Shown here piece by piece: positions 1 to 64,000 of a stretch of DNA of 64,000 nt (positions within the stretch are counted from its first letter, which is position 1; each line of letters begins with the position of its first letter). The DNA comes from an uncultured Chloroflexia bacterium (GTDB lineage Bacteria; Chloroflexota; Dehalococcoidia; DSTF01; JALHUB01). The stretch lies in assembly GCA_963703345.1 (NCBI GenBank), contig OY969814.1, forward strand, positions 1,120,001 to 1,184,000, read 5' to 3'. Below the pieces are notes generated by a model that did not search any database, was not told where the DNA came from, and saw only the letters and a program-made list of their open reading frames with translations. Made by a program: the position numbers and the translations under genes.

Positions 1-557
1 TTCGTTCTCTCGTCCGAAGGCTTGTAGCCGCCCAGGCGCACCGGCCCCTTCCAGACGTCCGTCACCTCATTCTGGTTGCCGACGATTGTCCGCCAGGTCG
101 CCACCATCGGCAGGTTCGCCGCCACCCCCTGCATTCCGGCGATGAGCTGCGGCATCCGGCCGGGCGCCACCTCCATGATTGCAATCGAATACGTCCCCAG
201 CGGTGACTCGGCGGTTTCCTTCCAGGCCTCGTGCAGACGTTCCGGCGGTATCGGCCCCAGCGGCTCCAGAAGTCGGGTCCAACGCCTCGGCGCCAGCTCC
301 TCGACACGCGCGGTGTACGCCAGCCAGGGTTCGCTGTGCTGCGAGCGTGCGCGGAACTCCTCGAAGACGGCCATGTTCTCGAACTCCAGGACCTGCGTCA
401 CCTGGCAGAACGACTCGATATCGTTGTACCAGGCCGCAGCCAGGCGAAAGCCCATGCGTTCGAGAGGCGGAAGGCTCTCCTGCGCCAGTGCCACGAAGGC
501 GTCCAGGGTTTCCGGACTCGGCGGCTCCAGATTCAGCGTTTCTTCCAGGTAGATCAT
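1..557 (-). CDS. NIPSNAP-like protein (3' end beyond window)
   Basis: Not in the ORF track because it has no stop in the window. Read manually from ATG at 557 with GGAGAAG upstream: MIYLEETLNLEPPSPETLDAFVALAQESLPPLERMGFRLAAAWYNDIESFCQVTQVLEFENMAVFEEFR..., a NIPSNAP-type pattern. Lies 10 bp after the YjbQ-family gene. Confidence 0.6.
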   Translation of the reverse strand, partial: MIYLEETLNLEPPSPETLDAFVALAQESLPPLERMGFRLAAAWYNDIESFCQVTQVLEFENMAVFEEFRARSQHSEPWLAYTARVEELAPRRWTRLLEPLGPIPPERLHEAWKETAESPLGTYSIAIMEVAPGRMPQLIAGMQGVAANLPMVATWRTIVGNQNEVTDVWKGPVRLGGYKPSDERT

Positions 558-567
558 CCGTCTTCTC

Positions 568-981
568 CTACTCGCCGATTATCTTCACGATGACGCGCTT
601 GCGCCGCCGGCCGTCGAACTCCGCGTAGAACACCTGCTCCCACGGCCCCAGGTCGAGCCGTCCCTTCGTCACCGGCAGCACGACCTGGTGGCCGACGAGC
701 GTGCGCTTGAGGTGCGCGTCGCCGTTGTCCTCGCCCGTTCGGTGATGGCGATAGTCCGGCCGGAAGGGCGCAAGCTTCTCCACCCAGTCCGCGAAGTCCT
801 GCCACAAGCCCGGCTCATTGTCGTTGACCCAGATCGCGGCGGTGATGTGCATGGCGCTGACAAGGCAGAGGCCCTCCTGCACGCCGGAGTCACGCAGCGT
901 CGCCTCGACCTGGTCCGTGATGTTGGTGAGGTCCCGTCGCGACTGCGTGTTGAACCAGAGGTAGTTGGTGTGGCTCTTCAT
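568..981 (-). CDS. YjbQ/UPF0047 family (secondary thiamine-phosphate synthase-like)
   Basis: Motifs [19 protein letters not shown] and [16 protein letters not shown]. Start taken at MKSHTNY after GGAGG. Confidence 0.9.
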
Positions 982-1084
982 TCGTCCTCCCTGACGCTTC
1001 GATGAGTCGACGACCGCGACCGCCAGCGCTGATTGTCGTTGCGACGTTTGCGGTGAGCAAGCTGCGAACGGCAGTGGACCCGAA

Positions 1085-1786
1085 TCACCCGCCGGGATTG
1101 ATCGTGTAAGGCTTCTCAATCATTGACGTGACGACTTGCATGGCATCTGCCCGCAGGTCCGCCGGCACGACGCTCGGGACTGGGCCTGTCAGCAGCCAGC
1201 CGAACTCGACCTGGAACCATGCTTGGCCGTCCTGCCATTCGCAGCGCAGGCGCGGGTTCATCTCCGGCGGCATCGCGGTCGGCAGCGGCGGCTGCGCCAC
1301 AACAACTCCCGGATCGGGAATAACGATGCGGCAGGTAACGGACGTTCCGCTGATATCGGACGTTTGGCAGTCCTTCGGATCGCATTGCTCTAGAGCGTGG
1401 TTCAGTTTCGGCTTGCTTTCATAGATTGCGATGGCGGGGGCGTTCGTTTCCGCGTTTGGAATCAGGAAGACGCGTGCCTCTGAGCCCGAAGCGCCTCCCG
1501 ACGCGGGCACGATGTCGTCACGCAGAAACTTCTGGTTAATGCCGTCGGGCAGGTATGTAGGCAATATAAGAGGCAGGTCGGCGCGGTCCGCCAACTCGGA
1601 AAGGGTTAACCAGAGCGATTTCTCAGTGTCCGACGGCGGGCCGCCGTCGTAGCGAAGCCATTTCGGTTGAGCTGTCGTCTCGCTGGCCACTGAGGCCTGC
1701 TTTGTCCCGGAGCCGCCGCACGCCGGCAGCGCCGCCAGCGACAAGACCGCCGCGACCGCAAACACCACGTAGACCCGAAGCCTCAT
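1085..1786 (-). CDS. hypothetical lipoprotein
   Basis: Hydrophobic signal peptide ending LPAC (lipobox-like) and an LPTYLP motif. Confidence 0.7.
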
Positions 1787-1936
1787 GCCGCCCTTTATCC
1801 TCGGCCGCGATCATAACACGACCGTCAAGTAACGGACAGCACCTGCGGGGGTTAATCGGAAGCTTTCTTCGTCGCCGAGAAACCGTGAAACAATTTGTCG
1901 CCGTTTTGAGCGACAATCAGAGAAGGAGCGGGATTC

Positions 1937-3409
1937 TTACGGGTAGCGGCTGGAGAAGAACTCCCACGCCAGCCGGGAAACCGACTGTCCCAGCGGTATG
2001 TCCTGGTATTCGACCGGCACGTCTTGAGTGTAGAACGAAATCGCATAGGCGCGCGGCCCGCCGCTGCTGTCAAACCTCACGATGCCGATGTCGTTGTCGA
2101 TCCAACCGCCGGGCATCCAGCTAAAGCCGTTCTTGTGCGAGACGACGCCGTCGCCCACCCCGGCGGGGATCAAGTACTGGAGGCCGGGCTTCACGCCCGT
2201 CATCTTCTGCAACAGGTAGTCGCGCCACTGCCAGTTCACAGCACCCCCGTGATAGAAGGCGGCAAGCCCCCGATTGGCGTCGTTTGCGGTGATGACGTTG
2301 AGCGCGCCCCGCAGCGAGAACTCATCTTCGTAGCCGGGTGGATGGTCGAAGAACGTGTTTCGCATGCCGAGCTTGGCGATGAGGTCGTTGACCTTCAACA
2401 GGCCGCCGGGCACCTCGCCGCCCGTCTTGATGAGGAGCTGGTGCGCCGTCACAGGGTTGCTGCCGTATATCGTCCGCGAAATCAAGTCGCCGACGTCGCT
2501 CTCCGGAAAGAGGCCGTTCTGAAGGTCCACGACGTTCGACAGCAGGACGAACCAGTTCACAGTGCAGCCGGCGTAGCGCGGAGTGTCGCCGTTGACGTCT
2601 ATCGACTCGCCCGTCTGCAGGTCAGTGACGGCGACCGCGGCATCGATGCCGGAATCGGCGACGGCAGCAGCGAGACGGTCGCGAAGCTGCAGGAGGTCTG
2701 GGGCGGCGGCGACGCTGAAGGGTGCGCTGGCCCCGCAGTTCACAGAGCCGAACGACCACGTCGGGCTTCCGTGCCAGCCGTCGGCCGCAATCGTGTTCAC
2801 CCGCCAGTAGTAGACAAGGCCGGGCGGCAGGGTGTCCCAGGTCAGGCTCGACTGACCGTTCGGCAACGGGCCTTTTCCAAGAAAGCTGCCGGGGGCAAAG
2901 CCGTTGTCGTAGATGCTGAGATCGAGCCACTGGCTGGCGCCGGGCAACAGGCTTGGCGACCAGGCAAAGGTGATGTCGACGTTTCCGGACGCGACGGCGC
3001 TGCAGGTTTGCGCTGTCGACTGGATGGGAAGGCTTTGCGAGCCGCACTGGCCGGAGACGAAGCTTCCGCTCTTGAGGGCATGCCAGCCGTCCGCGTAGAG
3101 GGCGTTGACCCGATAGAAGTACTGCGTGTTGGCGGCGACTCCCATCCACTTGTAGGACGTCACATTCGACGTGAAAGGCCCCGCGCCGGAGAAGGCGCCC
3201 GCATCCAACCCGGTCGCGTAGAGGGACAGGTCCACCCAGACTTCGCGGGCACCCGGAGCCGAGGGCCAGGCAAAGGTCACTTCCGTTGTGCCCGGACTAG
3301 CGGCGCTGCACGCCTGCTCCACGGGCGCCGGCCCGGTGTTCTGAGAGCCGGGCAGCGTGGTGCTGACGGCCCAGGCGACCACCAGAAAGCTGCAAAGGCG
3401 GTTTCTCAC
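1937..3409 (-). CDS. secreted class A beta-lactamase-like (serine hydrolase fold) protein with two N-terminal Fn3-like repeats
   Basis: C-terminal domain AVAVTDLQTGE...HKNG...NDIGIV. Two repeats ending YFYRVNALYADGWH and YYWRVNTIAADGWH. Confidence 0.75.
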   Translation of the reverse strand: MRNRLCSFLVVAWAVSTTLPGSQNTGPAPVEQACSAASPGTTEVTFAWPSAPGAREVWVDLSLYATGLDAGAFSGAGPFTSNVTSYKWMGVAANTQYFYRVNALYADGWHALKSGSFVSGQCGSQSLPIQSTAQTCSAVASGNVDITFAWSPSLLPGASQWLDLSIYDNGFAPGSFLGKGPLPNGQSSLTWDTLPPGLVYYWRVNTIAADGWHGSPTWSFGSVNCGASAPFSVAAAPDLLQLRDRLAAAVADSGIDAAVAVTDLQTGESIDVNGDTPRYAGCTVNWFVLLSNVVDLQNGLFPESDVGDLISRTIYGSNPVTAHQLLIKTGGEVPGGLLKVNDLIAKLGMRNTFFDHPPGYEDEFSLRGALNVITANDANRGLAAFYHGGAVNWQWRDYLLQKMTGVKPGLQYLIPAGVGDGVVSHKNGFSWMPGGWIDNDIGIVRFDSSGGPRAYAISFYTQDVPVEYQDIPLGQSVSRLAWEFFSSRYP

Positions 3410-3513
3410 AGCGATCCCTCGCGTGCGTTCGTGTTAGCGCCGAAGCCGCCGGCCTTGCGGCGCTGACCTCCATTTTCCCGCATCGGACGCGCTCGATATA
3501 TGAGGGTTGCCCC

Positions 3514-4452
3514 TCACTTTTGCGAGCGGGCCTTGTCGGACGTTCGCCAGGAACCCAGCGCTTCGTCCATGAGCGAAAGCAGGTGCTCTTTCTCGTCCGG
3601 CAGGCGGTAGCCCTCCCAGTCCTGCCGGAATATCGGCACGTTGGCGACATGGTCGAAGCAGATGTTGCCGGTGATCTCCAGCCGCTGCACCAGCCGTCGC
3701 AGCTCGTCGAGCATGTCGAGCGGCGTCATCGGCGAGAACTTGCCGGCGACGCACTCCTCGTATAATGGCGTTCCCGGCGTCAGCATGAGCGGCCGGACCC
3801 GAATGTACGTGGGATCCGTAGCGTTCAGCACCGCGGCGGTATTGCGCGCGTGCTGCCCCGTCCTTTCCCAGCCGCCGAGACCTGGCATGACGTACTCCGA
3901 CAACTCGAAGCCGACCTCCATTGCCTTCCTGCCGGCGTCCGTCATCTCCCCCGACGTGGCGCCCTTCTTGACTTGAGTTAGCACCTCATCGTCGCCGCTC
4001 TCCAGCCCCATGTGCAGCCGGCTGAGGCCGGCATCGCGCAGCCGTTGCAAGTCCGACGCATCCTTCTTGAGCACCGTCTTGGCGCGGGCATAGGACGTGA
4101 TTCGTTCCAACGATGGAAAGCGCTCTCTGAGGTGCGAAATGACTTCGACGAGCGCGTCCGTCTTTACAATGACCGCGTTGGAGTCGGCGAGGAAGGCGGT
4201 GCGCGGCGCGACGGTATGCCCCTGGGCGCGCATCTCGTCGGCAGCGGCTGCCAGCGCGTCGATATCGCCCTTCACCTCCTCGACGGATCGCAGCATTCCC
4301 TTGCGCGGCAGGTCCTTGTACACGGCACAGAAGGTGCAGTAGTTCCAGGGACAGCCGCGCATGACGCGGATAAGCAGCGAGCGCGCCTCGCTGGGAGGCC
4401 GTATCGGCGGCAGTTCGTAGGTCAGAGTCCGCTGGTCTGAAGCTTCAGTCAT
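3514..4452 (-). CDS. radical SAM protein
   Basis: CxxxCxxC motif (CPWNYCTFC), RPPSEA N-terminal motif, GLESGDD. Confidence 0.9.
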   Translation of the reverse strand: MTEASDQRTLTYELPPIRPPSEARSLLIRVMRGCPWNYCTFCAVYKDLPRKGMLRSVEEVKGDIDALAAAADEMRAQGHTVAPRTAFLADSNAVIVKTDALVEVISHLRERFPSLERITSYARAKTVLKKDASDLQRLRDAGLSRLHMGLESGDDEVLTQVKKGATSGEMTDAGRKAMEVGFELSEYVMPGLGGWERTGQHARNTAAVLNATDPTYIRVRPLMLTPGTPLYEECVAGKFSPMTPLDMLDELRRLVQRLEITGNICFDHVANVPIFRQDWEGYRLPDEKEHLLSLMDEALGSWRTSDKARSQK

Positions 4453-4765
4453 TCTGCTGCCACTAGCTCAATTATCACTCTACCAAGCTATGTCGCCAAT
4501 ACTCGTTGCCTGGCGGTCAACGGGCCGCCGTCTCTACGCATATAGTAACCGTCGCCGCCGTCGTTGAGCCTGACGCTTCGGCAACGGAAACCTGACGGCT
4601 TGTCTACGGCTTGCCGTTTCGGACCCGCTGCGGATCGTTTCCCACTTCTTGACCCCGATCAGGCGAGCGATTATCGTTGGCCCATCCGAACGACGATCGA
4701 GTCCACGGAAGACCCTTCCGTGGACTCCTCGCCCCCTCGCTTTCACCGACCAGAGGAGACTGAAG

Positions 4766-6208
4766 ATGGCAATCCGAACCGCAGACGAGTACAGGCAGAG
4801 CCTCCGCGACGGACGAAGCGTATACATGTTCGGCGAGAAGGTGGAGGACGTAACCACTCATCCCATTCTCAAGATAGGCACCGATACCGCCGCTGGCGAC
4901 TTCGTGCTCACCGAATCCAAAGACCAGGCCGTGCGCGATCTCTTCATCGCCGAGCACCCCGAGACCGGCGAGCCGATAAGCCGCTACTTCACGACGCCGA
5001 AGACACCCCAGGACATCGACTTGCGCATGCAGATGATCCAGAAGTCGATCCGGCTCACCGGCGGGCTGCCCTTCGGCAAGGACATCGGCACCGACTGCCT
5101 GAACGCCATCATGGCTACCGCCGAGCAGATGGGAAAGCTGGAGTACAAAGAGCGGGCCCGCTCCTACCTGGAGCACCTGCGACAGAACGACCTCATGCTC
5201 TGCGGCGCCGTCACCGACGTCAAGGGCGACCGCAGCAAGGTGCCCTCGGCGCAGATCCACCCCGACTACTACGTGCGCGTCGTCGACCAGAACAAGGACG
5301 GCATCATCGTCAAGGGCGCCAAGATCCACATCACCGGCGCGCCCGCCGCGAACGAGCTCCTCGTCGTGCCGACGCGCCAGATGCGGCAGAACGAGGCGGA
5401 GTACGCCGTCTCCTTCGCCGTTCCCGTCGCGACGAAGGGCATCCACCTCATCTGCCGGCCCGGCCACGGCGACGTCTCGCCGGCGGAGTTCCCTTCGAAC
5501 CGGCCAAACCGCGGTCTTATCGAGGCGATGATCGTTTTCGACAACGTTTTCGTCCCCTGGGACCGCGTCTTCCTCTGCGGCGAGTGGCAGTTCTCGATGC
5601 TGCTTGCCTACACCTTTGCCACCTACCACCGCTTCACGGCGGTCTCCTACAAGATACCTGCGGTCGAGGTGATGGCGGGCATCGCGGTCGCTATGGCGGA
5701 GGTGAATGGGCTCGACAAGGTGGGCCACATCCGCGGCAAGCTGTCGGAGGTCATCGCCTACGTCGAGACGCTAAAAGCGCTGGGGACGGCGGCCATCAAG
5801 TCGCCCGTCTATTACGGCGAGATCTGCGTCCCCAACCCGCTCGTCACCAACATGGCGAAACTGCACTTCGCCAAGAACTTCCACGAGATCGTGAAGACGG
5901 TCCAGGACATCGCCGGCGGCATCATCACCACCATGCCGACCTATCTCGACTGGCAGAACCCGGACATTCACGACTACCTGGACCACTACCTTGGCGCTTC
6001 GCCTAAGTACTCGACCGAGGAGCGCATGCGGATGCTGCAGCTCACCCACAACGTCTTCGCCTCCGCCGACAGCGCTCACCACGAAGTGACCACTGTCCAT
6101 GCGGAAGGCTCGATGGAAGCGCAGCGAATGATGATCCTCGTCGAGTCGCCGCTGAAGTACTATCGCGACCTCGTTCTGGAGATGGCCGGCATCCAGCCGA
6201 AAGACTGA
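4766..6208 (+). CDS. 4-hydroxyphenylacetate 3-hydroxylase / 4-hydroxybutyryl-CoA dehydratase family flavoprotein
   Basis: EYRQSLRDGR, VTDVKGDRS, GIIVKGAKIHIT, VFDNVFVPWDRVF, HAEGS. GAGGAG upstream of ATG 4766. Confidence 0.85.
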   Translation: MAIRTADEYRQSLRDGRSVYMFGEKVEDVTTHPILKIGTDTAAGDFVLTESKDQAVRDLFIAEHPETGEPISRYFTTPKTPQDIDLRMQMIQKSIRLTGGLPFGKDIGTDCLNAIMATAEQMGKLEYKERARSYLEHLRQNDLMLCGAVTDVKGDRSKVPSAQIHPDYYVRVVDQNKDGIIVKGAKIHITGAPAANELLVVPTRQMRQNEAEYAVSFAVPVATKGIHLICRPGHGDVSPAEFPSNRPNRGLIEAMIVFDNVFVPWDRVFLCGEWQFSMLLAYTFATYHRFTAVSYKIPAVEVMAGIAVAMAEVNGLDKVGHIRGKLSEVIAYVETLKALGTAAIKSPVYYGEICVPNPLVTNMAKLHFAKNFHEIVKTVQDIAGGIITTMPTYLDWQNPDIHDYLDHYLGASPKYSTEERMRMLQLTHNVFASADSAHHEVTTVHAEGSMEAQRMMILVESPLKYYRDLVLEMAGIQPKD

Positions 6209-6275
6209 CCCCGATCGGGCGTCGCCAGAGCGCGCCAGCGCCGCCGGGGAAACGCCCGGCGCAAGGAGGACCACG

Positions 6276-7268
6276 ATGGCCATGGCCTCGACAATGGACA
6301 AGACGGCGATAGGCGAGCCGACGGTTGAGACGTTCAACGGCCCAATCAGCACGGCAGACCTCGGCTTCACCCTCATGCACGAGCACATCATCGGGCAGTC
6401 GGAGGGCGTCGCGAAGAACTTCCCGCAGATCTGGGACGAGCAGGCGGAGCTGGCCAAGGCCGTCGAAGCGCTCACGGCGCTCAAAGCCCGCGGCGTCGAT
6501 ACGATCGTCGATGCCACGGTCCTGGGAGTCGGCCGCGACGTGCCGCGACTGCTGCCCGTCGTCAAGGAAGCGGGCATTCAGGTCATCGCCGCAACCGGCC
6601 TCTATTACTTCAACGACCTGCCGATCTTCTTCCAGTTCCGGGACGTGGACGCCATCGCGGACCTCCTCGTCGGCGACATCACAAACGGCATCCAGGGGAC
6701 GGACGTCAAGGCCGCGATTCTCAAGTGCGCTACCGACGAGGCCGGCGTCACTCCCGGCGTTGGAAAGGCGCTGAAGGCGGTGGCGCGGGCGCACCTTCGC
6801 ACCGGCGTTCCCATCACCACTCACACGCACGCCCCCACGCGACGTGGCCTGGAGCAGCAGGAGCTATTCGCGGCCGAGGGCGTCGACCTGGGGCGCGTCA
6901 TCATCGGCCACAGCGGCGACAGCGAGGATCTCGACTACCTGACGAAGCTCCTGGACCGCGGCTCCTACCTGGGAATGGACCGCTTCGGCATCGATTTCTT
7001 CCTGCCCGACGACAAGCGCATCGCCACCGTTGTCAAGCTGTGCAAGATGGGCTACGCCGAGCGAATGGTCCTCTCCCATGACGCGATGGTGCACTTCGAC
7101 GGCTACCAGCCCGAGTTGCTTATGCGGTTCTTGCCCAACTGGAACTACTTCCACATCGTCGACCACATTATCCCGGCGCTGCTGGAGGCGGGCGTCAGCC
7201 AGGCGCAGATCGATACGATGACGCGCGAGAACCCTCGGCGCATCTTCGAGAACCAGGCCGCATACTAG
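6276..7268 (+). CDS. phosphotriesterase-family amidohydrolase
   Basis: TLMHEH, ILKCA, TTHT, GHSGD and LSHD metal-binding motifs. Confidence 0.92.
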   Translation: MAMASTMDKTAIGEPTVETFNGPISTADLGFTLMHEHIIGQSEGVAKNFPQIWDEQAELAKAVEALTALKARGVDTIVDATVLGVGRDVPRLLPVVKEAGIQVIAATGLYYFNDLPIFFQFRDVDAIADLLVGDITNGIQGTDVKAAILKCATDEAGVTPGVGKALKAVARAHLRTGVPITTHTHAPTRRGLEQQELFAAEGVDLGRVIIGHSGDSEDLDYLTKLLDRGSYLGMDRFGIDFFLPDDKRIATVVKLCKMGYAERMVLSHDAMVHFDGYQPELLMRFLPNWNYFHIVDHIIPALLEAGVSQAQIDTMTRENPRRIFENQAAY

Positions 7269-7505
7269 GCCGCTGGCGCTTCAAGACGGTCCCCAGCTAA
7301 GCTAATCCCCTCTTGACATAACTATGCACTCTGTTTCGTCGGCTAATCGCACGAATAGCCGTGAGCCCCGACGCCGGCCTCCAAGCCCTTGTTTCTTTGC
7401 CCAAGGCCCGTGCTAGACTTGATTTGACGATGCGCGGTGGACCCCAAGAGGAGCGGGCTCGCCGTCGGCCCCGACAAACCCGCCTGGTTCGGGAGATACG
7501 CCACT

Positions 7506-8576
7506 ATGACCACCAGCGACGCGTACGAGGCGCTGGCAGGGAGGCTTGGCTTCCCCGGCTCCGCCTTGCTCCGCTCCATCCTCGAATCGCTCATGACGCC
7601 TGAGCAGGCGGCGCTCGTCGAAGCGCTGCCCGGCTCCGTGGAAGAGGTCGCGCAGAAAGCGGGCGTCTCCGAGGAGGAAGCGCGGCGGCAACTCGACGCC
7701 CTCTACTACGCCGGCGTCGTCTTCCCCCGCGGCGGCTTCGACAAGCGCGACTACTATCGATTCGCCCGCCACATCATCCAGCTCCACGACGCCACGCTCG
7801 GCAACCAGAACATGGATGTCGAGAAGGACAGGGCCTTCTTCAAGAAATGGCAGGACTTCTGCACCGAGGAGATGTTCGTTCGGCTCGGCGCCATGTTCCG
7901 CATCGTCCCCGGCCGCATCAGCCGCGTCGTTCCCGCGCGCAAGGCGCTTGAAGGGCTGCCCGACGTTCTGCCCTGCGAGGACTATTACGAGATCCTGAAG
8001 GCGCAGGATGTCATCGCGGTCGTTCCCTGCTCCTGTCGCCTGCGCACCAGCGCCGCCGGCGAGGTCTGCGCTCACACCGTCGAGACGGAGACCTCGCACT
8101 GCCTCCAGTTCGGTCGCGGCGCGGAGTACGTGATTCACCGCGGCACCGGGCGCCCGTTGACCGTCGACCAGGCAATCGCCCTCTGCGACGAGATCGAAGA
8201 GGACGGCCTCGTCCACCGCTGGGCGAACAAGGCGGAGATGCTGGACGTCAACACCAGTTGCAACTGCTGTCGCGACTGCTGCGAAGAGTGGGTCTCGCTG
8301 GACGTGACCGACATGCCCGTCGCCGACTGGTGGGAGAAGAGCCGCTACGAAGCCTACGTCGACGACCTCGAGTCGTGCAGCGGCTGCCAGGACTGCCTCG
8401 AGCGCTGCCAATTCGACGCCATTACCATGTACCGCGACGAGAACCACGACCTGAAAGCCGCCATCGAGGCGACGAAGTGCTTTGGCTGCGGCGCCTGCGT
8501 CGTCGGCTGCCCCTACGGCTCGCTCAAGCTCCGTGCCGTCCGTCCGCCGGAGTTCATACCCGGCGCTGTCGACTGA
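7506..8576 (+). CDS. 4Fe-4S binding protein with N-terminal HTH-like region
   Basis: PCSCR, CNCCRDCC and two CxxCxxCxxxC ferredoxin motifs. Start uncertain (7437 is an alternative). Confidence 0.85.
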   Translation: MTTSDAYEALAGRLGFPGSALLRSILESLMTPEQAALVEALPGSVEEVAQKAGVSEEEARRQLDALYYAGVVFPRGGFDKRDYYRFARHIIQLHDATLGNQNMDVEKDRAFFKKWQDFCTEEMFVRLGAMFRIVPGRISRVVPARKALEGLPDVLPCEDYYEILKAQDVIAVVPCSCRLRTSAAGEVCAHTVETETSHCLQFGRGAEYVIHRGTGRPLTVDQAIALCDEIEEDGLVHRWANKAEMLDVNTSCNCCRDCCEEWVSLDVTDMPVADWWEKSRYEAYVDDLESCSGCQDCLERCQFDAITMYRDENHDLKAAIEATKCFGCGACVVGCPYGSLKLRAVRPPEFIPGAVD

Positions 8577-8608
8577 CCCGTGTCTCGGGAACCGGCCAAG
8601 GAGGGACC

Positions 8609-9157
8609 ATGGCCCGCATAAGCTATGCAACTACCTCGCAGGCGAAAGGCGACGCTCACGACGTCCTGACGCAGATGCAGCAGCGCCGGCGCGACGTTCT
8701 TAACATCCACCGCGCCATTGCCCGGAGCCCCAACTCACTGCGCAACTTCCTGCGCCTGGGCAACTCCCTTCTCGTCCACGGCCAGTTGCCGCCCAACCTG
8801 CGAGAGCTCGCCATCCTGCGGATCGCCCAGGTTAGCGGCGCTGATTACGAGTGGGCGCACCATGTGCCGCTCGCGAAGCAGGCGGGCGTCAGCGCGGCGC
8901 AGATAGAAGGGCTTTCCGCTTGGCGGGACAATGCCGAGTTCGACGGCCTTGGGCGCGCCGTCCTTGCCTACGCCGAAGCCGTCGTCACCAGCCGCGACGT
9001 GCCGGACGACGTGTTCGAGGCGGTCCGCAGCCTCCTCGGCGAGGACGATGTCGTCGAGCTGACGCTGGTATGCGGCTACTGGAACATGGTCGCCTGCCTG
9101 CTGCTCGCCCTGAAGATCGATCTCGAACCGGCCTCCCGGAAGTACCTGCCGGAGTAG
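8609..9157 (+). CDS. carboxymuconolactone decarboxylase (AhpD-like) family protein
   Basis: LRELAILR...YEWAHH motif. GGAGG upstream of ATG 8609. Confidence 0.85.
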   Translation: MARISYATTSQAKGDAHDVLTQMQQRRRDVLNIHRAIARSPNSLRNFLRLGNSLLVHGQLPPNLRELAILRIAQVSGADYEWAHHVPLAKQAGVSAAQIEGLSAWRDNAEFDGLGRAVLAYAEAVVTSRDVPDDVFEAVRSLLGEDDVVELTLVCGYWNMVACLLLALKIDLEPASRKYLPE

Positions 9158-9342
9158 CCTCAGCTTACAAATCGCTCCCCGAAAGGCGGCATCAGCGCCA
9201 TTCGGTCCGCCTGCCAATCTTCATCGTTCCTTCACAGCGCATGGCCGGCCGATCACACAGGCAGCACAGCTTTCGGTTATCAAGAGATAGAAGCTTGCTC
9301 GTGCGATACTGCGAGTGTGTCCGAAGAAAGGAGTCCCCAGGG

Positions 9343-10503
9343 ATGAAAGTTCCCGCGTCATGGAGGAATTATCTCTTCTTCTCGCTGCCGGCGGCGATGG
9401 GCCTGGGCTTGATTGCGCTCGTAGCGGTTGCCTGCTCCTCCGGCTCGTCGAATGCGCAGACCACCGGCACGGCCGCTCCGCTCGCCGCGACGTCCACCCC
9501 GCGCCCGGTCGCAAGCGCGCCCGCCGGCAACGAGGGGTCTATTCCGGCTGTTTATGCCGAAGTCAGCCCCGCCGTAGTGCAAATCACCGGCATCTCGACC
9601 TCCGGCGGGCAGCAGTTGGAAACGCTCGGGTCCGGCATCATACTCGACTCCAACGGTGACGTTCTGACGAACTTCCACGTCGTGGAAGGCTCAAGCCAGC
9701 TTGCCATCACCCTGTCCGACCAGGCGGCAGTAGACGCGGAGGTGGTCGGAAGCGACCCGGCCGACGACCTCGCGGTGGTCAAGGGCAACTTCTCCGGCAT
9801 CAGCCTGACCACAGCGACGCTGGGCGACTCGAATTCGGTTCACGTCGGTGAGTCGGTCGTCGCCATCGGCAACCCCTTCGGCCTGTTGCTGACTGTCACG
9901 GAAGGCATAATCAGCGCCGACGACAGAACTCTGGCAACGCAGCAGAGCAAGCCGCTGGTGGACCTCTTTCAGACGGACGCCGCCATTAACCCGGGCAACT
10001 CCGGCGGCCCGCTCGTGGACCTGAACGGCAACGTCATCGGGATCAATACCGCGATTGAGAACCCAAGCGGCCAGAACGTCAACGTCGGCGTCGGCTACGC
10101 GATCCCCATTCAGAATGCCAAGGACCATCTTCCCGACATGCTCGCCGGCAAGACGATCGTTCACCCGCGCCTGGGCGCGGGCACAATCACCGTCACGCAG
10201 AACGTGGCGAAGACGCTTGGGCTGTCGGTGAACCAGGGGGCGTACGTAGTGGCCGTCGACCCGGGAGGGCCGGCTGACAAGGCCGGTCTCAAGGCCGCCG
10301 GCACGGGGCCCAATCCCCTGCTGACACCGAAAGGCGGAGACGTGATCGTCGGCGCGGACAGTCAGCAGATAAGCACGGACGACGACCTGATCAACTACGT
10401 GGACCACAACAAGGCGCCCGGCGACAACATTACGCTGCACGTCGTGCGCGGGAGCGACCACATCGACCTGACGGCGACGCTCGCCGCCTGGCCGAACCCA
10501 TAG
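9343..10503 (+). CDS. HtrA/DegP-like trypsin serine protease with PDZ domain, lipoprotein
   Basis: TNFHVV, DLAV, TDAAINPGNSGGPL, a C-terminal PDZ domain and an AVAC lipobox. Confidence 0.92.
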   Translation: MKVPASWRNYLFFSLPAAMGLGLIALVAVACSSGSSNAQTTGTAAPLAATSTPRPVASAPAGNEGSIPAVYAEVSPAVVQITGISTSGGQQLETLGSGIILDSNGDVLTNFHVVEGSSQLAITLSDQAAVDAEVVGSDPADDLAVVKGNFSGISLTTATLGDSNSVHVGESVVAIGNPFGLLLTVTEGIISADDRTLATQQSKPLVDLFQTDAAINPGNSGGPLVDLNGNVIGINTAIENPSGQNVNVGVGYAIPIQNAKDHLPDMLAGKTIVHPRLGAGTITVTQNVAKTLGLSVNQGAYVVAVDPGGPADKAGLKAAGTGPNPLLTPKGGDVIVGADSQQISTDDDLINYVDHNKAPGDNITLHVVRGSDHIDLTATLAAWPNP

Positions 10504-10543
10504 CGTTGCTGTTGGAGCGAGAGCTTACCATGAGGAGGGAGTC

Positions 10544-11158
10544 ATGAACCGTACCTTTCTTCGGACTCGCAGATTCCTGGCGATTGCAGCCGTGGCCGCA
10601 ATCGCGACGGCGGTCGTCGCGACGGGCTGCGGCGGCGGGACCAGCAGCGCCGACAAAACGGCGACGGCGTCGGCGAAGACGGCCGCGACCGCCACCAAGG
10701 CGCCGAGCGCCGCTACTGCCACGAAGCCGCCGACCACCGCGACGACCGCGCCCGCAGCGTCCGCAACTGCTTCGGCGGCCGGCACTTCTACTCCTGCCAC
10801 GACCGGCACGGCAAGCGCCGCCACGCCAACCGTCAAGATCGGTCAAGTGACGTCCCTCGGCAGCGTCCTCACCGATCCCAGCGGCAAGACTCTATACACG
10901 TACAAGGACGACGTTCCGAACAGCGGCCAGAGCTCCGTCCCGGCAGCGATAGCCCCGAACTGGCCGCCACTTCTAGTGACGGGCTCGGTCGTCCCGCCAT
11001 CGGGGTTGTCCGGGCAACTCGGCAGCTTCAGCCGCCCCGACGGTTCGATGCAGGTGATGTACAAGGGGATGCCGCTTTACACGTTCGTAGGCGACATCGC
11101 GTCGGGACAGGCGAAAGGCCAGGGGCTGCTGAACCTCTGGTTCGCGGCGACTCCGTAG
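10544..11158 (+). CDS. secreted lipoprotein with Ala/Thr-rich linker and COG4315-like domain
   Basis: ATGC lipobox, GKTLYTY.DD, NWPPL, QVMYKGMPLYTF.GD. Confidence 0.8.
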   Translation: MNRTFLRTRRFLAIAAVAAIATAVVATGCGGGTSSADKTATASAKTAATATKAPSAATATKPPTTATTAPAASATASAAGTSTPATTGTASAATPTVKIGQVTSLGSVLTDPSGKTLYTYKDDVPNSGQSSVPAAIAPNWPPLLVTGSVVPPSGLSGQLGSFSRPDGSMQVMYKGMPLYTFVGDIASGQAKGQGLLNLWFAATP

Positions 11159-11328
11159 CAATCGGGGGCGCGGCCGGGCAGCTTCCCCGCCTGGAGCCTG
11201 CTCTGCCGCGCCTCTTTCCCTCGGCCACCGCTCCGGAGGGGTTGAGATAGCGCCGCCTTGCTGCTACGTTGGTGCTGCCACGACGATAGGACACGCGCCT
11301 ATCGCACCACGAGCAACAGGAGGTTGCA

Positions 11329-11808
11329 ATGAGGACGACCCATCTCCATCCCTACCGCACAGCCGACGAGATCAAGACTACGGTCGAGACCCTTCATAAA
11401 GACGTCTCGCCGCTCGTCCATCCCCAGCGGATCATCGAAAAGATGCGTCAGGAGCGCCCGCCGTTCGGCCGCTTCAACGGCTGGCTGGCCGACCATATCG
11501 TCGGCCTCGCCGGCACGATGATTTTCTTCTACGTTCTCTGTCTCATGCTGGCCGGCTGGTCTTTCTGGCAGACCGTGCTCAAGCATGACAGCGGCTTCGA
11601 CCCGTTCCCGTACGCCTTCCTCTTCTTCGTCCTCGGGGGAATCATGCAGTCGCTGTTCGTGCCGACGATGCTGACGGCTTCAAACCGTTCAGCGGAACGC
11701 GATCAGATAAAGGACGAGGCGGACCATCGCGCCTGGTCGCATCTTTACGACGTGAACGACGAACAGCTCAAGATCCTGCGGACGCTGCTGGAGAAAGCAG
11801 GAGGATAG
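11329..11808 (+). CDS. DUF1003-like membrane protein
   Basis: LADHIVGLAGT...FDPFPYAFL motif. GGAGG RBS. Confidence 0.75.
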   Translation: MRTTHLHPYRTADEIKTTVETLHKDVSPLVHPQRIIEKMRQERPPFGRFNGWLADHIVGLAGTMIFFYVLCLMLAGWSFWQTVLKHDSGFDPFPYAFLFFVLGGIMQSLFVPTMLTASNRSAERDQIKDEADHRAWSHLYDVNDEQLKILRTLLEKAGG

Positions 11809-11849
11809 GGCCCGAGGGGCCGGCGTCGACGAGGAGGTTGTCGGCGAGA

Positions 11850-12344
11850 CTAAGCGCCGGCGACGGGCGCCATCGGCCGGCCGCAGCTCGTGCAGAAGCG
11901 GATGGTCGCAGCGTTGGAAGCGCCACAGGCAACGCAATTCACGCCCTCCGGCTGCAGCGAACCCGCCATAGGCCGGCCGCAGTTCGTGCAGAACCGCACC
12001 GTCGGCTCGTTCGCAGCGCCGCAGACGGCGCAACTCACGCCCGCCGACGGCTCCGGCATCGATTCGGCGGCACCAGCGACGGACGCCATGGGCCGGCCGC
12101 AGTTCGTGCAAAAGCGGACCGTCGCCGTGTTGGGAGCACCGCAGACGGCGCAATTCAAGCCTTCCGGCGGTGGCTCCGGTTGCGAATCCTCAACCTTTGG
12201 CGTGCTATCGTCCTCGTGAGTGGCGGTGCGGAACTCGCGAATGCCTTTCCCCAGCGCGCTGCCCACTTCCGGCAGCTTGCCCACGCCGAAGATCATCACC
12301 ACGACCGCGAGAATCACCAGGATTTCCAGAGGTCCAAGTTCCAT
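11850..12344 (-). CDS. tatA: TatA/E family subunit fused to three zinc-ribbon repeats
   Basis: [37 protein letters not shown] followed by three CxxC-x10-CxxC repeats. Confidence 0.85.
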
Positions 12345-12501
12345 TTTCGTCCCCTCGCCCCAACTAACTTCGTATCCAGCTTACCACCGCCGCCTTGACC
12401 GCGACAACCGGCCGAAATCGCTCGTGTTCCCCGCCAAGCCAATCGCGTACAATGGGGGCCGCGACGGTTGGAAGAGCGTCTTGCCGGACAGGGAGGGACA
12501 A

Positions 12502-13500
12502 ATGGAGAAGCGAAGGCTGGGCAACCAGGGACTTATCGTTTCCGCGCAGGGGCTGGGCTGCATGGGCATGTCGGAGTTTTACGGGCCCATCGACGACAGC
12601 GAGTCCATCGCCACCATTCGCCGCGCCCTCGAGCTCGGCGTCAACTTCCTCGATACGGCGGACATGTACGGTCCCTTCAAGAACGAGGAGCTGGTCGGCC
12701 GCGCCATCGCCGGTCGCCGCCGGGATGTCGTCCTCGCGACCAAGTTCGGTATAGTGCGCAGCGACGATTCCGCCTATCGTGCCATTCGCGGCGACCCAGA
12801 GTACGTTCGCCAGGCCTGCGAAGCCTCGCTGCGACGCCTCGGCACCGACTACATCGACCTCTACTACCTGCACCGCGCCGACCCGAAAGTCCCGATAGAA
12901 GACACCGTCGGCGCCATGGCCGAGCTCGTGGCGGCGGGCAAGGTGCGCTACCTCGGTCTGTCGGAGGTGGCGCCGGAGACGCTGCGTCGCGCTCAGGCGA
13001 CCGCGCCGATAAGCGCCCTCCAGACCGAGTGGTCGCTGTGGACTCGCGATATCGAGGACGAAGTGCTGCCGGCGGCGCGCGAGATGGGCATAGGCATCGT
13101 TCCTTACAGCCCGCTGGGCCGCGGCTTCTTGAGCGACCGCTTCTCGCGCCCCGAAGACCTTGGCGAAGACTTTCGTCGCTATCTGCCCCGCTTCCAGGGC
13201 GAGAACTTCCAGCACAACGTGGAGATCGTGGCGCGGATCAGGGAGCTGGCGGTGGAGAAGGGCGTCACGGCGGCGCAGTTGGCCCTCGCCTGGGTGCACT
13301 CGCGCGGCGAGGATGTCGTGCCGATTCCGGGAACCAAGAAGCGCCGCTACCTGGAAGAGAACGTCGCTGCGTTTGACATAAAGCTTGACGCGGCCGATTT
13401 GCGACGGATCGAAGAGGTGGCGCCAAAGGGCGCTTTCGCCGGCGACCGCTACCCGAGCATGGCGTACCTCAGCGGTGTCACGCCGCCGAAGACAAGCTGA
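12502..13500 (+). CDS. aldo/keto reductase
   Basis: [35 protein letters not shown]. Confidence 0.95.
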
Positions 13501-13548
13501 AGTCTCCTTGCGTCGGCCTGCCATCGACCCTTCGTGACGTCCGTGCCG

Positions 13549-13618
13549 CGTGCGCTGATCGCGCTCCTGTTGCGCTCCTCGCCCGTCCGGGCTTGCCCGT
13601 CCGGACTCGTCGCGCCGA
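13549..13618. repeat. intergenic REP-like repeat, copy A, with two CCCGTCCGG(G/A) insertions
   Basis: Aligns to 44339-44389 apart from two extra 10-mers at 13582-13591 and 13596-13605 and a few substitutions. Lies between convergent genes. Confidence 0.8.
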
Positions 13619-13626
13619 CGCGCTGG

Positions 13627-16299
13627 TTAGTCGCCGAGCGGGACGTAGAACAGCAGGCTCACGATCTCATTCCGGCGCAATCGCAGCCGCACCCAGCCGT
13701 CCTCGACCATCGCCTCGCGCAGCGGCTCCTCGTTCAGGTTCACCACGTCCACGCGGCCGTGCGGCTCGACGAATCGCACTCGGCCGCGCACCGCCCTGTC
13801 GCCGACGTTGTAGACGCGGACAACCACGCCGCTGCCGTCCTCCGCCGCCTTGATCGCCGAGACGACGAGCCCGCCGGGCTTCACTTCCACGAGGCTTGCC
13901 GTCGTCGGCAGGATGCCCTTGCCAGACGAAACGGTGGCCTGGAGCGGCCGCGTGAAGCGGTGCTCTTCCGTCATTGCCTTCGACCAGTCTCCTTCGTGAG
14001 GCGCCACCGCGTACTCGAAAACGGACGGCCCCAGGCATTGCGCGTCCGGCGTCTCCATCGTCGGTCCGGCGGGCCCGGTGCGCGGCGATAAGTCGGGTCG
14101 CGACAGCCAGCCGACGCAGCGCAGCAGGGTGAGGGCAAGCGTCACGCCCTCGGGGCCCGGCAACGCCTCGTACTCCGGCAGGCCGCGATTCGCCAGCAGC
14201 AGGCCTGCCGCGCCGTCGTTCACATCGACGAACGTCTTCTGCGGCTGAGTGCCCACCGCCTGCTCTACCCAGCTCTCGTCTGCTTCCGGCACGCCGATGG
14301 GCCGGCTGACGACGCCGAAGTGCTGCTCGGCGTGTGTGACCTGGCTTTGGACGCCGGTCGGGAAGTGGACGCGCAGGCGGTGGTCGCGCGACTGATTGTC
14401 GACACTCGTCTCGAACTCGACGCGGCGGACGCCCGGATAGAGCCGGACCAGGCGGCGAATGCGGCAGAGGGCCGTCTTTCGCGACCTCGCCTTCCTGTCC
14501 GCGGTCAGCCCGTCTGGCAGCCGGTACGTCATGTCGACTGCCAGCGTCCAGCGCGCGGGCCCGTTTTCGACGACCGCGATTTTCGGCGCGACGGCGGGCC
14601 GGTCGATGGTGCGGTCTCGTGGCGGCGAACAGTGATTGTACTCGTCGCCGCAGTCGCCACCATCGACGAGGCGATTGAGCCCGCGAAAGATGCGCCCGCT
14701 CCGCTTATCGCGCAGCGTGATGCTGCCGTCGCTCGCATCCGCCGACGCGACGAAGAACTCGTTCTCAATCGTGTTGCCACCGGAGACTGCGAGAGCGGCG
14801 GAGTCCGGGCCCAGCTCCAGTTGAAAGGACCGATAGCCGTACGCCGGGACGTTCCTCGCCAGAAAGCCGACCTTCAGCGACCGCGGCGGCGAGAACGGCA
14901 GCGCCTCGCCTGCTGGCCGCGAGACGATCTGACAGGCGTGTCGGCGCCCCTTCGCGTCGATGACTGTTAGGGGTACCTCCTCGCCGTCCTCCGGCCGCCA
15001 ATCGAAGGTGACGAAGTCGTCGCGCGGGCCGTTCGTCGGGTTGAAGACGACGACGCTCCGCTTTCCGCCCGCGTCGACCTGCGCCGCAAGGCAGGTGAGC
15101 ATCCGGCGCGCCAGGTCGCCGGCAATCTGCTCGCAGGCGTCGAAGCGCTGCGCCACCTCGCCGTAGATCGCGTCGGCGCCGGCCCCGTAGATCGGGTCGT
15201 GCTGCTGGTTCATGAGCAACTGCCGCCACGCCTCCCGCAAGAGCCCCGCGACGGAGGGCCAGGCGTCGGGATAGCCGGTGAGCGGACCCCAGGGGAGCGA
15301 CGGTTCATGCCAGTCGCCCCGGAGGCGCGCCCGCAGGAGAGCGCACCAGGCGGATAGCGGCTCCGCGGCGGCGATGAGCGTCTCCTCGCAACGGTGGCTG
15401 CGCTGCTTCACCCACATCCGCGCCGAGATGGCGCCCGGCAGCAGCGGCGAGCGCCGGCTGTTGCGCATCTCGCCGTCGTAGCGCGGCAGCGCCAGGCGTC
15501 TCCGCTCGACTTCGATGGCAATGTCCGCCAGAAGTTGCGGCAAGCTGCCGTGGACGAGCCTGCCCTTGACGATATGCGCGTTCGCCAAGTTGAGCAGCGT
15601 CGGCAGGTCCGGCTGCGGCGGCGCGTGGTCATTGCCGTTCATGATCGTCAGGAAGCGCGTCGCGGCCAGCGGCGCCAGCGACCGGCGGAAGAAGTCGATG
15701 CGCTCCGCCATCTGCTGCGGGTCCGACGGCAGGGGCCAGGCGAATCCGTAGCCGAGCGGCAGGTAAAGGGCGAGGACGCTGCTGCCGTCCGGCGAGCGCC
15801 AGCGGAACTCCGTCTTGCGGGCCCGCTCGTCGACGCCGCGCCAGACAACGGCGGACTCGAAGCCGAAGCCGCGCAGGATTGCCGGCAAGTGTGCGATGTG
15901 GCCGAAGGCATCGGGCTGGTAGCCGACGCGCATGACGCCGCCGAGCTGCCGCGCGACGCGAATACCCCGCTGCAGGTTGCGGATCAGCGATTCGCCGTGC
16001 GGCAGGAACTCGTCCGGAGCGACGTACCACGGCCCGACGAGCAGGCGCCCCTCGCGGACCAACCGCTCGACGAGCTCACGCTGGTCGGGACGGATTGCAA
16101 GGTAGTCCTCCACCGGCGCCGTCTGGCCGTCGGTCATGAAGTGCTTGTAATCGGGACTAGAGGCCAGGATGTCCAGCACGTCGTCCATGAGCCGGACGAG
16201 GCGGATGCGGTACGTCTGGAACGGCACGTACCATTCGCGGTCCCAGTGGCTGTGGGAGATGACGACGTACTCCCATCCGGAGTCGCCTTCGTCGGCCAT
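13627..16299 (-). CDS. GH38 alpha-mannosidase family
   Basis: SHSHWDREWY, DGQ, GPWY..PDE, YQPDAFGH, QQHD, LTLLRCVGWLSR. Confidence 0.92.
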   Translation of the reverse strand: MADEGDSGWEYVVISHSHWDREWYVPFQTYRIRLVRLMDDVLDILASSPDYKHFMTDGQTAPVEDYLAIRPDQRELVERLVREGRLLVGPWYVAPDEFLPHGESLIRNLQRGIRVARQLGGVMRVGYQPDAFGHIAHLPAILRGFGFESAVVWRGVDERARKTEFRWRSPDGSSVLALYLPLGYGFAWPLPSDPQQMAERIDFFRRSLAPLAATRFLTIMNGNDHAPPQPDLPTLLNLANAHIVKGRLVHGSLPQLLADIAIEVERRRLALPRYDGEMRNSRRSPLLPGAISARMWVKQRSHRCEETLIAAAEPLSAWCALLRARLRGDWHEPSLPWGPLTGYPDAWPSVAGLLREAWRQLLMNQQHDPIYGAGADAIYGEVAQRFDACEQIAGDLARRMLTCLAAQVDAGGKRSVVVFNPTNGPRDDFVTFDWRPEDGEEVPLTVIDAKGRRHACQIVSRPAGEALPFSPPRSLKVGFLARNVPAYGYRSFQLELGPDSAALAVSGGNTIENEFFVASADASDGSITLRDKRSGRIFRGLNRLVDGGDCGDEYNHCSPPRDRTIDRPAVAPKIAVVENGPARWTLAVDMTYRLPDGLTADRKARSRKTALCRIRRLVRLYPGVRRVEFETSVDNQSRDHRLRVHFPTGVQSQVTHAEQHFGVVSRPIGVPEADESWVEQAVGTQPQKTFVDVNDGAAGLLLANRGLPEYEALPGPEGVTLALTLLRCVGWLSRPDLSPRTGPAGPTMETPDAQCLGPSVFEYAVAPHEGDWSKAMTEEHRFTRPLQATVSSGKGILPTTASLVEVKPGGLVVSAIKAAEDGSGVVVRVYNVGDRAVRGRVRFVEPHGRVDVVNLNEEPLREAMVEDGWVRLRLRRNEIVSLLFYVPLGD

Positions 16300-16385
16300 A
16301 TCTGGCCTCCCTGCCGGTCCCTGAAAGTAGTGTAGCCGGCGGCAGATGCTGCCACCGGCTACATATTATTGTCGCTGCCTGCGTT

Positions 16386-17651
16386 CTAGAACGCAGTATC
16401 GCCACGGGCGAGCTGCCGGAAGATGGTGCGTCGCTGGATCTCCGACGTGCCGTCCGGGATGCGCGCCTCGCGAGCGATGCGGAATCCCTCCTCGAGCGCC
16501 AGCTCGCTGGAGAGGCCCATGCCGCCGTGGATCTGGATCGCCTTGTCGAAGGCGCGTTGGCACATCTCGATGGAGAGCGCCTTCGTTATGCAAACCTCCT
16601 TGATCGGAAGCTCGTTCGCGTCGAGCATCCTCGCCGTCTGGATCATGGCGTACTTGGTGGCGAAGATGTCGATCGCCATGTCGGCCATCATGAACTGGAG
16701 TGCCTGGTGCTCTGCCAGCGGCACGCCGAACGTCTTGCGCTCTTTCGAGTACGCAAGCGCTTGGTCCAGCGCCCACTCGGCGAGGCCAAGGCAGACGCCC
16801 GCCATGCCCATGCGGCCTTCGGAGATGCCGAACATCGCTATCTGGAAGGCGCCGTTCTCGTTGCCGATCATAAAGCCGTTTGGGACCCGGACGTCGTCCA
16901 TCGTGAAGCCGCCGCAGTCGCTGGAGAGGTGGCCCATGATGCGCTCCGGCCGGTCTTTTGTGAATCCGGGAGCCTTCGCGTCGAGCATGAAGGCCGTGAG
17001 ACCGCCCTTGTGCGCCGCGAACGCCGCTTCATCGGTGATGGCGAAAACGGCCGCGTAGTCGCAGTAAGGAGCGTTGGTGATCCACTGCTTGCTGCCGTTG
17101 ATGATCCAGTCGTCGCCGTCGCGACGCGCCTTAGTCTTCAGCCCCCACAGGTCGGAGCCGGCGCCCGGCTCGGTGGCACCGAAGCAGACCGTCTTCTCGC
17201 CGGCCAGGACCGGCGGCAGCACCTCGGAGCGAATGGCCGGGCCCGCCTGGAGGAACAGGTGCGAAGGGCCGTCGACGAAGCTGGCGAGTACCGGCGTGCT
17301 CAGAAATCCGTTCGCCCAACTAATGAAGATGCGGCCCGGGCCGTACTTGCGGTTCACCGCCTCCAGCACGAACGGGCCGACGGACCAGGGGAGGCCGCCG
17401 CCGCCCACGCTCTCCGGCGCCATCATGGCGTAGAAACCGACCTGCGCTGACTTGCGACGGATTTGGTCGCGCGCCTCGCGCACCGGCGGCACCAGCAGCC
17501 CATCTTCGCCGAACAGCTTCCGCTCATCGTGCAGGATGTCCTTGTACTTCTCCTCCAGCGGCAAGACATCGCTCTCGATGAAGCCGATGATCCCGCCGAC
17601 GGCTCCCTTGATGATGTCCTTGTACTCTTCGGGCATTCCTACGTCTGTCAT
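16386..17651 (-). CDS. acyl-CoA dehydrogenase
   Basis: TEPGAGSD, INGSKQWITNA, IQIHGGMG, RIPDGTSEIQR. Confidence 0.93.
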   Translation of the reverse strand: MTDVGMPEEYKDIIKGAVGGIIGFIESDVLPLEEKYKDILHDERKLFGEDGLLVPPVREARDQIRRKSAQVGFYAMMAPESVGGGGLPWSVGPFVLEAVNRKYGPGRIFISWANGFLSTPVLASFVDGPSHLFLQAGPAIRSEVLPPVLAGEKTVCFGATEPGAGSDLWGLKTKARRDGDDWIINGSKQWITNAPYCDYAAVFAITDEAAFAAHKGGLTAFMLDAKAPGFTKDRPERIMGHLSSDCGGFTMDDVRVPNGFMIGNENGAFQIAMFGISEGRMGMAGVCLGLAEWALDQALAYSKERKTFGVPLAEHQALQFMMADMAIDIFATKYAMIQTARMLDANELPIKEVCITKALSIEMCQRAFDKAIQIHGGMGLSSELALEEGFRIAREARIPDGTSEIQRRTIFRQLARGDTAF

Positions 17652-17874
17652 AGACTGACCCCCTCTTTAATTATTGTGAACGCTGTCGCAGCGTCCCGTG
17701 CGGAGTTCCCATGGTTTGGCTATGTCTGGTTATACCCGCATTTGCCTCAAGAACGCAACGTCCGCTTCGCGAGAGATGCCTGACTTGACAGGGCGGCGCT
17801 CCTGGCCCAACATGGCGTTGAAAAAAGCGCGTTCGTTTCGCAAGCCCGCGATTCGTCGTCGGACAGGAGACGCG

Positions 17875-18414
17875 ATGCATTGCCCGAACTGCCGTCAGAC
17901 TCTCGAAGCGGTCGACGTGGGCGGAATCCGCATCGAACGCTGTCCAAACTGCGAAGGGTTGTGGTTCGATAAGAACGAGCTGCGTGTGCTGAAGGACCGC
18001 GAAGCCGGCGGCGACTACCAGTGGATACACCTCGACCTCTGGAAAGACATGGACAAGTTCCGCGCCGCGCGGCAGCAGCGTTACTCTTGCCCCCGAGACG
18101 GTGCTTCCATGACCACCGTCCGCTACGACGAATCGAACGTCGCCATCGACGTTTGTCCGTCCTGCGACGGCATCTGGCTCGACAAGGATGGGTACCGCGA
18201 GATCATTCGCCACCTGGAAGAGACAGTCAACGCCAGCTCGGCGGAGGATTACCTGAAGGACGTGCGGCAAGAGCTCGTCCAGGTGTTCGAGGGACACGAG
18301 AACCCGCTCGAGGCGCTCCGGGACATCGGCAAGATCCTCTACCTGCTTGATCTGCGCTTCACAGTCGACCACCCGATGCTGGCGAAGCTCTCGGTCGCTT
18401 TCCCCCGCTTCTAG
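17875..18414 (+). CDS. zf-TFIIB-like double zinc-finger protein
   Basis: CPNC...CPNCEGLWFD and CPRD...CPSCDGIWLD. AGGAG RBS. Confidence 0.8.
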   Translation: MHCPNCRQTLEAVDVGGIRIERCPNCEGLWFDKNELRVLKDREAGGDYQWIHLDLWKDMDKFRAARQQRYSCPRDGASMTTVRYDESNVAIDVCPSCDGIWLDKDGYREIIRHLEETVNASSAEDYLKDVRQELVQVFEGHENPLEALRDIGKILYLLDLRFTVDHPMLAKLSVAFPRF

Positions 18415-18513
18415 CCGGGCGCCGGCCTCCCGAACGCAGCCTCGGTTTGGCGCCTTCTATTCAACGCTGCTAAAATCGATGGGGTGCGGGCGCTTCAAGC
18501 GGAGGCGGCAGCG

Positions 18514-19221
18514 ATGGCGACAACGAAGTCCCGCGAGGACGACGACCAACCCGTCGTGCTCCTCGTCGATGACGATGAGCGGCTGCTGGGCGCCCTGCGC
18601 CGCGGCCTGACGCTGCGCTCCTTCCAGGTAGAAGCAGCCTCCAACGCTGACGAAGCGCTCTCCCGACTCGAGGCGCGTCGCCCCGACGTGCTCGTCCTCG
18701 ACATCGTCATGCCCGGGATGGACGGCCTCAGCCTCTGCCGCCTCATCCGCGACCGCTACACCTGCCCGATCCTGATGCTGACGGCCCGCGATGCCGTGCC
18801 GGACCGCGTCGCAGGCCTTGAAGCAGGCGCCGACGACTACCTGGTCAAGCCCTTCGATTTGCAGGAGCTCGTGGCCCGCCTTCGCGCCCTGCTGCGCCGG
18901 GCAGGCGCCGAAACCGCGCCGGAGCAGATAGCGTTCGGCGACCTCGTGCTCGAGCCCCGTCGCTGGCTGGCCCAGCGCGCCGGCCGGCCACTGGCGCTTA
19001 CCGCCACCGAGTTCCGCCTGCTGGAGCTGTTCATGCGCTCTCCCGGCCACGTCCTGACGCGTGAAGACATCCTCGCCAGCCTTCGCGGCGACGAGTGGCT
19101 GGGAACCGAGTCCAACATCGTCGACGTGCACGTGGGCAACCTGCGCGAGAAGCTGGAGGCGGGCGGACGTGCGCGCGTCATCAAGACCATCCGCGGCGTC
19201 GGCTACGCGCTGGGGGAGTAA
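18514..19221 (+). CDS. OmpR-family response regulator
   Basis: VDDD, LDIVMP, GADDYLVKPF and a winged-helix TIRGVGY. Confidence 0.95.
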   Translation: MATTKSREDDDQPVVLLVDDDERLLGALRRGLTLRSFQVEAASNADEALSRLEARRPDVLVLDIVMPGMDGLSLCRLIRDRYTCPILMLTARDAVPDRVAGLEAGADDYLVKPFDLQELVARLRALLRRAGAETAPEQIAFGDLVLEPRRWLAQRAGRPLALTATEFRLLELFMRSPGHVLTREDILASLRGDEWLGTESNIVDVHVGNLREKLEAGGRARVIKTIRGVGYALGE

Positions 19222-20589
19222 ATGTCCCTCCGACTGCGGCTCACCCTGACCTACGGCTTCCTGCTCGTCGTCGCGCTGGCCGCCTTCGGCTTCACCGCCT
19301 ATCTGATCGCCGCCCGTCGCATCTACGACGGCGTCGACGACACCCTCACCGCCCAATCAGCGCTTGTCACACCCAACCTGGAGTCGCTATCCGCTCCCCT
19401 CACCGCGCAGGACGTCGCCGCGAATCAGACGGCGCTGGCCGAGGCGGCCTCGCTGGATGCGGTCGTGCAACTGCGGCAGCCGGATGGCCAAGTAGTGTAT
19501 ACGTCCGAAAGCGCCGGCACGACCCTGCCGCCGGCCCGCCGCCTCTCGACGAATCCGCGATACATGTCACGCCGCGTCCAGAACCAGCGGATGCGCATCC
19601 TGTATCAGCCGCTCTACAACAACGGCCAGTTCCTGGGGACCGTCGAGATCGGCCAGTCGCTGAAGGAGACCGACGCCGCCCTGGACGAGATTCGGAACGT
19701 CTCTATCATCGGCGGCGTTGCGGTCTGCTTCTGTGGCGTCGTCCTCGTCTATATGCTATCCGGCCGCTCCCTGCGGCGCGTGCGCCAGGTGTCGCAGCTC
19801 GCGCGCGACATCGAACGGACGGCCGACTTTAGCCGCCGGGTTCCGGAGAAGGGGACGGCGGGCGAGACTAAGGAGCTGGTCACCACGTTTAACGCGATGA
19901 TCACCCGTGTCGAACGCACGCTCGCGGGCCAGCTTGCCTTCCTCGCCGACTCCTCGCACGAGCTGCGTCGCCCCCTCACTGTGATGCGCACGAACCTCGA
20001 CGTGCTCAGGGAGCCCGCACTCTCCGACGAGGACCGCGCCGCCTGCCTGGCCGAGATGCACACGGAAGCGGAGTCGATGAGCCGACTCATCGCCGACCTG
20101 CTGCTTCTCTCCCGCGACAAGAAGCAGGCAATGACGGTTGCGCCGGTGGATCTATCGGCCCTGTGCGAAGACGCGGCGAGCCGATTGCGGGCAACCGACG
20201 GCGGCCGGCATCAGCTATCAATCGGGGTGGCGCAGAACGTGCAGGTCAGCGGCGACCGCGAGCGGCTGGCGCAGATGCTGTGGAACCTGCTGGAGAACGC
20301 CCTCGACTACACGCCCGTCGGCGGCCGGATTGAGCTGCTTCTGGAGCAGAGCGAAGGCCGGGCGCGGCTAACGGTCAAGGACAGCGGCATCGGCGTGAGC
20401 GAAGCCGACCTGCCGCACGTCTTCGAGCGCTTCTATCGAGGTGGAGGAGCGCGATCGGTCCGTTCCGAAGGCTCAGGGCTTGGACTGGCCATCGCCCGCT
20501 ACGTTGCGGAGGCGCACGGCGGCGAGGTCGCGCTGTCCAGCCGGCCGGAGGAGGGGACCACGGTCGTGGCGGAGCTGCCGACGGTCTAG
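19222..20589 (+). CDS. sensor histidine kinase (HAMP-HisKA-HATPase)
   Basis: SHELRRPL H-box, NLLENA, DSGIG, FERFYR, GLGL and two TM segments. Confidence 0.95.
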   Translation: MSLRLRLTLTYGFLLVVALAAFGFTAYLIAARRIYDGVDDTLTAQSALVTPNLESLSAPLTAQDVAANQTALAEAASLDAVVQLRQPDGQVVYTSESAGTTLPPARRLSTNPRYMSRRVQNQRMRILYQPLYNNGQFLGTVEIGQSLKETDAALDEIRNVSIIGGVAVCFCGVVLVYMLSGRSLRRVRQVSQLARDIERTADFSRRVPEKGTAGETKELVTTFNAMITRVERTLAGQLAFLADSSHELRRPLTVMRTNLDVLREPALSDEDRAACLAEMHTEAESMSRLIADLLLLSRDKKQAMTVAPVDLSALCEDAASRLRATDGGRHQLSIGVAQNVQVSGDRERLAQMLWNLLENALDYTPVGGRIELLLEQSEGRARLTVKDSGIGVSEADLPHVFERFYRGGGARSVRSEGSGLGLAIARYVAEAHGGEVALSSRPEEGTTVVAELPTV

Positions 20590-20661
20590 CCCCTCACGTC
20601 GCTCCGATTTCTTCATCTCCTCTTCATGAATTAGCCGTGGCCGGCGACTATCGTAATCCTG

Positions 20662-21804
20662 ATGGAACTGAAGGTACCACCGGCGTCGGTCTATGTCCCG
20701 CCTGAAGACCGCGAGTGGATCCTGGCGCGGATAGACGAATGCCTCGCGAGCGGCCGCCTCACCCTCGGCCCGCACGGCGCCGAGCTTGAGAAGCAGTTCG
20801 CTGAGCGCTGTGGCGTCCGTTACGCCGTCGCCGTCAACAGCGGCACCAGCGCCCTCGAGATAATCCTTCGGGCCATCGGCGTCGAAGGACGCGAAGTCAT
20901 CATTCCCACGAACACCTTCTACGCGACAGCCGGCGCCGCTCTCCATGCCGGCGCCCGCATCCGCTTCGCCGACTGCGAGCCGGAATCGTTCGCCCTCGAC
21001 ATCGACGACCTGCGGACGCTGATCGGCCCGCAGACCGCCGCCGTCGTCATCGTCCACATTGGCGGTGTCATAACGCCCAGAATCGAAGACATCGTCCGTC
21101 TCTGCGAGCAGGCCGGCGTCCCTCTGGTGGAAGACGCCGCGCACGCGCACGGCTGCAAGCTAAACGGCAGGCCCGCGGGCTCCTTCGGGCGCGCCGCCGC
21201 CTTCTCCTTCTACCCGACGAAGGTGATGACCAGCGGCGAGGGCGGCATTCTGGTGACGGACGACGAGGCGATCCAGCGCGAAGCCCTCATCTACCGCGAC
21301 CAGGGAAAAGAAGGCTTCACCACCAACTTCCACGTCCGCCTCGGCTACAACTGGCGCATGAGCGAGCCCCACGCCGTCATCGGCCTGGCCCAGCTCCGCC
21401 GCCTCGACGAGTTCATCCAGCGTCGCAACGCCGTCGCCGCGATCTACGACGAAGGACTGAAAGCGCTGGCGCCGGCAGTGACGGCCGTGCGACCGCCGGC
21501 GGGCTCCCTGTGCAACTACTACAAGCACCTCGCCCTCCTCGACGGCGTCGACCGCGCCGTGCTGAAGAAGCTGATGCGGGAAGAGTACGGCGTTGGCCTC
21601 AGCGGCGAGGTCTACGACACGCCCTGCCATAAGCAGCCGGTCTTCGCCGCCTTCGCCGACCGGCCGCTGCCAAAGGCGGAAGACCTTTGCGCCCGCCACA
21701 TCTGTCTTCCCGTCTCGGCGAAGATGACGGAAGACGACGCTCGCTACGTCCTCCAATCGCTCCGGGCTGCCGTCTCGCGCCTGGCGACGGAGAAGGTGGT
21801 CTAA
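20662..21804 (+). CDS. DegT/DnrJ/EryC1/StrS sugar aminotransferase
   Basis: NSGTSAL, EDAAHAHG, SFYPTK (PLP lysine), GYNWRM. Confidence 0.93.
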   Translation: MELKVPPASVYVPPEDREWILARIDECLASGRLTLGPHGAELEKQFAERCGVRYAVAVNSGTSALEIILRAIGVEGREVIIPTNTFYATAGAALHAGARIRFADCEPESFALDIDDLRTLIGPQTAAVVIVHIGGVITPRIEDIVRLCEQAGVPLVEDAAHAHGCKLNGRPAGSFGRAAAFSFYPTKVMTSGEGGILVTDDEAIQREALIYRDQGKEGFTTNFHVRLGYNWRMSEPHAVIGLAQLRRLDEFIQRRNAVAAIYDEGLKALAPAVTAVRPPAGSLCNYYKHLALLDGVDRAVLKKLMREEYGVGLSGEVYDTPCHKQPVFAAFADRPLPKAEDLCARHICLPVSAKMTEDDARYVLQSLRAAVSRLATEKVV

Positions 21805-21806
21805 CC

Positions 21807-22748
21807 GTGCGCGCGGCCGTTACGGGCGGCTCCGGCTTCATCGGCTCCCACGTCGTCGACGCCCTGATCGCTGCCGGCCACGACGTCGTCACGCTCGACC
21901 CCCGGCCGCCGCACCGTCCCGATGCCGGCCACGCGCCCGCGGACATCCGCGACGTGCCGTCGCTCGTCGAGGCGACCGCCGGCTGCGACGTTCTCTTCCA
22001 CCTCGCCGCTGTCGCCGACGTAAACGACGTTGCCCGCGACCCGGTCGGCGCCGTCGACCTGAATGTCGGCGGCACGGCGCGCGTCCTCGAAGCGGCGCGG
22101 CGGAACGGGGTGAAGCGCGTGGTCCTGGCGAGCACTGTCTGGGTCTACTCGTCGGCGGCTGCCCCGGAAGGCGCCGTCGTCGACGAAGAGACGCCTTTCG
22201 CTGCCGACGCCAGCCGCCACGTCTACACTTCATCGAAGCTGGCGGCGGAGATGCTCTGCCACGACTATTGGAACGCCTACCAGCTTCCCTTCACAATTCT
22301 GCGCTACGGCATCCCGTACGGCCCCCGCATGCGGCCGGCCCTCGTCATACCGATCTTCGTGCGAAAGGCGTTGGCCGGCGAAGCGCTGACGGTCGCCGGC
22401 GACGGCAGCCAGCACCGCAAGTTCGTTTACGTCGAGGACCTGGCGCGGGCGCACGTGCTCGCCCTCGACGAGAAGGCCGCGAATCAGACCTACAACGTCG
22501 ACGGCACGGAGAAGATAACCATCCTGCGCATCGCCGAGACGGTCCTGCGCCTGACCGGCTCGGCGCGGCCCATCGAGTTCATGCCCGCGCGCGGCGGCGA
22601 CTACGCCGGTAGGGAGGTATCGAGCGAGAAGGCGCGCCGCGAGCTTGGCTGGCAGGCAGAAATCGACTTCGAGGAAGGCATGCGGCGGACGGTCCCCTGG
22701 ATCATCGATAGTCTCGCCGAAGGGGCAAAGCTGTCCGCCCGAAGCTGA
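21807..22748 (+). CDS. NAD-dependent epimerase/dehydratase
   Basis: TGGSGFIGSH and YxxxK (YTSSK). GTG start. Confidence 0.9.
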   Translation: MRAAVTGGSGFIGSHVVDALIAAGHDVVTLDPRPPHRPDAGHAPADIRDVPSLVEATAGCDVLFHLAAVADVNDVARDPVGAVDLNVGGTARVLEAARRNGVKRVVLASTVWVYSSAAAPEGAVVDEETPFAADASRHVYTSSKLAAEMLCHDYWNAYQLPFTILRYGIPYGPRMRPALVIPIFVRKALAGEALTVAGDGSQHRKFVYVEDLARAHVLALDEKAANQTYNVDGTEKITILRIAETVLRLTGSARPIEFMPARGGDYAGREVSSEKARRELGWQAEIDFEEGMRRTVPWIIDSLAEGAKLSARS

Positions 22749-24814
22749 TGAGAGACGTAGCCGTCTCCGAGACCGCGCTCCCCGAAGGGACCCGGCAGCC
22801 GCGTCTCATCGCGGTCATGCCCGCCTACAACGAAGAAGCCACCATCACCTCCGTCCTCGACCGCCTGGAGCCCCTTGTCGACGAGATCCTCGTCGTCGAT
22901 GACGGCTCCAGCGACCACACCCGCGAGCTCGTCTTCAACTGGACCCGCACGCGCGAGAACGCCCATGCCGTCTTCCTCAAGGAGAACCAGGGCATGTCCG
23001 AGGCCTACTACGTCGCTTTCCGACGCCTCGGGCAGCGGCTCGCGGCCGGTGAGCTACGCGCCGACGACGTCGTTCTGACTATCGACGCGGACGGCCAGCA
23101 CGAGCCAGCGGAGATCGAAGCGCTCCTTAACCGCCTCAACGAGGGGTTCGACGCCGTCATCGCCCGCCGCGACCTCTCCACTTACACGCGCTACAAGCGC
23201 CTGGGCAACTGGCTGATGTCGCTCTGGGCCTCGGCGTGGGCCGGCAAGCGGCTCTACGACGTCGAGTCCGGCTTCCGCGTCTTTCGCCTCGGCGCTCTGC
23301 TGGCGGCCCTGGAGTACTACCGCGGCTACAAGTACAGCGAGACCGTCGAGGTCGCCGTCATCCTGCCGCGCCTCGGCTACCGCGTCGCCAACGACGTGAT
23401 CGTGCCGGTGCCGCTCTTCCGCTCCCGCACCCGCATCAAAGACCTCGCCATCGACGTCGCGGCGATACCCTGGGCCTGGTGGCGGCTCATCGCCTGGCGC
23501 ACGCTGCCGAAGGACATGCCGCGCTGGTCTTATATCCTCACCCTCTTCGCGCCGCTGGCGCTGCTGTTCATGGCCGTCAACCTGCTGATCAACCGCATCT
23601 TCCTCGGCGACGACTCCGTGCACAACTACGCCCACATCTGGTACATCAGCGATCAGATCTTCAACCATGCCCGCCTGCCGCTGCACGTCGCGTTGCTGGA
23701 CGGCGGGCGCGCCGTCGCCTTCCCTTACGCCTTCACGCCGTTCCTTGCCGGCGCCGTCGGCTTCCGCGTCTTCGGCGACTGGGCGGTCTCCGCGATGATG
23801 GCAGTCGCCCTGCTTGGCACCGTTTGGGCGGTGGGCAAGGCCCATCCGGTCATGCGCAATCCCTGGGTCATGCTCGTCTTCGTCCTGAACCCGTTCCTCA
23901 TCGACGCCGTTTACACGTTCCAGTTCGCGACGCTCTGGAGCGCGCTCTTCTTCTTCCTCTTCATGTGGTCGATGGACCAGCGGCGCCACCTGCTGTCGGC
24001 CCTGCTCCTCTGGCTGACCATCAGCGCTCATCCGATAATGGGCAGCTTCGCCGTCGGCGGCTATGCGCTCTGGTACCTTATCATCGACCGGGCGAGGCTG
24101 CGACCACTGGCGTTCATCTCGGTGCCGGTCGGCGTGGCGCTCATCCCCATCTTCTGGATGATGCTGCAGACGCCTTCCGTCGGCGAGAACTCCCTGAAGA
24201 CGGTCACGCTCTCCGTTCTCGACGTCCTGCCCCGTCGCGGCACGATATTCTGGGCGCCGTTCCTCTGCGCCACCTTCGCCCCGTTGCTCCGCAGCTATTT
24301 CCGGCCGACCCTGCTCATATTCGCCGGCCTGGTCGCCCTCGGGGTGATGATGGCGACCGGACCGCTGCGCGTCAGCTACGGCAGCTACTACGGCGCCCTT
24401 CACTTCAGCGACGACATCTACGCCGCCTACTTCCAGTCGCCGCAGTTCCATCCCGGCGCGACCTACCGCGTCGTGGAGCCGAACGACCGCGAGGACGGCA
24501 TGTACCGCTTCATCCGCCACGGCGCGGTGCTCTCGAACGAGTTCTTCAGCGAGAGCATGTTCCGTCGCAACTGGACAAACGACCAGTACGCCTGCTTCCT
24601 GGCCTTCAAGCAGGTCGATTACGTCGTGATTGAGGGCGCCTTCATGGCGAACTCGCCGACGAACGAGCAGGCCGTGCTGGAGGGGCTCGTTTCGTCCGGC
24701 AAGGCGCAGAGCATCTACCTCGATCCGCAAGGCAAGTTCACCGTCTATGACGTCCGTCCTTACGTCGCGGCCCAGGCGAAGCCGTCCAGCCTCGACGCCT
24801 GCGGGATGTATTGA
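22748..24814 (+). CDS. polyprenol-phosphate GT2 fused to a multi-TM GT-C-like domain
   Basis: PAYNEE, VDDGSSD, DADGQH and DVESGFR, followed by about 10 hydrophobic segments with a GDD acidic motif in the first loop. Confidence 0.8.
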   Translation: MRDVAVSETALPEGTRQPRLIAVMPAYNEEATITSVLDRLEPLVDEILVVDDGSSDHTRELVFNWTRTRENAHAVFLKENQGMSEAYYVAFRRLGQRLAAGELRADDVVLTIDADGQHEPAEIEALLNRLNEGFDAVIARRDLSTYTRYKRLGNWLMSLWASAWAGKRLYDVESGFRVFRLGALLAALEYYRGYKYSETVEVAVILPRLGYRVANDVIVPVPLFRSRTRIKDLAIDVAAIPWAWWRLIAWRTLPKDMPRWSYILTLFAPLALLFMAVNLLINRIFLGDDSVHNYAHIWYISDQIFNHARLPLHVALLDGGRAVAFPYAFTPFLAGAVGFRVFGDWAVSAMMAVALLGTVWAVGKAHPVMRNPWVMLVFVLNPFLIDAVYTFQFATLWSALFFFLFMWSMDQRRHLLSALLLWLTISAHPIMGSFAVGGYALWYLIIDRARLRPLAFISVPVGVALIPIFWMMLQTPSVGENSLKTVTLSVLDVLPRRGTIFWAPFLCATFAPLLRSYFRPTLLIFAGLVALGVMMATGPLRVSYGSYYGALHFSDDIYAAYFQSPQFHPGATYRVVEPNDREDGMYRFIRHGAVLSNEFFSESMFRRNWTNDQYACFLAFKQVDYVVIEGAFMANSPTNEQAVLEGLVSSGKAQSIYLDPQGKFTVYDVRPYVAAQAKPSSLDACGMY

Positions 24815-24815
24815 G

Positions 24816-26093
24816 ATGAGAGCGCTGAAGACGCTGCTTCTGGACTGGTGGCAGCTCGTGCGGTCGGGCCGGGCGCGGCCCTACCTGCTGATAACGCTGC
24901 TCGTCGATGGCGCCTTCGTGTTCGTTTTCCTCGTCGCTATCCAATCCTACCTGCCGGAGCAGCACGGCATGAGCGCCGCCTGGCCCGGCTACGCCCTGGC
25001 GGTCTACGGCGCCGCCAAGCTGGCCGCCCAGCTCTTCGCCGGACGCCTCATCGACCACGCCGGCGGCAAACGGGGCCTCCTCTACGGACTCATCCTGATC
25101 CTCGCCGGCCAGGCTATGCTGCTGCCGGCGGCGTCTGCCCCGGCTGCCGTCTTCCCGGCCGCTGCGGTCTACGGGACCGGCGCCGCCGTGCTCTGGCCCG
25201 CTCTTTTCGCCCTCGCGAGCGGCTCTTTCGCCGAGTCGGAGCGCGCTCGCCTCACGTCGGCAATGATGCTGACGACGGGCCTCGCCCTGGCGATGGGTCT
25301 GGGACTCGGCTTCCTGCTGCCGCCCCGCTTTCCTTACGTCGCGGCGGCGGCTCTCGCCCTCGGCGTCATAGGCGTCGCCTTCCTCTTCGCGATACGCAGT
25401 CGCCCCGAACAGGCGACGGCTCAGGCGACCACGGTGCCAGCGAAGGGCTCGCTGCGGACGGTCGCGCGCGATGTGCTGCAGCCGCAGCGACTCGCCTTCT
25501 CGCTGATCGTCCTGCTGCAGGCGGTGGCGGTCGGCGCGCTGCTGGCCGTCTTCCGCTCCTACGGCCGCGACTTCCTTGACGTGTCGCTGCGCTCGGAGGC
25601 GCTGATCCTGGCGCCGGGCGCGCTTGCGGCTGCGGCTTCCGTGGCTGTCGGCGGCGTGCTCGCCGACCGCTTCGGGCGTGGGCGCCTGCTTACCGCGGGA
25701 TACCTCATCGCCGCGCCGGCGTTCCTCATCCTTGCCGGCGTGAAGACGCCCGCCGTCGTTGCCGCCGTCGTGGCCGTGGCGGGTGTTGGCCTCGGCCTGG
25801 CGCTGCCTTCCATAACCGCCACTTCGATGGACCTGTCCCACAAGGCCGGCCAGGGCACGCTGCTCTCCTGGTTCATGGCCGTCGAGGGACTTGGGCACGC
25901 CATTGGCCCGGCGCTCGGCGGCTACGTGACCGATGCCGGCGACGTCGAGGCGGTTCTCCGCATGGCGGGCGCGCTTTTCGCCCTGCTGGCTCTGGCGGCG
26001 ATAGCTCTCTCCCTGGCGCTGGCGCCGCGGCGGGCCGGCGCCCCGAAAGAGGCGGAGCCCGTCCTCGTCGGGCGGCTGGAGGACGGTTTGTGA
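24816..26093 (+). CDS. MFS transporter
   Basis: About 12 TM segments with GRLIDHAG and GVLADRFGR motifs. Confidence 0.88.
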   Translation: MRALKTLLLDWWQLVRSGRARPYLLITLLVDGAFVFVFLVAIQSYLPEQHGMSAAWPGYALAVYGAAKLAAQLFAGRLIDHAGGKRGLLYGLILILAGQAMLLPAASAPAAVFPAAAVYGTGAAVLWPALFALASGSFAESERARLTSAMMLTTGLALAMGLGLGFLLPPRFPYVAAAALALGVIGVAFLFAIRSRPEQATAQATTVPAKGSLRTVARDVLQPQRLAFSLIVLLQAVAVGALLAVFRSYGRDFLDVSLRSEALILAPGALAAAASVAVGGVLADRFGRGRLLTAGYLIAAPAFLILAGVKTPAVVAAVVAVAGVGLGLALPSITATSMDLSHKAGQGTLLSWFMAVEGLGHAIGPALGGYVTDAGDVEAVLRMAGALFALLALAAIALSLALAPRRAGAPKEAEPVLVGRLEDGL

Positions 26094-26102
26094 GCGAGAG
26101 CG

Positions 26103-26855
26103 ATGATCTGGAAGATCGGTCTACCACTGCTTCTCGTCGCCGGACTGGTCGGCCTGGCCTACTACTGGGCCATCTCGCCGTCGTCGCAGGTCTACGGATC
26201 GATAACGACGCACGGACCGCGCCAGGAGAAGCTGGTCGCCCTTACGTTCGACGACGGCCCGAATCCGCCCTGGACGAACCAGATCGCCGACGTGCTGGCG
26301 CAGTACGACGTCAAAGCGACCTTCTTCGTCGTCGGCGCCAACGCGGATGCCGCGCCCGACATCGTGCGGACGCTCGTGCAGGAGGGACATCTCGTGGGTA
26401 ACCACTCGTACGAGCACCGCAAGCGCGACGCGCTCCTCGAGCCGCGCTATGGCGAGCTGTCGAAGGCCGAAGCGAGCATCGCCAAGGCGGCGGGCGTTTG
26501 TCCGGCGCTGTTCCGTCCGCCGAACGGCTTCCACACGCCCTGGCAATTGCACGAGGTCGCGTCGGAAGGGATGCGCGCGGTCGATTGGGACGTGCAGCCC
26601 TCCGACTGGGAGGACCCGACGCCGGAGACCATCGTGAAGCGCGTCCTCGACGGCGTCAAGCCAGGCTCCATCATCCTCCTGCACGACGGCAGCGACGCGA
26701 ACCAGGGCGTCGACCGCTCGGCGACTCTCAACGCCCTGCCCGGCATCATCCAGGGGCTCCGCGACGAAGGCTACCGCTTCGTCCGCCTTGACGAGCTCCT
26801 TTCCGTCCAGCCCTATCTCTCCCAGTGTCCACAAGCGGAGGTGAGCACCCCATGA
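26103..26855 (+). CDS. polysaccharide deacetylase (CE4/NodB)
   Basis: TFDDGP, NHSYEH, FRPP, DW, LLHD and an N-terminal TM anchor. Confidence 0.93.
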   Translation: MIWKIGLPLLLVAGLVGLAYYWAISPSSQVYGSITTHGPRQEKLVALTFDDGPNPPWTNQIADVLAQYDVKATFFVVGANADAAPDIVRTLVQEGHLVGNHSYEHRKRDALLEPRYGELSKAEASIAKAAGVCPALFRPPNGFHTPWQLHEVASEGMRAVDWDVQPSDWEDPTPETIVKRVLDGVKPGSIILLHDGSDANQGVDRSATLNALPGIIQGLRDEGYRFVRLDELLSVQPYLSQCPQAEVSTP

Positions 26856-27823
26856 ACCGAAGACAACTAAGTCGCGAGCAGCAAAGCGTTCTGGTCACAG
26901 GCGGCGCCGGCTTCATCGGCTCCCATATCGCCGCCGCTCTCCTCATGTCCGGCCGCCGCGTCGAGGTGTTGGACAACCTGAGTGTCGGCAATCCGGGCCG
27001 CGTCCCGGCCGGCGCGCGCTTCCACCTTGGCGACGTGCGCTCGGAGTCGGACCTGCGACGCGTCTTCGGCCGCAAGCAGTTCGACGCGGTGGTCCATTGC
27101 GCCGCCCAGACCAGCGTAGAGCGCTCCATGAAGGACCCGCAGTTGGACAGGGAGATAAACGCTCTCGGTACGAAGCGCCTGGCGAGCATAGCCGAGGCGT
27201 CGGGTGTGAAGCGCTTCATTTTCGCTTCATCCGGCGGCGCCATCTATGGCGAGTCCGACGTTGCGGCGACGGAAGAGACGCCACCGGCGCCGCGCAGCTT
27301 CTACGGACGCCACAAGCAGGAGGCCGAGCGTCTTCTCCTGTCCGGCCGCATCCCGAGCGCCGTCCTGCGCCTGTCTAACGTCTACGGGCCGGGCCAGCGC
27401 TCCGACGCGGAGGGCGGCGTCGTCGCCATCTTCCTCGAGCGACTTGCCGCCGGCGCGCCTCTGGACTTGCATGGCGGCGGCAGCCAGGTGCGCGACTTCG
27501 TGCACGTCTCCGACGTCGTGAAGGCGGCCCTGCTGTCGCTGGAGGACGGCCTGACCGGCGTCTGGAACGTCGCTAGCGGCCAGGCGACGAGCGTCCTCGG
27601 TCTCGTGGACGACCTTGCCGCCCTGACGGGTCGGGCGGTGAGCCTGCGCCACCTGCCGCGTCGCGCCGGCGACGTCGATTGCTCCCTGATCGCCCCGGGC
27701 AAGCTTCAGTCGACCGGCTGGGGCCCGCCGCTGCCGCTCGCCGAGGGGCTTCGCCTGATGCTGGCCGATTCCGGCGTCGCTGTCGGGACCGAAGTGAGCA
27801 GCACGACCCTCCAGCCTGCATAG
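26852..27823 (+). CDS. NAD-dependent epimerase (GalE-like)
   Basis: TGGAGFIGSH, SSGGAIYG, YGRHK, NVYGP, RDFVHVSD. Confidence 0.9.
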   Translation: MNRRQLSREQQSVLVTGGAGFIGSHIAAALLMSGRRVEVLDNLSVGNPGRVPAGARFHLGDVRSESDLRRVFGRKQFDAVVHCAAQTSVERSMKDPQLDREINALGTKRLASIAEASGVKRFIFASSGGAIYGESDVAATEETPPAPRSFYGRHKQEAERLLLSGRIPSAVLRLSNVYGPGQRSDAEGGVVAIFLERLAAGAPLDLHGGGSQVRDFVHVSDVVKAALLSLEDGLTGVWNVASGQATSVLGLVDDLAALTGRAVSLRHLPRRAGDVDCSLIAPGKLQSTGWGPPLPLAEGLRLMLADSGVAVGTEVSSTTLQPA

Positions 27824-27856
27824 CCTCCGCTCTGACTGCAGGCGCGGCCTTCCAGC

Positions 27857-27885
27857 TTGAAAGGCGGGACGGCCCATGCTAACAT
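27857..27885 (+). promoter_or_regulatory. sigma70-type promoter, copy 1 (upstream of interrupted tRNA-Ser)
   Basis: TTGAAA-17 bp-TAACAT with extended -10 TG. Duplicated at 28412-28440. Confidence 0.7.
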
Positions 27886-27894
27886 CGACCTCGC

Positions 27895-28010
27895 GGAGGG
27901 ATCGCATAGTGGTCTAGTGCGGCCGCCTGCTAAGCGGTTACCCTGGGAAACTGGGGTCATGGGTTCCCGCCTAGGCGGGCCCGTCCGGGCGAATCCCATT
28001 CCGCCCTGCC
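27895..28010 (+). pseudogene. tRNA-Ser(GCT) copy with a 24-nt insertion in the T-loop and a degenerate 3' acceptor strand
   Basis: Identical to 28450-28520 up to GGGTT, then CCCGCCTAGGCGGG+CCCGTCCGGG (27966-27989), then CGAATCCCATTCCGCCC. No TCCCTCCGCCA end. Confidence 0.85.
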
Positions 28011-28033
28011 GTATCCGACGAGGAGAGTTCCTC

Positions 28034-28294
28034 TTGTTCTACGTCTATGTGGTTCGGAGCGAGAAGGATGGCCGCCTGTACACGGGAATGACTTCCGATC
28101 TCCCACGACGACTTAATGAACATAATAGAGGCACGACTACCTCGCTTCGCGGACGTCGGCCCGTCAGACTTGTGTACAGTGAAGAATACGCCACCAGGTC
28201 TGAGGCTTTGGCAAGGGAACATTATTTCAAGACACCGGAAGGTGGAGTGCTGAAACAGCGGTTGGTCTCCGCGGTGGAAGAAGAAGACCGCTAA
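28034..28294 (+). CDS. stand-alone GIY-YIG nuclease, copy 1 (86 aa)
   Basis: FYVYVVRS...LYTG.T.DL.RRL.EHN.G...LVYSE......A..RE..FK. TTG start with AGGAGA RBS. Confidence 0.9.
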   Translation: MFYVYVVRSEKDGRLYTGMTSDLPRRLNEHNRGTTTSLRGRRPVRLVYSEEYATRSEALAREHYFKTPEGGVLKQRLVSAVEEEDR

Positions 28295-28301
28295 AACGTG
28301 G

Positions 28302-28351
28302 CCACGGGTTACCGTCTGGGCCCCCTCCGCGCAAATCCCATTCCCTCCGCC
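28302..28351 (+). repeat. degenerate tRNA-Ser 3' fragment with T-loop insertion
   Basis: CACGGGTT-ACCGTCTGGG-CCCCCTCCGCG-CAAATCCCATTCCCTCCGCC. Confidence 0.75.
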
Positions 28352-28411
28352 CGTGCTACCCTCGCAGGCCGCCTACCCTCCATCCCTGACCGGGAGCCGC
28401 ACTTCTCCAGC

Positions 28412-28440
28412 TTGAAAGGCGCGCGGCCCCATGCTAACAT
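28412..28440 (+). promoter_or_regulatory. sigma70-type promoter, copy 2 (intact tRNA-Ser)
   Basis: TTGAAA-17 bp-TAACAT with extended -10 TG, 9 bp before the tRNA. Confidence 0.75.
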
Positions 28441-28449
28441 CGACTTCGC

Positions 28450-28541
28450 GGAGGGATCGCATAGTGGTCTAGTGCGGCCGCCTGCTAAGCGGTTACCCTG
28501 GGAAACTGGGGTCATGGGTTCGAATCCCATTCCCTCCGCCA
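28450..28541 (+). tRNA. tRNA-Ser(GCT), intact
   Basis: GGAGGGA/TCCCTCC acceptor stem, G73, CCA end, anticodon loop CT-GCT-AA, long variable arm, ATGGG-TTCGAAT-CCCAT T-arm. Confidence 0.95.
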
Positions 28542-28553
28542 GCCGGTCACTAA

Positions 28554-28620
28554 TGGGAAACTGGGGGTCGTGGGTTCCCGCCTTGGTGGGCCCGTCTGGG
28601 CGAATCCCATTCCGCATGCC
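28554..28620 (+). repeat. tRNA-Ser 3' fragment (part of variable arm plus T-arm) with 24-nt T-loop insertion
   Basis: TGGGAAACTGGGGGTCGTGGGTT-CCCGCCTTGGTGGG-CCCGTCTGGG-CGAATCCCATTCCGCATGCC. Confidence 0.85.
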
Positions 28621-28644
28621 GCACTCAGGCGGCGGCGGCCCTTT

Positions 28645-28908
28645 GTGTTCTATGTCTACGTCGTTCGGAGTGTGAAGGACGGTCGCCTGTATACCGGAAC
28701 GACAGGTGACCTTCGGCGGGGGCTTAATGAACACAATCGAGGCAAGACCAGCTCGCTTCGTGGAAGGCGGCCTGTAAAGCTGGTGTATAGTGAAGAGTAC
28801 CTAACCAGGGCTGAGGCTCTGGCCCGAGAACGCTACTTCAAGACGCCGGAAGGCGGAGTGGTGAAGAAGCGGCTGGTCTCGGAGGTGGAAAAGAGCGACT
28901 GCGATTGA
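28645..28908 (+). CDS. stand-alone GIY-YIG nuclease, copy 2 (87 aa; conserved Arg replaced by Gly)
   Basis: 17 differences over 86 aa relative to copy 1 by manual count. GTG start, weak RBS. Confidence 0.85.
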   Translation: MFYVYVVRSVKDGRLYTGTTGDLRRGLNEHNRGKTSSLRGRRPVKLVYSEEYLTRAEALARERYFKTPEGGVVKKRLVSEVEKSDCD

Positions 28909-28913
28909 ACGTA

Positions 28914-28968
28914 GTCATGGGTTCCCGCCTTGGCGGGCCCGTCTGGGCGAATCCCATTCCCTCCGCCA
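28914..28968 (+). repeat. tRNA-Ser 3' fragment with 24-nt T-loop insertion and intact CCA end
   Basis: GTCATGGGTT-CCCGCCTTGGCGGG-CCCGTCTGGG-CGAATCCCATTCCCTCCGCCA. Confidence 0.88.
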
Positions 28969-28983
28969 GCAACTCGGACTGAC

Positions 28984-29007
28984 GCCCCTTTCCGGGGCTA
29001 TCTTTTT
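28984..29007 (+). terminator. possible intrinsic terminator after the tRNA/GIY-YIG array
   Basis: GCCCC-TTTCC-GGGGC followed by TATCTTTTT. Confidence 0.45.
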
Positions 29008-29019
29008 CGGGAATTCGGA

Positions 29020-30303
29020 ATGCGCTACCACATCTGGACGTTCGGCTGCCAGATGAACAAGGCCGACTCCGCGAAGCTCGCCGCCGGCCTCGAACGCCTG
29101 GGCCACGAGGTCGCAGCTTCGCCTGAGGAGGCGGACCTGCTCGTCGTCAACACCTGCGCCGTACGCGAGCACGCCGAGCAGCGCGCGGCGGGCAGGCTCG
29201 CCGAGGCGAAGCGACTGAAGGCGAAGAACGCCGCGGTCAAGATCGTCCTCACCGGCTGCATGGTCGGGCCGCAACTCGACGAACTGCGACGTCGCTTCCC
29301 CTACGTTGACGCCTTCGCGGCGCCGCAGGCCTTCGCCGATATCGCCTCCGGAATCGAGGGTCTGCCGGAGGGCTGCGCGCCGTCGCAGTTCTGGGCCGGC
29401 GTTTTCCCTCTTGCCGGCGGACCCACCGCCTTCGTGCCCGTTGTTTACGGTTGCAACAAATTCTGCTCGTACTGCATCGTCCCCTATCGCCGCGGGCGCG
29501 AGCGCAGCCGGACTGTGGAGGAAGTCCACGCCGAAGTGCGGCATCACGTTGAAGGCGACGTCAGGGAGGTGACGCTGCTGGGGCAGTCGGTAGAGGCGTT
29601 CGGCCGCGACCTGCCGGATCGGGGGGACCTCGCCGACCTCATGCGCGACCTCCACGCCGTCGAAGGGCTGGAACGCATCCGATTCCTCACCTCCTATCCG
29701 ACCGACGTCACGGAGCGCATCGTCGACGCCGTCGCTGACCTGCCGAAGGTCTGCGAATGCTTTAGCCTCCCGCTCCAGGCAGGCGACGACGCGGTCCTCG
29801 CCCGCATGCGGCGAGGCTACACCGCTGACGAGTACGAGGCGGTCGTCGCGGGCATACGAGGGCGCATTCCGGGAGCAGCCATCTCCACCGACGTCATCGT
29901 CGGCTTCTGCGGCGAGAGCGACTCCCAGTTCCAGCGCACGTACGATCTGCTGGAGCGCTTGCGCTTCGATAAGGTGCACGTCGCGGCCTACTCGCCGCGG
30001 CCCGGCACCATCGCCGCGCGTCGCCTGGAAGACGACGTGCCCGCCGTGACGAAGCAGGCGCGGCTCCAGGCCGTCGAGGCGTTGCAGAAGCGCATCGCCG
30101 GCGAGATCAACGCCGCGCTCGTTGGCCGGACAGAGGAGGTGCTCGTAGAGGCGAAGGCGAAGGGTCGCTGGAGCGGCCGGACACGCAGCGACAAGCTGGT
30201 GCACTTCAGCGGCGACTACCGGCCCGGCGACCTCGTGCCGGTGCGCATCGAGAGGGCCGGTCCGTGGTCGCTGTCCGGCGCCGTCCCTTCGGGAGAGAGC
30301 TGA
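29020..30303 (+). CDS. miaB: tRNA-2-methylthio-N6-dimethylallyladenosine synthase
   Basis: TFGCQMN, NTCAVRE, GCNKFCSYCIVP, STDVIVGFCGE and a C-terminal TRAM domain. Confidence 0.92.
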   Translation: MRYHIWTFGCQMNKADSAKLAAGLERLGHEVAASPEEADLLVVNTCAVREHAEQRAAGRLAEAKRLKAKNAAVKIVLTGCMVGPQLDELRRRFPYVDAFAAPQAFADIASGIEGLPEGCAPSQFWAGVFPLAGGPTAFVPVVYGCNKFCSYCIVPYRRGRERSRTVEEVHAEVRHHVEGDVREVTLLGQSVEAFGRDLPDRGDLADLMRDLHAVEGLERIRFLTSYPTDVTERIVDAVADLPKVCECFSLPLQAGDDAVLARMRRGYTADEYEAVVAGIRGRIPGAAISTDVIVGFCGESDSQFQRTYDLLERLRFDKVHVAAYSPRPGTIAARRLEDDVPAVTKQARLQAVEALQKRIAGEINAALVGRTEEVLVEAKAKGRWSGRTRSDKLVHFSGDYRPGDLVPVRIERAGPWSLSGAVPSGES

Positions 30304-30995
30304 TGGCGCGGAAGAGCGACGATCCAAAGCAGGCTCCGGTGCCCTCGGCGACAAAACGGACCCCAATCGTCGCCGTCTTCGTCGTCATCTTCACTGCCGT
30401 CGAGAGCGACCTCAAGGTGCTGCTCATCCGTCGCGGCGTGGCGCCCTACGAGGGGCAGTGGGCCATACCGGGCGGCCGCCTTGGGACGGGCGAGACGCTC
30501 GACCAGGCGGCGACGCGCAAGCTTGTCGAAGAGACGGGCGTCCGCGATGTCTACCTGGAGCAGCTCTACACCTTCGGCGACCTTGACCCCTCGGCGGAGG
30601 GCGGCGCCGTCGCTATCGGCTATTTCGCCCTCGTCGACCACAACAGCGTCAACCTGCCGCGTCGCGAGGAGTGGCCGACCGCCTGGTTCTCGCTCAACGA
30701 CCTGCCGCCGCTGGCTTTCGACAACGAATCGGTGCTCGACTACGCCCTCCGACGCCTCCGCAGCAAGATGGAGTACACCAACGTCGCCTACAGCCTGCTG
30801 CCGCAGTACTTCACGCTGAGTCAGCTTCAGGCGGTCTACGAGTCGATCCTGGGGAAGGAAGTGGACAAGCGGAACTTCCGGAAGCGGATGCTTGCCCTGG
30901 GCATCGTGCGGCCGACAGAGCGGACCATCGTGCTCGGCGCGCACCGGCCGGCCAAGCTGTACACGTTCTCGTCGCGCCAGCCGACGGCCATCTAG
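30303..30995 (+). CDS. NrtR-type Nudix-related transcriptional regulator
   Basis: Nudix-like GGRLGTGETLDQAATRKLVEETG, LEQLYTFG, LAFD and winged-helix DKRNFRK...HRPAKLY. Confidence 0.85.
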   Translation: MARKSDDPKQAPVPSATKRTPIVAVFVVIFTAVESDLKVLLIRRGVAPYEGQWAIPGGRLGTGETLDQAATRKLVEETGVRDVYLEQLYTFGDLDPSAEGGAVAIGYFALVDHNSVNLPRREEWPTAWFSLNDLPPLAFDNESVLDYALRRLRSKMEYTNVAYSLLPQYFTLSQLQAVYESILGKEVDKRNFRKRMLALGIVRPTERTIVLGAHRPAKLYTFSSRQPTAI

Positions 30996-31038
30996 CGGCA
31001 AGACGGCGGAGCAGTACTCAGCCCGCCGCGACGTCGCC

Positions 31039-31404
31039 CTACTTCATCGCCACTTCCATCGAGTCGATCAGGTCCTGCGCATCAAACCGCAGCGAGACCG
31101 TGACCTTCTGAGTCTTTCGCAGCGCCATCGCGACGAGACGCAGGAGGCCCCGCGGCGCCATGCCCGGCACAACGATCTCGCCCTCCGGCCCTGCCTTGGG
31201 GACAGCGAAGCCCACCCTGTCGAGGCCGCGGCCGCTCTCAGCGCCGATGCGCATGGCCGCCACGATCGTTTCTCTCCCCTGTAGCTGCGCCATCTCGGGG
31301 ACGGTCAGGATGGCGTTGTCGGAAAGCATCGTCGCCGCCTCGCCGTAGCGCCTGTTCTGGAGGTGGGCGACGAACCTGGCTGCGAGCTCCTCTCGCTTGT
31401 CCAT
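31039..31404 (-). CDS. SnoaL/NTF2-like small protein
   Basis: AARFVAHL...MLSDNA...QGRETI pattern. GGAAGGAG RBS. Confidence 0.55.
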   Translation of the reverse strand: MDKREELAARFVAHLQNRRYGEAATMLSDNAILTVPEMAQLQGRETIVAAMRIGAESGRGLDRVGFAVPKAGPEGEIVVPGMAPRGLLRLVAMALRKTQKVTVSLRFDAQDLIDSMEVAMK

Positions 31405-31436
31405 GATTGGCTCCTTCCTATGGCCTCGGGTGTCTC

Positions 31437-32315
31437 TCAGACGCGCCGGCGCAGGACCTTTTCCGTCGTCCAGCCGATTTCCGCTGGGCTTTCGCAGATA
31501 ATCGCGCCGGCGGCGGCAAGCGCTTCCTTCTTCGCCTGCGCCGTGCCGGTATTGCCGGCGATAATCGCTCCGGCATGTCCCATGCGACGCCCTGGCGGCG
31601 CCGTGCTGCCGGCGATGAAGGCGATGACCGGCTTCATCATGTCCGACTTGATGTATCCCGCCGCCTCCTGCTCCAGCCCGCCGCCGATTTCGCCGATGAG
31701 CACGACCGCGGCGGTGCCGTCGTCCGCCTGGAACGCCGTCAGCACGTCCTTCAGGCTCGTGCCGATAATCGGGTCACCGCCGATGCCAACGCAGGTCGAC
31801 TGGCCGATGCCGCGTTCGCTCAACTGCGCCACCGCCTCGTACACCAGCGTACCGCTCCGGGAGACGACGCCGACGTTGCCGGGCATGAAGACATCGCCGG
31901 GCATGATGCCGACCTTGCACTGGCCCGGCGTTATCACCCCCGGGCAATTCGGGCCTATGAGTCGCGCCTGGCTGTCGCGAAGCTGCCTTTTCACCGTCAC
32001 CATGTCCAGCGTCGGCACGCCCTCCGTGATGCAGACGATGACCGCTATTCCGGCGTCATTCGCCTCCAGGATGGCGTCGGCGGCGCCGGGTGCCGGTACG
32101 AAGATAAGGCTGCAGTTGGCGCCTGTCTTCGTGACCGCGTCGCGCACCGTGTTGAAGACGGGCACTCCTTCCGCCGTCTCGCCGCCGCGACCGGGCGTGA
32201 CGCCGGCAACCACCTTCGTCCCGTAGTCGATGCAGCGACGCGTCTGGAAGCTGCCCTCGCGACCGGTAATGCCCTGGACAAGCACGCGCGTCTTAGAGTC
32301 GACGAAGATTGGCAT
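31437..32315 (-). CDS. sucD: succinate--CoA ligase alpha subunit
   Basis: [27 protein letters not shown]. Confidence 0.96.
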
Positions 32316-32533
32316 CAACTGCTCCAGCTAGTTCTGCTCCACCGCGCCCCAAAAGGACGCTCTCTCGGAGTGTGCTCCCCCTTGCCCCAAAAGACGCGGC
32401 ATTGGAAAGAGAGCTTCCGAGCGGCGTCTGGCATTGCTATCGCTAAGGCTGAGGGTTTCAACCCTCAGAACTGTCCAAACCCCATCCGCCCGCGCCCAAT
32501 CCTTGCAGCGGGGCGTCCGAATCGTGGAACATC

Positions 32534-33700
32534 TTAGGCTCCACGGGCGGCCACCACCGCTTTTTGCGCCGCTTCGCCGAGTCCCTGCGCGCGGATGAGC
32601 CCGTGACCTTCTGCCGCCAGAATCCGCTCGCCGTCCTCGACGTTCGTGCCCGCCAGCCGCACGACGACCGGCACGCCGATCTTCATCTGCTTCTGCGCGT
32701 CGACGACGCCCTGGGCGATGACGTCCACACGCGCCATGCCCCCGAAGATGTTAATAAGAATGGCCTTGACGTTGGCGTTCGTGGTGAGGATCTTGAACGC
32801 GTTCACCACTCGCGCCACGTCGTTCACGGTGCCGATATCGAGGAAGTTCGCCGGCTCCCCGCCCGCCAGCTTGATCGCGTCCATCGTCGACATCGCCAGG
32901 CCGGCGCCGTTCACGACGCAGCCGATATTGCCAGTGAGCTTGACATAATTGTTGACGCCCAGCTCCTGCGCCTGCACCTCCAGCGGGTCTTCTTCGTCGA
33001 GGTCGCGCAATTCGGCGATCTCCGGATGGCGGAACAGGGCGTTGTCATCAAAGTTCAGCTTGGCGTCGAGGGGGAGGACGCGTCGGTCAGCGGTGACGGC
33101 GAGCGGGTTGATCTCCGCCAGAGAGCAGTCGCAGGCGACAAACGCCTTGTAGAGGCCGGACATGAGCGCGATCGACGGTCGGAGGAGGTCGCCGGCCAGT
33201 CCGAGGGCGAAGGCGAGGCGACGCGCCTGGAACGGCTGCAAACCAATTGCTGGGTCGACGTGCACCCGTTGGATGAGCTGCGGCGAGCTTGCCGCGACCT
33301 CTTCGATCTCCATGCCGCCGGCCGAGCTCGCCATGACGACCGGGCTGGCGGCGGCGTTGTCGACGATGACGCTCAGGTAAAGCTCGCGCTCCGGCTTCAA
33401 CTGCTCTTCGACTAGGACGCTTCGCACCAGGCGGCCCTCGGGCCCCGTCTGCGGCGTCACCAGCGTCATGCCGATGATCCGCGCTGCGGCCTCCTCCGCC
33501 TGTTGCGGCGTGTCGGCCAGGGCGATGCCGCCGCCTTTGCCGCGCCCGCCGGCGTGCACCTGCGCCTTGATGACGACGGGCGCCGCCAGCTCCTCGGCGA
33601 TTCGTCGCGCCTCGGCGGGTGTCGTGGCTACGCTGCCGCGTGGCACCGAGACGCCGAAGTTAGCGAGGACGCGCTTTGCTTGGTACTCGTGGACCTTCAT
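32534..33700 (-). CDS. sucC: succinate--CoA ligase beta subunit
   Basis: HEYQAK, KAQVHAGGRGKGGG, EINPL, NGAGLAM, INIFGG. Confidence 0.96.
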   Translation of the reverse strand: MKVHEYQAKRVLANFGVSVPRGSVATTPAEARRIAEELAAPVVIKAQVHAGGRGKGGGIALADTPQQAEEAAARIIGMTLVTPQTGPEGRLVRSVLVEEQLKPERELYLSVIVDNAAASPVVMASSAGGMEIEEVAASSPQLIQRVHVDPAIGLQPFQARRLAFALGLAGDLLRPSIALMSGLYKAFVACDCSLAEINPLAVTADRRVLPLDAKLNFDDNALFRHPEIAELRDLDEEDPLEVQAQELGVNNYVKLTGNIGCVVNGAGLAMSTMDAIKLAGGEPANFLDIGTVNDVARVVNAFKILTTNANVKAILINIFGGMARVDVIAQGVVDAQKQMKIGVPVVVRLAGTNVEDGERILAAEGHGLIRAQGLGEAAQKAVVAARGA

Positions 33701-33750
33701 CTGCTGACCCGATCCCTGGTCAGAGCGCGAATTCCGTTTCGAGGGCCGGA

Positions 33751-33839
33751 TGGCGGAGGGGGAGGGATTCGAACCCCCGTCGGGACAAGCCCGAAGCGGT
33801 TTTCAAGACCGCCGCCTTAAGCCGCTCGGCCACCCCTCC
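33751..33839 (-). tRNA. tRNA-Ser(TGA)
   Basis: Reverse complement GGAGGGGTGGCCGAGCGG...GCGGT-CT-TGA-AA-ACCGC...GGTTCGAATCC...CTCCGCCA. Confidence 0.95.
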
Positions 33840-33848
33840 AAGCGTCGT

Positions 33849-33877
33849 AGTATAGGCCAGGGCAGGAATCAGGTCAA
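33849..33877 (-). promoter_or_regulatory. sigma70 promoter of tRNA-Ser(TGA)
   Basis: TTGACC-17 bp-TATACT on the minus strand. Confidence 0.75.
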
Positions 33878-33887
33878 CGAAATGCAA

Positions 33888-33912
33888 ATGCCCTCGCTGA
33901 TGACGAGGGCAT
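33888..33912 (-). terminator. hairpin downstream of the csrA-like gene
   Basis: ATGCCCTCG-7 nt-CGAGGGCAT, T-rich tail on the minus strand. Confidence 0.6.
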
Positions 33913-33932
33913 CTGTTGGAATGCGGCAGGCT

Positions 33933-34223
33933 TTAGTGGCTTGGATGCGGGACGGGCGACGGCTCCGCCTGCACCTTATTCGTGTCCTCCACGCTCCTTC
34001 GTGTCAGCTCATCCCGCAGGATGATCAGCGACTCCGGCGCTTCGATCATGAACTTGATGTGGCGGCCTTCCTTGGTCACGTCCACTACTAGCTCCTCGCC
34101 GATCTTGAACCTGACGACACAGGCCTCTCGGCCCGTTCCGTGGGCAGAGACCACCTGAATGTTAATGTCGTCGCCAACAGTCAGGCTCTCGCCGGTTCTC
34201 CTTCGTAGAATCAGCCTACCCAC
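33933..34223 (-). CDS. CsrA-like carbon storage regulator with internal insertion
   Basis: LILRRRTGESLTVGDDI...IEAPESLIILRDEL. GTG start with GAGGTG RBS. Confidence 0.7.
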   Translation of the reverse strand: MGRLILRRRTGESLTVGDDINIQVVSAHGTGREACVVRFKIGEELVVDVTKEGRHIKFMIEAPESLIILRDELTRRSVEDTNKVQAEPSPVPHPSH

Positions 34224-34633
34224 AGCATCACCTCTTCCTCCGGCTGAACCTGTGGAAACGGCCCGGCTAGCCGGCTCCACTGACCATTACCATTATAGTC
34301 CACAGGCCAATTACATTATAAATCCAAGCATATAATGTAGCAAGCAAAGAAAAGAGGGAAAAGGAGAAAATTGCGGCCCCTATCGCAGCGCCGCCTCGAT
34401 TGCTGCACCCAACGAGGGATGCCTCGCGGCGAAGGCGCGCAGCAGCCCGGCGACCCGCATCGTCGGGCTGGGCGCGACGAGCTTCACGCTGTTCTCAACC
34501 GCGTCCGTCGTGTCGAACAGCAGTACGAGTACTCCAGCGTGAGTCTCGCGGATGGGCCTTGTAGGGGCGTCTCCGCGACACTATGATGAAGAGAAGAGAC
34601 CGAGCGAGACCTAGCCAGGGAAGGAGAGGACCA

Positions 34634-34912
34634 ATGGCGCTCTATGTCATGCTCAGCAACCTCACGGATGAAGGCCGCAAGACCATCAAGTCACGCCCGG
34701 AACGCATCAAAGAGGTCAACAAGGAGATCGAGGCGATGGGCGGCAAGGTGCTCGCCCAGTACGCGACGCTTGGCCCCTACGACTTCGTGAACGTCATCGA
34801 AGCGCCGAACAACGACGTGATCGTCAAGATCTCTGTTGAGCTCGGCTCCCGCGGCACGCTGCAGTTGATGACGCTTCCCGCAATGACTATCGACCAGTTC
34901 GCGATGCGATAG
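34634..34912 (+). CDS. GYD domain protein
   Basis: LTDEGRKTI...YATLGPYDFV. AGGAGAGG RBS. Confidence 0.85.
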   Translation: MALYVMLSNLTDEGRKTIKSRPERIKEVNKEIEAMGGKVLAQYATLGPYDFVNVIEAPNNDVIVKISVELGSRGTLQLMTLPAMTIDQFAMR

Positions 34913-34916
34913 GCGG

Positions 34917-36197
34917 TCAACCGCCCGGCCTGATCACCTCGATGCCGCCCATGTACGGCCTTAGCGCCTCCGGCACGATGACCGATCCGTCGCGCTGCTG
35001 GTAGCTCTCCAGCACGGCCGCCAGCGTCCGCGGCAGCCCGAGCCCGGAGCCGTTCAGCGTATGCACGTACTCCGCCTTCGCGCCCCGCTCGCGGCGGAAG
35101 CGCAGCCCCGTGCGACGCGCCTGGAAGTCGCCGCAGTTGGAGCACGTGCTGACCTCCAGCCATTCGCCGCAGCCCGGCGCCCACACCTCGACGTCGTACG
35201 CCTTCGTCGCCGAGAAGCCCAGGTCGCCGGTGCACAGCATCTTCGCGCGGTGCGCCAGCCCCAGCCGGCGGCAAACGTCCTCCGCGTCGCCGAGCAGCCG
35301 CTCCAACTCTGCGTCCGACTCTCCGGGCGGACACAGCTTATACATCTCCACCTTGTCGAACTGATGGCCGCGCTTGATGCCGCGCACGTCCCGGCCGGCG
35401 CTCATCTTCTCGCGACGAAAGCACGGCGTGTAAGCGACGTAGCGTAGCGGCAGCGTGCCCGGCTCCAGGATCTCGTCGCGGTGGAGGTTCGTCAGCGGCA
35501 CCTCGGCCGTCGGCACCAGCCACAGGTCGTCCTCAACGTCGTGATAGAGGTTGTCGCGGAACTTGGGTAGCTGGCCGGCGCCCCAGAGGCACTCCTCCTT
35601 TACGACGAACGGCGGATAGATTTCCGTGTAGCCCTGCTCGGTATGAACGTCCAGCATCCAGGCGATGAGCGCTCGCTGCAGCCGCGCGCCGGCGCCCTTG
35701 AGCACGTAGAAGCGCGAGCCCGACAGCTTCACGCCGCGCTCGAAGTCGATGATGCCCAGCCGTTCCCCGATCTCCCAGTGCGGCCGCGGCTCGAAGTCGA
35801 GCTCGAACGGCCGCCGCTCCTCCGTGCGAATGACGGCATTGTCCTCTTCGCCGGCGCCGACGGGCGTGTCGGGATGCGGGATGTTCGGCAGCTCCAGCAG
35901 GAGCGCGCGCGTCCGCTCCTCCGCCTCCTTCAGCCGCGGCTCCAGGGCGTCGATCCGCTCCGATTTCGCGCGCATCTCTTCGATGAGGCGCTGGCGCTCG
36001 GAAGGATCCGCCGCCGAGCCGATCCGCTTGCCGACCTCGTTGCGCTCCGCCCGCAGCGACTCCGACTCCACGAGCAGCTCGCGGCGCTCGGCGTCGAGGC
36101 GCAGCATCTCGTCGAGCCCCGTCTCTTCGACGCCGCGGTCTCGCAGCGCTTTGCGGACGATTTCCGGGTTCTCGCGCACGAACTGAAGGCTCAGCAA
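34917..36197 (-). CDS. serS: serine--tRNA ligase
   Basis: [42 protein letters not shown]. Confidence 0.97.
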
Positions 36198-36201
36198 TGC
36201 G

Positions 36202-36687
36202 TCATCCTCCTGACTGGCCGCCTCGCTCGATCGCCCGCAAGGCCAGCAGCCGCACGTCCTCCGGGACCGCCGCGCTCACACCGTCGCCGGCGTTCAGCGG
36301 CTCGTTGCGGCGTAGCTGCGTCTCGTCCACCCACGTCAGGTGGCTTTCGTCCCGACGCAGCGCCTGCGGCTCGCCGACGATGGTGCAGAAGTAGATGAGG
36401 TCTGTGTGCTGGTGCGGCCGCCCCGGCTCAGGGCTGTCTTCGACAAGTATAGTCACCGGCGCCGCCAGCTCGCGCGGATAGGATACGTCCAGCCGCTCGT
36501 CGCCGGCGATGGGGCAGGCGTCCAGGCCCGTCTCCTCGCGGATCTCGCGCAACACCGCCTCCTGCGGGTCTTCGTTCGGCTCGATGTGGCCGCCGGGCGG
36601 CACCCACATCTTTAGCAGCGGATGCCAGAGGAGAAGCGTTCGGTTCCCGTGGACGACGAAGCCGGTGACGGTGAAGTGCTTCTCCAT
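36202..36687 (-). CDS. NUDIX hydrolase
   Basis: Nudix box [23 protein letters not shown]. Confidence 0.9.
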
Positions 36688-36763
36688 CAAGAGGCGATTC
36701 TAGCAGCCGGAGCGCTATCGAGTCGAGCACTCGCCCTTCCGCATGGGAGGGGTGGTGCGGTCA

Positions 36764-36850
36764 GGGAGTGCAGAGGGCCTCCTCTGCCGGGGGTCAAGGG
36801 GGTGTCCCCCTGATTCCCCGAAAGACCTTTGAGGGCGGGTGGGTGGGAAA
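36764..36850. repeat. dispersed intergenic GC-rich repeat (REP/MITE-like)
   Basis: GGGAGTGCAGAGGG...CTCTGCCGGGGGTCAAGGGGGTGTCCCCC...GGGCGGGTGGGTGGGAA. Related to 47629-47686 and 47783-47875. Confidence 0.65.
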
Positions 36851-36935
36851 GAGATCGCTGATGTTTCGGCGACCACGCAGAGCGCCCTTCTGCGCGAATT
36901 CGCGGCTCAATAGAACCGGCGGTCGCCACGACGGC

Positions 36936-37583
36936 CTAGTCGAGCAGCGACAGCGGGAAGTCCGACAGCCTCTCCAGCACAAGGTCCGCCTCCGTCAGCG
37001 GCGGCAGCGCCGTCGAGGCCGCCCGCACCTGCACCGCGAACATGCCCGCCGCCTTCGCTGCCGCAATGCCCGTTCGACTGTCCTCCAGCGCGACACATCG
37101 CTCCGGCGCGACGCCGAGCTTCGCCGCCGTGTAGAGGAAGATGTCCGGCGCCGGCTTGCCGTTCTCCACCGACGTGCTCGACACCGTGACGTCGAAGCAG
37201 CCGTCTAGGCCGGTCGATTTGAGAAGCGCTTCGACCCAGTTGGGCCAGGACGACGACGCCAGCGCGCGGGGAATGCCGCGCTCGCTCAGCTCCGACAGCA
37301 GCTCGCGCACGCCCGCCAGCGGCGCCTGCGGCCGGCTGAGGAGGCGGACCATCGCCTTGTCGTAGCGCTCCACGCACTCATCGTAGCTGGCCGGTGGCGA
37401 ATACCATTCGAATATCGCGTCCCACGTTGCCGGCACCGTCATGCCCAGCAGGGCGTTATGCTGCTCTTCCGTGATCGACAGGCCGAAGTCGCGCAGCACC
37501 TCATTCAGGCCCTGGTGGTAGAGCGGCTCGCTGTCCGCGAGCACGCCGTCCATGTCGAAGATAACCGCCTGGAATCTGTCCAC
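36936..37583 (-). CDS. HAD-family phosphatase (beta-PGM-like)
   Basis: FDMDGVLADSE, GKPAPDIF, LEDS. Confidence 0.92.
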   Translation of the reverse strand: MDRFQAVIFDMDGVLADSEPLYHQGLNEVLRDFGLSITEEQHNALLGMTVPATWDAIFEWYSPPASYDECVERYDKAMVRLLSRPQAPLAGVRELLSELSERGIPRALASSSWPNWVEALLKSTGLDGCFDVTVSSTSVENGKPAPDIFLYTAAKLGVAPERCVALEDSRTGIAAAKAAGMFAVQVRAASTALPPLTEADLVLERLSDFPLSLLD

Positions 37584-37585
37584 CG

Positions 37586-39073
37586 CTACTCTTTGCTCCG
37601 AAGCTGCGGGAAGAGGATGACCTCGCGGATGGAGCGACGGCCGCTGAGCAGCATGACCAGCCGGTCGATGCCGATGCCTAAACCGCCGGCCGGTGGCATG
37701 CCGTGCTCCAGCGCCAGCAGGAAGTCTTCGTCCAGCATCTCCACCTCGCTCTCGCCGGCCGCCTTGCGACGCGCCTGCTCAAGGAGGCGCTGCCGCTGGT
37801 CGAGGGGGTCGTTCAGCTCCGTATAGGCGTTGCCCATCTCCAGCCCGGCCGCGAACGGCTCGAAGCGCTCCACTAGCTCCGGGTTGTCCGGCTTGCGCTT
37901 GGCGAGAGGCGACAGCGGCGCGGGATAGTCCATCAGGAAAGTCGGCTGGATTAACTGCGGCTCCACGCGTGCGGACAGCAGCTCGTCGACGAGCTTCGCC
38001 CAGCTTGCGTCCGGCGCCGTCTCGATGCCCATTCGCCGGATCAGGTCGCGAAGGCTGGCCTCGTCGCGCCTATAGTGCTCCAGGTCCACCTCCGCGTACT
38101 GCTTGAGGGCGTCGTGCACCGTCAGCCGGCGCCAGGGCGGCTTCAGCTCTATCGTCTCCTCTTCGAACGGGACTTGCGTCGTGCCCACCGTCTCCAGCGC
38201 GACCCGGGAGACCAGCTCCTCGACCATCGCCGCCACGTCGTTGTAGTCGGCGTAGGCCTCGTACGACTCCATCATTGTGAACTCCGGGTTATGCTTCGTC
38301 GATATCCCCTCGTTGCGGAAGACGCGCCCGATCTCGAAGACGCGGTCGTAGCCGCCGACGATGAGTCGCTTGAGGTGCAGCTCCATCGCGATGCGCAGGT
38401 AGAGGTCGCGGTCCAGCGCCTCGTGGTGCGTGACGAACGGATTCGCCGCCGCCCCGCCGGCCTCCGGCATCAGCACCGGCGTCTCCACCTCCATGAAGCC
38501 GCGCCCGACCATGAAGCGGCGGATAGCGTCGATGATAGCGCTGCGCAGCGCGAACAGCCGTCGCACGTCCTCGTTGGCGATGAGATCAAGGTAGCGCTGG
38601 CGATAGCGCGTTTCGGTGTCGACGAGGCCGTGCCACTTCTCCGGCAGGGGTTGCAGCGACTTCGCGAGGAGCGTGTACTCCGCCGCCTCGACGCTTATCT
38701 CGCCGGCGCGGGTGCGGAAGAGGCGCCCGCTCACGCCGACGAAATCGCCGAGATCGAGGTCGCGCAGCATAGCGTACGCTTTCTCCCCGACAACGTTGCT
38801 CTTCAGGTAGACCTGCATCTTGCCGGAGCCGTCGCGCAGGTCGATGAAGGTCGCCTTCCCCATGTCGCGGAGAGCCATCATGCGGCCGGCGATGGTGACG
38901 GAGGGCGCGTCGCCCTTTGAGGTAGCCTTCTCCCATTCCAGGAACGCCTGCGACGCGGCCTCCGAGGTGTGCGTGCGGTGAAAGCGAGGCGGATAAGGCT
39001 CGACGCCGCGGACGCGCAGCCGGTCCAACTTCTGGCGTCGCAGCTCAAAGCTTTGCTCATCCCGAAGAGACAT
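37586..39073 (-). CDS. lysS: lysine--tRNA ligase (class II)
   Basis: LPEKWHGL, YRQRYLDL, FRNEGI, HNPEFT, GLGIGIDRL. Confidence 0.97.
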   Translation of the reverse strand: MSLRDEQSFELRRQKLDRLRVRGVEPYPPRFHRTHTSEAASQAFLEWEKATSKGDAPSVTIAGRMMALRDMGKATFIDLRDGSGKMQVYLKSNVVGEKAYAMLRDLDLGDFVGVSGRLFRTRAGEISVEAAEYTLLAKSLQPLPEKWHGLVDTETRYRQRYLDLIANEDVRRLFALRSAIIDAIRRFMVGRGFMEVETPVLMPEAGGAAANPFVTHHEALDRDLYLRIAMELHLKRLIVGGYDRVFEIGRVFRNEGISTKHNPEFTMMESYEAYADYNDVAAMVEELVSRVALETVGTTQVPFEEETIELKPPWRRLTVHDALKQYAEVDLEHYRRDEASLRDLIRRMGIETAPDASWAKLVDELLSARVEPQLIQPTFLMDYPAPLSPLAKRKPDNPELVERFEPFAAGLEMGNAYTELNDPLDQRQRLLEQARRKAAGESEVEMLDEDFLLALEHGMPPAGGLGIGIDRLVMLLSGRRSIREVILFPQLRSKE

Positions 39074-39157
39074 CGTCTTCTCCTGGAGCGGGCATATCAA
39101 GAGGCGGGCGGCCCTTGCTTTCGGCTCCGCCCGCCGCGCTCGGCATTCGACTTGTGT

Positions 39158-39631
39158 TCAGGATATGCCGGTGATGGTGAGCCGAATTGCGCCGGCCGGC
39201 GCCTCGACGTGGACGGCGTCGCCGACGCCCTTGCCGATGAGCGCTCGTCCCACCGGCGACTCGTTGCTGATACGGCCTTCCTTCGGCTCCGCCTCGGCGC
39301 TCCCGACGATGACGTACGTTTCCTTCGTCCCCTTGGCGGTGAGGACGGTCACATGAGAGCCCAACTGCGCCTTCTTGGAGCGATGGGCCTCCTCCTCGTT
39401 GATGATCTCCGCGTTCTGGATGATCTTCTCAAGCGTCAGGATGCGTCCCTCGACGAACGCCTGCTCGTTCTTGGCGTCTTCGTACTCGGCGTTGTTCTGA
39501 GTGCTGGCCAGCTCTTTGGCGGCGTGGATGCGCTCCGCGACCTCCTGGCGGCGGACCGTCTGCAGGTGCTCGAGCTCTTTCTCCAGCTTGGCCAGGCCTT
39601 CCTTCGTCAAAGGAACTGGCTTATCGGGCAT
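39158..39631 (-). CDS. greA: transcription elongation factor GreA (atypical coiled-coil tip)
   Basis: LTKEG...NAEYEDAK..Q...EGRI and ISNESPVGRALIG. Directly upstream of lysS. Confidence 0.9.
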   Translation of the reverse strand: MPDKPVPLTKEGLAKLEKELEHLQTVRRQEVAERIHAAKELASTQNNAEYEDAKNEQAFVEGRILTLEKIIQNAEIINEEEAHRSKKAQLGSHVTVLTAKGTKETYVIVGSAEAEPKEGRISNESPVGRALIGKGVGDAVHVEAPAGAIRLTITGIS

Positions 39632-39655
39632 CTCTTACGCTCCTGAAACAGATTC

Positions 39656-39687
39656 AAAAAAGAGACTGAGAGGCATCGCCCTCAGTC
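39656..39687 (-). terminator. intrinsic terminator within the greA 5' leader
   Basis: Minus strand GACTGAGGGC-GAT-GCCTCTCAGTC-TCTTTTTT, between the promoter and the start codon. Confidence 0.7.
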
Positions 39688-39712
39688 GTTGTCGGCCCGG
39701 ATGTTGGAAATA

Positions 39713-39742
39713 ATTATAGGAGACGCGGTCGGCGTTTGTAAA
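39713..39742 (-). promoter_or_regulatory. sigma70 promoter of greA
   Basis: TTTACA-18 bp-TATAAT on the minus strand. Confidence 0.6.
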
Positions 39743-39833
39743 GCTTTCCCGCCGGCGCCGGTGTTGAGGGGGCCCAGAGGTCGTGTTAGAATGACGGAGA
39801 TCAGGCCCAGGACCCAGTCGCGAAGCAGGCTTC

Positions 39834-40964
39834 ATGGAGCAACAAAGCCACCCTCCCCGACAGATACTGCTGGTTGTTGTCCTCGTGCTGATGGCCGGCA
39901 TCGCAGGCGGCCTCGCCGGGGCACTCCTGACGCACGAGCTCTCGAACGGGACCACCCCGGCGCCGCAAGCAGTCACTACGGTGGAGCAGCAGTACGTCAC
40001 GCTCAACGAGGATTCCGCCGTGACCAGCGCCGCCGACAAGGCGCTGCCCTCGGTGGTAACGATAGTCAACAAGCTCGGCGTCGATTCCGGTAGTTCGAGA
40101 TTGCTGACGGGGGAGAGCGCTTCCGGCTCGGGAGTCATCATCGACGACCACGGCTACATCGTGACGAACGAGCACGTCGTGCAGGGCGCTGGCGAAATAA
40201 CGGTCATCCTCCACGACGGCCGCGAGCTGCCGGCGACGCTCGTGAGCGCCGACGACCCGTTCACCGACATCGCCGTCATCAAGATCGAAGCCGACGGGCT
40301 CCAGGCGCTCCCCTGGGGCGACTCCGACGCCCTGAAGCTGGGGCAGAAAGTAGTAGCCATCGGCAGCGCCCTCAGCGAGTTTCGCGATTCAGTGACGACG
40401 GGCGTCGTCAGCGGCCTGCATCGGCGTTGGATGAGCCAGGGAGTCTACATGGAGGACCTGATCCAGACGGACGCGGCGGTTAACCACGGCAACAGCGGCG
40501 GCGCCCTCTTGACTGCTGAAGGCGAGCTGGTGGGACTGAACACGAGCGTCATTCGCAGCACCGACAGTGGCGAGACCGTCGAAGGTATCGCTTTCGCCAT
40601 CTCCAGCAGCGTCGCCGCGCCCATCGCCAGGACCATCGTCGAGCGGGGCAGCTACCCGCGCGCCTACCTGGGCATCTCTCACGAGGACATCACGCCGGAC
40701 ATCGGCGCGCTGGCGGGCCTTCTTGACGACCACGGCGCCGTAGTGGGACGTGTCACTTCTGGAGCGCCGGCGGCAGAGGCCGGAATACAGCAGGGCGATA
40801 TAATACTGCGAATGGGTGACATTGACGTGAACCAGGACATGCCGTTCATTAACGCTCTTGGCAGGCTGACACCCGGGCAACCTATCCCGGTGCTGCTCGA
40901 CCGGAACGGCAGGCAGATCACGGTGCAGGTCACGCCGCAAGAGCGAGAGAGGGCAACCCAATGA
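39834..40964 (+). CDS. HtrA-like serine protease with PDZ domain
   Basis: TNEHVV, DIAV, TDAAVNHGNSGG and an N-terminal TM segment. Confidence 0.92.
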   Translation: MEQQSHPPRQILLVVVLVLMAGIAGGLAGALLTHELSNGTTPAPQAVTTVEQQYVTLNEDSAVTSAADKALPSVVTIVNKLGVDSGSSRLLTGESASGSGVIIDDHGYIVTNEHVVQGAGEITVILHDGRELPATLVSADDPFTDIAVIKIEADGLQALPWGDSDALKLGQKVVAIGSALSEFRDSVTTGVVSGLHRRWMSQGVYMEDLIQTDAAVNHGNSGGALLTAEGELVGLNTSVIRSTDSGETVEGIAFAISSSVAAPIARTIVERGSYPRAYLGISHEDITPDIGALAGLLDDHGAVVGRVTSGAPAAEAGIQQGDIILRMGDIDVNQDMPFINALGRLTPGQPIPVLLDRNGRQITVQVTPQERERATQ

Positions 40965-42640
40965 GTCCGGAAGACGGCCCCTTCGGCGCGCCGCCGGATG
41001 ACCGCGGTCCCTTCGACGACCTGCTGCGCCCACAGCCGTCCGGCAGGCCGGCGGCCCCCGGCAGAGGCGGCATAGTCGCCCTGGCGATTCTCGTGTTGGG
41101 CGCGCTTCTCTTGGTGCTGGTCCTGCCTCCCATCTCGCTGCTGAGTCGCGGCGGTGGCGGCGGCAGCGGCAGCACGCCCAACATTAAGACGACGGCTCGA
41201 AAGGATATGCCGCAACTGCCGAAGGGACTGGAGGCGGTAAGCGCCTTCTATGACGTCTCGGTCTCCGGCCACATTCAGGGGCCGGAGACGATCACGTTGC
41301 AGCTAGCCGATACGATAAGCGACGGGCGGAATCTGTCCGCCTACACGCAGCAGAAGGGGGAATGGCGCCGACTCGGCGACGCGAGCCTGGGTGCCAGCGG
41401 TAGCGTCGTCGAAGCGAAAGTTGACGATATTCCGTCGAACATCGTAATCCTGAAGCGCGGCGCCTCCGCGCGACAGCTCATCGGCTATCTGCCCGCCGGT
41501 GCCAACATCAGCGTTACGGCGGCGCAGGCCCTCTCCGTCGTCGATCCGGTTGACTTCTCGCCGCAGTCCGATGGGTCGCTCGCTGGCAGCCCCACGTCGG
41601 CGTCGCTGCCGACCGGCCTGCCTGTGCGGCCGTGCATCCGCGCCAGCGGCTCCGACGGCGCGTCCGCGGTCAACGCCATCATGGCTTCGCCGGACCTGCG
41701 GGCCGAGCACGTGGACGCCATTCTAACGATGGTCGAGGCGGGCCACTACGACGGCGTCGAGATCGACTACGGTTCCATCGATCCCTTGCGCAAGGACGGT
41801 TTCAGCGAGTTCATCAGCAATCTAGCCGAGCAGCTCCACCGGCGGCGTCTCGTTCTGACGGTGACGGCGCCTCTGCCGGAGCAACAGGGCTCGGCCTGGA
41901 ACACCGGCGCCTACGACTGGGCGCGTCTCTCGCAGGTTGCCGACTTGATCGAGTTGGCGCCCGAGGCGGACCCTTCCGTCTACTATAAGAAGACGGAGGC
42001 GGCGCTCCAGTACCTCATCGATGACAGCAAGGTTGCACCCGCGAAGCTGGTCCTGCGGATCAACCCCCTCAGCGTGGAAAAGGGCGGCGAAGGGATCCGC
42101 TCCCTGACCGGGCTGGAGGCGCTGGCCATCGGCAGCGTGCTGTCGGCGGACAAGACGGACGGCGTTCGCCCCGGCGAGGCAGTCGAAGTTAAGGCCACGA
42201 ACATCGACACGGCAGACGGCGCCACAGGCATCGGTTGGGACGCCGAAGCTGAAGCGGTCTCCTTCGTCTACCCGGGCCTCGGCGGCGCCCGCACGGTTTG
42301 GCTGGAGAACGCCTTCAGCATCGCTTTCAAGCTGGAGATAACGCAGAGCTTCAATCTCGGCGGCATTGCCATCGAAGACGTTTCCGACTCTGTTGGCGGC
42401 GCTGACATCTGGCCGGTCATCGGGGGCTTCCTGGACAGCGGCAAGGCCTCGCTGGCCCGGCCGAACGGGTCGCTCCTCGTCCCGCAGTGGGAAGCCGATG
42501 GCGGCAGCCTGGAGAGCAAAGACACGGGCGCGGTCACCTGGGTGGCACCCGACGAGCCCGGCGAATATCATCTCACCCTCATCATCAGCGACGGCGTGGC
42601 CCGTATCGGCCAGCGCCTCGTCCTGACGGTCGGGTCCTGA
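40961..42640 (+). CDS. membrane-anchored GH18-like protein
   Basis: YDGVEIDY strand-4 motif, GAYDW, FKL...LGGIA. N-terminal TM and C-terminal Ig/PKD-like WVAP..PGEY. Confidence 0.65.
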   Translation: MSPEDGPFGAPPDDRGPFDDLLRPQPSGRPAAPGRGGIVALAILVLGALLLVLVLPPISLLSRGGGGGSGSTPNIKTTARKDMPQLPKGLEAVSAFYDVSVSGHIQGPETITLQLADTISDGRNLSAYTQQKGEWRRLGDASLGASGSVVEAKVDDIPSNIVILKRGASARQLIGYLPAGANISVTAAQALSVVDPVDFSPQSDGSLAGSPTSASLPTGLPVRPCIRASGSDGASAVNAIMASPDLRAEHVDAILTMVEAGHYDGVEIDYGSIDPLRKDGFSEFISNLAEQLHRRRLVLTVTAPLPEQQGSAWNTGAYDWARLSQVADLIELAPEADPSVYYKKTEAALQYLIDDSKVAPAKLVLRINPLSVEKGGEGIRSLTGLEALAIGSVLSADKTDGVRPGEAVEVKATNIDTADGATGIGWDAEAEAVSFVYPGLGGARTVWLENAFSIAFKLEITQSFNLGGIAIEDVSDSVGGADIWPVIGGFLDSGKASLARPNGSLLVPQWEADGGSLESKDTGAVTWVAPDEPGEYHLTLIISDGVARIGQRLVLTVGS

Positions 42641-42697
42641 GTGCGACCGCGACCTCTCGATTCGGCTTAAAGCAGCACAAGGAGAGAAAGCGGAGCC

Positions 42698-43249
42698 GTG
42701 CGCGTGATTGCCGGGGCAGCCAGGGGCAGGCGCCTGAAGGGCGGCGGTGAGCGCGGCCTGCGCGCAACCTCCGACCTGGTTCGTGGCGCCGTGTTCGACA
42801 TCTTGCAGTCGATGGGCGGCGACTTGTCGCGCGTGCTCGACCTCTACGCCGGGACCGGTGCGCTTGGCATCGAGGCGCTGAGCCGCGGTGCCGGCTGGTG
42901 CGACTTCGTCGAGAAGGAGGCGCGCTTCTGCCGGGTCATCCACGAGAACCTGGAAGCGTCCGGCTTCGCCGAGAAGGCAGCAGTTTTCTGTCTTCCGGCG
43001 GAAAGGGTCTTGACGAAACTGAGCGGCGAGTATAGCCTCATTTTGGCTGATCCGCCCTATCAGGACGAGAAGGCAGACGCGGTGCTGGAAAGCGTCGCCG
43101 CCTCGTCGCTCGTAGGGCCGGAAACCGTCGTCGTGTTGGAGCACTCTAAGCGTAAGACGCCGCCGGACGCTCTCGGCAGTCTCAGCCTGGCGACGAGCCG
43201 GCGGCACGGAGACACGGTGATCTCCATCTATCGTTCAGGAGGCGGCTAG
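42698..43249 (+). CDS. rsmD: 16S rRNA m2G966 methyltransferase
   Basis: MRVIAG.ARGR, LDLYAGTGALGIEALSRGA, DPPY. Upstream of coaD. Confidence 0.93.
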   Translation: MRVIAGAARGRRLKGGGERGLRATSDLVRGAVFDILQSMGGDLSRVLDLYAGTGALGIEALSRGAGWCDFVEKEARFCRVIHENLEASGFAEKAAVFCLPAERVLTKLSGEYSLILADPPYQDEKADAVLESVAASSLVGPETVVVLEHSKRKTPPDALGSLSLATSRRHGDTVISIYRSGGG

Positions 43250-43755
43250 TGGTTATCGCCATGTACCCGGGCCGGTTCGACCCCGTTACGAACGGCCATC
43301 TCGACATCGTGCGCCGCGCGGCGTCCATGTTCGACCGTGTCGTCGTGGCAGTCTTCGATATGAAGAACCACGACGTGCTCTTCTCGACCGCTGAGCGAGT
43401 AGAGTTGTTCCGGGCGGCCGTGCGTGATCTGCCGTCGGTGAGCGTCGAGCCGTTCAGCGGGCTGACGGTGGCATTTGCTCGCGAGCAGGGCGCGACGGTG
43501 CTGGTGCGCGGAATTCGCGCCGTCACCGGCTTCGAGACCGAGTTCGACATGGCTCTGATGAACAAGAAGATCGCGCCCGAGATCGAGTCGGTCTATCTCA
43601 TGGCTAGTCTCGACCACCTTTTCATTAGCGGGACGCGAATCCGCGAAGTGGCCCGCCTTGGCTACAATGTCGCGGACCTGGTGCCGGCGCACGTTTCCCA
43701 GGCGCTGACCGAGAAGATCTTCGGCATGGCTAGGCCTGCTTCGCGCGGAGGTTGA
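43249..43755 (+). CDS. coaD: pantetheine-phosphate adenylyltransferase
   Basis: YPGRFDPVTNGHLDI, VRGIR. Confidence 0.95.
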   Translation: MVIAMYPGRFDPVTNGHLDIVRRAASMFDRVVVAVFDMKNHDVLFSTAERVELFRAAVRDLPSVSVEPFSGLTVAFAREQGATVLVRGIRAVTGFETEFDMALMNKKIAPEIESVYLMASLDHLFISGTRIREVARLGYNVADLVPAHVSQALTEKIFGMARPASRGG

Positions 43756-43758
43756 GCT

Positions 43759-44286
43759 ATCGACATTCTGTATCTCATCGACCGTCTGGAGGAACTGGTC
43801 GCGGAAGGCACCAAGCTGCCCATCGGCGGCCGCGTCGCTATCGACCGGCGCCGGCTCCTCGATCTGATCGACCAGATGCGGGTGGCTGCTCCGATGGAGC
43901 TGCGGGAGGCGCAGGAGCTCCTGGCGCAGAAGGACGACCTGCTGCTTAAGGCGCGCGAGGAGTCGCAGCATCTGGTGGCGCAGGCGCAGGAAGATGTTGA
44001 GTCGCGTCTGACGGACAACGGGCTCGTCAAGGCGGCGGAAGTGAAGGCGGCGGAGATCATTCAGGAAGCGGAGCGGCAAGCGGAAGCAATGCTGCGGGAA
44101 ACGGAGGAGCGGATCCGGACGCGCTTCGGTGCGGCGGAGACGGTGGCGGCGCAGCAGATGGAGGAGGCGGACCGCTATACGCTGGAGATGCTGCGGAAGC
44201 TGGAATCGCAGCTATCGGCGTTCCTGGGCAGTGTGCGCGCCGGCGTCGACAGCATGGAGAACAAGGCGCAGGAGCGCGTCCGCTAG
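43759..44286 (+). CDS. coiled-coil DivIVA/SepIVA-like protein, probable ATC start
   Basis: Frame is open from ATC GAC ATT CTG TAT CTC ATC GAC CGT CTG GAG (xDILYLIDRLEELV). GGAGGT lies 6 nt upstream. The ORF track starts it at 43876. Confidence 0.7.
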   Translation: MDILYLIDRLEELVAEGTKLPIGGRVAIDRRRLLDLIDQMRVAAPMELREAQELLAQKDDLLLKAREESQHLVAQAQEDVESRLTDNGLVKAAEVKAAEIIQEAERQAEAMLRETEERIRTRFGAAETVAAQQMEEADRYTLEMLRKLESQLSAFLGSVRAGVDSMENKAQERVR

Positions 44287-44338
44287 GCGCTCACGACGCC
44301 GCGTCGAGATCCATGGGACGTTCGATTCCCCGAAGCTC

Positions 44339-44389
44339 CGTGCGCTGATCGCGTTCTCGTTGCGCTCCTCGCTTCGCTCGTCGCGCCGA
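44339..44389. repeat. intergenic REP-like repeat, copy B (empty form)
   Basis: CGTGCGCTGATCGCGTTCTCGTTGCGCTCCTCGCTTCGCTCGTCGCGCCGA, matching 13549-13618 without the insertions. Lies between convergent genes. Confidence 0.8.
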
Positions 44390-44406
44390 AACGGCGACGC
44401 GTCGTC

Positions 44407-46878
44407 TTAGTGGACAACCACGTTCACCAGCCGCCCCGGCACGTAGACGACCTTCGCGATCGACTTCCCCCCTACGTACGGCTGCACCTTCGCGCTCGAT
44501 AGCGCCAGCTCCTTCGCCTGCTCCTCGCTGACGTTGACAGGCGCCAGGATGCGGTCGCGCACCTTGCCGTTCACCTGCACCACCAGCGTGATCTCCTCCT
44601 CGGCGGCAAGCTTCGCGTCCCACTCCGGCCAGCGCTGGTTGTGGATGCTGTAGGCGTTGCCCGTGCGCTGCCACAGCTCCTCTGCCAGATGCGGCGCCGA
44701 CGGCGCGAGCAGCAGCATCAGCGACGACATCGCTTCTCGCCAACCCGCCTCGTCGACAGGGCCGCTCTCCCTGAGCCGCGCCAGGTAGTTCGTGTACTCC
44801 ATCAGCGCTGCGACCATCGTGTTGAAGCGGAAGCGCTCCACGTCCTCCGTCACCCTGCGGATCGTCTTGTGTGTCATCCGGCGCAGCTCGCGCACCTGCG
44901 ACGCCTCCGCCTGCCTGCCGGTAGGCATGGCCTGCCGCGTCGTGTCCGCCGGCGACAGCACCAGGTTCCAGACGCGATTCAGCCAGCGCGAGATGCCCGC
45001 GAGGCCGGAGTCGTCCCATTCGCCGCCCTGGTCCCACGGCCCGATGAACATGAGGTAGACGCGCACCGCGTCGGCGCCCTGCCGCGACACGTAGTCGTCC
45101 GGCGCCACGACGTTGCCGCGCGATTTGCTCATCTTCGCCTTGCCCGCGATTATCGTCCCCTGGTTGAACAGGCGCGTGAACGGCTCTCGGAAGTCCACCA
45201 CGCCCAGATCGCGCGCCGCCCGGGCAAAGAATCGCGAGTAAAGCAGGTGCATCACCGCATGCTCCGCGCCGCCCGTGTACTGGTCGACGGGCAGCCACTT
45301 ATGCGCCAGTTCCCGCGATACCACCTGCTCGCGATCATGCGGATCGACGTAGCGGTACATATACCAGCTCGAGCAGACGAAGGTGTCCATCGTGTCCGTC
45401 TCGCGACGGGACGGCTCGCCGCAGATCGGGCAGGCGGCGTTCACGAAGCCCTGATGACGCGCCAGCGGCGATTCCCCCGTGGGCTTGAACTCGGCGTCCT
45501 GCGGCAAGAGCACCGGCAGGTCTTTCTCCGGCACCGGCACCTCGCCGTGCTTCTCGCAGTGGATGATCGGAATCGGCGCGCCCCAGTAGCGCTGCCGCGA
45601 CAGCAACCAGTCGCGGATGCGATAGTTGACGGTCGGCCCGCCCCAGCCGCGCTCCTCCAGGTGCTTCGTCACCGCCGCCTTGCCCTCCTCGTTGGGCAGG
45701 ACGTCGAACGGTCCGGAGTTCACCATCGCGCCGGGCTCGACGTACGCCTCCGTCAGCGGCTCGCCCTTCCAGTCGGGGGGGGCGATGACGACGCGGATGG
45801 GAATGCCGTACTTTTGCGCGAACTCGAAGTCGCGCTGGTCATGCGCCGGCACGCCCATGACGATGCCCGTGCCGTAGGTCAGCAGCACGTAGTCGGCGAT
45901 GAGGATGGGCACGTTCTCGCCGTTCAGCAGGTTCGTGCAGTAGGCGCCCGTGAAGACGCCCGTCTTCTCCCGCTCCGTCGATAGCCGCTCGATCTCCGTC
46001 GCGCGACGGCTCCGCTCGACGTACTCGTTCACCTCCGCCCGGTGCTCCGGCGTCGTTATGTGCGGCACCAGCGGATGCTCCGGCGCCATCACCATGAAGG
46101 TGACGCCGTAGATCGTGTCCGGCCGAGTCGTGAAGACGCGGATCTGATTGTTGTCGACCTCCGGCGATTGGAGGCCGAAGGCGATCATCGTTCCCTCGCT
46201 GCGGCCGATCCAGTTACGCTGCATCGTGACGATCCGCTCTGGCCATTCGATCTCGCTGAAGTCCAGCAGATCGTCGGCGTAGCGCGTGATGCGGAAGAAC
46301 CACTGCGCCAGGTTCCGGCGCGTCACCGGCGTGTGGCAGCGCTCGCAGGTGCCGTCCGGCAAGACCTGCTCGTTGGCCAGCACCGTCTGACAGGAAGGAC
46401 ACCAGTTGGCGGGCGCCAGCGCGCGATAGGCGAGGTCGTTCTTATAGAGCTGGAGGAACCACCACTGCGTCCACTTATAGTATTCGGGGTCCGAAGTGAC
46501 CACCTCGCGCGACCAGTCGAATATCGCCCCCATCGACTTGAGCTGACGCCGCATGTTCTCGATGTTGCGGGCCGTCCAGACGTAAGGGTGGGTCTGCAGC
46601 TTGATAGCGGCGTTCTCCGCCGGCAGACCGAACGAGTCGAAGCCCATGGGGAAGAGGACGTTGTAGCCGCGCATTCGCTTGTAGCGCGCCTGAACGTCGG
46701 AAGGCGCCATGGCGTACCAGTGGCCGACGTGAAGGTCGCCGGAGGTGTAGGGGAACATGGTGAGCGCGTACCACTTCGGGCGCGGGTCGTCGTCCGGCGT
46801 GCGATACAGCTCGTCGGCTTCCCAGCGCGCCTGCCACTTCCGCTCGATCTCCGGCGGATTGTACCTATCTTCCGTCAT
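44407..46878 (-). CDS. leuS: leucine--tRNA ligase
   Basis: MFPYTSGDLHVGH, FTTRPDT, DWLLSRQRYWG, KMSKS. Confidence 0.97.
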   Translation of the reverse strand: MTEDRYNPPEIERKWQARWEADELYRTPDDDPRPKWYALTMFPYTSGDLHVGHWYAMAPSDVQARYKRMRGYNVLFPMGFDSFGLPAENAAIKLQTHPYVWTARNIENMRRQLKSMGAIFDWSREVVTSDPEYYKWTQWWFLQLYKNDLAYRALAPANWCPSCQTVLANEQVLPDGTCERCHTPVTRRNLAQWFFRITRYADDLLDFSEIEWPERIVTMQRNWIGRSEGTMIAFGLQSPEVDNNQIRVFTTRPDTIYGVTFMVMAPEHPLVPHITTPEHRAEVNEYVERSRRATEIERLSTEREKTGVFTGAYCTNLLNGENVPILIADYVLLTYGTGIVMGVPAHDQRDFEFAQKYGIPIRVVIAPPDWKGEPLTEAYVEPGAMVNSGPFDVLPNEEGKAAVTKHLEERGWGGPTVNYRIRDWLLSRQRYWGAPIPIIHCEKHGEVPVPEKDLPVLLPQDAEFKPTGESPLARHQGFVNAACPICGEPSRRETDTMDTFVCSSWYMYRYVDPHDREQVVSRELAHKWLPVDQYTGGAEHAVMHLLYSRFFARAARDLGVVDFREPFTRLFNQGTIIAGKAKMSKSRGNVVAPDDYVSRQGADAVRVYLMFIGPWDQGGEWDDSGLAGISRWLNRVWNLVLSPADTTRQAMPTGRQAEASQVRELRRMTHKTIRRVTEDVERFRFNTMVAALMEYTNYLARLRESGPVDEAGWREAMSSLMLLLAPSAPHLAEELWQRTGNAYSIHNQRWPEWDAKLAAEEEITLVVQVNGKVRDRILAPVNVSEEQAKELALSSAKVQPYVGGKSIAKVVYVPGRLVNVVVH
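44910..44930. repeat. 21-nt palindrome in frame within leuS
   Basis: CCTGCCTGCCGGTAGGCATGG, read as (A)MPTGRQ(A) in LeuS. Confidence 0.6.
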
Positions 46879-47344
46879 TGTGGTCCCTCTTCGTCTCTTC
46901 GGGCTCGCGTTCTATCAGCAGCGGCACGTGCCTCTCCAGGAAGTCGTCGATTGCCTGTACGACCGGTCGCGCCTCCAGCAGCAGGAAGATGAGCAGCGAT
47001 CCGAGGAGCGCCGCCCAGTAGAGATGCCTCCCCACCGCCATGCCGATCGCCGCCGCCGACCAGACCGTCGCCGCCGTCGTGATGCCCTTTATCGTGTAGC
47101 CTTCGCGGAAGATGACGCCCGCGCCCAGGAAACCCACGCCGGTCACGATGCCCGCGGCGGTGCGGTCTTCGCCGCGGGTCAATACCGATATCTCCGTGAA
47201 CAGCGACGCGCCGAGGGCGACCAGCGCCATCGTTCGGACGCCGGCCGGGTAGCCGCGCAGCTCCCGCTCGATGCCGATGAACCCGCCGAGCATCGCCGCC
47301 AGCAGCATCCTCAGGAAGATCGCCAGTTGGTCAACCGCGTCCAT
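46865..47344 (-). CDS. MgtC/SapB family membrane protein
   Basis: IGIERE, AGVRT, IVTGVGFLGAG, GITTAATVW. Confidence 0.9.
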   Translation of the reverse strand: MDAVDQLAIFLRMLLAAMLGGFIGIERELRGYPAGVRTMALVALGASLFTEISVLTRGEDRTAAGIVTGVGFLGAGVIFREGYTIKGITTAATVWSAAAIGMAVGRHLYWAALLGSLLIFLLLEARPVVQAIDDFLERHVPLLIEREPEETKRDHNDGR

Positions 47345-47450
47345 ATATTCGCCGATAGCTGAAAGCCCCCCGCCCACAGGAACGGAGGGCTGCTCTGCGG
47401 TGCGACCGCTTCCCGATCCTTCGTGGGAAGGATACGCGCTCAGGGGGAAT

Positions 47451-47526
47451 TGGTGGAGCTGGGGGGATTCGAACCCCCTACCTACTGCCTGCCAGGCAGT
47501 CGCTCTCCCGATTGAGCTACAGCCCC
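47451..47526 (-). tRNA. tRNA-Ala(GGC)
   Basis: Reverse complement GGGGCTGTAGCTCAATCGGGAGAGCG-ACTGC-CT-GGC-AG-GCAGT...GGTTCGAATCC...CTCCACCA. Confidence 0.95.
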
Positions 47527-47628
47527 ATTCCCGAACCTCAGTTTAGCGAAGAAACGCTGCCATCGCAAGCACGAAACGGCAAAGCAAGGGCTGCTACACT
47601 TGATGCCTCGTCGAGTTGCGCAACCACC

Positions 47629-47875
47629 GGGAGTCCAGAGGGGCGGAGCCCCTTTGGCGGGGGCGACAGGGGGTGTCCCCCTTGATTCGTTGTGCAACGT
47701 GGCTGGATAGGTGGAAAACAAGAACGATCTTTCCCATCACCCTCTCACGCCATGTGGATGTCTCTGCGATTCGCCGGTGTCGAGGAATTGCAAAGGGATT
47801 CCTCCCTTTGCCGGGGTTTCAAAGGGGTGTCCCCTTTGAGATTCATGTAAACCTTCCTGGGCGGGTGGGCGGGAA
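47629..47875. repeat. two further copies of the GGGGGTGTCCCC intergenic repeat
   Basis: 47629-47686 and 47783-47875 share the hairpin + GGGGTGTCCCC layout with 36764-36850. The second also has the GGGCGGGTGGG tail. Confidence 0.6.
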
Positions 47876-47959
47876 GCACACCATTCATCAGTCCGAAGCG
47901 GCAGCCCCGCGGGGGGCCGGGCTGACGTCGGAAGCCCGCTGCCAGGCGAAAGGACTTCA

Positions 47960-48328
47960 ATGCCACGCGGAGGACGACGCCCCGGCGCAGCCGAAGGCTC
48001 GCCTAGGAGAGGAGCCCCGAAGGGCAACCTCAACGCCCTGAAGACCGGCGCCTACTCTCGACAGCTCAAGGCCGCCATCAGCGCCCTGCTCGACCACCAC
48101 GAAACCCGGCCTGTCCTCCTCGCCATCCTTGAGCAGAAGCGACGCGACCGGCTCCGCTTTCAAGCGCTCATGATCGTCAGCGCCAGGCTCCTCCAGAATG
48201 GTCGGCTTTCAGCCACAATTCGACGCAAATTAGAGCAATATCTTGAATCTGAATGTGCACACATCGAATCTGGAAAAAACGCGAAAAAACAGTTGAATTC
48301 AATGGTCAATCAAAGCTGGCCCGCTTGA
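47960..48328 (+). CDS. small basic hypothetical protein (GAPKGNLNALKTG motif), copy 1
   Basis: Paralogous to 63684-64000: RFQALMIVSA and IRRKLEQYLESECAH are identical. Confidence 0.65.
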   Translation: MPRGGRRPGAAEGSPRRGAPKGNLNALKTGAYSRQLKAAISALLDHHETRPVLLAILEQKRRDRLRFQALMIVSARLLQNGRLSATIRRKLEQYLESECAHIESGKNAKKQLNSMVNQSWPA

Positions 48329-48392
48329 CACCGGTCGCCGCGCTGCCCCATCATCGCCTCGCAGCCCGATTCCATCGCCGGAGGCCCGCAGC

Positions 48393-49583
48393 ATGATGCC
48401 GCTCGAAGGAATACGCGTCCTCGATCTCTCCCGCCTGGCGCCCGGCCCCTTCTGCACGATGCTCCTCGCCGACCTCGGCGCCGACGTCATCGTCGTCGAA
48501 GCGCCGCCCGACAGCCTGCGCAGCGGCCTGCGCATCGAGCAGGTCATCGACGCCAACGTCCTCGTACGCGGCGCCGCCTACAACGCCCTCGGACGCAACA
48601 AGCGCAGCATCGTCCTCGACTTGAGGCAGGATGCCGCCCGACAGGTCTTCTACCGGCTCGCCGCCACCGCCGACGTTGTCCTCGAAGGCTTCCGACCCGG
48701 CGTCGTCAAGCGCCTGGGCGTCGCCTACGACACGCTGGCCGCCCTGAATTCACGCCTCGTCTACTGCTCCCTCTCCGGCTACGGCCAGGACGGCCCCTAC
48801 GCCGCGCTTCCTGGCCACGACATCAACTACATCGCCCTTACCGGCATGCTCGACATGGTGGGCTGGCCGGGCGAGCCGCCGGCAATCCCCCTCAACGTCG
48901 TCGCCGACTACGCCGCCGGCGGGCTGCACGCCGCTTACGCCATCCTTGCGGCGCTCCTGGCGCGCGACAAGACGGGTCGCGGCCAGTACCTCGACATCGC
49001 CATGTCCGACGGCGTCATGTACTTGCTGGCCGCCGCGCTGTCGCAGTACCTGGCGAGCGGCGCGGTGACGCGTCGCGGCGAAGGCATGTTAAACGGCGGC
49101 GTGCCCTACTACAACGTCTACCAGACGAAGGACGGCGGCTGGCTGGCGGTCGGCTGCCTCGAGGCGCACTTCTTCGCCAACTTGTGTCACGCCCTCGGCT
49201 GCGACGACCTGGCGCCCTTCCAGTACGACGCCTCGCACCACGACGAGGTCTTCCGTCGCCTGCGCGAGCGCTTCCTGATGAAGACGCGCGACGAGTGGTT
49301 CGAGCTGCTGAAGGACGCCGACGCCTGCGTCACGCCTGTCTACTCGCTGGCAGAGGCCGTCGCCGACCGGCACAGCGAGGAGCGCGGAATGGTGGTCGAA
49401 GTGGAGCACCCCACGCTGGGGAAGGTGCGCCAGGTGGGAATAGCGACGAAGCTTTCGGAGACACCGGGTCGCGTGCGCGCAACAACACCCCGTCCCGGCC
49501 AGCACACAGACGAAGTACTATCGCAGGCAGGACTGAGCGCGACCGAGATCGCCTCGCTCAGGCAGGCAGGCGCCGTAGCCTAG
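48393..49583 (+). CDS. CaiB/BaiF family III CoA-transferase
   Basis: RVLDLSRLAPGP, RNKRS, EGFRPGV, GHDINY. Confidence 0.93.
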   Translation: MMPLEGIRVLDLSRLAPGPFCTMLLADLGADVIVVEAPPDSLRSGLRIEQVIDANVLVRGAAYNALGRNKRSIVLDLRQDAARQVFYRLAATADVVLEGFRPGVVKRLGVAYDTLAALNSRLVYCSLSGYGQDGPYAALPGHDINYIALTGMLDMVGWPGEPPAIPLNVVADYAAGGLHAAYAILAALLARDKTGRGQYLDIAMSDGVMYLLAAALSQYLASGAVTRRGEGMLNGGVPYYNVYQTKDGGWLAVGCLEAHFFANLCHALGCDDLAPFQYDASHHDEVFRRLRERFLMKTRDEWFELLKDADACVTPVYSLAEAVADRHSEERGMVVEVEHPTLGKVRQVGIATKLSETPGRVRATTPRPGQHTDEVLSQAGLSATEIASLRQAGAVA

Positions 49584-49631
49584 CGAGCGCTGGCGCTGTC
49601 GCCTTTCGATGTCCTCTCGGCTAGTCCGCCT

Positions 49632-50282
49632 CTAAGGGCTCAGGTTGAAGTTGAAGCTGCTCAGCGACTTGAGCGCGTCGTTCGCCGCATCCATAAGGAA
49701 GAAGCCCGGCGCGAAGAAGTTGCTGCTTGTCACGAGCAGCCCAAGCACAATCGCCCAGACGGCGAACCCGGCTAAGTTGCATACCAGCACCGTGCCGGGC
49801 GAAGCGTTGGTAGCCGACTGGACCGCTATCGTCGTTAGTCCGAAGAACAAAGCGATCGACGCTAGCCCGATGCCGAAGTCAAGGCCGGGAATGAACATTA
49901 GAACCGACAACGCCAGCGGCGCTGCGGCCAGACCCATCACTCGCACGAGCTGCTGCACATCTGCCTGAGCGCGGAAGACCTGCGTGAGCAGCACATAGAC
50001 GATCAGTAGCCAGGCTACCCAGAGCCCGATTGAGAAAATGCTGCCCAGGACGAGTGATTGCAGGAAGACCTTGCTCTTGTCGCCGAAGTCCTGCGTCATC
50101 GACCACCACAGCCAGCCTCCCAGGCCGGCAAGGAAGGTCGCGGCGACCGCAACGATGACGGCAGGCACGGTTGCACCCGGGTCCAGACGCACCTCGTCGA
50201 AAACGGTGGTATCGAGGCGGATGAGCCGCAGCAGGCGGTTCATCATCCCCTGCATGTCTGCTTGGGTTACGTTGACGTTCAT
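49632..50282 (-). CDS. Yip1-like membrane protein
   Basis: About 5 hydrophobic helices. GAGGAG RBS. Confidence 0.6.
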   Translation of the reverse strand: MNVNVTQADMQGMMNRLLRLIRLDTTVFDEVRLDPGATVPAVIVAVAATFLAGLGGWLWWSMTQDFGDKSKVFLQSLVLGSIFSIGLWVAWLLIVYVLLTQVFRAQADVQQLVRVMGLAAAPLALSVLMFIPGLDFGIGLASIALFFGLTTIAVQSATNASPGTVLVCNLAGFAVWAIVLGLLVTSSNFFAPGFFLMDAANDALKSLSSFNFNLSP

Positions 50283-50464
50283 TTTGTTCTCCTCGCCTTT
50301 CGCGTTTGCCGCGTCCTTGCGACGCGTGTCGCCGGTCCGGCTACCTTCAGATAAGCAGCAGCCCTCCTTTCGCTGGCGACCTCCTCCAGCAAGGCTTCCA
50401 AGGCGCGTTCCCAGCGACGGGAACTAAAACCCTAACCTGTATTATCACAGTAACAATTACTTTG

Positions 50465-51193
50465 TCAAAGGGGTCTCTTTGCGGGAATTCCCGCGCGACG
50501 GGGATAGCGCGAAGGCGTTGAGACAAGCTTCTCGACCAGGACGAGCCGCTGCGTCGAAATCCCTCCGGGCGCGTTTAGTGGCTCGCTCGACACGACGGCG
50601 CCACCAAGCACGTCCAGCGCCCGCCGCGACGCCCCGATCTCGGGCAAAGTACCGCTTCCCTTTGGCGCGGCCAGGTGCCCGCCGACGCGCAGGAACGGCA
50701 ACGTCAGCTCCAGCAGCACCGGCAGCGGCGCCAGCGCCCGCGCCAGCGCCAGGTCGAACCGCTCCCGATAGGCCGGGTCACGGCCGGCGTCCTCCGCCCG
50801 CGCTGTGATGATCTCGACGTCGTCGATCGCCAGCGCGTAGAGCAGCTCGCCGAGGAAGACGGCGGTGCGCTGTCGTGCGTCGAGGACAGTGAGTCGTAGC
50901 TGCGGCAGCAGAACCTTCAGCGGCAGGCCGGGGACGCCGGCTCCCGTGCCCACGTCGATCACCCGCAACGAGATACTGTCGTCCACGATGCCTCTGGTGA
51001 AGAGAGCGCGGGCCAGCGCCAGCGACTCCAGGAAGTGGCGCTGCTCGATTCCCTCCCTGATGCCTATCGCGGTGACGCCGGCGCGCCTTCCCGATGACAG
51101 CATCAGGTCGGCATAGCGCTCGAACGCCGCAAACTGCTCTCCGCTTAGCTCGAAGCCCAGCGCGCAGGCGCCTTCGGTCAGGACCTTCGACAT
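50465..51193 (-). CDS. rsmG: 16S rRNA m7G527 methyltransferase
   Basis: HFLESL, DVGTGAGVPG, RAED, ARALA, YPRRAGIP.K.PL. Confidence 0.92.
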   Translation of the reverse strand: MSKVLTEGACALGFELSGEQFAAFERYADLMLSSGRRAGVTAIGIREGIEQRHFLESLALARALFTRGIVDDSISLRVIDVGTGAGVPGLPLKVLLPQLRLTVLDARQRTAVFLGELLYALAIDDVEIITARAEDAGRDPAYRERFDLALARALAPLPVLLELTLPFLRVGGHLAAPKGSGTLPEIGASRRALDVLGGAVVSSEPLNAPGGISTQRLVLVEKLVSTPSRYPRRAGIPAKRPL

Positions 51194-51256
51194 GGCGCAC
51201 CTTCGCCAAGGAATCCCACCGATTATAGCACCCGTCCCTCCGGAGTAGCGTCCAAT

Positions 51257-51285
51257 TTGACACCCCCTCTGAAGCTGCCTAAAAT
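51257..51285 (+). promoter_or_regulatory. sigma70 promoter of the second Gre-family gene
   Basis: TTGACA-17 bp-TAAAAT. Confidence 0.75.
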
Positions 51286-51348
51286 CGAAAACCAAAGGGG
51301 GACAGCGAGATTCCGGAAGAATCGCCGACTCTACGGGAGGCAGCGGAG

Positions 51349-52110
51349 ATGTTCCTCGCCGGATTGCCGGCAGAGGAGCGAAAGGAAGTCCAGCCGGAAG
51401 TTCACCGCTTCGTGCGCTGGTACGGCACCGAACGCCGTCTCTCCGAGCTCAACAGCCACGAAGTCTCCAAGTACCCCGACAGCCTGGGGATGACCCTTGC
51501 CGATGCCGCCCGCAAGCTGGAGCCGGTGCGCTCATTCCTCACCTTCGCCAAGAAGAAGGGCTTCACGCCGGCGAACCTGGCCGTGCAGATAAGGCCGCCC
51601 AAGCAGGCAAAGGCTCAGGTCCGACCGCGTCGCCGTGTGGAAAGAACGCCAGAAACGCTCACGCCCGAAGGCATCGCCGCGTTGGGATTGGAGCTGGAAG
51701 AGCTGCGCTCACGGCGGCCGCTTCTGGCCTCTGAGTTGCAGCGCGCCATGTCCGACAAGGACTTCCGCGAGAATGCCCCGCTAGACGCCCTGCGCGACCA
51801 GCAGGGCCACCTGGAGTCGCGCATTCGTGACGTCGAAGCGGCGCTGCACAACCACGTGCTCGTCGAGAAGCTGGGCCGGCCGAGGTCGGAGGTGGAGATT
51901 GGCGCTACTGTGCACCTGCGCAATCTCAAGTCGGGCGCGACTCTTCGCTACACCGTCGTCAGTCCCCGCGAGGTGAACGCCGGCGAAGGCAAGATATCAA
52001 TCGATTCGCCGATGGGACGGGCGCTTGTTAGCCGCCGGGAGGGCGAGGAGGTGGAGGTGACCGCGCCGGCCGGATCGCTCCATTTCCGCATCGAAAAGAT
52101 CGAAGAGTAA
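51349..52110 (+). CDS. GreA/GreB-family factor with an extra N-terminal helical domain
   Basis: C-terminal LTPEG...DKDFRENAPLD...ISIDSPMGRAL, preceded by about 100 extra residues. Start may lie upstream (ATT at 51310). Confidence 0.85.
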   Translation: MFLAGLPAEERKEVQPEVHRFVRWYGTERRLSELNSHEVSKYPDSLGMTLADAARKLEPVRSFLTFAKKKGFTPANLAVQIRPPKQAKAQVRPRRRVERTPETLTPEGIAALGLELEELRSRRPLLASELQRAMSDKDFRENAPLDALRDQQGHLESRIRDVEAALHNHVLVEKLGRPRSEVEIGATVHLRNLKSGATLRYTVVSPREVNAGEGKISIDSPMGRALVSRREGEEVEVTAPAGSLHFRIEKIEE

Positions 52111-52117
52111 GCGGTAA

Positions 52118-52150
52118 GCGACAGCAAAATCAGTCTGCTGTCGCATTTTC
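52118..52150 (+). terminator. probable intrinsic terminator
   Basis: GCGACAGCA-9 nt-TGCTGTCGC followed by ATTTT. Confidence 0.6.
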
Positions 52151-52266
52151 AACCAATATGTGATACTATTCACATTCGAAGGGACAAAAGGCGCTCCGAG
52201 TATCGGTAAGAGCGTGCGGGCATCTGGAGGGTGATGGGTCTGTCATCCGCTGCTGGGAGAATGACG

Positions 52267-53412
52267 ATGACCACCAGGATTGACCAGTACGAATACATCC
52301 CCGGGTTGGCCGGCGTTCCGGTCACGAAGTCACGCATCAGCGACATCGACGGCCATCGGGGCATCCTCAAGCTGCGCGGCTACACGATCCAGGACCTCGC
52401 CGAGCACAGCACATACGAAGAGACGGCCTACCTCATCCTCAAGGGCGAGTTGCCCAGCACCGGCCAGCTCGACGCCTTCAAGAAAGAGCTCGCCGAGTAC
52501 CGCGCCGTCGAGCCGACGATCCTTGACATAATCAAGCTCTTTCCCAAGACGGCGCACCCCATGTCCGCGCTCCAGACCGGCGTGGCCGCCATGGGCCTCT
52601 TCTACCCGCGCAACACCGACGACGCGGAGATTAACCATCAGGCGACGGTCCGGCTCATCGCCCAGGTTCCGACGATTCTAGCTGCCTTCCAGAACGTGCG
52701 CCAGGGGAGAGACCCGATTCCGCCCCTGGACGATCTGAGCCACTCCGCCAACTTTCTGTACATGATTAACGGTGAGCTTCCTGACCCGCTTGTCGAGAAG
52801 ATCTTCGACGTCTGCCTGATCCTGCACATCGAGCACACCGTCAACGCCTCCACCTTCACGTCAATGGTCGCCTGCTCGACGCTGGCGGATCCGTACAGCA
52901 CCGTTGCGGCAGCCATCGCCTCACTGAGCGGGCCGCTGCACGGCGGTGCCAACGAGCGCGTCCTGCGCATGCTCCAGGAGATCGGCTCCGTCGACAACGC
53001 GCGAAGGGCGATTCAGGACAAGATAGCCGACAAGGAAGTGATCTTCGGCATGGGACACCGCGAGTACAAGACGATGGACCCGCGTGCGACCATCCTTAAG
53101 GGCCTCTGCGTGCCCCTGTTCGACAAGTTCGGCTGCACGCCTCTGTACGACATCGCCGTCGAAGTGGAGACAGTGGCAGCGGAACGCCTGGGCGAGCGCG
53201 GCATCTGGCCGAACGTCGATTTCTACTCCGGCATCGTCTACGATATGATGGGGATACCCGTCGACCTGTTCACGCCGGTATTCGCCGTGTCGCGCGTCGC
53301 CGGCTGGGTAGCGCACTGGGCGGAGCAGCTCAGCGACAACCGCATCTTCCGCCCAACGCAGATCTACGAGGGGCACGACTCCCGCCCTTACATCCCCATC
53401 ACCGCCCGCTAG
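52267..53412 (+). CDS. gltA: citrate synthase
   Basis: AHPM, HTVNAST, GPLHGGAN, GMGHREYK, PNVDFYSG. Start at 52261 or 52267. Confidence 0.93.
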   Translation: MTTRIDQYEYIPGLAGVPVTKSRISDIDGHRGILKLRGYTIQDLAEHSTYEETAYLILKGELPSTGQLDAFKKELAEYRAVEPTILDIIKLFPKTAHPMSALQTGVAAMGLFYPRNTDDAEINHQATVRLIAQVPTILAAFQNVRQGRDPIPPLDDLSHSANFLYMINGELPDPLVEKIFDVCLILHIEHTVNASTFTSMVACSTLADPYSTVAAAIASLSGPLHGGANERVLRMLQEIGSVDNARRAIQDKIADKEVIFGMGHREYKTMDPRATILKGLCVPLFDKFGCTPLYDIAVEVETVAAERLGERGIWPNVDFYSGIVYDMMGIPVDLFTPVFAVSRVAGWVAHWAEQLSDNRIFRPTQIYEGHDSRPYIPITAR

Positions 53413-54029
53413 CTGGCCGGAGGGCTTTCCAGGGGCAGCCCGGCCTCCAGGTGCGCGAAGGCGGGGTCTATCAGCCCCAGAACGTCGGCCGACGGGTCTT
53501 CGGCGGCGCGGAGCATGGCCGGCAGGCACACGCCGAGCACAGCGCCCGCGAAATTCTGCACGGCGAAATCATCCGCCGGACATCCCAGGCGCTCTGCCAG
53601 CAGTTCGGCGAGGAGTTGAAGCCCTCCCGCAAGCTGTCCCATCCAGGACGCCCGCAGCTCGGGAACCGAGAGGAACAGCTTCGCGCGCTCTCGCTGCTGC
53701 GCAAGCTCTTCCGTGGGCAGGCTCTTGAGGACGGCCCGAAACGCGGCCCGAAGCGCCTGTATCGGGCTGAGCTCCAGTGGCTGAGCCCGGAATGCCGCGA
53801 TGAGCATTGGGTCGAGGACGTCGTAAAGCACGACGTGTTCTTTCGACGAGAAGTAGCGGAAGAAAGTGCTCGGCGAAACCTCCGCCGCGGCCGCAATCTG
53901 CTCCACCGTCGTCGCCGCGTAACCGTGTTCGCGGAAAAGGCGTAACGCCTCCTGCTGAATCGCCGCGCGGGTTTTAAGCTTTTTGCGTTCGCGGAGGCCC
54001 GTCGCCTGACACTCACTATTCAAACGCAT
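53409..54029 (-). CDS. TetR-family regulator
   Basis: GLRERKK..TR, TTVEQIAAAAEVSPSTFFRYF..KE. Confidence 0.9.
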   Translation of the reverse strand: MRLNSECQATGLRERKKLKTRAAIQQEALRLFREHGYAATTVEQIAAAAEVSPSTFFRYFSSKEHVVLYDVLDPMLIAAFRAQPLELSPIQALRAAFRAVLKSLPTEELAQQRERAKLFLSVPELRASWMGQLAGGLQLLAELLAERLGCPADDFAVQNFAGAVLGVCLPAMLRAAEDPSADVLGLIDPAFAHLEAGLPLESPPAS

Positions 54030-55593
54030 TGTCGGCCCCCAATCTCGGCTGCTCGGCCTGGTTTTCCTTCGGCTGGATGACCCGATTGGGAAGCCACACG
54101 AGCGCAACAAGAGCGCTGGCCGCAATGAATGCCGCGCCAACCTCCAGTCCCTGGCTCATGCCGTGGATGAAGGCGCCCTTCGCCACCGTGGCGATCGCGT
54201 CACCCTGAGACCCGCCGACGGCGTTCCCAACGGCTATGGCGCCTCCGACGGAGCTCTTCGCTGTGGCGAGGGCGCTCGGCGGAAGCGCGCCTAAGGATGA
54301 CGCAATCGATGATCGATACGTGGATGTGAGGATGCTTCCCAAAATCGCGACGCCGAGCGCGCCGCCGATCTGCCGCGTCGTGGCGTTTGTGGCTGAACCG
54401 ACCCCGGCCTTGGCCAGCGGCAGCGAGCCCATTATCGAGCTCGTCGCCGGCACCATTGCCAGGAACAGACCGATGGCCATGAAGATAAGGGCTATCAGCG
54501 AGTGCCCATAACCCGAATCCAGGGTCGTTTTCGAAAAGTAGTAGGTTGCTCCCGCCGCGATAAGCATGCCGCCGGCGATTGAAGCCTTGTTGCCAAAGCG
54601 CTCGGCAACGCGAGGAGAGATTGGCGACATCACCAGCATCGTCACGACCATCGGCAGGAGGCGGATGCCCGTCTCCAAAGGCGAGTAGCCCAGGACGAAC
54701 TGGAAGTACTGAGTCAGGAAGAACAACGCCGAGGAGAGGGCGAAAAACGTCAGGGTGACGGTTGCGTTCGCCGCGGAGAAGCTGCGGTTTCGGAAGAACC
54801 GCAAGTTCAGCATCGGATGGTCGCAGCGGATTTCCCACGCGGCGAACGACGCCAGGACGGCCGCCGCCAGCGCGAAGGCGCTCATGATCTCTCCTGAGCT
54901 CCAGCCCCTCGTCGGCACCTCGATGATCCCGTAAACCAGCGCGATCAGGCCGACGATCGACAGCACTGACCCGACGGGGTCGGCCCGGGGCGCTTCCGGG
55001 TCGCGGCTGTTCGGCAGGATGAGTTGTCCCGACACAAACGCGACGATCACCACCGGTACGTTAATCAGGAACACGGAGCCCCAGAAGAAGTTCTCCAGCA
55101 GCCAGCCGCCAAGAATGGGACCCAGGGCCAACCCGATGGCCGACATACCGGCCCAGACGCCGATGGCGCGAGCACGCTCCTCATGCGGGAAGGCGTTGGT
55201 GAGAATCGAAAGCGTCGAAGGCAGCATCGCCGCCGCCCCGACGCCCATGACGGCGCGCGCCAGAATAAGCATATTCGACGACTGAGCAAACGCCGACGCG
55301 CAGGAGCCCGCCCCGAAGATGACGAGCCCGAGCTGGAGAGTTGAGCGGCGCCCGAACCGGTCTCCCAGGCTTCCCATCGTCAGGAGAAGCGCCGCGAATA
55401 GCAGGATGTAGGAGTCGACCATCCACTGGAGTTGCGTCTCTGATGCGTGGAGATCGCGAACCAACGTGGGCAGAGCGACGTTCAGGATGAAGTTGTCCAT
55501 TCCGATGATAACGACGCTCAGGCAGAGGACGCCGAGGATCCACCACCTCCGCTCATAGCTCGCCGACTGCCGGATCTTGTCTGAGGCCGTCAT
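54016..55593 (-). CDS. DHA2 (EmrB/QacA) MFS efflux transporter
   Basis: MDNFILNVALP, GSLGDRFGRR, WGSVFLINVP, about 14 TM segments. Confidence 0.93.
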   Translation of the reverse strand: MTASDKIRQSASYERRWWILGVLCLSVVIIGMDNFILNVALPTLVRDLHASETQLQWMVDSYILLFAALLLTMGSLGDRFGRRSTLQLGLVIFGAGSCASAFAQSSNMLILARAVMGVGAAAMLPSTLSILTNAFPHEERARAIGVWAGMSAIGLALGPILGGWLLENFFWGSVFLINVPVVIVAFVSGQLILPNSRDPEAPRADPVGSVLSIVGLIALVYGIIEVPTRGWSSGEIMSAFALAAAVLASFAAWEIRCDHPMLNLRFFRNRSFSAANATVTLTFFALSSALFFLTQYFQFVLGYSPLETGIRLLPMVVTMLVMSPISPRVAERFGNKASIAGGMLIAAGATYYFSKTTLDSGYGHSLIALIFMAIGLFLAMVPATSSIMGSLPLAKAGVGSATNATTRQIGGALGVAILGSILTSTYRSSIASSLGALPPSALATAKSSVGGAIAVGNAVGGSQGDAIATVAKGAFIHGMSQGLEVGAAFIAASALVALVWLPNRVIQPKENQAEQPRLGADNAFE

Positions 55594-55622
55594 TGCTTCG
55601 CCTTTCGCGGTATGTTAGTGAA

Positions 55623-55651
55623 AGTCTATGCCAAATGATAGTAACCGTCAA
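55623..55651 (-). promoter_or_regulatory. promoter of the MFS-tetR operon overlapped by a candidate operator
   Basis: TTGACG-17 bp-TAGACT on the minus strand. Imperfect palindrome TGATAGTAACCGTCA overlaps the -35 and spacer. Confidence 0.55.
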
Positions 55652-55729
55652 ATTAACAGGAGCCCTCCGCCTTGACCCGCTCGATCGGAACAGGCTAATC
55701 TCAGGACAGAGACTCGAGGTGAGAGGGAT

Positions 55730-57457
55730 ATGCCGAGTCTGCGCGTCGGCCTCGCCCAGATCAACGTCACCGTCGGCGACTTCAAAGGGAACGTAGCGAA
55801 GATACTCGGCTGCGTAGAGCATGCGCGCTCTCTCGCTGTCGACCTGCTGACTTTCCCTGAGCTGGCGATCCCCGGCTATCCGCCGGAGGACCTCCTCCTG
55901 CGGCCGCAGTTCGTCCGCGACAACCTGGACGCCCTAAACGACGTTGTGAAGGGGAGCGCCGGAATCACATTGGTCGTTGGCTTCGTCGATTCCGAGCAGG
56001 ACATCTACGACGCCGCGGCGATCGTTCATGACGGAAAGCTCGTCGATGTGTACCGCAAGCAGTACCTGCCGAACTACGGCGTCTTCGACGAAGACCGCTA
56101 CTTCGAGCCGGGCAAGCGCGTCGCCGTCCACGAGATCGCCGGCGTGGTAGTCGGCGTCAACATCTGCGAAGACATCTGGTACCCGGAAGGCCCGGCGCAG
56201 GCCCAGGCGTATGCGGGCGCGCAGGTCATCACGAACGTCAGCGCGTCACCATTCCAGGCCGGCAAGCGCCCCTTCCGCGAGCGCATGCTTTCGACCCGCG
56301 CGAGCGACGCCGCGGCGATGCTCTGCTACAACAACATCGTCGGCGGCCAGGATGAGCTGGTGTTCGATGGCAACAGCATGGTCTTCGGGCCGGAAGGTGA
56401 CATTATCGGCCGCGCCTGCTCCTTCGAGGAAGACCTGCTGGTTTGCGATCTGGACATGGACCAGGTCATGAAGGCGCGGCTGCACGCTCCCCGCCGGCGC
56501 AAGGGCGTCGCCACGAGCGGCGCTGCGCCGGAGAAAATCCACATCTCGTCAGCACCCTTTGTCACCGACAAACCGCCGCTTCCAGAGCGACACGTCGAGC
56601 CGCTGGAGGGCGTCGCGGAGGTCTACGCGGCGCTGGTCGTCGGCACGCGCGACTACGTGCGCAAGAACGGCTTCAGCAAGGTAGTAATCGGCCTTTCCGG
56701 TGGCGTTGACTCCAGCCTGGTCGCGGCCATCGCCGTCGACGCCCTGGGGTCGGAGAACGTCATAGGCGTTTCGATGCCGTCGCGGTTCTCCTCGCCGGGA
56801 AGTCGCAGCGACGCTCAGACCCTCGCCGAGAGGCTGGGCATTCGCCTCATAACGATTCCCATCGAAGAGGCGTTCAGCGCCTACCAAGACATGCTTTCGG
56901 AGCCATTCGCCGGCACCGAGTTCGGGATCGCGGAGGAAAACCTGCAGACGCGAATTCGGGGCAACATCCTGATGGGGCTCTCCAACAAGTTCGGCTGGCT
57001 GGTGCTCACGACGGGCAACAAGAGCGAGATGGCGACGGGCTACTCGACGCTCTACGGCGACATGGCGGGCGGGTTCGCCGTTATCAAGGACGTGCCGAAG
57101 ACGCTGGTTTACAGGCTGGCGGAGTACCGCAACGCTCGCGACGGCAAGCCCGTCATCCCGCCCGAAGTCATCGCGAAAGTACCCTCAGCAGAACTGAGGC
57201 CGAACCAGGCCGACACCGACACGCTGCCGCCCTATGAACTGCTGGATCCCATCCTCACGGCGTACGTCGAGGAGGACAAGAGCATGGCCGACCTGCTGGC
57301 CGCCGGCTTCGACGAAGAGACCGTGAAACGCGTCATCACGATGGTCAACCGAAACGAGTACAAGCGCCGGCAAGCGCCGCCCGGCGTCAAGATCACGCCG
57401 CGTGCGTTCGGCCGCGACCGGCGTCTGCCCATCGCCAACCGCTATCGGGGCTGGTAG
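55730..57457 (+). CDS. nadE: glutamine-dependent NAD+ synthetase
   Basis: Nitrilase domain (FPEL, YRK, ICED) plus GLSGGVDS, TGNKSE, PSAEL, EYKRRQ. Confidence 0.96.
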   Translation: MPSLRVGLAQINVTVGDFKGNVAKILGCVEHARSLAVDLLTFPELAIPGYPPEDLLLRPQFVRDNLDALNDVVKGSAGITLVVGFVDSEQDIYDAAAIVHDGKLVDVYRKQYLPNYGVFDEDRYFEPGKRVAVHEIAGVVVGVNICEDIWYPEGPAQAQAYAGAQVITNVSASPFQAGKRPFRERMLSTRASDAAAMLCYNNIVGGQDELVFDGNSMVFGPEGDIIGRACSFEEDLLVCDLDMDQVMKARLHAPRRRKGVATSGAAPEKIHISSAPFVTDKPPLPERHVEPLEGVAEVYAALVVGTRDYVRKNGFSKVVIGLSGGVDSSLVAAIAVDALGSENVIGVSMPSRFSSPGSRSDAQTLAERLGIRLITIPIEEAFSAYQDMLSEPFAGTEFGIAEENLQTRIRGNILMGLSNKFGWLVLTTGNKSEMATGYSTLYGDMAGGFAVIKDVPKTLVYRLAEYRNARDGKPVIPPEVIAKVPSAELRPNQADTDTLPPYELLDPILTAYVEEDKSMADLLAAGFDEETVKRVITMVNRNEYKRRQAPPGVKITPRAFGRDRRLPIANRYRGW

Positions 57458-57471
57458 GGGCGTCGAGAGCG

Positions 57472-58677
57472 ATGCCGAAGGGCCGCGCCGCCCCCCAGGC
57501 CTTCACACACGTCCGCGTCATCACGCCAGAGACCGAGATTCCCGATGGCACCGTCCTTGTCGCAGAGGGGCGCATTCTCCACGCCGGCGTGGGCGCGCCC
57601 CCCGACAGCGTATCTGCCTGGGACCTGCGCGGCCTCACCGTCGCGCCCGGCTTCATCGACTTGCACGTTCACGGCGGCGGCGGCTTCTCGCTCGCTGAGG
57701 GCGACCCCGAGCAGATACGCGAATATGCGCGCTGGGCGGCGGCAGGAGGCGTCACCGGATTCCTCGTCACGCTGCTGCCGGATGAGCGACGACGGCTCGT
57801 CGAGTACGTGGAATCGGCGGCCAACGCGTGCGACGGCGAGATCGGCGGAGCGAGACCGCTGGGCATCAACCTGGAAGGGCCGTTCCTGAACGCGTTGCGA
57901 TGCGGCGCTCTTGATCCCGACGTCCTGCGCCCGGCTGACGTGGCCGAGCTGCGTGAATACCTTCTGGCCGCGAGAGGTCTTCTCCGCATCATGACGATTG
58001 CGCCGGAGCTGCCGGGTGCCGCCGCCATCGCCGAAGCCGTCGGGGCCGGCGTTGCCGTCGCCCTCGGCCACAGCGACGCGACCTACGACGAAGCCATGCG
58101 CGCCTTCTCGCTCGGCGTCGGGCACGTCACCCATTGCTTCAACGCCATGCGTCCCTTCCACCAGCGAGAGCCAGGCTGTCTAGGCGCCGCCTTAAACGCG
58201 CACGACGTGACCGCCGAGCTGATAGCCGACGGCGTGCACGTGCACCCGGCCGCGATGGAGATGCTGTTGCGACTCAAGGGCGTCGAGAAGACCGTGCTCA
58301 TCACCGATGCCATCGCCGTCGCCGGAATCGGGGACGGGGAGTTCGAATTGCAGGGCGCGCGCGTCGAAGTGAAGGACGGCGTCGCGCGCCGAGCCGACGG
58401 CCGGCTCGGCGGCAGCACAGCGACGATGGATGCGATGGTGCGGAACGCGGCTCGCTGGTTGGCCGTGAGCGAAGCGGAAGCGATCCGGATGGCCACGCTC
58501 AACCCGGCGTCGGTCATCGGCGTGGCGGACCGCAAGGGCAGGATTGCGCCGGGCTACGACGCCGACCTCGTCGTGCTGTCGCCCGAGCTGAACGTGGAGA
58601 TGACTTTCATCGCCGGCGAGATGGTCTACGAGCGTCAACCCCCGGCGTTGAGGCGATCAACGTATTCGACCACTTGA
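57472..58677 (+). CDS. nagA: N-acetylglucosamine-6-phosphate deacetylase
   Basis: PGFIDLHVHG, LEGPF, GHSDA, THCFNAM, DGVHVHP, ITDA. Confidence 0.92.
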   Translation: MPKGRAAPQAFTHVRVITPETEIPDGTVLVAEGRILHAGVGAPPDSVSAWDLRGLTVAPGFIDLHVHGGGGFSLAEGDPEQIREYARWAAAGGVTGFLVTLLPDERRRLVEYVESAANACDGEIGGARPLGINLEGPFLNALRCGALDPDVLRPADVAELREYLLAARGLLRIMTIAPELPGAAAIAEAVGAGVAVALGHSDATYDEAMRAFSLGVGHVTHCFNAMRPFHQREPGCLGAALNAHDVTAELIADGVHVHPAAMEMLLRLKGVEKTVLITDAIAVAGIGDGEFELQGARVEVKDGVARRADGRLGGSTATMDAMVRNAARWLAVSEAEAIRMATLNPASVIGVADRKGRIAPGYDADLVVLSPELNVEMTFIAGEMVYERQPPALRRSTYSTT

Positions 58678-59366
58678 GACAGCTTATCGACGATGAGGTC
58701 CGGCTTCGCGTCGCCCGGGTCCTCCTGCCGGTACTGCCACGTCAGCACCGCCTTCATCCCCAGCGCCTGCGCGCCTCTGATGTCCGCCAGGACCGTATCG
58801 CCGACGAAGACCGCTTCTTCCGGCCGGACGTTCAGGCGGCGCAGCGCCTCTTCGAAGATGGCCGGATGCGGCTTCCCCCAGCCGACTTCCGACGACACGA
58901 CGAGCGCGTCGATGTTGCGGAGGAGCCCGAAACGCCGCAGGCTCTTCGCCAGCGAGCGGCTCGACTGGTAGGTGTTGGAGACGACGCCCACGCGCAGTCC
59001 TCGTTCCTCGAGGGCGCGCAGGGCTTCCGCTGTGTCCGGATCGACGTAGTAGCGGATGCCGTAGGAGAGGGTCTCCTCCGCCATCTCCCGCAGCGATTGC
59101 TCCAGCACGTCCAACCCCAGCGATTCGAACGCTTCCTTGAACACCTGCTCGGTGGGCTTCTGCTCCAGGTTGCCGCCGTCGTACGCCTGGCCCTCGCGCA
59201 GGAAGACCGCTGCGACCGCGTCGCGCAGGATGGCCGCCGGCGGAATTGGCTCGCCCAGCTCTTTGAAGAGACGGCGCCGCAGCCGGTCGTACGCTTCCGG
59301 CTCGCCGCCGTAGTCGACGTCCCACATCGTGTAGCCGAGGTCGAAGATGACGGCTCGAATCTTCAT
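58635..59366 (-). CDS. HAD-family hydrolase
   Basis: FDLGYT, VVSN, GKPHPAIF, VGD...DI.GA. Confidence 0.9.
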   Translation of the reverse strand: MKIRAVIFDLGYTMWDVDYGGEPEAYDRLRRRLFKELGEPIPPAAILRDAVAAVFLREGQAYDGGNLEQKPTEQVFKEAFESLGLDVLEQSLREMAEETLSYGIRYYVDPDTAEALRALEERGLRVGVVSNTYQSSRSLAKSLRRFGLLRNIDALVVSSEVGWGKPHPAIFEEALRRLNVRPEEAVFVGDTVLADIRGAQALGMKAVLTWQYRQEDPGDAKPDLIVDKLSQVVEYVDRLNAGG

Positions 59367-59525
59367 GTCCCCTCATCCCTGACGGACGGAATGCCACGCT
59401 ACCTGCTTCCAGTATCGCAGAATAGCGCCGAATCGGTCAGCGAGTCCGTGTGAAAAGCGGCGCACTGCATGGAGAACTGCCGGTCAAGGTGGTAATATGA
59501 GGGCGCGCAGGAGGCGCAAGGGACG

Positions 59526-60656
59526 TTGAACGTCTACCCGCTGACACTGCTGCTCGCGGCCGGCATCGCCCTGCTGGTCGCGCTCGCGCTCCAGACGTAT
59601 TCCCACCGCATGCCGGTTCCCGGCGTCTTCCGCGTGAATCGCGGCGCCGGCGAAAGGCCCTGCTGGGGCGGCGTCGCCGTGTTCATCGCCTTCGCCTCGA
59701 CGCCGTTCGTAGCATCGGCGCTTTCGTCCAGGGCGTCGGAGTATTTCTCGCCCAAATCCGGCGATTTCCTGAAGTTCCTCGCGGCCGCTGCTCTCATCTT
59801 CGTCGTCGGCCTCATCGACGACTGGCGACCGCTGGGATACAAGCCGAAGTTCGTTGTCCAGGTCATCGCCGCTTCCGCCGTTTACGCCGCCGGCTACAGC
59901 ATCGACAAGATTGCCTTTCCCTGGGGGCCGGAGCTGACTCTTGGCTTCATGGCGCCGGTGCTGACCGTTCTCTGGATCGTCTTCTTCACCAACGCCATCA
60001 ACCTCATCGACGGGCGGGATGGCTTAGCCACCGGCGTTGTCGTGCTGGCGGCGGCGCCCCTGGCCTACATCGCTTCCAGCTCCAACCACCCGGCCGTGGC
60101 GCTCCTGCTCGTCGCTATCGCCGGCGCCGGCCTGGGTTTCATCCCCTTCAACCTGCCGCCGGCGAACAGCTATCTCGGCGACTCCGGCGCGCTGCTGCTG
60201 GGCTTCTTGCTCGGCTCGCTGTCGATTCGCGGGGCGACCGGTGTGACCGAGGCCTTCTTCTTTAGCGTGCCGGTTATCGCTCTCGGCTTCCCGATCCTCG
60301 ACACCGTGCTCGCCGCCGTCCGACGCGCCCTCGACCGCAAGCACCCCTTCGGCCGCGATGCCGATCATATCCATAATCGGCTGGAGAGCGCCGGTTTTGG
60401 GCCGCGGGGGCTCCTAATTGTCATCTACGCCATGAGCATGCTGTTCGCGGGGGCGGCAATTGCAATGCACGGCATCGACGTCTTCGCCGTCGAAGCGGCG
60501 ATTCTCCTCGGTTTCGCCGCCGTGCTGACGCTGGTGCTGGCGAAGCTGGGCTATCTGGTGACGCTCTGGAACAGCCACTCCGTTATCTGGCTGCGGCAGC
60601 GGCTCAGCCTAGCGAACCCGAAGCCGTTTGACACGGGCGACAGCGGCGATAGCTAG
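59526..60656 (+). CDS. MraY/WecA family polyprenyl-phosphate HexNAc-1-P transferase
   Basis: GLIDD, NAINLIDG.DGLA, FN.PPA..YLGDSG, DADHIH. Confidence 0.9.
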   Translation: MNVYPLTLLLAAGIALLVALALQTYSHRMPVPGVFRVNRGAGERPCWGGVAVFIAFASTPFVASALSSRASEYFSPKSGDFLKFLAAAALIFVVGLIDDWRPLGYKPKFVVQVIAASAVYAAGYSIDKIAFPWGPELTLGFMAPVLTVLWIVFFTNAINLIDGRDGLATGVVVLAAAPLAYIASSSNHPAVALLLVAIAGAGLGFIPFNLPPANSYLGDSGALLLGFLLGSLSIRGATGVTEAFFFSVPVIALGFPILDTVLAAVRRALDRKHPFGRDADHIHNRLESAGFGPRGLLIVIYAMSMLFAGAAIAMHGIDVFAVEAAILLGFAAVLTLVLAKLGYLVTLWNSHSVIWLRQRLSLANPKPFDTGDSGDS

Positions 60657-61537
60657 TCCGCCTCGCTCTGGGCGCGACTCATTGCTCGTTTTAGCTGGTT
60701 CGCCGCGAGCAGATAGGCGCAGCGCGTCGCAATCCCCCCCGCAACGGTGACGTCGACGACCACGTTCCGCCGCAGGTACTTCCTGTAGTAATGCCACATG
60801 CTCCAGTGGCGCGCCATGATGCTGCGGCTGGGAAGCGTCCGGCTGCTCTTCCCGATATGGTGCACGACCGACACCGCCGGATAGTAGACGACCTTCGCTC
60901 CGGCGCGGTGCACCCGCTGGCAGAGGTCCACATCCTCGATGTACATGAAGTAACCCTCATCGAGGAGGCCGATGCGCTCCAGGAGCGATCGTCGAACCAT
61001 CAGGCAGGCGCCGGACACCCAGTCGACCTCGCTGACGCTGTCGTGCTGCCAGTCGCTCAGCAGATATTGCCGCGAATAGCGATTGCGCGGGAAGAGGCGC
61101 GTGAGCAGCGAGTAGCGATTGAACAGGGCGACGGAGAAGGTCGGGAAGCGACGGCACGAGAGCTGGAGGGAGCCGTCGGGGTTGAGCAGCCGCGGCGCGA
61201 CGATGCCGACGTCGTCGTGCTCGCGCAGGTAGGCCAGCATCGGCGCGAAAGGATCGGTTTCGATCTCGGAGTCCGGGTTGAGCAGGACGATCGCCTCGCC
61301 CGTCGCTTCCCTGATGCCGCGATTCGCCCCGGCCGCAAAGCCCAGGTTGCGGCGCATTCGCAGCAGGCGGACGTCGGGGAAGTCCGAGGCGACCATGTCA
61401 GCGCTGCCGTCGGCGGAGTCGTTGTCGACGACGATGACCTCCCGCTCGGCGGCCGGCGGATGAGTCAGCAGCGAGGCGAAGCAGCGCCGCAAGTGCTCGC
61501 GCCCGTTGTAGCTGACGATGACGATGGAGATGTCCAA
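60653..61537 (-). CDS. GT2 glycosyltransferase (WbbL-like)
   Basis: VVDNDSAD, LLNPD, WVSGAC, YFMYIEDVD. Confidence 0.9.
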   Translation of the reverse strand: MDISIVIVSYNGREHLRRCFASLLTHPPAAEREVIVVDNDSADGSADMVASDFPDVRLLRMRRNLGFAAGANRGIREATGEAIVLLNPDSEIETDPFAPMLAYLREHDDVGIVAPRLLNPDGSLQLSCRRFPTFSVALFNRYSLLTRLFPRNRYSRQYLLSDWQHDSVSEVDWVSGACLMVRRSLLERIGLLDEGYFMYIEDVDLCQRVHRAGAKVVYYPAVSVVHHIGKSSRTLPSRSIMARHWSMWHYYRKYLRRNVVVDVTVAGGIATRCAYLLAANQLKRAMSRAQSEAD

Positions 61538-61539
61538 GC

Positions 61540-62667
61540 TCAGCCTCTCGCCAGCGCTTCGGTGTACACGCCGATGGTCTCTCGCGCCGCCTTCTCCCAG
61601 CTAAACGTCGCCGCCCGCTCCAGGCCGCGACGCTGCAGATCGGCCCGCAGCGAGCTGTCCTTCAGGATGCGTTCGAGCGCATCGCAGAGCGCGGTAGCGT
61701 CGCGGGGGTCGGTCAGGAGCGCCGCGTCGCCGGCGACTTCCGGCAGCGACGACACGTTCGATGCGACGACCGGCACGCCGCAGGCCATCGCCTCCAGCAC
61801 CGGCAACCCGAAGCCCTCGTACAGCGATGGGAAGGCGAACGCGTCGGCGGCGTTGTAGAGCGCCGGCATCTCCTCCGGCGGCACGTAACCGGTGAAGACG
61901 ACCTGGCCCTTGAGCCCGAGCTCCTCGGCTAGATGGAAGTCGTCGCCGTACTTCCAGGCCCGCTGCCCGGCCACGACCAGGCTGTGCTCCACGCCGCGCC
62001 GCCGCAGCTCCGCGAAGGCGTTCAGCAGCGTAGAGCGGTTCTTGCCCGGCTCCAGGCTGCCGACGCTGAGGATGAACCGCTCGGGCAGCAGGTACTTGCG
62101 GCGCACCTGCTCCACGGGCGCGGGGTCTTCGATGATGCGGAAGGCGGGCGCCGCCGCCTCGGCAATCGGTCGCACCTTGTCGGGCGGCGCGTGCAGGATG
62201 CGGACGATGTCGTCGCGGACGGCCAGCGACGGGCAGATGAGCAGTTTTGCCGCCTTCGCCGAGGCCCAGCTCACGGCGCGGAAGTAGTAGAGCCGCCGGC
62301 GCGGATAACGCTTCGGCAGGATGAAGAACGTCAGGTCGTGGAAGGTGACGACGCGGCGACCGCCCACGTTAAGCAGCGGCGAGGTGTGATGCGGCGAATG
62401 GACGACGTCAATGGCCTGCGCCCGTAGCTGCGCCGGCAGAACGAGCTGCTCCCAGACGAGTCGCATCGCCCGGGAGCGCGCGCCGACGTGCACGACTCGG
62501 AGGGACGGCCGCTCGCGCTGCAGAGTGTCGAAGGCGTCGGTGCGGGCAAAGACGACGTACTCGTTTTCGGCGTCGACGCGGGCGAGGGCGCGAAGCAGGT
62601 TGTCGGTGTAGACGCCGGCGCCGGCCATGAGGCGCGGTATCGACGTGGTGTCGTAGGCGATGCGCAT
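61540..62667 (-). CDS. GT4 glycosyltransferase
   Basis: VGSLEPGKN, EGFGLPVLEAMACG. Confidence 0.92.
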   Translation of the reverse strand: MRIAYDTTSIPRLMAGAGVYTDNLLRALARVDAENEYVVFARTDAFDTLQRERPSLRVVHVGARSRAMRLVWEQLVLPAQLRAQAIDVVHSPHHTSPLLNVGGRRVVTFHDLTFFILPKRYPRRRLYYFRAVSWASAKAAKLLICPSLAVRDDIVRILHAPPDKVRPIAEAAAPAFRIIEDPAPVEQVRRKYLLPERFILSVGSLEPGKNRSTLLNAFAELRRRGVEHSLVVAGQRAWKYGDDFHLAEELGLKGQVVFTGYVPPEEMPALYNAADAFAFPSLYEGFGLPVLEAMACGVPVVASNVSSLPEVAGDAALLTDPRDATALCDALERILKDSSLRADLQRRGLERAATFSWEKAARETIGVYTEALARG

Positions 62668-62676
62668 CAACCTCTC

Positions 62677-63606
62677 CTAGAGATCGCCGGCTTCCACGGT
62701 GCGGCCCATCCGTCCGCGGTAGTAGTCTAGCACGCCGAGCGCCAGCGCCTTCGCCATGCGCCCGTCGCGCTTCATGGCGTACCTGCCGAGGTAGGCGAGC
62801 CGCGTCGACAGGAAGTAGAGCGTGAACAGGGCGAACCAGAGCCTTGAGGTCGAGTTCTTGCGCACCAGGTAGAGCCGGTTGCGGGTGGCGTAGTAGTGCT
62901 TGAAGGGCGTCATCCAGCCGCCGCCGCTCGACGCGCTCTCCATGTGGTAGATGACCGCCTCGGGGTCGTAGCGGAGGCGGTAGCCGGCGGCCAGGGCGTG
63001 TCGCAGCCAGTCGGTCTCCTCGTAGTACATGAAGAAGCGCTCGTCCAGCAGGCCGACCTCGCGGAAGGCGGCGGCGGGCACCAGGGCGCAGCAGAAGCTG
63101 GCCGTCTGGAGGTCGCGGGGACGGTTCGTCGCCGGGCCGTCGGGCTTGCCGTGGAAGGTGCGGCGGAACAGGCCGAAGCGCCAGTCGAAGTCGCCGGCGT
63201 GGGTGCTGATGAGACGGGGGTCATCGCGGTAGAGGATCTTGGGCACGGCGATGGTGCGTTCGTCGGCGAAGGCGACGAGCTTCGAGAGGAAGTCGGGCGT
63301 CAGGACGGTGTCGTTGTTGAGGATGAGGACGCGGTCGAAGCCTTCGTCGAGGCAGTAGCGGACGCCGATGTTGTTGCCGCCGGCGGTGCCCAGGTTCTCG
63401 GCGGCGCGCAGGAGGACGGCGTCCGGGAGCAGGCGCTCGAGCTCATCGCCGGAGCCGTCCGTCGAGGCGTTGTCGACGATGACGACGCGATGGGGGTAGT
63501 CGACGGCGGCCAGCGAGTCGGCGAAGGGACGGATGAAGGCGGCGCCGTTGTAGTTGACGACGACGATGCCCACGGAAGGGCGCTGCGGGTCGGTTGGTTC
63601 GGGCAT
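62677..63606 (-). CDS. GT2 glycosyltransferase
   Basis: VDNASTD, LNND, FFMYYEETD, YYATRNRL. Confidence 0.9.
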   Translation of the reverse strand: MPEPTDPQRPSVGIVVVNYNGAAFIRPFADSLAAVDYPHRVVIVDNASTDGSGDELERLLPDAVLLRAAENLGTAGGNNIGVRYCLDEGFDRVLILNNDTVLTPDFLSKLVAFADERTIAVPKILYRDDPRLISTHAGDFDWRFGLFRRTFHGKPDGPATNRPRDLQTASFCCALVPAAAFREVGLLDERFFMYYEETDWLRHALAAGYRLRYDPEAVIYHMESASSGGGWMTPFKHYYATRNRLYLVRKNSTSRLWFALFTLYFLSTRLAYLGRYAMKRDGRMAKALALGVLDYYRGRMGRTVEAGDL

Positions 63607-63683
63607 GTGGAATGCATCTTAGCATCCGCGACGCGCTGGCTGAATCGCGGGGGCGGCGCGTCGAATTGACCCATTGAATTCAA

Positions 63684-64000
63684 TTACTTTTTCGCGCCTC
63701 TTCCAGATTCGGGATGCGCGCACTCAGATTCAAGATACTGCTCCAATTTGCGTCGAATTACGGCGGACAGCCGGGCATTCTGGATGAGTTTGGCGCTGAC
63801 GATCATGAGGGCCTGGAAGCGGACGCGCTCGCGGTGCTTGTGTCGCATGATGGCGCGGAGGACGGGCCGAATGTCGTCGTTAGCGGCCATGGCGTCGATG
63901 GCGGCCTGGAATTGTCGGGAGTAGCGGCCGGTCTTGATGGCGTTAAGGTTGCCCTTCGGGGCTCCCCTCCGAGGCGAGCCTCCGGCCCTCCGAGGGGAGG
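63684..64000 (-). CDS. small basic hypothetical protein, copy 2 (5' end beyond window)
   Basis: Reads ...SPRRAGGSPRRGAPKGNLNAIKTGRYSRQFQAAIDAMAANDD...ESGRGAKK*. Paralog of 47960-48328. Confidence 0.65.
   Translation of the reverse strand, partial: SPRRAGGSPRRGAPKGNLNAIKTGRYSRQFQAAIDAMAANDDIRPVLRAIMRHKHRERVRFQALMIVSAKLIQNARLSAVIRRKLEQYLESECAHPESGRGAKK

Follow-up and report, generated by a model that had tools for sequence, protein, structure and literature searches.

The array of tRNA-Ser(GCT) copies and small GIY-YIG nuclease genes found in the window (the whole 64,000-nucleotide stretch of DNA that was analysed) is real, varies among relatives and is under selection. It is likely to represent a selfish system made of a small nuclease and a hairpin, without a transposase. 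We think it somewhat probable that this system is a pair anchored at tRNA genes, in which a single-domain GIY-YIG gene accompanies a 22-bp twin hairpin and the nuclease cuts single-stranded or extruded DNA beside that hairpin. That a GIY-YIG protein of 86 residues is itself the mobiliser of a 22-bp hairpin, without transposase or recombinase and with its own hairpin in each nuclease subclade, is a tentative proposal, to which we give rather less than even chances.

The array, its alleles and its relatives

All parts of the array share the same strand and are enclosed by the tRNA promoter and the terminator (Table 1), and every part that the preliminary description had listed was found in its place. 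The genome of the window (G000) is a single contig of 2.28 Mb and is 96% complete; its close relatives are labelled Chloroflexota/Dehalococcoidia.

Table 1. Features of the tRNA-Ser(GCT)/GIY-YIG array and its flanks (window positions)
Feature	Position	Strand	Remarks
NAD-dependent epimerase gene (flank, outside the element)	26852..27823	+	
Sigma-70-like promoter in front of the interrupted first tRNA copy	27857..27885	+	TTGAAA-17-TAACAT, 9/12; within the 116-nt duplication
Interrupted tRNA-Ser(GCT) copy covering tRNA positions 1-84, with a truncated acceptor stem; upstream-type unit A begins here	27895..28002	+	
Hairpin insert 1, 24 nt, abutting the T-loop CG	27966..27989	+	CCCGCC-N2-GGCGGG then CCCGTCCGGG module
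Small hairpin covering a GAGGAG ribosome-binding-like motif, directly 5' of the GIY1 TTG start	28020..28033	+	
GIY-YIG nuclease gene 1 (GIY1), 86 aa, TTG start	28034..28294	+	
Degenerate 3' tRNA fragment	28300..28351	+	21-nt degenerate insert at 28311-28331
Duplicated promoter of the intact tRNA	28412..28440	+	
Intact tRNA-Ser(GCT)	28450..28541	+	Sole full-length match to the gene in the genome
3' tRNA fragment; start of downstream-type unit B	28554..28613	+	24-nt insert at 28577-28600
GIY-YIG nuclease gene 2 (GIY2), 87 aa, GTG start	28645..28908	+	
3' tRNA fragment ending in CCA	28914..28968	+	24-nt insert at 28924-28947
Intrinsic-terminator-like hairpin closing the tRNA transcription unit	28984..29008	+	Hairpin at 28984-28998; a like hairpin lies directly 3' of the tRNA in empty alleles
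miaB-type gene (UPF0004, radical SAM, TRAM) (flank, outside the element)	29020..30303	+	

All four inserts sit in the T-loop at GGGTT^C, three of them being 24 nt long and the fourth a degenerate 21 nt. The earlier claim that every copy is interrupted at the same T-loop position therefore holds for the position, but the first copy is also truncated in its acceptor stem and the insert of the second fragment is degenerate. Because the end of the acceptor stem is gone as well, removal of the insert would not restore the first tRNA copy. The promoter duplication spans 116 nt, with copies that are 96% identical, and the only promoter-like sites in the array are those of the tRNA, in keeping with the suggestion that the element uses the tRNA promoter. 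No integrase or transposase was found among the nine flanking ORFs that were scanned (22.7-33.7 kb), as the preliminary description had also noted, and within the array there is no uninterrupted attR-type copy of the tRNA 3' end, each partial copy being interrupted.

Contigs from other assemblies agree with this arrangement. Those of run X1, which may be the source sample, correspond to 28169-28398 and 28446-29127 with 0 differences, and a contig from another study (X2), with 20 differences, covers 28008-28549 and so connects GIY1 with the second promoter and the intact tRNA. Both units are covered by independent contigs, with the whole array spanned by no single one of them; together with the same layouts in relatives, these contigs rule out a misassembly.

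Of 18 family genomes, 15 have a full-length match to tRNA-Ser(GCT), and miaB adjoins it in 13 of the 15. The locus in 13 related genomes carries 0, 1 or 2 nuclease genes and 0-4 interrupted fragments, so that the empty alleles and copy-number variation that had been anticipated are present. It is empty in six (G004, G005, G010, G011, G013 and G017), holds one or two interrupted fragments without a nuclease gene in three (G001, G002 and G003), has one nuclease gene in another three (downstream of the tRNA in G007 and G009, upstream and truncated in G008) and has two nuclease genes in G000. Two further genomes, G006 and G016, are empty at tRNA-Ser(GCT) and lack the miaB link.

Two layouts recur. 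In layout A, a promoter and a plugged tRNA are followed by the nuclease gene, a promoter and the intact tRNA (G008, L129, and G190 at tRNA-Ser(CGA)); in layout B, the tRNA is followed by the gene and a plugged 3' fragment (G007, G009 and L132). L132 contains a near-identical tandem repeat of 419 bp, and repeats of 334 bp (G011) and 376 bp (G006) occur at other loci. Gain, loss and tandem repeats among the relatives bear out the idea of an integrase-free unit that expands in tandem at a tRNA gene.

The two nuclease proteins of the window are 80% identical over 85 aa, close to the first estimate of about 80%. A Nei-Gojobori script applied to 79 codons gave a dS of 1.29, a dN of 0.10 and a dN/dS of 0.08 between GIY1 and GIY2, which indicates that both genes are under purifying selection. 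The nearest relative of GIY1 is the A-type gene of L129 (dS 0.30) and that of GIY2 is the B-type gene of L130 (dS 0.32). Since each gene is closer to genes in the same position elsewhere, the array of the window combines two alleles, one of type A and one of type B, which meet at a single tRNA. A local gene duplication is ruled out by the same values (dS of about 0.3 to genes elsewhere versus 1.29 between GIY1 and GIY2); from the earlier proposal of an old duplication under selection, we retain the selection and drop the local duplication.

The nuclease clade and its hairpins

GIY1 and GIY2 match the Pfam GIY-YIG family (PF01541) with E values of 3e-16 and 2e-13, above the cut-off, and share the conserved residues YVY, YTG, R26, H30 and E62. 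The predicted model (pLDDT 94) consists of one domain plus a C-terminal helix and is nearest to UPF0213, Slx1 and HIGLE, with I-TevI and UvrC ranking behind; the nearest solved sequences or folds are 1ywl, 1zg2, 6sei and 7wme. By Pfam match, conserved columns and fold, the protein is a member of the GIY-YIG superfamily. The Slx1 structure entries are titled as branched-DNA nucleases. NCBIfam assigns no family to the nuclease, and the ESM Atlas matches are to generic GIY-YIG clusters only. SegB, a nuclease to which we return below, is modular and has a separate DNA-binding domain; no such domain is present in the predicted model, which is that of a bare domain of 86 aa. From the ribosome-binding-like motif covered by a hairpin, a weak translation of GIY1 would be expected.

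We collected 197 homologous genes with their flanks, of which 169 were full-length and 152 remained at 90% identity, a sample that is biased to relatives of the query. A quick tree places GIY1 and GIY2 in a clade of 87 (SH-aLRT 99), in which 63 of the 87 genes have a same-strand tRNA within 300 nt, versus 2 of 65 outside the clade; the homologs are thus enriched beside tRNA genes, as had been predicted. A tRNA on the opposite strand never lies within 300 nt of the nuclease genes. Among the 24 clade members without a near tRNA, 12 are inverted-repeat units and most others are second tandem genes or lie at a contig end. The inverted-repeat arrangement characterises one nuclease subclade, in which the gene lies between the repeats as in an insertion sequence. 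Eight later hits from a sample of 401 genomes of the phylum are all within 230 nt of a tRNA, and in 7 of the 8 a hairpin-plugged fragment is obvious by eye.

The closest subclade to the window genes is marked by a C-terminal KTPEGG (31 rows, support 99). It is rare, being found only in G000 in the 401-genome phylum sample and only in G000 and G190 in a 201-genome class sample. The insert of this subclade is built on the module CCCGTMYGGG and is usually a 22-mer in which two 10-nt halves are joined by CG; in the window inserts, the left 14 nt look as though they have been replaced by the hairpin type of another subclade. The module flanks 28 of the 31 KTPEGG genes, 2 of 56 other clade members, 1 of 65 genes outside the clade and 0 of 32 distal control windows, counts for which the hairpin patterns were chosen by eye on the same loci and in which relatives are not independent. 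Other nuclease subclades have other hairpins in their flanks. A third nuclease gene of the window's genome is located at tRNA-Asn.

The hairpin type tracks the nuclease subclade, although the type of tRNA and the position of insertion vary. In tRNAs for Ser, Ala and Ile, KTPEGG inserts are found in the T-loop, the anticodon loop or the D-loop, or stand in place of the anticodon arm; the Ala and Ile loci are metagenomic. This range of positions rules out a model restricted to the T-loop, and the T-arm specificity that the preliminary description had proposed has to be abandoned. So does its view of the tRNA repeat as the defining end of the element, given that what is conserved and specific to the subclade is the hairpin, found in protein genes on its own as well.

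The search for a vehicle between cells gave no candidate. The viral contigs searched held no relative of the KTPEGG subclade and no match to a 26-nt hairpin pattern. Matches to the nuclease in phage records reach at most 51% identity and none is labelled SegB, and those in plasmid records are distant (below 60%); neither phage nor plasmid was found as a carrier.

The solo hairpin in host genomes

The 22-mer is dispersed, with 25 sites in G009, 21 in G037, 9 in G158, 6 in G040 and 3 solo sites in G000, versus 0-4 per genome for the control. We inspected 81 non-redundant matches, among them 22 of the 25 in G009 and 19 of the 21 in G037, a set that includes some chance matches with one mismatch. 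CG is present on both sides of 62 of the 81 sites (chance about 0.017). The left half of these 62 pairs as CCC/GGG in 26, as GCC/GGC in 26 and as GGC/GCC in 9, and is unpaired in 1; this covariation (61/62) is what is predicted for a hairpin in single-stranded DNA. By eye, T-loops account for 7 of the 81 sites, and about 7 lie within another hairpin.

Filled and empty alleles were seen in protein genes. The glutamyl-tRNA synthetase gene carries a clean in-frame insertion of 24 nt in G000, G003, G007 and G008 that is absent in G002 and G005 (six genomes compared), and the hairpin is found alone and in frame in about ten other proteins. Outside G000 there are 60 CG-flanked sites, of which 20 are without a homolog in G000, 13 are not spanned and 27 are spanned by one. 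Ten of the 27 are proteins with an exact gap of 8 residues in the G000 homolog (five of them at an identity of at least 55%); the others comprise one tRNA, four insertions common to G000 and a poorly aligned remainder. Inserts in coding DNA occur in either orientation and with the CG duplication. The element is, then, a dispersed palindrome with target duplication and filled and empty alleles, as are miniature inverted-repeat elements (MITEs) and Rickettsia palindromic elements (RPEs).

Beyond CG, the target shows only weak symmetry: of 12 positions tested, position 3 alone stood out (p 0.006). Empty targets, when rebuilt, fold slightly better than re-paired flanks (-4.6 versus -4.0 kcal/mol; 0/200), a result to which we give no weight because T-arm and nested-hairpin sites are over-represented in the set.

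Hairpins are not confined to proteins and tRNAs. Two stems of RNase P RNA differ between relatives in hairpins of a second type, and related hairpins are present in that RNA and in a T-box leader; Rfam, applied to 20 hairpin loci, returned tRNAs only. One might ask whether the system works at the level of RNA, the plugged fragments being small RNAs, decoys or guides and the nuclease acting on or with RNA, for instance in phage defence. Such a function would suit these RNA locations, as well as the CCA end of the last fragment, the placement of all parts on the same strand from tRNA promoter to terminator, and the fact that tRNAs within 300 nt are never on the opposite strand. However, the plugged copies fold as RNA no better than shuffled sequences (z -0.39 and -0.30), insertion into coding DNA, in both orientations and with the CG duplicated, is a signature of events in DNA, and SsnA, a GIY-YIG nuclease of Neisseria meningitidis, shows no interaction with RNA (PMC11893778). 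We regard an RNA-level function as very improbable.

T-loops are a recurrent target (7/81 sites), which also fits recognition of tRNA in the manner of SegB. By that account, the intact T-loop is what is cut, the insert only destroys the site, as an immunity mark or a repair scar, and the cassette is copied by gene conversion. All four window inserts do lie inside the GGTTCRANTCC motif recognised by SegB (PMC2330249), and repair of a break with the intact tRNA and the final fragment as partners would explain layout B and tandem growth of the kind seen in the L132 repeat. It would not explain why the locus keeps an intact, uninterrupted tRNA or why inserts of the same subclade lie at several other tRNA positions, and a mark of immunity need not hold one sequence, covary as a hairpin or enter protein genes. 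Considering also the bare domain and the low identity of the phage matches, homing of this kind seems unlikely to us.

All five genomes with a KTPEGG gene carry the 22-mer. The main evidence against the nuclease as mobiliser comes from G037 (260 contigs, 90% complete) and G158 (90 contigs, 89%), hairpin-rich drafts that are without a small GIY-YIG and have only a UvrC-sized match. In G040, G025, G014, G011 and G016 the hairpin is present and only other GIY-YIG types were detected. Because of these seven genomes, hairpin and nuclease do not correspond one to one. Both hairpin-rich drafts are fragmented; loci with repeated tRNAs are often missing from such assemblies, and insertions of long standing may persist after the gene has been lost.

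The same two drafts, and the insert-bearing fragments without a nuclease gene in G001, G002 and G003, would be expected if another mover, a transposase or the replication and recombination of the host, were at work and the nuclease were a passenger or an Slx1-like resolver of hairpins and cruciforms in the service of the host. A host role would also agree with the fold, nearest to Slx1 and UPF0213, and with the strong purifying selection. However, the nuclease is patchy in presence and varies in copy number, unlike a repair gene, and the hairpin type switches with the nuclease subclade. A Y1 or RAYT transposase was sought with PF01797, which has no match in G000; there is no Y1 in G037 either, and at the Y1 genes of G158 and G190 no hairpin clusters were found. 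RAYT is therefore unsupported as mobiliser of the hairpin, and we consider another mover unlikely. The Y1 gene of G009 has nested hairpins about 250 nt and about 550 nt from its ends.

Proposed mechanism and known systems

In the mechanism that we favour, the nuclease gene would be co-transcribed from the tRNA promoter and probably translated weakly. The nuclease would recognise its own hairpin, by analogy with Ssn and its repeat, bind it in single-stranded or extruded DNA and cut next to it. A break beside tRNA-like sequence may then lead to homologous recombination with the intact tRNA gene of a sister chromosome or of incoming DNA, in which a crossover 3' of the insert would produce layout B and a crossover 5' of it layout A. 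Only products keeping one intact tRNA would survive, and unequal crossovers would build tandem arrays. The weakest step is the movement of the hairpin alone, for which the same nuclease would have to make staggered cuts with 2-nt CG overhangs that are sealed by host ligase; such cuts would give the 24-nt (22+2) in-frame insertion. To our knowledge GIY-YIG domains have no joining activity, and so insertion of the hairpin would need host enzymes.

If the nuclease proves to move the 22-mer, this would be a new kind of mobile DNA, a transposon of 22 bp and far smaller than the Rickettsia elements of about 150 bp. It would provide a testable answer to an old question, namely by what agent palindromic repeats of very small size enter the genes of proteins and RNAs. 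Host genes would be changed directly, with insertions that give glutamyl-tRNA synthetase and other essential proteins and enzymes 8-residue loops and that remodel the stems of leader RNA and RNase P RNA, the latter stems being variable. The nuclease gene itself would find shelter in the transcription units of tRNAs or, for one subclade, inside a pair of inverted repeats. A large uncharacterised branch annotated as 'GIY-YIG family protein' would gain a role, along with a predicted substrate that is legible in the DNA beside each gene, and very small nucleases that differ in their hairpin specificity would stand as a set alongside Ssn.

No description of the arrangement of nuclease, hairpin and tRNA was found in the literature, in a search that covered few subscription papers and only main texts on Ssn, in whose supplements some of these proteins may be listed. 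Slx1, HIGLE and UPF0213 (YazA/YhbQ-type) are conserved cellular proteins that are not known to have flanking repeats, and the UPF0213-like rows of our tree fall outside the tRNA clade, with a tRNA beside 2 of 29. 'cd10449 SLX1-like' is presumably a label in use, and no paper was found under that term. Elements that target tRNA genes by means of an integrase differ in having one, as none is present among the nine flanking ORFs, and in their uninterrupted attR. For the REP/BIME repeats and their RAYT partners (IS200/IS605-type Y1), the comparison draws in part on general background. Those repeats are likewise small, often doubled single-strand hairpins that occur genome-wide and are linked to one nuclease gene (PMC11893778), whereas the partner here is a GIY-YIG and not an HUH/Y1 protein, G000 is without PF01797 and the copies are often intragenic. 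With RPEs and prokaryotic MITEs the element has in common that it is a palindromic non-coding insertion, found in frame in unrelated housekeeping genes (PMC10969869). Unlike the RPEs (about 150 bp), it has only 22 bp plus a 2-bp duplication and no room for separate terminal repeats (PMC10969869), and it is tied to a GIY-YIG gene rather than to a known transposase.

GIY-YIG nucleases are modular in build (PMC11893778). SegB of phages T4 and T6 is, like the window genes, a free-standing GIY-YIG gene among tRNA genes, and the T-loop and tandem amplification are common to both. It recognises a T-loop motif and leaves 2-nt 3' overhangs (PMC2330249), cutting within a 27-bp site of double-stranded DNA, for the most part close to the CCA end (PMC2330249, PMC13096335), and it drives the tandem amplification of tRNA and nuclease gene by recombination (PMC13096335). 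Unlike this phage enzyme, the protein studied here is a chromosomal bare domain of 86 aa, and the available text on SegB describes neither a hairpin insert nor broken tRNA copies (PMC2330249, PMC13096335).

Ssn (SsnA of Neisseria meningitidis, cd10448) cuts single-stranded DNA beside its hairpin (PMC11893778), and its authors likened the repeat-gene-repeat unit to an insertion sequence (PMC11893778). Its NTS repeat lies inside genes in 2% of cases (PMC11893778). As here, a single-domain GIY-YIG gene of about 90 aa (86 and 87 in the window) is flanked by its own short, genome-dispersed hairpin (PMC11893778), and hairpin and protein co-vary between lineages (PMC11893778). The genes of the window differ in forming a separate, well-supported clade in the quick tree, where the Ssn-like clade was identified by its SRM-like flanks; such motifs flank 18 of 36 Ssn-like genes versus 2 of 87 in the tRNA clade. 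None of the 36 Ssn-like genes is beside a tRNA, the word 'tRNA' is absent from the main text of PMC11893778, and the hairpin of the present system, a 22-bp twin with a duplicated CG, often lies in frame in genes. The system described here is therefore set apart from Ssn by its clade and its repeat, yet no other known system comes as close to it in its way of working as Ssn does with the NTS/SRM repeats.

Nuclease genes at tRNA genes and away from them

A third small GIY-YIG gene of the genome that holds the window (G000) lies 22 nt beyond a tRNA-Asn(GTT) gene. Upstream of this gene are three 103-nt repeats of the 5' part of tRNA-Asn(GTT) and downstream is one fragment of the same tRNA, and all of these carry a TCCGCC-N3-GGCGGA hairpin, placed in the anticodon arm. 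The nuclease cassettes decay, since A-type genes (those between a plugged and an intact tRNA, each tRNA with its promoter) are broken in two related genomes, by an internal stop in G190 (L210, contig C18) and by a shortened C-terminus in G008 (L072).

Some subclades of the nuclease clade sit away from tRNAs, as units of about 290 bp bounded by the inverted repeats CCCGTTAGAGA...TCTCTAACGGG or CCCCTGTGGAATA...TATTCCACGGGG. The insertion sites of these units are mutually unrelated, some of the units interrupt genes, and no transposase is present inside the unit.

Features of G000 and inverted-repeat nuclease units
Feature	Location or loci	Strand	Remark
Third small GIY-YIG gene (L243)	G000:C1:1810200-1811500	minus	46% identical
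Further solo 22-mer copy	G000:C1:313242-313263		
Further solo 22-mer copy	G000:C1:805795-805816		in frame within gene
Inverted-repeat nuclease units	L177, L178, L180, L182, L185, L186, L188, L189, L190; L172, L175, L183		
RNase P RNA with hairpins	G000:C1:1654300-1655000 (L231); also L256-L260		
Orphan tRNA-Pro(GGG) 3'-half copies	G000:C1:1028820, 1034522, 1040818, 1096408		n=4

Hairpins in structured RNAs and solo copies

Two stems of RNase P RNA bear hairpins of the TCCGCC-N3-GGCGGA type, single or double, and these differ between the genomes (six of the genus compared). Hairpins of these types were also found in or beside a T-box leader (L232), a c-di-AMP riboswitch (L233) and the terminator that follows tRNA-Ser in the relative G002 (L102). 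The solo 22-mer copy that lies in frame is common to G000 and G004.

tRNA copies and fragments

Where tRNA-Ser(TGA) adjoins sucC, two relatives, G017 (L286) and G158 (L271), have a plugged tRNA copy but no nuclease gene with it, and in G017 this copy is preceded by a short duplicate of the beginning of sucC. In the window itself, tRNA-Ser(TGA) is without such an insert (compared region 32534-33839). The orphan tRNA-Pro(GGG) 3' halves of G000 resemble the attachment-site scars of integrative elements.
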